A stretch of DNA of 36,956 bases from Aduncisulcus paluster. Lineage: Eukaryota. The position numbers and the translations under genes were made by a program. The stretch covers positions 1 through 36,956 of the forward strand of contig BQXS01012585.1 in NCBI GenBank assembly GCA_024181965.1, written 5' to 3'. This document shows, piece by piece, positions 1 through 36,956 of the stretch (position 1 is its first letter; every line of letters starts with the position of its first letter). The notes under the pieces are model-generated. The model had not been told where the DNA came from. It did not search any database and saw nothing but the letters and a program-made list of their open reading frames with translations.

Positions 1-412
1 CCACAGCAAGAATAAAACATGACATTTGAAGATTGATGATCTTCAGGATTATCTGAGATTGAAGATTAAATGAAGTGCCGTTTATTAGAATAGCGATAAT
101 TATCTGAAATAATAAAAAATTTATCTAGATATATTTATTAATAAAACGTTTAAACAGTGCAGGGCTTAAATTTGAAATAAAAGATAAAATCAGATTTAAG
201 TTTACAAAATATCAATAACTTTTATTTACCATTATAATTTTTTTATTTTAAAAAAATTCGGTGAGTTGGGACACTCTGTTTTATTGTTGTAAAATGAGTA
301 TAATATCAAGTAAAAATCATTATACTGGGCCATATTAGATTAAATACTTATCGTTTCATTTTGATGCCACTAAAAATAGATTATCCAAAAATAGATTTCG
401 GAAAAAGTAATA

Positions 413-2872
413 TTAACCGTCATCTTCTATACTCTGAATCTCATTCTGAGATTCATCAGACAAAGAACTAGAGGAATCAGATGAGGTTGATTTAGGTATA
501 AGCGGGAAAAAATCATCAATACTGCCTTGATTTTTCTGAGAATGACATAACTTATGTGAAGACTTACCAACTGCTGTAATAGAGTGCTCTTTGTCTTGGG
601 ATTCCTTCTCAACACTCACAGACTGAGAGATCTCAGACTGTTTTTTCAAGGGACCAGATTGGAGCTCATCATGAGAACTTCTCATCTTTCCTGCTTCTTT
701 ACGTCTTGGAATTTTTTCCCTTGTTTTCCGCCCCTTCACTGGATTAATCGTAGTCCAATGATATTTCAGAGTACAATAAAGTGCAGCATTTTCATTTGTG
801 AGTCTTGAACGTTGAGGGGTCAGAATAAGTCCATAAGCAGAGAAAAATCTTTCCACTTCGGCCCCAGACAGAGAAATAGTAAGTAGAGGCTCCACAAATT
901 TGAATGCAATATCATGATTTTTCCAATAGTTGTAATATTTCTCTCTCTTTTCATCAATGTTCAATTGTGAGAAATCAAGAACATCTTCTTGAGCATAACA
1001 ATGGAGTTGATACTTAAGGTTCGCATTGCTAAGGCCATCCATTCGGTTATTGTAGTCATATTTCTTCAAAATAGCAAGCAGTTGTTTTACATTCTTTCTT
1101 GGAGAGTGGTCCGGCAAAAATTCCACCACATCTTTGTACAAATCCAAAGCTTTTTTAATATTTGCCTCTCTCTTCGCATAATTTGGGGGAATAGAATACC
1201 TATTCTTTCGCATCTCATCAATACTGAAAAGGAGACAATCAATATCTTTGATTGCAAAATCGACTTCTCTTCCCTGTACACAAATAACAGCTCTTCCAAG
1301 ATTAGTAAAGAAAGGCGCCATTTTTTCCAATTTTTTCCTATTACCCTCTGAAAACAAATTTTCCACGACATATTTTTTTTCCTCCTCATCTTTTATATAT
1401 GTTTCACAAAACAACCGATAATTTAGCCATTTAGCAAGAATGTGGAGAGTGCAGTCGACATTTTCCACCCACCGGGTCATACACTTGGTTACAGATTTAA
1501 TTTGATATTTGGTTAACTGATTTTTGTGATGCATCTGTGCTAAAGATATCTTTGTAATGAGCTCCGAAATGAACCGATTCTCTTTAAGTTTCATAAAATC
1601 ACCCAATAACAAATCTAATTGATGTGCAAGACACCAAACATGGTTGATAACTAATGGTGCCACCGTATCCAGTGGGTCTATTGACTCCTTTGATTTATAC
1701 TCTTGTAGCCTTTTTCCCACATTCAACATCAGAGCTTCCCCATCAGTAATAATGAATCCAGGTGCAAATGAATATTCCTCTATTAATTTAGTAAGTTTAT
1801 CAGCTATTTTATCAGCTAGTATTCTTCCTTTCTTTTGTTTATCCTTATCCTCTTTATCATTTTGAGATTCCTTTTTTCTAGAATCCTCTTCAGCTGAGGA
1901 TTTAACAAGTTTCTCCAGCTCAGATCGATTATCCCAATATTTTAAAAATAAACTCTCAAGACTCATCCCCATTGAACAAGCTTTCTTTTGATACAACGAC
2001 AACTTTTTCTCGTCCTTATCAAGAACTCTAATTTGCCGTTCAATTGCACTTTTCCTTTTGTTTGACTCCTCGATCATTCTCTCAACATTTATGATATTGT
2101 CATTATACTGCTTTCTTGTTATTTTCGTTAAAGTTATTTCTTTCTCATCCTCTAGTCTTTTCTTTTCCTCTTCAGGGCTCTCTTGAGCCAGAGAGGCAAG
2201 AAGGTCAGGATCCAATTTTTCTTCTTCGGGAAGAATATGCGCCAATTTCCTATACTCTTGCTTGGCATTAACACCAATGATTGGTAACATGCCACATCTG
2301 TATTTAGAACCTTTATCAATGATGAAACTAACACATTGTCCCTCCCACTCTCGACACAAATCATCCTCTTGTTTTTCTATCAATCTTTTTGCTGTCGTTT
2401 CTACTATCCTTCTTGTTACAATATTCCCAGTTCCTGCTTGATACATTAAAGATTGAAACTCTGGTGTCAAAATCTTACTGATCATCAGAGGAGAAAGTCC
2501 TAACCCAAGTAAATAGCCTATACACCCATCTTTAGCATCGGAAGGAGATATTTCCCCCGTCTCAATACATTCATCAATGGTTTTCTGCTCCTGACAAGCG
2601 TCATATTTCGAAAGGTGTTGCTCTGACTTGAGATGAGAACATAATTTCTTTACAGTCCTCTCGATCCGGCAATGACAACATTTACATTGCAAATAATACC
2701 GTTTTTTTAATTTACCAGATATTTGCTTTGTTTCTGTGATGGGTTCTGTCCAATCAAAACTGCAATCAAAATTCTCTTCAAATTTCTCCTTATCTTCAAA
2801 TTTTTCTTTACCCTTTTCATCAAAAGAATCCCAAACGTTTTGTAAAAAGTAAATTTTGTTACAATCACCCAT
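413..2872 (-). CDS. hAT-superfamily DNA transposase (N-terminal C2H2/BED-like Zn finger, RNase H-like DDE core, hAT C-terminal dimerisation domain)
   Basis: Motifs seen: CKCCHC...SHLKSEQH (Zn finger), FIIDKGS (D1), IITDGEALM (D2), HVWCLAHQLDL (CxxH), CMTRW, and LTISLSGAEVERFFSAYGLILTPQRSRL (catalytic E and hATC signature). The ORF track start at 3031 is a TTG lying beyond the putative terminus; the first ATG (MGDCNK) is at ~2872. Confidence 0.9.
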   Translation of the reverse strand: MGDCNKIYFLQNVWDSFDEKGKEKFEDKEKFEENFDCSFDWTEPITETKQISGKLKKRYYLQCKCCHCRIERTVKKLCSHLKSEQHLSKYDACQEQKTIDECIETGEISPSDAKDGCIGYLLGLGLSPLMISKILTPEFQSLMYQAGTGNIVTRRIVETTAKRLIEKQEDDLCREWEGQCVSFIIDKGSKYRCGMLPIIGVNAKQEYRKLAHILPEEEKLDPDLLASLAQESPEEEKKRLEDEKEITLTKITRKQYNDNIINVERMIEESNKRKSAIERQIRVLDKDEKKLSLYQKKACSMGMSLESLFLKYWDNRSELEKLVKSSAEEDSRKKESQNDKEDKDKQKKGRILADKIADKLTKLIEEYSFAPGFIITDGEALMLNVGKRLQEYKSKESIDPLDTVAPLVINHVWCLAHQLDLLLGDFMKLKENRFISELITKISLAQMHHKNQLTKYQIKSVTKCMTRWVENVDCTLHILAKWLNYRLFCETYIKDEEEKKYVVENLFSEGNRKKLEKMAPFFTNLGRAVICVQGREVDFAIKDIDCLLFSIDEMRKNRYSIPPNYAKREANIKKALDLYKDVVEFLPDHSPRKNVKQLLAILKKYDYNNRMDGLSNANLKYQLHCYAQEDVLDFSQLNIDEKREKYYNYWKNHDIAFKFVEPLLTISLSGAEVERFFSAYGLILTPQRSRLTNENAALYCTLKYHWTTINPVKGRKTREKIPRRKEAGKMRSSHDELQSGPLKKQSEISQSVSVEKESQDKEHSITAVGKSSHKLCHSQKNQGSIDDFFPLIPKSTSSDSSSSLSDESQNEIQSIEDDG

Positions 2873-2950
2873 AATTATTGCGAAACGATGCAAAAAAAAG
2901 AGATTCAAATCACGAAATTTGTGGAGTTTATTTTCAAAAAAAAACGCAAA

Positions 2951-3023
2951 ATGCAGCCACTTGGCAGCCAATTGCAGCCAAATTTCTCGTTGGCAGCCAG
3001 CGGCTGCAAGATGTACATCCCTG
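2951..3023 (-). mobile_element. Putative 5' end of the hAT element: CAGGGATG terminus plus subterminal GCAGCC repeats
   Basis: The reverse complement of 3016-3023 is CAGGGATG, matching the start of the maize Ac TIR (CAGGGATGAAA). Inside it are four GCAGCCA copies and one inverted GGCTGC, just upstream of the transposase ATG. Confidence 0.65.
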
Positions 3024-3073
3024 ATTTTCAATCCATATTGTGTTTTTTTTTTGTCGGATTGGAAGGGTATTCA

Positions 3074-4991
3074 ATGGAATTGAAGGAATTTACTGTTCAT
3101 AACTGTTTGAAAAAACTTACTTCATGTACTACTGAGGAGATTTCCACTGAATCACTCAAGTTGATTGATATCCGTCATGCTCAGTTGAAATCGGATAAGG
3201 AAGTTATGGTCGGAGATGATGAAGTGTTTTTATTTTCTTCTGAAGCCATTGATTTACTTATTTCAATCTTTGAAAGGGGAGATATTGATGAATCTAACGC
3301 TACAGAGCTATTCCGTTGTTTGTATCATTTATTATCGACAATCAGCTTTAAGATGGCTTCTAAAAATAAGGAAATTGAAGAGATTGAGAGCAAAATTGAA
3401 GAAATTGAAGCCCAAATGTGTGAGTGTGAGTGTGACGATGATCATTGTCATTGTGAAGACGAGGGTTGTGGATGTGAAAGCGAAGAAGGCAAAGAATCGT
3501 GTGATTCCAAGCATTGTCATGGACATGATGATGATGAGAAGAAGCAAAAACTCCGTAGTGAGATGGATTCTCTCACTCAGCTTCTGGTGACCAAATCCCA
3601 CCCCATCTCGCGTAATAAGCGTCGTCTCATTGATTTATTGATTCCTTTCCTCCATTACCCTGACACAACGCCGGTTCCAACCCTTTCTGCAGCTCTTGTA
3701 CTTGCCCTTGTTGATCCTGACTTTGTTACAGATGCTGGCTCATGTTTAACAATCGCCAAGGATATTTTGGGATCAAAATCAGAAGGTGAGAAAGTTAAGT
3801 TCGAGGATAATTCAATTGCATGCAATGTTGTTGCGTGTATTCTCGTACTTGGTTCTCCAGCTGACGATGCTCTCGATTCTTTACCTTCTTTCGTGCAGTG
3901 TGAGGATGTTGAAAGTCATATTCAACATTGTGTGTCGTCATTGGTGGATAGAATTTGTATGTTGGGCGAGAATGAAGATAAAAATAGAGATGGCGGTGAG
4001 AAACATGGTGAAAGGGAAGAAATTGAGTGTCTTTCATCATTATTCGTTGATCTCGTTGAAGATTTTGTGAATATATGTTGCAAAACTTGTGATGATTGTA
4101 AAGAAATGGTCGAAGCTGAATTAGCTGAAAATGAAGAAGAGGAAGAAGAGGAGGAGGAAGAGAAGAAGGAAGGAGAAGAAAAACCTCAACAATTCAGTGA
4201 ATTAGAAAAGAGAAATGGGATTGCTTCCAAAATATTAGCATTCCATATGTTACAAATGCCTTGTCTTCCTCTCTCATTGAGTGTTGCCGCATCCATCCTA
4301 AAAATAGGTTCTGAGAAACTTCAAAAGTTTATTCAATATTGTGTTCGTGTTACACCCTGTGACCTTGATTGGAATGGTGTCTCCAAGTGTCTCGGGAACT
4401 GTATGTTCCTACCTGTTACCGATATCAATGCCTTCTGTGCCTTCATGAGGAGTAGTTCTGGAACACATCATACCGATATTGGGGATATCATTGATCTTTG
4501 CGCTGCTTTCACTTGTGGTGCTGATTGTTTGATTGGAGCCACGAATGAAGACGAGGAGGAAGACGAAGGAGAGGGAGAGGAAGAAGAGGAGGAAGAGGGA
4601 GAAGAAGGAAAGAAGGAGAGTGAAAAGAAAACCATTAATGAAGCAGAAGAGGGAGAGGGAGAAGAGGGAAGAAGAAGAAGAAGAAGAAGAGTTCGAATCT
4701 TTCTCTGATGTTTACAATGCTTCTGCTCTCTTCCCCTTCATAGTTCTCTATAATACAGGGATTATCGATGTTTGTTTGAATGGTCTTGTGAAGGCTCTGG
4801 AAAGTGGTTTAAAGCCTGAAACTGGAGAACAAAAAGAGGATCTGTTGACATCTCTCACTGAGTCACTTGAAATGCTTGAGAAAGGAATGTTCAAAAACCC
4901 AGCTTTCTCAAAAATGAATGAAAATACAATTGAAATGATGAATGGGAGGAAGAAAATGCTCGTGAAGTGTATTTCCCTCGTTGGGAAATAA
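3074..4991 (+). CDS. Hypothetical acidic alpha-helical (possibly ARM/HEAT-like) protein with a Cys/His-rich segment; apparent 1-nt frameshift at ~4666-4668
   Basis: ATG at 3074 (MELKEF). ORFs 2888-4708 and 4533-4991 join into ~638 aa if one G is removed from GAGGGAAGAAGA, turning poly-Arg back into poly-Glu like the gene's other acidic tracts. Confidence 0.7.
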
Positions 4992-5029
4992 CGGTTATAT
5001 ATATCAACAAGATTGTCATGAATTTCTTT

Positions 5030-8011
5030 TTATTCGTTGAAATTCATATTGAAATTTAGATCTAAGTTCTCTTCAACAATCTCCATTCCACCAGGCGATG
5101 AATCCAAAGAGTCACCTTCTGAACTTCTTCTTGAACTGGTGTCTCTCGATTCTTCTACTTCTTCCCACTTTCTTCTTGACTCTTCGGAATGGCGATATCC
5201 TCCAAATAAACATGTCTCTGCATCGAACAAAGCCTCAACGCCACATCCTGTTTGTTCGATCAGATCATACACCGATTGTCTCAAAGATCTTTCCTCATCG
5301 AATGACATCTGGACAAGCATATGTTGAGGAGGAGTGTATTGGATGAGGGAAGAGTGTTTGACTCGGCGTGGATGGCATGTGAAATAAGGAGAATCTCTTT
5401 CATGATTTGTAGCATACATTGGGAAACACAATGGACCTCGTTTGAGATATTTGCAATTGATTTCTTTTCCAGTGATGAGATTATAAATCATCTTCCTCTC
5501 TCGTTTTCTGAATACCTTTATGGATGTATATGTAGAGTATGTAGATCTCGGAGTTTTCACGGGAACAAATTCAATTTCAGAATGAACATGAGCCATTTCC
5601 ATTCCTGAACAAATGTGACAGGTATAGTAAAACCCATCAGAATCGGGGGATGAAGATATTTCAATCGAAGGAATCATAGATATCATGGGAATCGAACGAA
5701 GAAGCTTCGGAAAATGGGAGGAAGCAATATAGGAAAACACATTGGAAGTGTATTTAAGGATATGCAAAATATTTGAAGTCCTAAAATCATCAATAGTGTA
5801 ATATTCTGCCAATTTATCATCATATTTAGGAGATAGGTGAGGAATAGCTGATGGGGCATTTGATAACATAGAAAGGAGGTAAGGCATAAGCCAAGCATGA
5901 TTCCTCGATCGTTTATATTTATCGCGTACCTCCAACCATTCACCAATGAGATCTTTGACACCTAAAAATACTTCGGTGGCTTGTTCCTGAAGACAACATA
6001 AATTGGCAAAATACCTCATAACTTCACAAGTAGCAGAGAAATTTCTTTCGGAAAAACTCATCCTCACCCCTTTCATAAATCTTCTCTTGTAATCAACAAG
6101 TATTGGCCGGAATAGGGGCCAAGATTCAATACACAGTGTTTTGTTGGGACACCTTTCTCTACCCATCCATGTAATATTTGCGAGGAGGTGAGAAATCGAA
6201 TTGATTCCAGATTTGTTTCCATATTTTTTCATCCAACACTCCACATATGGTTTAACAAGAGTCAAAATGGAGAAATTCGTTTTTGAGGGAATAGATGAAT
6301 TTTTTGAGATATTCGTAAGAGTTTGGAAGATATATTCCGGGATACTAAAATCCAATCTTTCTAAACATCCCCTCTCAAAAATTCGTTGGAAAGTGGGATA
6401 TACCGTGGGTAATAACTTTTCCCAATTGACATAAACAATAACTTCTGAATAATTAAAATAAATCAGACAATACTCTCTGTCAACTTCTCTTCCCAATACT
6501 TCCTCAATTTTACATAAATATTCAATGAAAGTGTCAAAGAGATGGGAAAAATACACCCGAGGAAGAAAATACGTCCCAAATTTTCTTTGATCAGTGAATG
6601 CTGACAAACACTGACAACACAAGATTATCTCTTTTCTATGCTCAATAATCTGACTTTTGGATTGGTATGCAAGAAACACGGACAAGATATCTTGATAATG
6701 ATCTTTGTAAAGTTTGCCAAGAGACAAAATATTTTCACATTCCTTAATGGCCTCAATTAATTCATACCACTTCTTGAAATGAACATGACAATTCCTTAGA
6801 TATTTGGTGTATTCTTTCTCGTTAAACAGATTATCCACACAAAACTTCATACAATCATCAAACTTTGGCGAGAGATGAGGAACAAGGCATGGAACATCGG
6901 AGAGAGTTGACACAAGATCACACCATGAGATAAGTCCAACAGCTTGGTTCCTGTCTTTTAATATTTCATACCAACTATCGAGAAGTTCATCTTTAAGACA
7001 AGCATGAATTTCGATTGCTTGGGCAGGAATACAACAGAGATTAGAGAAGAATGAAAGGCATTGTGATAACAAATGATAAACAAATTTTTCCTTCTCTTCA
7101 GCATCAAATGAGATCTCCGTGGAAACAATATCTTTAACTGCATTCAGAATAGGATGAAAGATAAACCACAGCTGTGAGCATCGGACTTTATGAGTGTGGA
7201 GAAGCTTTTCATCTTCAGCTCGAGAAATATTTTCAAGGATGCATACCCATCGCATAACACAATCATTGTCTGGATATTTTATCATCCAAGGTACCATGTG
7301 AGGAAGAAGAAGGGATAAAAGGGAGTCTCTTGTGGAGCTATCGTTTAAAAATGTAAGATATTCACATATTTTGAGGATATCTTCAACTATTGGGTTTTCT
7401 AACCTCTTGATTTGTCCAATAGAAAATATCTCAGAGAGAAGAGACGAAATTTGGGGATATATCGTTCGACGAAGAGAGTGGGAAAGAGTAAAAGAGAGCC
7501 GAATCATTCTAAGCAATAGAATCGTAATAGATCTTACTGCTTTCTCCTGATGGGAAAATTGAATAGTTGAGGAGTGGTGAGTCCTTCTTTTCCCGGTGGT
7601 TTCTTGAAATATGTCTTCTTCTTCTTCCTCCTTGTCTTGTTCTTTTGTTTTGTCTGCAGAATTCTCTCTTATAACAGATTCGACTCTGATCATAGATGAT
7701 AATAATGATTCAAAATGAGAATAGATATCACCGATATCAGATGAAGTCCACGTGAGGGATGAGGTGTTAAAAGGTGCAAAATAATCTTCTAAAAATAATG
7801 ACAAACACTCAAAGGAAAGAGTAAAAAGATCTTGATGCAACAAGATAGTTTCGGGTGATCGAGAGAATTCATCAAATAGAGCATTGATACGAGGGAAATA
7901 CAATTCAAAAAAATGCATCAAGGAGGAGATATCCTTCAGACATTTAATATCCCCCTTCAATTTCTCAAGTTCAGCTCGAGAAAAGGGCCCTTTATATTTG
8001 GTATTTTGCAT
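5030..8011 (-). CDS. Hypothetical 993-aa alpha-solenoid-like protein built from two large internal repeats
   Basis: Long ORF. Duplicated blocks: FFSNLCCIPAQAIEIH..LKDELLDSW..LSDVPCLVPHLSPKFDD versus YFANLCCLQEQATEVF..VKDLIGEW..LSNAPSAIPHLSPKYDD. Confidence 0.85.
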   Translation of the reverse strand: MQNTKYKGPFSRAELEKLKGDIKCLKDISSLMHFFELYFPRINALFDEFSRSPETILLHQDLFTLSFECLSLFLEDYFAPFNTSSLTWTSSDIGDIYSHFESLLSSMIRVESVIRENSADKTKEQDKEEEEEDIFQETTGKRRTHHSSTIQFSHQEKAVRSITILLLRMIRLSFTLSHSLRRTIYPQISSLLSEIFSIGQIKRLENPIVEDILKICEYLTFLNDSSTRDSLLSLLLPHMVPWMIKYPDNDCVMRWVCILENISRAEDEKLLHTHKVRCSQLWFIFHPILNAVKDIVSTEISFDAEEKEKFVYHLLSQCLSFFSNLCCIPAQAIEIHACLKDELLDSWYEILKDRNQAVGLISWCDLVSTLSDVPCLVPHLSPKFDDCMKFCVDNLFNEKEYTKYLRNCHVHFKKWYELIEAIKECENILSLGKLYKDHYQDILSVFLAYQSKSQIIEHRKEIILCCQCLSAFTDQRKFGTYFLPRVYFSHLFDTFIEYLCKIEEVLGREVDREYCLIYFNYSEVIVYVNWEKLLPTVYPTFQRIFERGCLERLDFSIPEYIFQTLTNISKNSSIPSKTNFSILTLVKPYVECWMKKYGNKSGINSISHLLANITWMGRERCPNKTLCIESWPLFRPILVDYKRRFMKGVRMSFSERNFSATCEVMRYFANLCCLQEQATEVFLGVKDLIGEWLEVRDKYKRSRNHAWLMPYLLSMLSNAPSAIPHLSPKYDDKLAEYYTIDDFRTSNILHILKYTSNVFSYIASSHFPKLLRSIPMISMIPSIEISSSPDSDGFYYTCHICSGMEMAHVHSEIEFVPVKTPRSTYSTYTSIKVFRKRERKMIYNLITGKEINCKYLKRGPLCFPMYATNHERDSPYFTCHPRRVKHSSLIQYTPPQHMLVQMSFDEERSLRQSVYDLIEQTGCGVEALFDAETCLFGGYRHSEESRRKWEEVEESRDTSSRRSSEGDSLDSSPGGMEIVEENLDLNFNMNFNE

Positions 8012-8639
8012 TTCTTGTAAAAAGTGGGAAAACAGAGTTCCGTTTGAAAATCGAATTAAAATGGATAAAATTATAATTTACAACATCAATAAAACAATTC
8101 GAATATAGAAAACAACCCAGAGCTTGAAAACATACAAATCGACAAGATGTAAAAAAATCAATGAACTAGAATACAATGTATCCAAATATATGGAATTGCA
8201 ACACCTTTAGGCTATCCGCTGGAATGGACTCGGTCAAAATAATAGGTTTAAAACGACATTTTGTGTATCTCCAGCATTGGGGGTTATCCATGGCTCTTGG
8301 ACATTAATCTATTTGCGTAATGTTTGGACAAAAAATAATATTTCTTCCATATATACCCATGCTGTTTAAATTGGCAGTTAGAGAAGAAGGCTTCTTTTAT
8401 CCTTTAAAAGAGTCCAATTGTCTGTCTCTTCTGGAGTAGATAATATGGTATAAATACTATATTTCATGACTCATGGCCATTGGGTCGTTCTCATGTAAAT
8501 CACAAGCTCCAAAGAATTGCTGTGATTCGAAGATCGTTTTTGTTGCAATAGAGAGATTTTGGAAATCTGTGAATGGTTCCATTTCATCTTTTCATGGCGG
8601 AATTATTATGATCAGTGACTCTTTAGCCGTGTCAATATT

Positions 8640-9124
8640 GTATTTTCCTTGATATTTTTTTGGATTTCAAATCCGAGTGACTTGTCCAAGAAAATGTCCT
8701 AGAGTCTGGAGATTCTGAAGTCTGGGTCACGTTGGTTATTCAATCAATTTTATCAACACAACGATTCATGATGCTTCTTTATGGCTTCGTTTCAACTCTC
8801 TCTGACGAATGATTTGTTGGACTGAATTTTCTTTCCTCAAACGCCTTGGAATCATCTTGGGGTGCTATCCCTAAGAAATGGAATTATGGGGTGGCAATGC
8901 TGTCGTTTGGGTTTATTCTTTCACTTGCAATTATTTTATCAATTATCTTATGTTTGAATCAGCAATGGAGAGTGATTTTGTTCGAAAGTGATCATGCAAG
9001 AGCTGCCAGACTGGATAATGTCAAGGTATCACCACAGATAGAGGAGGATGACACCGAAGTTGGCGGACAGATATCTGATTGTGATGATTCTCATAGCAAT
9101 CATTCGAGGAAAGAATTGCAATAA
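8640..9124 (+). pseudogene. Possible degenerate membrane-protein gene fragment
   Basis: The frame of ORF 8846-9124 continues upstream with hydrophobic, protein-like sequence (VWVTLVIQSILSTQRFMMLLYGFVSTLSDE*FVGLNF), interrupted by TGA at 8678 and 8810. It ends with a TM-like segment and an acidic tail. Confidence 0.3.
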
Positions 9125-9308
9125 ATCTTCTCGAGAAATCAGTTAATCTTTCATTATGATCGGCATCTATCATCTTGGTAAATCATGGGATTAATATCAC
9201 TGATATCATATCAGACATCTGTCAAACGATTATTTCTGAGAAGACTGATAGACGCAAGGGAATAAAAGCACAATGTCCTTCTTTACAGACAATAGCATTA
9301 TCCTTGGA

Positions 9309-10388
9309 TTATTTCCATGGAAGTAGAGATAATCGTTCACCTGCAATGGTTTCCTTGGGCATAGTAAATACAAGGGAGAGGATGCAGAAATTTCGACTAT
9401 TCTTCCCATTCCACCTTCCTTTCCCTTCAATCTCACACAATACAACGTTATCCAAATCAATAGGAAGGAAATACCATTCAAATTGATGTTTAGGTTGTGT
9501 GAATTCATACTTCTTGCATGTCTTCTTATCATCACAATCTGTGAAAGTGAAGAGAAGATGAGGTGAACTACGATACCTATCCACACAGATATAAGCACCT
9601 TTCATTAGACTGGGTGATGGGAAAGGGATAGAAAGATGGGATAAAGCGACACCACATTCCCCTTTTAACATTGCTTGTGCTGCTGAACTCTGATCATACC
9701 ACTTAGATTCCTTACAAAGCGAATCATTCTTGCACTTAACCATTGAGAATGAAGGATCCACAAGCTTTGGATCATCACGTGGAATGGGAATAGAATCTTT
9801 ATCTCCTTTCTTAACAAACTCTGGTTTCACAACTGAAGCTTCAGCCCATAGTTTCTCTTTGGCTTCACGAGCTATAGTTTCTTCAGGGGTTTCTTTTCTA
9901 ATGAAAACAAGAGAGATGATTTTAAAATACTCTTTCTCTCTTCCTTTCCCTGTAATCTCACACAGAACAACATCAGGGAGATCAACAGGAAGGAAATACC
10001 AATGCCAACCTTTAAATCCATGAAATTCGTATTTCTTCGACGTTTTCTCACCCTTTGAAGATGTGAGAGTGAAGATAAGATGTGATGGAGGGTAATAATA
10101 CAAAAGACAGATATAGACACCTTTCATTGGGGAAGATGAAGAGAAAGGAATGGAGATATGGGTAAAATGCCCTGCATCGCCCTCTCCTTTCATCATATCT
10201 TGTGCTTTAGAACTCTGATCGTACTCTTCATCACCTTCTTCCTCGGTTCCATCTATTGCTTTGATAGTTGGAAACTCTGCACTCTTAATATTAGGGGCAT
10301 CTCCAGGAATTGGACAGCAATAGGCATATCCTTCATGAACAAACACAGGCTCCACAGTTTGAATAACAGCATCTGTGGATAAACTCAT
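9309..10388 (-). CDS. Hypothetical protein with two tandem ~160-aa beta-rich repeats (probably a lineage-expanded family)
   Basis: Both halves share PIP-D-P..YDQSS-AQ-M-KGE..H-SIPF-S-S-MKG-YIC..HL-FT-T..KKYEF..WYFLP-DL--VVLCEI-GKGR..SLVF. Confidence 0.85.
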   Translation of the reverse strand: MSLSTDAVIQTVEPVFVHEGYAYCCPIPGDAPNIKSAEFPTIKAIDGTEEEGDEEYDQSSKAQDMMKGEGDAGHFTHISIPFSSSSPMKGVYICLLYYYPPSHLIFTLTSSKGEKTSKKYEFHGFKGWHWYFLPVDLPDVVLCEITGKGREKEYFKIISLVFIRKETPEETIAREAKEKLWAEASVVKPEFVKKGDKDSIPIPRDDPKLVDPSFSMVKCKNDSLCKESKWYDQSSAAQAMLKGECGVALSHLSIPFPSPSLMKGAYICVDRYRSSPHLLFTFTDCDDKKTCKKYEFTQPKHQFEWYFLPIDLDNVVLCEIEGKGRWNGKNSRNFCILSLVFTMPKETIAGERLSLLPWK

Positions 10389-10965
10389 TTGAATAGAGAA
10401 GGAATATTATCTAAAAAAATAAAAATAAACAGAATAATTGTGAATTTCAAAGAGAACAGTCCGAGACATAGACACCACGACCCCGACGAACAAAACGAAC
10501 AAGAAACGACCACACAGCACAATAATGGGTATAATTAGAAGTCACCAATTAAAATATGTCTAAATGTATAAGTAGTAAAAGATATGGCATACAGTAAATA
10601 TATAATATGTTATTTACGCAGAAAAAGACGACGACCAAACTCACAACCCCCGTCTGACAATCACGGAAAGTGATATTGCATAATATATAAATAAATATGT
10701 GTTGACTTTTCCTTTGTTTCATATATTGTATGTCATCCTCGTGAATCCACTCCCGACACAAAATCGTTTCATAAGTCCGACATTTGTTTACATATTGGAT
10801 TATAAAGTTACAAAATATGATGATAAGTTGCAGTTGAAATCTGTGAATATTGCATATATATCATCGACTTCTTGGCAGAGCTCTGGTGTAAGTATCAGTT
10901 AGTTTAAGTATCATACTATCATAGTACAGTATAGTAAACTTTTATTAAATCACGCTATGATAAAC

Positions 10966-13900
10966 TCATAACAACACAGCTCCTTCAATGTACGCATGTG
11001 TGATATAGCCAACATATACTATTGACACTTGCATATTGAAAGAAAGGGTCTTTACACAACTGCCGAAAGCATAAACGCATTTATCCATAACGCAATCAAG
11101 AATTCCGCTGTTCGAGATAATTCTAACAATTTCAGCAGCATCGATGGTCGGCAGGAAAAACGGTCTTCCATACCATAGACACTGTAAAGGTACAAGGGAC
11201 ATGAGTTCATAATGATATGGATGGAGCGCTTCACAGGGAAATTGCATTCCACGGCCAAGAGAACTATTCGCAACGGCCTCACAAATAGCTGGTGTGGCAA
11301 TATTTTGGAGGTATTTACACAAAGGAGCATGGAATTTCATTTTGGGCTGAAACACCATGTTTTGACGGTATGATACCATCAACTTGGTAAGCGAATGTGA
11401 CAACGCACGACTCAGTTCTCTATCTGTCGTTGTCATGAAATATGATCGCTTTTGGAGAGCAAATGAGGGAGGACACCACCAATAAAAAGGAGATGAGAGT
11501 GGAAGAATACCTCCAGAGCACTTATTTTGCATCCCTCGTCCAACTCGATTCCGATGCATGTTCTCGTATTTCTTTGTGGCATCAGTGAGCGACCTAATGA
11601 TTTGATTTGGATATCCGAGTAACCAGTCATTCAGATCATCAACGTCGAATCGGATCTCACCGATCAAATCATATTTCTGACGATTGACATACACTTGCTT
11701 ATGATTAAACAAACATCCAACACGCTTGAAGGGGAATTGGGGACTGTGAGTGTTGATAAAGGGCAAACCAATGTCCAAATGCCAATGAAGAACTTCACAG
11801 GAGGAAGACAACGTTAAGGAAGGAGCTTCTTTCGCAGGGGTTGTCACAACACGGCCAACAACCGTCCGGCGGAAGTTTCGAAGTTCGGTTGACGCCTGTA
11901 AATATGCCGTACGAATGTCATGGAAAGGAAGTCCAGAAAACAGAGATTTGTCAGACCGTACACCGTGGAGATCGCCGGAAGATGTGTTTGCTGCCAACTG
12001 TTTTGACTTACGAGGACTCAAATGGAATGCAAATTCACCGATATTTCCACTCAAATCAAGCCGTTTCACTTCACTGATTTCACTATCATCATCCGAATCC
12101 TCGAGATCGTGTCCCCCATGTCTTGAACGTATTTTCCCATGCTTGGACACACCTCCTTTCCCTCGCATATGCTTAATGCACGAAGCCCTCCCCTTCTCGA
12201 AGTCTTCCCATCCGTACCCAATCCTCATGCCACCTTTCCCATCCACAATCTCCTTCATGTGTCTCATATTGATGGAATATTCGGATATATACGTGAGNNN
12301 NNNNNNNNNNNNNNNNNCTGTTTTGACTTACGAGGACTCAAATGGAATGCAAATTCACCGATATTTCCACTCAAATCAAGCCGTTTCACTTCACTGATTT
12401 CACTATCATCATCCGAATCCTCGAGATCGTGTCCCCCATGTCTTGAACGTATTTTCCCATGCTTGGACACACCTCCTTTCCCTCGCATATGCTTAATGCA
12501 CGAAGCCCTCCCCTTCTCGAAGTCTTCCCATCCGTACCCAATCCTCATGCCACCTTTCCCATCCACAATCTCCTTCATGTGTCTCATATTGATGGAATAT
12601 TCGGATATATACGTGAGATAGGACAACATAAACGTGGGGTCAGAGCTTACAACAGATGGACGCGAGGCAGCAAGAGGGAAAGGGGAAGTAATGAAACACA
12701 TTCGACGCCAGACCTTATCATTGGGAAAAGTAACGCTTGACATACGTCTTAAAGCTGGTAACCGTTCAGTACGAGTCATCGGGAACGAACGGATATCGAT
12801 CTGGGTCTTTGCAATTCCGTTGCGTTGACCTGATGATAACTGTCCTGGTTTAGGAAGAACCAAATCTTTAAACCCAGAACCAGAAACACCATCGAGCATC
12901 ATACCTCCTGATCTATTTATAGAACCTCCTGATCTATTTATAGAACCTGCGGCATCAGGAATAACCCCGGCAGAGGAAGTCGTTGTCAGAGGCAGGGATT
13001 GATGATGAAGATCGGTGTCTGTTGTTAGAGAACTGTCCATGACAACTGTGGGATTGGAAGTAAGGGGTTGTTCAGATGTACCGGCAGAAGTACCGGCAGA
13101 AGTACCGGCAGAAGTACCGGCAGAAGTACCGGCAGAAGTACCGGTAGGATCTGTCGATGATGATGGAGGGATACCATTCATCGTATTGCGTTCCAATTCT
13201 TTTAATCTCTCTTTCTCTTCAGCCATAATGGTTTGGAATGGAGACATCATCTTTGCTGAGGCAGCATTAGGTAATTGCAATGATTTCTTTGGTTGTTTTT
13301 CTTCGCCTTCTTTTTTATAATCTCTTCTTTCTGCATCTTTCTTGCGCTGTTTACGTGATTTTTTCGAGGCAGAAGCATCGCCCCCAGATTCTCCAGTTTT
13401 CCGATGAAACACAGCTCTTTGCAAATGACTCGGCAAAAAAGATTCTTCAATCTCCAATATTTCTTCCCGTGGTCTATGAATATTTTTTTGCCACCCGCCT
13501 TCATCCTCATCATCTCTCTTATCGAAATTACTCAATTCCTCAGAGATGGAGGAGAGTTCTTCCTTCGAACGGGGCGGCTGGAGCAAAGCAGGTTTCTTGA
13601 TGGGTTTTGAATGTTTATGCATCGAGTAAGCCTGTAATTCTTCTTCTCCCAATGAAGCATCGATTGTAGATATTTTACCGCCCTTTTTCCTTTCCCATTC
13701 TTTCTGTTTTCTTCTGTAGCGACCTCTAAGGAGATGTCCACCGCCACAGACAGCTCCTTTATATAAAAGACACCCATCAATACACTCTCCCATCTCACTT
13801 TTCATCGATTTCTTGCTTCGATGACGAGTAACAACCCAGCAAGTTGGCTTATTGTTAGAATCGTGACCCAAAGCGACGTAAGCGTCTATTCCAAAACCTA

Positions 13901-16499
13901 AGAACAAAGAACACAGTGTGCATGCCTTTTCAAGCGCATGTCCACGTTTCCGAGCAAAAATGCTCATAGGCGATGAAATCTGCAGGGAAGGGGGTGGAAT
14001 GGATTCGTGAGGAGCATAAGGAAATTCATCGTGGTTGCGAATTAATCGCATAATAAATGCAGCCTCCATTGGGGAAGATAGGGAGGAAACTACAGGTCTG
14101 ACAAAAGCACAGGCAGGCCGAAAGACCCCAAACTCATCACACAACACGAGACAGAAATTCCTCCGTTTCAAAGTATGGCGGAATTGTCTCATATTCTTGT
14201 TATATACCCTGAACAGAGACTGCATTTCTTGTCTCTTTTCCATCAGAGCATGACTCAGCGAGGAAGTGGATCCTGAGTTTGAAATTGTACCAGCCGAGTG
14301 GGAGGTCTGGAGGGTTGGCACAAGAGGACTTGAACCGTAAACAATCTCACCTGAAGGAACAGGATCGATCTTTGCAAACATTGGACTGTGTTCTCTAATT
14401 GCTTCTCGAAATTCAAGCCTTTCCTGCTGTTTTTGGACCATAATTTCGGATTTCTTTTGTAAAGATTCCCTGACAAATTCAATGGGGGACTTGGAGTGTT
14501 TGGATCGCGATTTGGGAAGGTATTCTACAAATGGATTTGAACTTTTAGGTTTGCGAGCTTGTTCTTGAAACAATTCTTCCTCTTTTGTAAGCTCACTCTC
14601 ACCCTTTTCATATTTATAATCTTTAGGAATGGCGGAACTTTTCAATGGAGTGTACGTAGGAAATTCAATTGTCCCTGAGAAGTCTTGATGCTGAGTTGGA
14701 AGATCAGATTGAAGAGCACTATCATCATGACGGCCAGAGGCGGTACCAACACTTCCCCCGCCGGCAGAACCACCGGCAGAACCTCCGGCTCCAGATGAGT
14801 TCAGAGGAGGAGCGTGAGATGATCCTTTCAAAGCAGTGAGAGATGTTGATACGACACTTGAATCTGATTCGGTCACATCAATGGTATTTTCTATCTTTGA
14901 CAACGAAGATGAAGTGATTATTTTATCGATTGAAGCTCCAGATCCTCTTCTTTGTGCTTTTAGATGCCCATGTTTGTTACTTTTCCCCTTTTTCCCTTTC
15001 TTCCCTTTGCCTCCCTTATGACTGTTTTTACCCGTATCTTTGGCTCCTTTTGATCCTGATAATGACGACCCCACAGTTTCATCTTCACTATTAACAGGGA
15101 GATCAAAGCTCAAAATTGGATGGCCTTGACTATCCACAAAACTGTCTCCGTGGTGTTCACCATCAAAACCATGTTTCCTTGTTTCCTTGTCTTGGACAAC
15201 ACGCATCCACTCGTCAATGGAGATTTTGTGATCAATATGGAGGGTACTGTTTCGTTGCGAGGTGGCCAGTTCACGACGTCTTGCCGTGTTGATGCCGCCT
15301 AACTCATCAAGGGATCCATACATCGATGATAACGAGTGCATTAGAGGTGGATTGCGTTGTTTCTTTCTTCTTTTGAGCTCTTTCTCTCTCTCAAGAGCAA
15401 CCTGACTGTCAATCGAGTGGACTAAATGTTGAGCAATGTTGAAATCGGTCTCAATCTTCTTTCTATGCCTCTCGAAGAAAATATCTTGATCAAAACAGGT
15501 CCAGCAAGCAACGTTAGTATTGCTGCAACGGACAGAAACTTCCATAACGACGTCTGCACATCCATATGGCAACAAAAATGGAGAAGTCAGGAACATGGTG
15601 TGCGTTGACGTGTGGGGAGCATGGGCCAAAGCAGATAAAAGCGGTAAATGACAAGTTCCAATGAGTTCGCTGAAGGCACCAGAGGAGGTCGAGATAAGAT
15701 CATGCACAGAGATGTTCAAATATTGCGATTGCAGCCATATCATCAAGTCACTCACGTTGTCCGTGGGGAAATGAACTCTCATCTTCGAAGTTAAGCGAGG
15801 GAAAATCAGATTGGCATGACGAGCCTGGACATCGCGAATGACAGGCGTTTGAGTACGGGTGTATCCACAAGAAAGCCGGAAAAAGGGACTAATTTTACCC
15901 ATACTAATTCCAGACAATGGCATATATTTAGGTCTGCAGAAAAAGTTCAAGTTACCAACACTTTGAATCGTAACAACCAAATCAGTCCCACAAAACCCAT
16001 TTGGATCTAAAACACTCTTTTCTTTATCGTTCACATCATCATATAGTTTCTGGGCTTCAGAGAATTTGGATAAAAAGCCTTGGACTGTTAGGCTTTCGGT
16101 ACCCTTTGGGAAAAAATGCTTTAGTGTCGAGTTCACATCTTGGATTTGGAACCCTGTTTTACCTGTTTGTAAAATCCTGGCGAAAGTTTCTTCATCAAGC
16201 GCCCGGCCATATTTCTTCTTGAAATGGTCAAAAGCTCTGCGTGCTGCATCTCTCTTACCTTCGAGTATTTTTTCATAGTCTCCAATGAAAACAAGAAAGT
16301 CTTCAAAATCAAGACGAAAATCTCCATGCCTATCGTACATTTTAACATAAGTTTGAGCCTGTTCATGAGTTTCAAAGGGTCCAAAGAATGGTAACAATCT
16401 AAAGAGATCTGCCGCACCAATTTTACCATCACTTGAGGTTGTAAATTGCCGAAAAATCTCTTTAAACGAGCGAACCTGAAATTCTGATAAATGAGACAT
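10966..16499 (-). CDS. EF-hand + C2 + transglutaminase-like CEP76/CC2D2A-family basal-body protein (one ~1737-aa gene after collapsing the gap duplication)
   Basis: EF loops TTSSDGKIGAADL and DRHGDFRLDFEDF; C2-like strands (LVVTIQSVGNL..PFFRL..LNISVHD..LIGTCHLPL); CEP76-like GHALEKACTLCSLFLGFGIDAYVALG..CWVVT and FPFKRVGCLFNHKQVYVNRQ. The two ORF-track entries share identical duplicated sequence around the N gap. Confidence 0.8.
11998..12617. repeat. Exact 300-bp duplication (11998-12297 = 12318-12617) around a 20-N gap; unmerged contig overlap
   Basis: Identical sequence on both sides of the N run 12298-12317; collapsing it restores one reading frame. Confidence 0.92.
12904..12948. repeat. 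Coding 21-bp tandem repeat x2 (GSINRSG)
   Basis: CCTCCTGATCTATTTATAGAA occurs twice in tandem. Confidence 0.85.
13078..13144. repeat. Coding 12-bp minisatellite GTACCGGCAGAA x5.5 (GTSA repeats)
   Basis: Perfect tandem copies read directly from the sequence. Confidence 0.95.
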
Positions 16500-16663
16500 G
16501 TAATTCTAAAAGTAAAAGAATATATTCAAATAATATGGTTTAGTTAGGTAAAATAAAAGGAATTGATAACAATGAATATTGAATAATATTCTTATATTCA
16601 ATCAAAAAGACAAAACAAAATCAGGTGGAAGCAAAAATGCAGAGAATATAAATTTATGATCAT

Positions 16664-17275
16664 TTATTTGCTTAATGATGATGATATTTCTCGTTTGAAA
16701 CTTTCAACCAATGCTTTAGCTCTTTTCCCGATGGATTTGATGGAAGACTGAGAAAACTCCGATAGCTCCCCTCCAATCAATTTAAATTCTCCTTGAACAT
16801 ATCCACACACACAACTATATGTTTTATCACTTTCTACGTCGGATTCTTCTTCTTTCGGAGAAGGATTTGGAAGTATAGCAATTGGAAATCCCTTCATTTC
16901 AACACCAGCATCTATGAGAGCAAGGGAAACTGAATTAAATATGTGATCAAGCCTTCGCTCTCCCATTTCTATTATGTCAATTCTGATTGATATTTCTGAT
17001 CTAGGATATCTATCCAGCATAACTATGATTGAAAACATTTTTTCAATGAACAAACTGACATCTTCATTGGCCTTTTCAATTTCTTTTTCCATATCTAATC
17101 CAGAATATAACGTGTGATATGAAGAACACGCAATAATTCCCATATTAACTGAATCTATCTTTTTTATACTCGGAAACGGGCCAGTAACAGAGGTAATAAC
17201 TTTAGTCGAATCGGTTTCATAATAACATGAACCTGAAGCTCTATTATTTACGTTTAATTTAAAAGACAACTTCAT
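16664..17275 (-). CDS. Exosome core RNase PH-family subunit (Rrp41/Mtr3/Rrp46-like)
   Basis: RASGSCYYETDSTKVITSVTGP and LDRYPRSEISIRIDIIE..FNSVSLALIDAGVEMK match RNase PH domain signatures. First ATG is at 17275; the paralog cannot be assigned. Confidence 0.85.
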   Translation of the reverse strand: MKLSFKLNVNNRASGSCYYETDSTKVITSVTGPFPSIKKIDSVNMGIIACSSYHTLYSGLDMEKEIEKANEDVSLFIEKMFSIIVMLDRYPRSEISIRIDIIEMGERRLDHIFNSVSLALIDAGVEMKGFPIAILPNPSPKEEESDVESDKTYSCVCGYVQGEFKLIGGELSEFSQSSIKSIGKRAKALVESFKREISSSLSK

Positions 17276-17314
17276 ATTTGTGTCCAAAACACTGATTTAT
17301 TGAGAGATGAATTT

Positions 17315-18249
17315 TTTTTGCGACTATGTCGCACTGCGACCTTTTCAATATTCTAAAAACGTTAAAATTAATATCCTGTGATACCCTTATTCATTTATTA
17401 TTTTTTTATTTTTATCTGCTTGCTTAATAGCAAACTTGATGAATCCAAAATTCTTACACGCGGGAATGTGTATATTTACAATAGATCCATATCATGAGAA
17501 GATATCTCTCAGTAAATCTTCAGTTTTATCGCCAATTCCAAAAATAAATAATGTCTGGGGAGTGATTTTGGTTGGAGGCGAAGATACGCAACTCTAACAG
17601 AACTCTAAAAACCATTCTCTCTTGCTTCCATGGTCATAGCACCATTTCATATGATCGTAAAGAGCACATATCATTGGATTTTTGGGATAGAAATGCAAGG
17701 ATAATAGATACACGAGATGAGCCCACGGATCGAACTCCAAGGTCATTTCTAGAATGCCCTGAGATGCCGGGGAAGGCTATAAAAAGGCCTTTTCAGCTAC
17801 AGGAAAAGGACATCCAGCAACACCCGCAGTAAGAAAGGTTCCAAGAATAATGTCACATGTTGTAAAGAATATGGGTGGGATATTTATCAAAGTTGACGAA
17901 TATCACACTTCCAAATTATGTCCATGTTGTTACCAAAAACTTAGTACGATGAATCCGAAAACTCGTTTGAGAAAGTGTCCTGGTTGTCACCATGAAGGCC
18001 ACCGTGATTCTTTAGCTGCATTAAATATTGCTAATCTTGGTTATTATGAGTTTCTAGGTATCCCAAGACCTCCAGAATTTTGTTATTCCCAAGATCTTCA
18101 TCATCCTCGGCCACATCCAAGACAAAGACTTTCCTCTGGATTATAATTCTATTTTACCAATTTTACTATTTTTACTCACCGCGTGTTTTCACGATGGTGC
18201 AATTTGAACAATCTTTTTGCATGCTGTCGCTTTGCGACGCATCGCAAAT
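17315..18249 (+). mobile_element. ~935-bp non-autonomous Fanzor/TnpB-bearing element with imperfect inverted ends
   Basis: Left end TTTGCGActatGTCGCActGCGAC; reverse complement of the right end TTTGCGAtgcGTCGCAaaGCGAC. TGAATTT flanks both sides (17308-17314 and 18250-18256). The Fanzor remnant lies inside. Confidence 0.6.
17439..18146 (+). pseudogene. Degenerate Fanzor (eukaryotic TnpB-family RuvC nuclease)
   Basis: RuvC-I VWGV/DFGWRRRYA with a 1-nt frameshift at ~17562-17564; *DAG..FSATGKGHPATP from 17760; RuvC-II IKVDEYHTSKLCPCC (E at 17898); CPGC completing the Zn ribbon; RuvC-III HRDSLAALNI (D at 18006); then GIPRPPEF. Confidence 0.85.
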
Positions 18250-18712
18250 TGAATTTGTTCTTTATTGAGATAACTATAGATATTAAGAAAGTCTTTTAAA
18301 AGATTAAAACCATGAAAAACAACATAATTGCATTCCAAAATAAGATAACCAATCTGAGATATTGAAGAGCCTGGACGACAGAATGAATTTTTCCAGTCAC
18401 AGATTCAGGATCTGTCGACACGGGCTTGTTTGTAAGCTTTCCAAGATTTAAAATGGCTCCAGCGTTAACTATCATGGTACTAATAACAACATTACAAAAT
18501 AAAATTTCAAAATAAGAATAGATTCAATAAATAATAATACAAACTCATATCTCTGTTATACATACAAAAATAAGACAATATCTGATATTTTTGTAAACAT
18601 TTTTCAAGTATAGTTTTAATAATCTGATATTTTGTTCAGTAATTTCTTCAATAGGATCAAATGAGACACTTCAATTTTTTCTCTGTGATGGACGAGACTC
18701 AGTTTGGTGGCA

Positions 18713-20314
18713 ATGTCAGATGGAATAGGGAAAACATTTACGTACCTTGTCGTAAATGGCCATTATACTACCAAAAAATTTAAATTAAAAATCCCTGTTG
18801 CGCTCGTTCCATTCCATTTATATTTTCATCTTGTAAGGCGTTTAACAGCCCGTGCAAAAGTAGTATCAATATATGAAGAAGAGGCAAAAGATATAATTAA
18901 TTCATTTTTGAGGGAGAACGATGTTGATCTTTCAGTTTCTCCAGATACTGAATTCAGATCAAAGGTTAGAGAAGTAATACGGGATCTTCCCCACAATGTT
19001 AAGTCGAGAAGAAAAGATATAGAGATTCGTCCATCAATATATAGTGTTGATTCACTTGATTTTTCCCAGAATCCACAATATCCTTTGTCCCTTCTTGAAC
19101 ATTCCCTGAAATGTTTTCATGATGTTAGTATCTCGGGAAAAGAAGGGCATTCATCAAAGAAATTTAAAGTTACAGTTAATAGAAAAGCCAGAAAGACATT
19201 CTCTGGAGGAAAACCCGATGTTAAACCATCTGGTCACGAACGACACATTGTAACAATGTGTATAAATTATCTAAAGAGTCCAGAGCATCTTCATACCCCA
19301 TTATCGATATATACTCTTCGCTATATGGTTATTTCAGAATATATTAAGAATGTTGGGTGGAATCCAAGACCTCGCTATCTGGATTATCCTTTCCCATTTA
19401 TTACGGAGACTTTTGCTTCATATCCCAATGTAGATATCTTTTGCAGTGAACAAAGCTTTCGCTTCAGACCCAAATACCCGCTATATAAGGCCCCTCAAGT
19501 AGCCAGAGTTGTACCGCTGATTCAGAATGGAATATCGGCCAAAGAGCTCGAAGAAAGTTGCCCATCGACAAAATTGAAGTCCATTATTGCTAAACAAAGT
19601 GTTTGGGCCTTCGAGGAGCCTGGGAATGCTGCTGCAAATTTATTCAGTTTTGTTATGTTTCCCAATGAAGCACAGAGTCTATTTACGAAAGAAGAGTTGA
19701 AAACCGTTGCATTAAGCAAGCGTAGGGCCTCCAGTGACCATCGAAAGCTCTCTGCTCTCCTTAAGAAGAAGAGACCAGGTCAATCGGGTACATTATCCTC
19801 CTCATCCTCCTCATCATCATCCTCTTCCTCCTCCTCTTCAAAAAAACGGTCTGCGTCAAGTATTGGTGGGAGTGACCCGGGATCAAATGGAAATCCCAAT
19901 TCTACCCGTGGGATTGATTCAAGTTCTTCCTCCAGGTCTGAAGAAGATCCTGAGGACTCTAGTGATATGGATGGGAAAGAGGGAGACGATATTCCGGCAA
20001 TCTTGGATGTTGAGTTCGCTTCTGCATATACTCATAAGAAGGACAAACTCAAACCCCCAAGTTTAGTCGAAGAATTGGCACCAAAAGACCTTAGGGATGC
20101 TTGGGACTCCATAGGAGAAGTTAAGCGCATCAATCTACCTATTTTTAGAATCAATCGTGATGAGTTACTTCGGGAACAACGTCAGATTGGGAAAGATTCG
20201 TCAAAACGGAAACATGGTGCCAAATCAACTAAGTGCACAAATGATCATCTAATTAACAAAGATAGCGAAGAAGGAATACTGCTCGAAAGAGAATTTGCTC
20301 AATTTAAAGAGTAA
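18713..20314 (+). CDS. GTF2E2: General transcription factor TFIIE beta subunit (GTF2E2/Tfa2)-like, with N-terminal extension and Ser/acidic insertion
   Basis: CINYLK..PLS, FRFRPKYPL, GISAKELEESCP, DLRDAWDSI and KCTNDHL fall in the same order as recalled TFIIE-beta motifs (YAFKPKYNV, GILLEDIEEALP, EFQKLWRSV, KTHNEHL). First ATG is at 18713. Confidence 0.7.
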   Translation: MSDGIGKTFTYLVVNGHYTTKKFKLKIPVALVPFHLYFHLVRRLTARAKVVSIYEEEAKDIINSFLRENDVDLSVSPDTEFRSKVREVIRDLPHNVKSRRKDIEIRPSIYSVDSLDFSQNPQYPLSLLEHSLKCFHDVSISGKEGHSSKKFKVTVNRKARKTFSGGKPDVKPSGHERHIVTMCINYLKSPEHLHTPLSIYTLRYMVISEYIKNVGWNPRPRYLDYPFPFITETFASYPNVDIFCSEQSFRFRPKYPLYKAPQVARVVPLIQNGISAKELEESCPSTKLKSIIAKQSVWAFEEPGNAAANLFSFVMFPNEAQSLFTKEELKTVALSKRRASSDHRKLSALLKKKRPGQSGTLSSSSSSSSSSSSSSSKKRSASSIGGSDPGSNGNPNSTRGIDSSSSSRSEEDPEDSSDMDGKEGDDIPAILDVEFASAYTHKKDKLKPPSLVEELAPKDLRDAWDSIGEVKRINLPIFRINRDELLREQRQIGKDSSKRKHGAKSTKCTNDHLINKDSEEGILLEREFAQFKE

Positions 20315-20824
20315 TTGTGAACCCAATGGATACTTCATTACTTCTCAAAAATATAAAAATAGTTTTATTCGAGAATATGTGGATAGTATCGGATTTAGTG
20401 GGGTTGTGTTAGTTCTCTTTCTCATGTTTCTATATTTAGGATGTCCATTGAACAAATATATATATATAATACAAAGTATTACTAGACAAAGAAGAAGATA
20501 TTCTGAAAAGAATGGAGGAATTTACTCGAACAGTTTGAATGTTGCCAACGTTGGTATTTCTTCACAACGGTCTTTGGTTTAATCACGAACCAAAAAAAAA
20601 AAAATTGATTGAAGTATTTTATTTTTTGGATACTTATGTCAACCACATCCTATTTATAGATACGCTGAGAAAGTCCTCGGTAGATCGTGATCTTTTTTTA
20701 TGAGGGATTCTAAATATAGATATTTATCGATATACTTTAATAAAACCATAGATATAATGCCAACAAAGCTGAAGTAGAGTTGTAATTTTGAAATACTGTT
20801 CTAAAAATAGACTTGGATCTAACT

Positions 20825-22180
20825 TTAACTATACTGATATTGCATGTATTGACCGGTGGCACTGAACTTTGAATAACCTTTAATCACCTTTTCTATAGCC
20901 TTGAGAAGATCTTTCTCAGATATTACTTTCCTTCTTTCTCTCACAGCGAACATTCCAGCTTCAACACAGACACTCTTGATATCAGCACCAGTTGAATTAG
21001 GGGTGAGACGAGCAAGAAGGTCGAACCTGACTTTCTTCTCAACGTTCATTGCCTTACAGTGGATACGGAAGATGTGAGCTCGTCCGACTTCATCCGGGAG
21101 ACCAAATTCGACCTGACGATCGATTCTTCCAGGTCTCAAAAGGGCTGGATCCAATGTATCGGGTCTGTTTGTAGCCATGAGCACCTTAATATTCCCTCTG
21201 GCCTCGAAACCATCCAGCTGGTTGATCAATTCAAGCATAGTTCTTTGAACTTCATTGTCACCACCTTCTCCATCATCGAAACGGACTCCACCAAAGGCAT
21301 CCACCTCATCGAAGAATATAATGCAGGCTCTCTTGGTCCGAGCGAGTTGGAAAAGCTCACGAACCATACGAGCACCTTCTCCAACGTAACGCTGAACAAG
21401 CTCACTTCCGATGACGCGAATAAAGGTAGCATCGGTACGATTGGCAATGGCACGGGCAGACAATGTCTTTCCGGTTCCAGGGGGACCGAATAAAAGAACT
21501 CCTTTCGGGGGGTCTATTCCGAGACGGGCAAACCTCTCAGGATGAAGCATGGGGAGTTCTACAACTTCTCGAAGCTTCAAAAGTTGATCTTTACAACCTC
21601 CAATATCTCCATATGTTACGTCAGGCTTGGCTTCCACCTCCATCATGGTCACAGAAGGATTGATTTTGGGAGGGAGGGCAATTCTGATATGATAACGAGT
21701 TCTGTCAACTCCAACACGCATTCCTTCTTCAATATCAGTAGGAGCAACATGTTGGGCACGCTTAACAACAAATTTAGCCTGTTGGGTGAGATCAATTAAG
21801 TATTTATCTGGTTCCCTCAAATCCTCATCAGGATCATCTTCATTTCCTGGAATACACTTTGTTACACGGGCAACTTGAAGAGGTCTTTCAGTCATCAAAC
21901 GTTGACGATCATGGGTTAACGTCCAAGTTGATGGAGGAGCAAGACCAGTATCACTTTCAGAAATACCACATGATAATTTTAATGCTGTTGCTAATTTATC
22001 AATTTTTGACTCGACCTTTTTTATCTTTCGACCAAATGGACCTTGACCCTTTTGAATAAGTTGATAAACTTGAATGTTAGAAAAAATGATTCGATTGATA
22101 AATTCAGAAGATACAGAAGAAAACAAATAACATACAAATAATTTAAGAACTGTAATATCTCGATGAGATAACTTTTCCAT
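20825..22180 (-). CDS. PSMC2: 26S proteasome AAA-ATPase subunit RPT1 (regulatory subunit 7); 2 exons: 22180-22136 and 22048-20825, ~422 aa
   Basis: [24 protein letters not shown], Walker A GPPGTGKT, Walker [22 protein letters not shown] and C-terminal GYSKFSAT are RPT1-typical. Confidence 0.97.
22049..22135 (-). other. 87-nt phase-0 spliceosomal intron in RPT1
   Basis: GTATGT donor, CTAAC branch point (22080-22076) and AAG acceptor. Removal joins VLKLF|GQGPF, matching conserved RPT1 LLKTY-GQG. Confidence 0.88.
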
Positions 22181-22670
22181 TGGGGGTGTGTTCCAAAAAA
22201 CGACAGAACTCAACTTGATCGTAACTGACAAGGAATGAGATATTATTAGTTAAGTATAGGAATAAATTTAATTTTGAATCTAGTTATATTATAAAATATT
22301 GTTATATTGGAGACGCAGATATTAAATATCGTCGATTTTGGTCTATATCTTAAATAGGCTGTATACGCAATTTATTTGCACATTATATCAATTGATTTTG
22401 GAATTTAAGATGTCTTTTGGCTATTAATTCTTTTGTTATTTTTAAGAATGACGACCCAGGAAATTTGAATAATTAACCCTTATAATTCGTTTTCATGTCA
22501 ATTAAAAAGCAAGAAAAAAACAAAAATATTCATATTTGTATTTATTTTATTCTAGATTTCCCTTCATTTTGCATTTTCTATCCCCTTTGTTGGGAAACTT
22601 GAAATGCGCATTCTTTGTTTACTGATAATACTGGATAATACTCATAGCTTAAACTTCTTGCCATAGAATA

Positions 22671-23618
22671 ATGAACCCTTCTGAAGATTCGGTAATTGAA
22701 CCAGAAATGTTACGCCTTCAAGTATATATTGAGGGCGATTTCTCGTTTTACAGTTATACACACACACTCAGAAGTGTCAGTGATTATCATAAACAACTAG
22801 AAGAAGAAATGGGCGATCTTTTTCAGCATAAAGTATATATTAAAGTATTTTCAATTCAAGACTCGAAACGAAGTGACATAAATCCTAGATATCTAATGGG
22901 TGATGTATTCCAGAATAATGACTTTGTTTTTCCAATTAGGTCTCTATTGAATATAACGGCTGTCGACATTCAACCATTAGTTCTTAAAATCCCACGTTCT
23001 CTGACAGATGATTCCCACACACCTCGCGATGAGATATATGATCAGGCCGCACCTCCAAAACGCCAATCTCTTGGGTCATCAGGATTTGTTGAAAAGACTC
23101 CCATTCAATTTGAAACACAACCATCAACGAAACATTTGTCTCCAACTCAATTTGTACCCCCTGAGCCGAAACCTGTCGTTCTAAAGACTCATTCACATTC
23201 GTTTCCGCATGCTCACACGACTCCTATCATATCTGGAGGTAGATGTCAGCCATATTGTAGACCCCTCGCCCCTTTCGATGTTTATGATATGAAGTGTGAA
23301 AAATGTGGTGAAATTAAGGCGTTTTGTCCCAATAGTGGATCATATTGTACATCGTTATGTATGGCAGGTAAAAATAGAAAGATTAAATCTCAAGGGATGG
23401 ATTTTTGTTCCATATGTATTGGAAGGTACAGACAGAGCAAATATGAAAGTGGAATGCCCCATCAATGTAAGAAATGTAAACGTCCTTGGCTTATTTTAAA
23501 CGATGACGGCCATTGCAGGACCTGTCATACTTTTCTTAGTGGAAGAAGCAAACGTAGGAAAAGCGGAGAGCAGCTCGTCACTGATACTCCTTTCCGCCCG
23601 AGAAATAGAAAGAAATAG
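22671..23618 (+). CDS. Hypothetical protein with C-terminal Cys-rich (multiple CxxC) putative Zn-binding region and basic tail
   Basis: 315-aa ATG ORF with CQPYC, CEKC, CTSLC, CSIC, CKKC and CRTC, plus an NLS-like KRRK..RPRNRKK. Confidence 0.7.
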   Translation: MNPSEDSVIEPEMLRLQVYIEGDFSFYSYTHTLRSVSDYHKQLEEEMGDLFQHKVYIKVFSIQDSKRSDINPRYLMGDVFQNNDFVFPIRSLLNITAVDIQPLVLKIPRSLTDDSHTPRDEIYDQAAPPKRQSLGSSGFVEKTPIQFETQPSTKHLSPTQFVPPEPKPVVLKTHSHSFPHAHTTPIISGGRCQPYCRPLAPFDVYDMKCEKCGEIKAFCPNSGSYCTSLCMAGKNRKIKSQGMDFCSICIGRYRQSKYESGMPHQCKKCKRPWLILNDDGHCRTCHTFLSGRSKRRKSGEQLVTDTPFRPRNRKK

Positions 23619-24126
23619 GATTAAATATCACAATAACATAATCAATAATATGCATTTTTCTTTCTTTATTAACTATTCTCCCGGTAGAGTTTATTCTACG
23701 TCTCTCATGTAGTTTACGGCGCTGATATCGTCCATTTCACACTGATAGATGCCTTATAACATATATATTCTTCCAAACTTCGATACTTTTCCATTTAATA
23801 TGATTGTATTATCCTTTCATCAGGTTCATATCGGTTGACCTCGGACTTTTGGTGCTGGTTACTCCAAAGGTGGAAATATTGGACATTTCATGGGATATTC
23901 ACTCCTAAATCTCTGTATGCACACAAGATTGTGTGTAAACAAATAAATGACCTGCTTTATTATCACTGAACGCGGCCTTAAACATGGTTTTTCTGGAAGT
24001 TCACCTCTTAGATCTAAGTTAGATCAATAAAATGTCAAATTGAGACGTTTATTTTTTAGTTACGCCCTTAAAATGTGGAAGTATATTGATATATTGGTGT
24101 TATTTAAGAGAAACATCTGCATACGC

Positions 24127-25029
24127 CTACTGAACAAAAGCTGTTACACTATCGGACCCAATAACGATCTGAGAATCCTCATTATCAGAGAGGGCGAGAT
24201 ATTCTAAGTAACTGAGAGTATTATCAACACCTCCAAGTTCAGCAGAATAATCGGCAATGGACGCAGCATACTGCTTGTTAACAACCCTGTTATAATTAGC
24301 CTTGTTAATGGAATCCTGCAGAACATAGATAGTGGATGTATTGGCATCATTCGCAATCACAGAAGCTTGGGCTGTGGCAGATCCTGTGGAGGTAGCCTGC
24401 TCGGCTTGAGCCAAAGCAATCTTCTGTGTATAGTTGTCCAGCTGTTGCGCCAATTGTTGTCCTTCATCCTTGGCCTCTTCGAAAGCATCAGGAAGATCCT
24501 GTTGAATGATGTTGAAAGCATCAATATTGATATAGAGAGAATCAGACAATCCAGCAGCTAACTCCTCCTTCATTTTTCCACCAATTGAGGAAATGTCATC
24601 AAAAAACTTAGAAGCGTCGTATTGTGCTGCAACATCACGAATAATATCTCTGACACGCAGAAGAAGCAGACTTTCGTAATCCATCAGAGCAATTGGGAAC
24701 AATTTGTTAACATTTTCACTTTGCAAAGAATATTGAACTGTACAGTCCATTTCAAGTTCTAATCCATCTTTGGTTCTTCCAGCAATATTCTTCGATCCAC
24801 TGATATCCAAAGTCTGTTGGGTCATTGGGAATTTGTAGAGAGCCTGGTAAAAACCAATGTAAGCTGGTCCGTTGGTATAAGTTTTCTCGTCAATATCTAG
24901 GGTGAAAACATTGTAACAAACTCCAACGTATCCGAAAGGAACAAATGTAAGAGAGCATGCAGCACAAATACCACCCACAAGTACAGCAACGCCTGCCCAG
25001 ACGAGGATAGCAATGACAAGTTCATTCAT
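24127..25029 (-). CDS. SPFH/Band-7/prohibitin-domain membrane protein
   Basis: N-terminal TM helix, then VPFGYVGV..GP..IG..RTKDGLELEMDCTVQY..IRDVAAQY..LPDAFEEA and an Ala/Gln-rich coiled-coil tail. Confidence 0.88.
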   Translation of the reverse strand: MNELVIAILVWAGVAVLVGGICAACSLTFVPFGYVGVCYNVFTLDIDEKTYTNGPAYIGFYQALYKFPMTQQTLDISGSKNIAGRTKDGLELEMDCTVQYSLQSENVNKLFPIALMDYESLLLLRVRDIIRDVAAQYDASKFFDDISSIGGKMKEELAAGLSDSLYINIDAFNIIQQDLPDAFEEAKDEGQQLAQQLDNYTQKIALAQAEQATSTGSATAQASVIANDANTSTIYVLQDSINKANYNRVVNKQYAASIADYSAELGGVDNTLSYLEYLALSDNEDSQIVIGSDSVTAFVQ

Positions 25030-25628
25030 CTTTTAAATATTTTTTTCACGATAAAATTACAAGAGAAAAACTACAAAGAGAATCGTCTCGAATTTGAAAT
25101 GGGAAAATGGTCGATCTCACATAAATAATAATAAACTAACCGTTATGATAAAATGGATATTATTTTTTTTTAAGGTTTATTTGCACAAAATATCGATTTC
25201 ACAAAATCTGGGTAGAGTATCAAAAATAAAATCAACAATGTCAAAATAAATTCTCAAATTCGCCATAATTCACTTTCTTGCTGTTTTCTATGTTTGGANN
25301 NNNNNNNNNNNNNNNNNNACGCCTGCCCAGACGAGGATAGCAATGACAAGTTCATTCATCTTTTAAATATTTTTTTCACGATAAAATTACAAGAGAAAAA
25401 CTACAAAGAGAATCGTCTCGAATTTGAAATGGGAAAATGGTCGATCTCACATAAATAATAATAAACTAACCGTTATGATAAAATGGATATTATTTTTTTT
25501 TAAGGTTTATTTGCACAAAATATCGATTTCACAAAATCTGGGTAGAGTATCAAAAATAAAATCAACAATGTCAAAATAAATTCTCAAATTCGCCATAATT
25601 CACTTTCTTGCTGTTTTCTATGTTTGGA
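24989..25628. repeat. Exact 310-bp duplication (24989-25298 = 25319-25628) around a 20-N gap; unmerged contig overlap
   Basis: Identical sequence flanks the N run 25299-25318. Confidence 0.92.
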
Positions 25629-25944
25629 TACAAACGGAATATCAGATAGAACATCTTCGAAACAGACTCGTTCATGGTCAATTCCCAGATTATGAAGAAT
25701 GCAAAAAGGTTACAACTCGCTGAAATTAAAACCGTTCCAGGTTACTCTCTGAATTGCGTCATGTGGTGATTCTCCACGCTAATTCGGAGTTCGAAATGTA
25801 TTTTTCTCCCTCATCGCAAATAGTCGGTTATTTCTACCAGATATATAAATATTGAACTTAAAGAGTTATGAATAGTTAATAGAGTTAATTTCCAATCAAT
25901 ATCAATGCTGAAAGAAATAAACTACAGTTGCACCAAGGCAAAAT

Positions 25945-26502
25945 TTATCCCTCTCTACTATCAGATTCTTCAACAATTTCCACTTCTTTCTCACCGTCTT
26001 TGCGTCGTTTTTCTAAATATGTTTTTGTAATTTCTTCAACCTCTTTTCTTCTTTGAAGATAATTTTTATCACGTTCATCCCTAGTGATTCCGAGTTCCCT
26101 TGAAATTCCATATCCCTGCAATCCAAGAGCCTCACTTAATTGTGCTGCAAGTTGTAATGAGCGTTCAGAATCTCTTCTCCGAACAGAACGAATGAGTTTT
26201 CGTCTTGTATCCATATCTCGTTCAATTTGAGAAAATATGATAGATATTGTCCTTTTCTCAGCTTCTAGTTCATCAAATAATGCAGAACTACGAAAATCTT
26301 TGTCAAGTTTTTCAATAAGAGAACCATAATGCTTTTCGTATTTTTTTGATGCGTGGAGCAATTCAACCAATTGTGATTGCTTTTTCTCTGTCGGTGGAGA
26401 TTTCAAGTGTTTCTCCTGAATAACACGGAAAATTTGTTCATTTAATAATTCATTGGTTATTTTTTCGACGATAGAAGTGTAAAGCCCTTTTTCTATTTCC
26501 AT
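25945..26502 (-). CDS. Hypothetical coiled-coil protein
   Basis: 185-aa ATG ORF, charged and helical, divergent from the next gene across a 149-bp AT-rich spacer. Confidence 0.7.
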   Translation of the reverse strand: MEIEKGLYTSIVEKITNELLNEQIFRVIQEKHLKSPPTEKKQSQLVELLHASKKYEKHYGSLIEKLDKDFRSSALFDELEAEKRTISIIFSQIERDMDTRRKLIRSVRRRDSERSLQLAAQLSEALGLQGYGISRELGITRDERDKNYLQRRKEVEEITKTYLEKRRKDGEKEVEIVEESDSREG

Positions 26503-26651
26503 TGTAAATATATGTGTAAATTAGTTGAAAATGATTGAATAAAATTCTATCAAAATAATCTAAGTATATTTTCTCAGATGGATATCTATGGTTGTGACAC
26601 AAGAAACATTTTTTTTTTTTTCGAAATTGCTTTTTTGGTCGAGGATTACCA

Positions 26652-27377
26652 ATGGCAGAGCATTTAGAGATTTTAAAACAAGAAGATCTTAAACCATTAA
26701 GAACAAATCAAAAGAAAATAACCAATGATTTACATACAGCTTCAAGACAACTCCAAGAAGCAATAGATATTACTGGTGGTGAGATAAAGGAAAAATATTC
26801 TGAGATTAAATCATTAATTGGTGATCTAAATGGTTTGGGACAACAACTTAGAAGTGGAATTAAGCGTATTAGAGCTATCAGAAAGAGTTTGGCTTTTATT
26901 GGTTCTAAGATGCCGGATGATTCTCTTTTGCCAGAAGAAGACAAGGAATTCATGGAAAAACGGAAACAATGGCAAGAATTAAGAAAAACGTCACCAAAAA
27001 TGAAACCCGTTGACGTTTTTCTTAAAATGTTCGGTGAAGATATTGAAAAAGAACGTGAGGATAAAATTCGACAAGAAGAAGAAACAATGAAAGCAATTGA
27101 AAAGATGAAAATTGAAGAACAAAAAAAGCAGGCTGAAAAAGAGAAAGAATTGAAGGAAGACGAAAAGGTAGAACAACAAATAGCAGAAGAAAAGGAAGAA
27201 TCCGCGGGTGAAACGGGAGAAGATGCACATAAAGAGGAAGAAGATGCCCATAAAGAGGAAGAAGATGCTCCTAAAGAGGAAGAAGATGCTCCTAAAGAGG
27301 AAGAAGATGCTCCAAAAGAAGAAAAAGAAATTGATGATATCGATCAAGGTGAAGAAAAAATAACTCCTGATGAATGA
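26652..27377 (+). CDS. Coiled-coil protein, possibly Snapin/Pallidin (BLOC-1/BORC)-like, with an acidic repeat tail
   Basis: LKPLRTNQKKITNDL..KYSEIKSL..L...L....KRIRAI resembles the recalled Snapin/Pallidin pattern (weak). The CDS itself is clear. Confidence 0.6.
   Translation: MAEHLEILKQEDLKPLRTNQKKITNDLHTASRQLQEAIDITGGEIKEKYSEIKSLIGDLNGLGQQLRSGIKRIRAIRKSLAFIGSKMPDDSLLPEEDKEFMEKRKQWQELRKTSPKMKPVDVFLKMFGEDIEKEREDKIRQEEETMKAIEKMKIEEQKKQAEKEKELKEDEKVEQQIAEEKEESAGETGEDAHKEEEDAHKEEEDAPKEEEDAPKEEEDAPKEEKEIDDIDQGEEKITPDE
27219..27323. repeat. Coding 21-bp tandem repeat x5 (EDA[H/P]KEE)
   Basis: GAAGATGCnCmwAAAGArGAA units read directly. Confidence 0.93.
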
Positions 27378-27594
27378 TATCCTTTCAAATTTTTAAAGTG
27401 TGATCCTATTTCCAATTATCAATATATATAAATATCTTATTAACGCGAATTGATTGTTGAAATTTATTTGAGTATTTTTATGATAAATAAATACAATTTT
27501 CATTTTATAAAATCAATATCTAACAAATTTGTTTTGGCTTTTACTGCAATATATCTTTTCTAAAGCACGATTACCAATCCACTGTTTTGGACGA

Positions 27595-28953
27595 ATGTCA
27601 TTCCATAGACGCTCAAAAGATTATATAGGCGACTTTGTAGGTGTACCTCCGCTTACATCTATTCCCCCAAAAGCGTTTCCCGTCCCCCCCACACTTCCTA
27701 TCGTTCCTGATATTCCTATCCATGGTTCTTTATTACCTAACAAGGATGATACAGCTTTAAAATTTCGTCCATCTCTTCCACCATCATTGGGAATGATTTT
27801 GGAGGATGAAATTGATCCATCAAATCCTCGCTTATCAAAAATCAGTCTAAATCCCAATCCAAAGAGACAAGATGTTTCTCAAAGAGTTTTTGAATTACTG
27901 GCTGAAGCTCAAATAGCTCTTCCTGCCCCCAAACCTGAAGATGATACAAGATTGTATTTTTCCAAACAGAAGTTTTCCCAACCTGCCACTTCAGATGGTT
28001 CTGGTGGTAAAATGACTAGAAAGGCCATTGAAGAAGCAGTTTCAGAGGCTAGAGCAAACTTAAAAAGTATTAGAGCCTGGGATAGAGGTGCTCAAATTAG
28101 GAATATTCAAGATTCTTTTGCCTATGCCGAAAAGCCAAGCATTCCTCACCATCCAACAAAAAAAGATGAAAATGGAAATCCATTAGAATGCGAATATATC
28201 ATTCCTTTACTTCCTGATTTTACTCATTGGGAAGAAAAACTTGTTCACGTCAATTTGACCAGGCCAGGCAAGAAAGATGTTGGATTAATGCTTTTTAACA
28301 GCATAGAAGATGAAGGAGTTAGCTCGACAGCTGGTTTGGGTGAGTTTTTCTTAACATTCCCAGTCACTCCTCAAGAGCGTGTAAAAATCCATTCCAAGGA
28401 ACACCCAGTGGAAGAGGAAAGAGAGAGTCAACCTTCAGGCCCATCAACGCATCGTGAAGAAGAAGCTGAAGATGGTGAAGACTCAGATTCCGATTATACT
28501 CATATATCTCATGGCAAATTCTCTCTTCACACTGCACCTCTGAAGGACCCTAGCTTCTTGCTTCGATTCTCAGATTCAATTGAGGAAGGAATCTCTACTA
28601 TTAATGGCCAACAGCAAGAAAGCACGAGAGTGTGTCTGTACCGCCCTATTTCAGCCAAATATACGGCCCAATGGCGTGCACATGCACCGATGAAGATAAA
28701 CATATCCGAAAGACCGCTTGAAACCGATGAAATCGAACAAGGTAAGATGCGGAAACATGAACTGATGGATGAAGAACTCTCTGTTAAGGATGAGGAGGTC
28801 ATGGAATTGGTAGATGCTGAGAAAGAAGCTCAGGAAGAGAAGGAAAAGGAAGAACAGTTGAGATTGGAGGAAGAACAGTTTTTGAAAAGTATTCACGAAA
28901 AACATGATAAAGAAGAGGACGAAGAAGATACTGATGGACTTTTTGCTGCTTAA
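27595..28953 (+). CDS. PAF1: RNA polymerase II-associated factor Paf1-like
   Basis: Pro-rich N-terminus, SLGMIL..D, PEDD..L and RGAQIRNIQDSF..HHPTK..IIPLLPDF.HW..LVHV match the Paf1 core; acidic C-terminal tail. First ATG is at 27595. Confidence 0.8.
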   Translation: MSFHRRSKDYIGDFVGVPPLTSIPPKAFPVPPTLPIVPDIPIHGSLLPNKDDTALKFRPSLPPSLGMILEDEIDPSNPRLSKISLNPNPKRQDVSQRVFELLAEAQIALPAPKPEDDTRLYFSKQKFSQPATSDGSGGKMTRKAIEEAVSEARANLKSIRAWDRGAQIRNIQDSFAYAEKPSIPHHPTKKDENGNPLECEYIIPLLPDFTHWEEKLVHVNLTRPGKKDVGLMLFNSIEDEGVSSTAGLGEFFLTFPVTPQERVKIHSKEHPVEEERESQPSGPSTHREEEAEDGEDSDSDYTHISHGKFSLHTAPLKDPSFLLRFSDSIEEGISTINGQQQESTRVCLYRPISAKYTAQWRAHAPMKINISERPLETDEIEQGKMRKHELMDEELSVKDEEVMELVDAEKEAQEEKEKEEQLRLEEEQFLKSIHEKHDKEEDEEDTDGLFAA

Positions 28954-29192
28954 TAATTGATCAATAAATATTATAGGTGAGATACACTTGAGGGGAATTA
29001 ATCAATGAAAATTCGTCACTGGAAAACACTAATCCATGTCCTACAATTAATTTTTAACCAATATTTAGGTTCATATATGATATGCAGCGACGACAATCTA
29101 TGATTTTGAGCCGATCACAATTTTTCCGAATTCTGAGTGGTTTTTCTTGAAGTTCTTCAGTCAAGGACATTATTTTAACATTATCATTAAAA

Positions 29193-32100
29193 ATGGGAAC
29201 AAATCATTGTACTTTTGCACGGAGATTAATCCTATCGTTCTTTATTTTTCTTGTTTTCTTGTTTGCATTTCTCCCAGTCGTTTATCCCTTTATTTCACTG
29301 GATATCATTGGTAATTCCAATTCATCTCATTCTCTTAAAAAGCCTGCAACATTAAATAATATTTTTCTTGAGAATGGAGCCAATCTTGATATTATTGATG
29401 TTGATTCATTGACTAACTCATCTATCAACATTTTTATGCAAGAAGGAGCAAGGATTCAGTTATCTACATCTTCCTATGGGAGTGATTCAATCTCTACTAA
29501 GAACCAATTACTTACCGAACTTCCTGTATCCACCCCTGTTGTTTTCCCAAGCTCTTCTGACGAGTACACCTTAAATATCGTTGGATTTGCTTCTGAATAC
29601 CGCCTTTTAGAAATTAATTCTGACATTATTGATTCCTTGTCTTCATATTCAACGTCTTCTAATTCCTTCGAAGATGTTGTTCCCCTTGAGAGTCCATATG
29701 TCACTACCGTCAATGACAGTGAAGTTTACCTTACAGAAAAACTTACATGCATTGAAGAAATTGATGAAGCCACAGCACAAGACTGCCTTTGTGTAGATTT
29801 CCGTTCAGGAGTTAACGAGAGCATCAGCCGCGTTTGTTTCTGTGGAGATCAGGCATATGTTACCTCTATCACATTTAAAGTTGAAGAAGAAGAAGCCACA
29901 GGAATGTGTACCCATATTTTTGCCGATGAAGACTATTCTTTGGCTATCTTGAGTGTATGTGTAGATAAGCTTGGAACTCTGACGACTTCGAGTTCTTATG
30001 ATTGCACCATGAGCATCTACTCCTTCTTTGACCATGAAGGAAGCCAATATAAATCGTCTTCTCTCCCTGGCTTTTCTTCTCTCTATTCTGCTTCAAGTGC
30101 CACCATCCCTGATTCTTCTGATTGTACGGCTGCCGCCCCATGTGTCATGTCCTTTGAACGAGTGGATGGCAGAAGTTCATTCACCGAGCCCCATGTTACA
30201 TACTTGTCCTGTCTCTCTGATGCTGACTCTGATGCCGATCTCCAAGACTCTTTGATTTCCAGCATTGGACTCACAACAACCTCTGCCACTGTTATCTCTG
30301 ACTTCTTTTTGCTCAGTTCATGGTCAACTGTTGGCTCAAGCGGAACATCTCTCCTCAATCCGATTGATATCCCCACTCCCAATGGTCTGACATATGCCAG
30401 GTCATTGTCTGCATCGGCAAGTACATCGTCAACTCTGACAGCCGTGTCTGTGTTCCATGAACGTGATGATAACACAGATTCTTTCACTCTGTATGGCTCC
30501 AACACCAATATCTGGTCTCCTGATGCTGTTGTCCTCACCATAGACATCATTGCTGAGGATGATACCAGGCTTGCCGATTCCTCTACCGTCATACGAATGT
30601 ACAATCCTTCGGCTGACGTTTTTGGAATCGGTTTATTCTCATCCGATTATGCCCATCTCTACTCTTTCTTCACAATCGATGCTATCTCTGGCACCATCAA
30701 CATTGCCTCTCGAATCCCCATCGCAGACTATTCTATTTTTATCCCTGGAATGCACCATCGGTTAGAGTATTCTGCCACACCGCCTTCTTTACCTTCTTCA
30801 ACCACCGAGATGTGTTCCCTCCTTCACGTTGATTCTGTGTCCATTTCGGGTGGGATTGTCTCAACAAAAGCTTTTCCTTCTGTTCTGGCAACTACCTGGA
30901 CGGAAGATGAGTATCTATTGCCCGTTTCTGATGAGTATTATATCAACATTAATCCTATACCCATTGGAACAGTGTTGGGTCGTAAGTTCCCCATCGGATG
31001 TGAGGTTATCAATGTGGATGACGAAGGGAATGATATTGACATCTCGGAGGCTTCTGTTGGTGCCGAATATGGCAAAGTGTCATGCTATGACAATTCCTCT
31101 GATCCTGATAATGTCCCTGATGCCGATGGGTTCATTATTGAAATAGAAATGGGTAGCATCGCTCTTGATGATCTTGAGTCGACTGATGGTATCGTTGGTA
31201 TCTTAGCTATCCATGGTACGTGGAGTGATGCTTCCTTGCATAGTTGTGCCGATGTGGACCCAATCTGGGAAATCAAAGAGGAAGACCTCCAGTTCTATGG
31301 GACATGTGAACTTTTCTTTGATGATACCGACGGCGAAGAGACCTTTGGTGTCGTTGGACCAGGTATTATCTTCAATCTTTCCTCACTGGGAGATTTCTAT
31401 GTTGCCTTCAATCTTGGAGGCAGTGATGATGAGTATCCTGATCTATCTGACTCCTCTTCTCATTTATCGGATATGTACACGGCTCCTTTCTCCATCGTGA
31501 ATAAGGTTGTCTTTTCACAGACCAACGTTGTGGATGATCTTATGTGGACTGGACCTACGGGTGCGAACGATGGGAATGGGTTCACGTCTGGTGTATATCT
31601 CTTTGGATCTGCCCTTGAATATGATTCTGACAATAGTTCCACTTCTGAGTGTGTTCTTGCTCGAGTTCCGTTATACAAAGAGCTTAGTTCAATTGTACAC
31701 CATCCGGGAATGAATGTGCAGCCATGGTTTGTGCAAATGAATTCTTATGTCGTATCTTACGTTGATTTTAAGAAACCTCTGCTCTCGGCTGAGCTCGAAA
31801 ATGGATGTGTTGATGATGTAGATGGGAATTGTGTGAGCTTGATCTCCAATGTATCGTCTTTTGCCAGTAATCACACATCATATAGTTCCTACGCCTATTC
31901 TACAACATATACTGATGAAACGAACGGTACATACGGAATCAAGTTCATTCTTGGTACCATTGAAACCGACCCTAACGATTCTTCTGTTGAAGTGTGGGTT
32001 GTCAGAGATTCTCTGATCATTGAAGCCCCCTTTAACAATGGTTCCAGTACATTCGCCAACAAATATACGTATAATCTCGAAAAAGGAGATGTGATTGAAG

Positions 32101-35100
32101 AGAACAACCACGTATTCTCATTCTTTTCTTCCTCTGCAAGTAACTCATCACCAGGAATTGTTATCAAGATCAACACTGATGGATTTATCTCAGTGATATG
32201 CTCCCGTGTGAGTGAAGGATTTACCATAACTTCTGGTGATATCACTCTGACTACTTTTGACTACATGGGATATACACGCAATTTACTTGTTAGCTCGCTT
32301 GATATTGTTCTATTTGAAATTATTCCTGTGAGATACAGCGAATACTATTCAAATAATGCAATTGTACTCAACTTTAATGGGTGTACAGCTGCTGCTTCAC
32401 AGGAATCTGGTTGTAAGTTTGGAGTATGTGGAAATACCATCTCTGGTGGAACATGTGTGTGTTCTGATGGATATTCCCTCGATGAGAACGCTGTGTGTTC
32501 CCTGTCTGTTGGTGTGTGTAGTGATCTCATGTTCTCTTCACCTTCCATTGTTATTGATGAATCAGACACCACTACAACCTCGACTACCATAACTTATCAA
32601 GCTACTGCTGGTGAAATTGATACAATTTCAATGTACAATCCATTACTCGATGACACATCTCAACTTCTCCTGGAGAATGATTCTAAGGTGGATCTGCTTG
32701 ATTTACACACCATCTCTCACGAAACTCCGTTGATTGTCATGGCCGGACAGAGGAGCCGTCTTCGTATTCCAATATCATCCTCTTATTCAGACATAGCCAG
32801 TCTCCCTACCTCCTCATTCTTGTACTTGTCAGACGTTCAACTTGAGACTGACACACAATCTGAGTTCGATCTCCTTTATATCCCTCCCATAGGTGGCTAT
32901 ACTGACTGGGATCTGATGATTGTGGCTGCAACTTCAGGAATCAGTGGTAAGATGCCTGGAACTGGGAGTTCTTCTGTTGATACTGACCACTCTGAACATG
33001 TTCTTATTCCGTCAACTTCATTTGGTGACTCTAGTTCTGCCTTGAACGTTTCTCTATCTCCCCCCATCGTTGTCAACAATGGTTCTGTCGTCTATGCTCG
33101 TGAGGTTCGAACAAGCAGTGTGATTGAGCAATATTATGATTCTGAAATCGGTGTCGAATTGCTTGATGATTCCAAGACCGTTATCCTGTCTTTCTCTTTC
33201 TCTGCCCTGATGGACCCTGATGTATATGATTCTCTTGGTCAGTTTGTTGTGTTTTATGGACAACCAACTGCCTCCTTCGTATCTGCTTGCGGTGGGATTG
33301 GCGATACTCCAGGTATTGACATCGAGGGATACTGGTTTGGTTTACGGTCAGAATTGGATGATAGCAGTAGTTCAAGCTCTGACGATGAGTCCACAACTTA
33401 TGGTTTCCAATTGCTCTTCTTTGTCTCACTCTCTGGTGCCCAATGTTCGTTGATAGCCCTGAATAACGACACTATCCCCTCAATCTCAGTGTCTGCTCTG
33501 AGCCAGCCCACTCTCAACGGGGACTTGCTCACGACTGAAAACTGTGGATTTTCTTCCCCTTCAATGTCTCATTTGGTTTCTTCGGCCCGTTATCCATCAC
33601 CCAGCGCTATTACTGACTCTGACCTTAGTGAACTCTCAGTGCTAAGTTTGGCAGATTTTGAACAAGGTGGCTGTGTGCATGGGGTCTGGAATATCGATTC
33701 TGAGGATTGTGAATGCTCCCTTGCATATACGAATGATATTTGTTCTTATGATAACTGTTCCAAGGTACCTTACGCCGTTTGGTTCATGTCTCAGCCTGGT
33801 TTTGCCCCTTACACGTGTCAGAGCATGTACAATACTGTCTATATGAAACCAAACGTGTCATCAACGATGGTGGTCTCAAGTTCGTCAGTGATTGGTAGGG
33901 AAGATTCCTTGGCATTTGCTGTTGTTGGAGAAGGCAAGAGACTGACTCTTTTGGGAGGACAGACTGATAGTATGTTTGTGTATGTCACAAAAGGGTCAAA
34001 GATTGCCATGGTTGGACATCGTTTCCTTTCTACTGAATATGCTAGTATGGGCTGTGGTGTCTATCTGCACTCATATGCAGCCGTAGAAACTATTAACTAC
34101 AAAAAAGAATGGGTGAACGTGTGGCTTATACCCGCAGCAAGTTCATACACAATCACAGAGACTACTATGGCAGAGGCTGATCTACCCACGATTGAAACAT
34201 TTGATCTTGATGATCCTTCACAAAAGTTTGAGATTTCAAGCCCAATTAGTCTTGGAGGTGTCTTTGTTAATGAATTCATTGTGACTCCTCGAGGCGACTT
34301 ATGTGCAGCATCTGTGTATAGTACTGTTGATGGTGGAATCGATGTTGATAACTGTAGTATTGGATTACTGGGTATTCTTAATGACTCTACAACTGAAAGT
34401 ATTGAAGACGCTTTCATGGATGCTTCCAGTGAGGAGTATTCAGTGACTAAAGTGACTCTTGGTGTTGAAGGGGATGCGCTGTTTAGCGTCTTGGAGACTT
34501 TCCACATTCAAATATACGGACAGTTGGGTTCCTCAACCTCTCCTGATGTTGTTGTCCACATTAGCATCTCTAACTGTGGTCAATATGAGGTGGTGATTGT
34601 ACAGTCCAACTCTTCCTCTTCAACTACTCTGACAATGAAGAAGTCAACGACTACCCTTGCTTCTTCTACTTTTGCTCACGATTTAGGTACATCCATAACA
34701 TTTGCAATAGTTCCCGTGACATACACATTGGAAAAAGACTATCTTACTTGTGTGAATGGAACTGTGGTCGTAGATGAGGGTACTGTCTCCTGTGAGTGTG
34801 ATGATAGATGGACGGGAGAGACATGCAATACGTGCTCTCTTGCTTACTGGGGAGATGAACTGGGTGGATGTCGTAAACCCAATTGTAGAGGTCGTTGTGA
34901 TGACTCTCGTTGTATTGCTCTAACTGACGATGCCGCTGTATGTAGCTGTGTTGATGATACACTGGAGTATCTGATCAATAGTGGCTCGCACCGATCTATA
35001 TTCTCTCGTGAGCTTGCACTGATTACTGCAGATGACTCCGATGAAGATTATCTTGATCTTGTTGACACTCATGGAGTTGATGTAGATATCTGCAATGTTA

Positions 35101-36956
35101 CTCTAAACCCACATAGTATCCTCTCCTTGAATAACATTGGTGTCAGTGGAAGTGTGATAGCTGGGAGCTCCAGTACGATCAATGTGACCGGAAATGTCTT
35201 CACTCTTGACAATTCTGTCCACATTTTCTCAAAGTCTCCAATCCAAAACACCACTGCCAAGGCTGAGATTTCTTCCCCAGCTTCGACTGACCTCATATGG
35301 GAGAGTGTGAGTGCTGACTTAAACGAGAGTAGAACTTTCTCTGCTTGTTTGATTGGGGAGGTGAGTGCATATTCTGCCAACATTTGTGATGTCAACACTG
35401 ATGATGATTCATGCGTTGAGGATTCTTGGCTGAGTTTCTCCTGCGATGACAGTTATTCCACAAAGATTATAGACACTAGTGTTAAGGAAAGGGGTTCTAT
35501 CATCGATGAGGCTATTAGTTCACTCACCAGTTTCTCCTCTTCCGAATGTTCTGATGCTGAGTCTGACTCTGATTGTCTTGTGGAGCTCAGTGTGTGGCCA
35601 TTCCCTTTGTATAGTTATAGAATTGTCTATTTACAGTTCAGTGCCGGTCAGATTCTATTTTTAGATGAGGATATGACATATATCGGTGCTTTCACACTGA
35701 TTAACGAGGAAGTAGATGCTCCTTATGATGTTTATTTCGATGATCTCGATGGTGATGATTCTGTTGAGTGTAAATGCTGTTCCCATCGCATTATTGTTCA
35801 AACATCTATTGAGACTTTGTCCTTCGCGGCTGAAGTTCAGGTTTCTCTGTACCGTGACGGGCGGATTAACGTGGATTATTTCCTCGAAGAACCAGTCGAC
35901 ATTGAAAGCAAGGTGAGGCCTGAACTTGTCGTTTCTGGCCGGTCACCGCCGTCTTTCTCTGTTCCTGATTCAAGCCTTATGTTTGATTACTCTTCTCACG
36001 AAGGATGTGAGGACTCTGATTCGCCCTATGTTGAGTTTAGTATTTCCTACATCCCTTCTCAATCATATTCTCTCAATCTTGCTGCAGATGAATGTGATAA
36101 TGTATGTTTGTTTGGAGAGTGTTCAGAGAACTACAATGGGGTCAACGGATGTGAATGTGGAGTGAGATTTATTGGAGACTTTTGTGAATCATGTGCTGGT
36201 GGCTGGGAAACTGAATCCAACACCGATATAAACGTTGAGCAATGTACCATTCCAACCTGTTCATTCTTCTCTGAATGTAATGACAATGGGACCTGCAGCG
36301 GTGATGAGTTATCCGGTGTCCAGGAATGTCTGTGTGATTCCGGATACGTTGGAATAAGCTGTGAAACTGCTACACCCAGTGTCGAATGTGCCTCGACTTG
36401 TCTTAACGGAGGATCATGTTTCTCTGGTGCCTGTGTGTGTCCAGATGGATATACGGGTGATACCTGCAGTGATCTTATCTGTTCTGATGGCTGTTCTGAA
36501 GATGTCGAGGGTGGAGAGTGTAATTCCTCCACGGGATTGTGTGAATGTAACACCAATTGGAGTGGTGACACTTGTAGTGAATACACCCCTGATGGATCTT
36601 GTCTATACGGTGTCAGTAATGGGTCTGGATGCACTTGTCAGCTGAACTACAGTGGAGATTACTGTCAATGTAAAAACAATTGCTCACTGCATGGTCTGTG
36701 TAACGAATGGGGATGTGAGTGTGAGGATGGATTCTCCGGTGGTGATTGTTCCGAAGCTAGAGTACCTGAAATCGACACTGATTCTATTTATATCGATTAT
36801 GCTGAAGCTGTCATCGGATTTTCATTCCTTTATGAGGTCACTATTTCCGGAATCAATGAAACTGATGTGACATTTGATTGTTCACTCTTAATTGAGGAGT
36901 ATGGTGAATCTGGCTCCTTTGGTGCCACTGTGAAGTACTTTGACTCGAGTTCCATC
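29193..36956 (+). CDS. Very large (>2588 aa, 3'-partial) secreted/surface protein with EGF/tenascin-like repeats
   Basis: ATG at 29193 (MGTNHCTFARRLILSFFIFLVFLFAFLP, signal/anchor). The same frame is open at the window end, and the ORF track lists no terminated ORF in it. Ser/Asp/Thr-rich, with EGF-like motifs near 32410, 33670, 34750 and clustered at 36090-36750 (e.g. CLNGGSCFSGACVCPDGYTGDTC). Confidence 0.9.
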   Translation, partial: MGTNHCTFARRLILSFFIFLVFLFAFLPVVYPFISLDIIGNSNSSHSLKKPATLNNIFLENGANLDIIDVDSLTNSSINIFMQEGARIQLSTSSYGSDSISTKNQLLTELPVSTPVVFPSSSDEYTLNIVGFASEYRLLEINSDIIDSLSSYSTSSNSFEDVVPLESPYVTTVNDSEVYLTEKLTCIEEIDEATAQDCLCVDFRSGVNESISRVCFCGDQAYVTSITFKVEEEEATGMCTHIFADEDYSLAILSVCVDKLGTLTTSSSYDCTMSIYSFFDHEGSQYKSSSLPGFSSLYSASSATIPDSSDCTAAAPCVMSFERVDGRSSFTEPHVTYLSCLSDADSDADLQDSLISSIGLTTTSATVISDFFLLSSWSTVGSSGTSLLNPIDIPTPNGLTYARSLSASASTSSTLTAVSVFHERDDNTDSFTLYGSNTNIWSPDAVVLTIDIIAEDDTRLADSSTVIRMYNPSADVFGIGLFSSDYAHLYSFFTIDAISGTINIASRIPIADYSIFIPGMHHRLEYSATPPSLPSSTTEMCSLLHVDSVSISGGIVSTKAFPSVLATTWTEDEYLLPVSDEYYININPIPIGTVLGRKFPIGCEVINVDDEGNDIDISEASVGAEYGKVSCYDNSSDPDNVPDADGFIIEIEMGSIALDDLESTDGIVGILAIHGTWSDASLHSCADVDPIWEIKEEDLQFYGTCELFFDDTDGEETFGVVGPGIIFNLSSLGDFYVAFNLGGSDDEYPDLSDSSSHLSDMYTAPFSIVNKVVFSQTNVVDDLMWTGPTGANDGNGFTSGVYLFGSALEYDSDNSSTSECVLARVPLYKELSSIVHHPGMNVQPWFVQMNSYVVSYVDFKKPLLSAELENGCVDDVDGNCVSLISNVSSFASNHTSYSSYAYSTTYTDETNGTYGIKFILGTIETDPNDSSVEVWVVRDSLIIEAPFNNGSSTFANKYTYNLEKGDVIEENNHVFSFFSSSASNSSPGIVIKINTDGFISVICSRVSEGFTITSGDITLTTFDYMGYTRNLLVSSLDIVLFEIIPVRYSEYYSNNAIVLNFNGCTAAASQESGCKFGVCGNTISGGTCVCSDGYSLDENAVCSLSVGVCSDLMFSSPSIVIDESDTTTTSTTITYQATAGEIDTISMYNPLLDDTSQLLLENDSKVDLLDLHTISHETPLIVMAGQRSRLRIPISSSYSDIASLPTSSFLYLSDVQLETDTQSEFDLLYIPPIGGYTDWDLMIVAATSGISGKMPGTGSSSVDTDHSEHVLIPSTSFGDSSSALNVSLSPPIVVNNGSVVYAREVRTSSVIEQYYDSEIGVELLDDSKTVILSFSFSALMDPDVYDSLGQFVVFYGQPTASFVSACGGIGDTPGIDIEGYWFGLRSELDDSSSSSSDDESTTYGFQLLFFVSLSGAQCSLIALNNDTIPSISVSALSQPTLNGDLLTTENCGFSSPSMSHLVSSARYPSPSAITDSDLSELSVLSLADFEQGGCVHGVWNIDSEDCECSLAYTNDICSYDNCSKVPYAVWFMSQPGFAPYTCQSMYNTVYMKPNVSSTMVVSSSSVIGREDSLAFAVVGEGKRLTLLGGQTDSMFVYVTKGSKIAMVGHRFLSTEYASMGCGVYLHSYAAVETINYKKEWVNVWLIPAASSYTITETTMAEADLPTIETFDLDDPSQKFEISSPISLGGVFVNEFIVTPRGDLCAASVYSTVDGGIDVDNCSIGLLGILNDSTTESIEDAFMDASSEEYSVTKVTLGVEGDALFSVLETFHIQIYGQLGSSTSPDVVVHISISNCGQYEVVIVQSNSSSSTTLTMKKSTTTLASSTFAHDLGTSITFAIVPVTYTLEKDYLTCVNGTVVVDEGTVSCECDDRWTGETCNTCSLAYWGDELGGCRKPNCRGRCDDSRCIALTDDAAVCSCVDDTLEYLINSGSHRSIFSRELALITADDSDEDYLDLVDTHGVDVDICNVTLNPHSILSLNNIGVSGSVIAGSSSTINVTGNVFTLDNSVHIFSKSPIQNTTAKAEISSPASTDLIWESVSADLNESRTFSACLIGEVSAYSANICDVNTDDDSCVEDSWLSFSCDDSYSTKIIDTSVKERGSIIDEAISSLTSFSSSECSDAESDSDCLVELSVWPFPLYSYRIVYLQFSAGQILFLDEDMTYIGAFTLINEEVDAPYDVYFDDLDGDDSVECKCCSHRIIVQTSIETLSFAAEVQVSLYRDGRINVDYFLEEPVDIESKVRPELVVSGRSPPSFSVPDSSLMFDYSSHEGCEDSDSPYVEFSISYIPSQSYSLNLAADECDNVCLFGECSENYNGVNGCECGVRFIGDFCESCAGGWETESNTDINVEQCTIPTCSFFSECNDNGTCSGDELSGVQECLCDSGYVGISCETATPSVECASTCLNGGSCFSGACVCPDGYTGDTCSDLICSDGCSEDVEGGECNSSTGLCECNTNWSGDTCSEYTPDGSCLYGVSNGSGCTCQLNYSGDYCQCKNNCSLHGLCNEWGCECEDGFSGGDCSEARVPEIDTDSIYIDYAEAVIGFSFLYEVTISGINETDVTFDCSLLIEEYGESGSFGATVKYFDSSSI

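Follow-up and report, generated by a model that had tools for sequence, protein, structure and literature searches.

A probable internally deleted transposon copy with the 3′ remnant of a Fanzor1-like gene in the metamonad Aduncisulcus paluster

Fanzors are compact eukaryotic RNA-guided nucleases in which the canonical RuvC-II glutamate is exchanged for glycine or proline, and are defined by a conserved glutamate at an alternative site, approximately 45 residues past the canonical position (PMC10530073). The glutamate equivalent to E467 of the Fanzor2 structure 9B0L was described as needed for cleavage in ApmFNuc, and Fanzor2s as residing in IS607-like elements, whilst the Fanzor1c genes of Chlamydomonas reinhardtii were described as present in multiple copies on Helitron2 elements, which are non-canonical transposons whose terminal inverted repeats are asymmetric, and as having a non-coding RNA at the gene's 3′ end (PMC10530073). 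The closest systems for comparison are the Fanzor1 proteins SpuFz (8GKH), PpFz (9CF0) and GtFz1 (9CER), the Fanzor2 of Acanthamoeba polyphaga mimivirus (L79, or ApmFz2; 9B0L), and bacterial TnpB of IS200/IS605 (ISDra2 TnpB; 8BF8/8H1J) together with Cas12f. SpuFz, PpFz and GtFz1 originate from Spizellomyces punctatus, Parasitella and Guillardia, respectively. Aduncisulcus paluster, the organism studied here, is a free-living fornicate and a metamonad relative of Giardia. A literature search found no paper pairing Fanzors with Metamonada or Aduncisulcus, and the main texts of two Fanzor surveys mention no metamonad, though their supplementary tables may list one.

The window analysed, a stretch of 36,956 nucleotides of A. 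paluster DNA, very probably contains a dead transposon copy with an internal deletion, the transposon being one that carries a Fanzor1-like RNA-guided nuclease gene. The remnant is located in a repeated element of approximately 990 bp (about 17307-18296), in which the gene survives only as its final 129 codons (17761-18146). These retain the RuvC-II glutamate in its alternative position, the zinc ribbon, RuvC-III and a Fanzor1-type C-terminal tail. The features of the element and its neighbour are as follows (depth is summed contig depth, which is not copy number):

16664-17296 (-): host gene next to the element, encoding an RNase PH domain (PF01138, E=7e-18); context, outside the element
17307-17430 (+): left-terminal, very high-copy repeat segment; contigs of other copies begin matching at 17306 or 17309
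17431-17760 (+): middle segment, repeated at low copy; depth 4-7x that of the flanks in 17491-17733; holds the supposed RuvC-I string
17761-18146 (+): 3′ remnant of a Fanzor1-like gene, corresponding to P0001 residues 431-559 with the stop codon included; a TGA (17760-17762) stands just before it
17898-17900 (+): E46 codon, within VDEYHTS; this is the Fanzor-type alternative RuvC-II glutamate, aligned to E467 of 9B0L
17919-17987 (+): zinc ribbon (TNB domain), with CPCC at 17919-17930 and CPGC at 17976-17987, within the Pfam TNB match
18000-18032 (+): RuvC-III, HRDSLAALNI, with the D82 codon at 18006-18008; aligns to DRDENAAKNI / DRDENAALNI of Fanzor2 and TnpB
18057-18080 (+): C-terminal tail GIPRPPEF (G..RP..F), aligning to GHGRPEVFSR (SpuFz) and KQRPPLFSR (PpFz)
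18147-18296 (+): 3′ non-coding right end, a candidate for a guide-RNA (fRNA/omegaRNA) scaffold or for the end of the transposon, with hairpins at 18177-18199 and 18206-18260

The locus and its A. paluster relatives resemble Fanzor1 in having a rearranged RuvC-II whose glutamate sits in a v.DEY.TSK.C motif, in the GD..F....KG..P block that the family has at the canonical RuvC-II site, and in the zinc ribbon, NRD.NAA.NI and C-terminal G..RP..F tail common to the family. They differ in that the window copy represents the last quarter of the protein only, and in that the A. paluster subfamily carries extra residues (EGYKKA, VPRIMS) within the GD..F..KG..P block and is too divergent to reach the solved Fanzor1s directly. 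The E46/E467 position, zinc ribbon and RuvC-III of Fanzor2 likewise align with the remnant, but family profile matches to Fanzor2 are approximately 20 orders of magnitude weaker than to Fanzor1, the alignment stops at residue 513 of the 520-residue chain without the G..RP..F tail, and no IS607-like element was seen at the remnant locus. Bacterial TnpB and Cas12f share the TNB zinc ribbon and RuvC-III, and the predicted fold of the C-terminal half of the longer relative P0001 matches Cas12f, TnpB and SpuFz (Foldseek E values of 3e-8 to 3e-4); here, however, the host is eukaryotic, the RuvC-II glutamate is rearranged and the sequence similarity is much lower.

The surviving 3′ coding frame

The frame at 17763-18146 (+) encodes 127 amino acids without a stop (DAGEGYKKAFSATGKGHPATP...VDEYHTSKLCPCC...CPGC..HRDSLAALNI..GIPRPPEF), and an ATG-started ORF of 98 amino acids (17850-18146) is nested within it. 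This agrees with the sequence-only reading of the locus, which had recognised the motifs in the shorter ORF and extended them upstream in the same frame to DAG. Pfam returned a match to PF07282 (Cas12f1-like TNB) at residues 28-89 (E=4e-13; 49.8 bits, against a curated cut-off of 26.3 bits), whilst 119 of 129 aligned residues (92%) were identical to residues 431-559 of P0001, a 559-aa protein labelled automatically in UniRef as a Cas12f1-like TNB domain protein. The proteins closest to the remnant were those of A. paluster itself, and the similarities to PF07282 and P0001 are far beyond chance. Searched directly against the PDB, the 127-aa remnant matched Fanzor2 9B0L best (E=0.0024), with E46 paired with the catalytic E467; matches to bacterial TnpB and Cas12f structures were weaker (E values of 0.1-0.6). 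Recognition of a TnpB/Fanzor-type relic, together with its zinc ribbon and RD.xA.NI signature, was upheld by the TNB match above cut-off and by the alignments of E46 and HRDSLAALNI.

In an alignment of 14 family sequences, E476 of P0001, the counterpart of E46 in the remnant, occupied an invariant column, as did R512, D513, N519 and I520 of RuvC-III and three cysteines of the zinc ribbon, with P534 of the tail being nearly invariant. E476 lies 46 residues after G430, which fits the alternative-glutamate spacing of Fanzors. G430 itself marks the canonical RuvC-II position in P0001, in a nearly invariant column, and the corresponding codon of the window sits on the breakpoint and reads TGA. From the GD..F...KG..P motif, the window copy keeps the D of GDAG and everything after it.

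The 98-aa ORF, with its zinc ribbon and RuvC-III, could alternatively be a live short gene, domesticated as a small protein that binds nucleic acids or as one that regulates the intact nuclease. The frame runs for 127 codons without a stop, which makes a short expressed product possible, and every motif residue is retained; its zinc ribbon has the canonical CxxC...CxxC spacing, unlike the CxxC...CxxxC of P0001; and the region is covered by contigs of X2, a run guessed to be RNA (X1 and X2 represent one sample, possibly the source of the window). The identity of X2 as RNA is, however, a guess, and its contigs may derive from other copies; the gap in X2 coverage at 18301-18786 was given no weight. 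The differences from other copies fall at 3 synonymous and 10 non-synonymous sites (0.22 synonymous expected), a neutral-looking divergence of the kind expected without selection. No protein of a length similar to the remnant was found, the search giving one candidate and none that scored, and a split RuvC fold without RuvC-I cannot cleave. We regard a live short gene as highly unlikely and favour a dead copy.

Loss of the upstream coding sequence

When 31 relatives were used in tblastn searches, 23 matched the window at E<=1e-3, all of them inside 17763-18143, and none gave a match at E<0.02 upstream of 17761. With the family profile, none of the three forward frames in 17300-17790 scored above -3.5 bits, and Pfam returned nothing at E<=1 on two upstream frames (17382-17597 and 17566-17832); the relatives, the profile and Pfam on these two frames thus revealed no coding similarity in the middle segment. 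The window contains nothing corresponding to residues 1-430 of the 559 in P0001, among them the guide-RNA-binding WED/REC half, in keeping with the earlier statement that the N-terminal part is missing. A longer relative in the same organism had also been anticipated, and P0001 is such a protein, with RuvC-I present as GIDPG (residues 294-298). Because homology starts at 17761-17763, the profile is negative upstream, and other copies carry true coding sequence there, 77% of the gene is, as judged from homology, missing rather than scrambled. With the WED/REC half, RuvC-I and the helical insertion gone, this copy would yield no nuclease.

It had nevertheless been proposed that the relic starts at 17439 and that all three RuvC motifs are recoverable, with a frameshifted RuvC-I at 17553-17572. 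The letters GTCTGGGGAGTGATTTTGGT are present there, in sequence without similarity to any family member, whereas position 17439 marks nothing. A single gene copy with one frameshift-riddled but near-complete RuvC domain would account for RuvC-I at that site together with RuvC-II and RuvC-III, in that a G-V-D-F-G-like string becomes readable by skipping one base and lies approximately 113 codons from VDEY, a RuvC-I to RuvC-II spacing that would suit a bacterial TnpB. Such strings are uncommon: the loose form has six matches on both strands of the window and occurs in 22 of 5000 shuffles of 17439-17762, the string having been picked post hoc with a free frameshift. The family, however, reads DPG rather than DFG at RuvC-I and has 134 residues from there to GDAG in P0001, against approximately 66 codons in the window; identity, moreover, vanishes from a level of 92% across a single codon, and before 17761 the sequence of other copies is different. 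Together with the searches above, this renders a near-complete RuvC domain scarcely credible, and the reading of 17553-17572 as RuvC-I is largely refuted; RuvC-I is absent, and the copy is cut at 17761.

Contigs of other copies read ...GCTAATTTTCTTTTGGCATACG (ANFLLAYG) immediately before 17761, and the TGA of the window lies at this breakpoint. We also weighed an intron at the breakpoint but rejected it, as 17761 is not preceded by AG.

The junction 17760/17761, along with the mosaic of approximately 1 kb around it, might instead have been created by an assembler joining collapsed repeats, the true locus then having a different element, even a full-length one, or none. The published A. paluster draft was assembled from short reads only, with an N50 of 4.6 kb (PMC9933649), the region is repetitive, and the window contains two N gaps and a duplicated block spanning one of them. 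Contigs from an independent assembler nonetheless match the window exactly through the junction, at 17696-17789 (X1; depth 1116, near single-copy) and 17696-17790 (X2). These extend 29-30 letters to the right of it, and no contig had 31 letters on each side, the criterion applied; a short-read mis-join therefore keeps a small probability. Long single-copy contigs also enter the element from both sides (16600-17352, and from 18296 onward). We consider an assembly artefact quite unlikely, and a deletion in the genome remains our preferred reading.

The repeated element and its ends

Summed contig depth, again not to be read as copy number, reached 288,196 in 17329-17409 against approximately 1,260 in the flanks. 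Between 17352 and 18296 it was 4-230x that of the flanking long contigs, and the contigs were cut into pieces of approximately 90 nt, with 308 X1 contigs on 2.4 kb. The left segment ends near 17430, as judged from bin depths and loose contig ends at 17429/17430; on the right, depth stays at 20-26x that of the flanks up to approximately 18300, with single-copy contig resuming at 18296. No other copy of the element was found elsewhere in the window. The likely start codon of the RNase PH gene is approximately 33 bp from the left end of the element, and the approximately 460 bp between the remnant and this gene, which is on the other strand and bounded at 17296, leave no room for the rest of the nuclease gene.

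The left segment contains two overlapping palindromes, GCGACTATGTCGC (17320-17332) and GTCGCACTGCGAC (17328-17340), downstream of a T8 run, whilst the hairpin at 18206-18260 contains GTCGCTTTGCGAC (18226-18238). A GTCGC-N3-GCGAC palindrome is found near each end of the element; the window holds two against 0.19 expected, and none of 100 shuffles had two or more. The left-end DNA hairpin had a z score of -2.6 and the right-end hairpin one of -4.9. Sub-terminal palindromic hairpins at both ends recall the ends of IS200/IS605 elements. A single-sequence RNA fold of 18100-18300 gave a z score of -4.58, with none of 200 shuffles equally stable, and a search of Rfam with 17200-18450 returned no matches at E<=1; by analogy, the right end may constitute a guide-RNA scaffold.

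The two end regions gave no significant alignment when compared in either orientation, inverted or direct. In inverted orientation the left terminus is similar to a stretch lying sub-terminally in the right end, which recalls the C. reinhardtii Helitron2, but this similarity lacks significance (41 of 300 shuffles scored equally well). A repeat search revealed no convincing pair, no target-site duplication was identified for the element, and no transposase, including any TnpA-like gene, was found. A 10-nt direct repeat, TTTATTGAGA (17296-17305 and 18261-18270), was dropped as a target duplication because other copies still match up to approximately 18296-18300. Also set aside was a link to cryptons through P0010, a partial gene model of 1846 aa with a Fanzor-like middle, as its Phage_integrase match was sub-threshold (E=0.041; 14.1 bits against a cut-off of 27.1) and it had no PDB match.

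We infer that the element is a non-autonomous derivative that has kept both transposon ends. Its 3′ end may still encode a guide-RNA scaffold, as in other TnpB/Fanzor loci, that could be used in trans, with the nuclease presumably supplied by intact or near-intact copies such as P0001. On this interpretation the remnant is an ordinary transposon fossil that does nothing itself. A wider scenario, which is speculative and rather unlikely, is that A. paluster hosts an undescribed, highly divergent Fanzor1-like lineage whose transposon has sub-terminal GTCGC-N3-GCGAC hairpins as ends in place of inverted repeats of the classical kind, and is moved by single-strand, HUH-type transposition; derivatives of approximately 1 kb, with ends and guide-RNA module but without nuclease, would have been amplified and served in trans by few intact copies, and a left end of approximately 110 nt would be present in some two hundred copies. 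HUH-type transposition is suggested because the hairpin ends resemble those of IS200/IS605 or Helitrons, and such ends offer a lead on the transposition machinery that carries Fanzor1-like genes.

The A. paluster family and its placement with Fanzor1

Among the annotated gene models of the family, only one extends from RuvC-I through to the C-terminus. P0001 alone had no Fanzor match in the PDB, with one unrelated match (E=0.19), and a profile of A. paluster sequences only matched no solved Fanzor1 and gave marginal TnpB/Cas12f matches (E values of 0.015-0.2). This profile matched intermediate sequences of 613-741 aa, which are longer than P0001, with 99.8% probability (hhalign, E=4e-29), and the intermediates in turn matched SpuFz (1.8e-34), GtFz1 (1e-26) and PpFz (5e-22), against 1.8e-10 for Fanzor2. 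In a separate search, SpuFz, PpFz and GtFz1 were the best matches of the family profiles (E values of 4e-29 to 4e-17). The earlier suggestion that the GD..F...G..P and G..RP..F motifs favour Fanzor1 therefore holds in part: across the family both motifs are conserved, and SpuFz and PpFz align with them, but Fanzor1 membership of the A. paluster family is supported only through the intermediates.

An AlphaFold2 model of P0001 was of low confidence overall (mean pLDDT 52.7, pTM 0.40), its C-terminal half being better. Foldseek with this model returned 44 matches at E<=0.001, led by Cas12f, SpuFz and TnpB, with TM values of 0.2-0.3; these predicted-fold matches confirm the superfamily and cannot separate Fanzor1 from Cas12f.

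The remnant flags a little-studied Fanzor1-like gene family in a metamonad lineage, and one that would widen the sequence space of compact eukaryotic RNA-guided nucleases, since it is divergent enough to miss the solved Fanzor1s directly. A metagenome scan based on P0001 gave 208 pattern matches and no relatives. Viral contigs aligning with the family were observed at 29 loci, with identities of 21-26% and mostly in giant-virus bins.

The remnant frame and its surviving motifs

The window is AT-rich, with a GC content of 0.30-0.46 per kb, and contains long eukaryote-style ORFs. On the forward strand, 17763-18146 is open for 127 codons in the standard code and translates as DAGEGYKKAFSATGKGHPATP…VDEYHTSKLCPCC…CPGCHHEGHRDSLAALNI…GIPRPPEF; the ATG-started ORF at 17850-18146, in which the sequence-only reading had recognised TnpB/Fanzor motifs, is the downstream portion of this frame. 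Pfam searches placed a Cas12f1-like TNB domain (PF07282) on residues 28-89 of this remnant (E=4e-13; 49.8 bits against a curated cut-off of 26.3), and the two upstream frames tried, 17382-17597 and 17566-17832, returned no Pfam match at E<=1. A search of the PDB with the remnant gave 13 matches at E<=1, of which 11 were TnpB, Cas12f or Fanzor proteins, the top one being the mimivirus TnpB-like L79, a Fanzor2 (9b0l; E=0.0024); the other two were unrelated zinc fingers. Given these Pfam and PDB matches, the motif observation is real and far beyond chance.

Passages of a Sci Adv 2023 survey (PMC10530073) describe replacement of the canonical RuvC-II glutamate by glycine or proline in Fanzors, with an alternative glutamate approximately 45 residues downstream, and the abolition of ApmFNuc cleavage by E467A. 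Residue E46 of the remnant (VDEY, 17898-17900) pairs gap-free with E467 of the mimivirus Fanzor2 (9b0l), which is ApmFNuc. Its counterpart in P0001, a 559-aa A. paluster relative, is E476, which is invariant in the family alignment, and G430, 46 residues earlier, occupies a nearly invariant column; hence the sequence-only reading picked out the glutamate expected of a Fanzor. The canonical RuvC-II position coincides exactly with the breakpoint of the window copy.

Features of the remnant and its neighbour
17919-17930 (CPCC) and 17976-17987 (CPGC), forward strand: zinc ribbon, intact
18006-18008, forward strand: D82 codon of RuvC-III, intact
18057-18080, forward strand: G..RP..F tail, intact
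16664-17296, reverse strand: host gene with an RNase PH domain, neighbour of the element

Truncation of the gene at 17761

A tblastn search of the window with P0001 gave a single significant match, residues 431-559 on 17763-18143 (119 of 129 identical, two one-codon gaps), and residues 1-430 had no counterpart in the window, bearing out the suggestion that the N-terminal part was missing. Matches at E<=1e-3 were obtained with 23 of 31 collected proteins, all within 17763-18143; upstream of 17763 these 31 proteins produced chance matches only (E>=0.02), and for a profile of 14 family members the highest score over 17300-17790, read in the three forward frames, was -3.5 bits. Public contigs of other copies match the window from 17761 onward, preceded by GCTAATTTTCTTTTGGCATACG, which reads ANFLLAYG, the same residues that precede D431 in P0001. 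The window carries unrelated sequence at that place, and a TGA lies at 17760-17762. A splice acceptor at 17761 was rejected because no AG precedes it. Moreover, the RNase PH gene leaves only about 460 bp before the remnant, far too small for 430 codons. For all of these reasons, this gene copy is cut at 17761.

A frameshifted RuvC-I had also been proposed at 17553-17572, where VWGV/DFG can be read if one base is skipped. The loose form of this string is uncommon, matching 6 times across the two strands of the window and present in 22 of 5000 segment shuffles. We rejected this candidate, which had been chosen after the fact with the frameshift left free, since motif, spacing and neighbours all mismatch: the family motif is DPG with conserved neighbours rather than DFG, DPG and GDAG are 134 residues apart in P0001 as against about 66 codons from the window string, and the surroundings resemble no relative among the 31 proteins or the 14-member profile.

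Affiliation and relatives of the family

Two longer proteins related to the remnant were found, P0001 and P0002. Both belong to the free-living fornicate Aduncisulcus paluster, a metamonad, and the organism was assigned on these protein matches. As had been anticipated, a longer relative exists: P0001 (ADUPG1_012987) is 92% identical across the entire remnant and carries GIDPG (294-298), YGDAG (429-433), VDEYHTS (474-480), a zinc ribbon and HRDS (511-514). In the chimeric gene model P0002 (ADUPG1_009729, 267 aa), the final ~50 residues (218-267) are another remnant of this gene tail, 64-67% identical, and are fused to an N-terminal part of unrelated sequence. Truncation to a tail, as in the window, seems to recur in the genome, of which the published draft is short-read only (29.4 Mb, N50 4.6 kb, 39.1% GC; PMC9933649).

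An exhaustive HMMER search with P0001 retrieved 29 proteins at E<=0.001; ten were looked up, of which four were clusters made up of transcripts or gene models of A. paluster and the other six came from Logan or JGI assemblies. In a search at 90% clustering, P0001 alone spanned RuvC-I to the C-terminus; similarity in P0003 (575 aa) was confined to its N-terminal 317 residues, covering 59% of P0001. A second, divergent Fanzor-like subfamily (P0006 and P0030, from the A. paluster transcriptome and genome) is 48% identical to the remnant, and one of its members stems from a transcriptome assembly (EukProt entry), so the family apparently includes at least one transcribed gene. Distant relatives (L001-L029) are common in IMG/VR giant-virus metagenome bins, at 21-26% identity over the RuvC/zinc-ribbon half, and two of these copies share one 911-kb contig.

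The Fanzor1 assignment favoured in the sequence-only reading held through intermediates but not directly. P0001 alone found no Fanzor in the PDB, and a profile of A. paluster sequences only (A2) had marginal TnpB/Cas12f matches (E 0.015-0.2). A profile of twelve intermediates (A3) matched SpuFz (1.8e-34), GtFz1 (1e-26) and PpFz (5e-22), with Fanzor2 at 1.8e-10; a mixed family profile (A1) matched SpuFz (4e-29), PpFz (1e-20) and GtFz1 (4e-17), with Fanzor2 at 1e-9 and TnpB/Cas12f weaker, and its SpuFz alignments take in the N-terminal REC-like region, GD block and RP..F tail. As A2 aligns with A3 (hhalign probability 99.8%, E=4e-29, 157 columns), the sequence link from A. paluster to the solved Fanzor1s is transitive, and we file the family as Fanzor1-like, with putative Fanzor1 membership reached via intermediates only. 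The AlphaFold2 model of P0001, poor overall (pLDDT 52.7) and better in its C-terminal half, gave Foldseek matches to Cas12f, SpuFz and TnpB (TM 0.2-0.3); this predicted structure confirms the superfamily only.

No paper joining Fanzor with Metamonada or with Aduncisulcus was found in the literature searched, and the main texts of two Fanzor surveys do not mention metamonads; P0001 is already named a Cas12f1-like TNB domain protein in UniRef. The remnant itself is ordinary; the family is divergent and belongs to a known kind of protein.

The repeat element and its possible origin

Contigs over the region came from two runs of one sample. Long contigs at a depth of about 1,250 span 16600-17352 and 18296 onward, and between them lie pieces of about 90 nt with raised summed depth.

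Summed contig depth relative to the flanks
17329-17409: ~230 times
17491-17733: 4-7 times
17734-18300: 13-28 times

In other copies the match to the window sets in at 17306 or 17309, and no extra contigs were seen past about 18300 in the two runs. Because summed depth is not copy number, as the tool itself warns, it is read only as a multi-copy repeat with boundaries near 17307 and 18296. The left ~110 nt (17309-17430) reach a summed depth about 230 times that of the single-copy flanks and ten times that of the Fanzor coding part, and nearly all other copies have T at 17341 and A at 17378; this stretch may represent either a distinct short repeat of very high abundance or the end piece of a family of miniature elements. 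The likely start codon of the RNase PH-domain gene lies only about 33 bp from the end of the element (17274-17307; gene 16664-17296, minus strand), which places the insertion upstream of that gene, in its putative promoter region.

Exactly two instances of the palindrome GTCGC-N3-GCGAC exist in the 36,956 bases, one towards each end of the element (17328-17340 and 18226-18238; 0.19 expected, two or more in 0 of 100 shuffles); overall alignment of the two end regions was not significant, 41 of 300 shuffles scoring equally well. The 3' tail (18100-18300) is predicted to fold stably (z -4.58; 0 of 200 shuffles equally stable), with a main hairpin at 18206-18260 (z -4.9). Relative to other copies there are 13 variable sites in the 384-nt coding remnant and one in the 154-nt tail, which hints weakly at better preservation of the tail. 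The 13 sites (3 synonymous, 10 non-synonymous; 0.22 synonymous expected) gave no sign of selection on the remnant.

The remnant is a truncated gene inside a repeat, retaining C-terminal motifs and lacking RuvC-I and everything needed for guide binding. The element would be an internal-deletion, non-autonomous derivative with both transposon ends kept; its sub-terminal hairpins are reminiscent of IS200/IS605 or Helitron-type ends. At TnpB/Fanzor loci, guide RNA overlaps the gene 3' end and the right end, according to passages of PMC10530073, and by analogy a guide-RNA scaffold that protein from intact copies could use may still be encoded in the 3' tail. The A. paluster gene model P0010 (ADUPG1_006463, partial, 1846 aa) combines a Fanzor-like segment (residues 810-1099, 34% identical to P0001 183-441) with a sub-threshold tyrosine-recombinase-like one (Phage_integrase over the catalytic end, residues 1332-1420, E=0.041); this hints at a possible Crypton-type tyrosine recombinase partner, or may instead be explained by gene-model fusion.

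Elsewhere in the window, N runs occupy 12298-12317 and 25299-25318. Around the latter (24990-25630), sequence before the gap recurs exactly after it, e.g. 24991-25298 and 25320 onward, a typical scaffolding duplication artefact. The former interrupts a very long ORF on the minus strand (12264-16505, 1413 aa), which has a CEP76 peptidase-like domain (E=7e-12), weak EF-hands and stretches of low complexity, for example repeated GTSA units.
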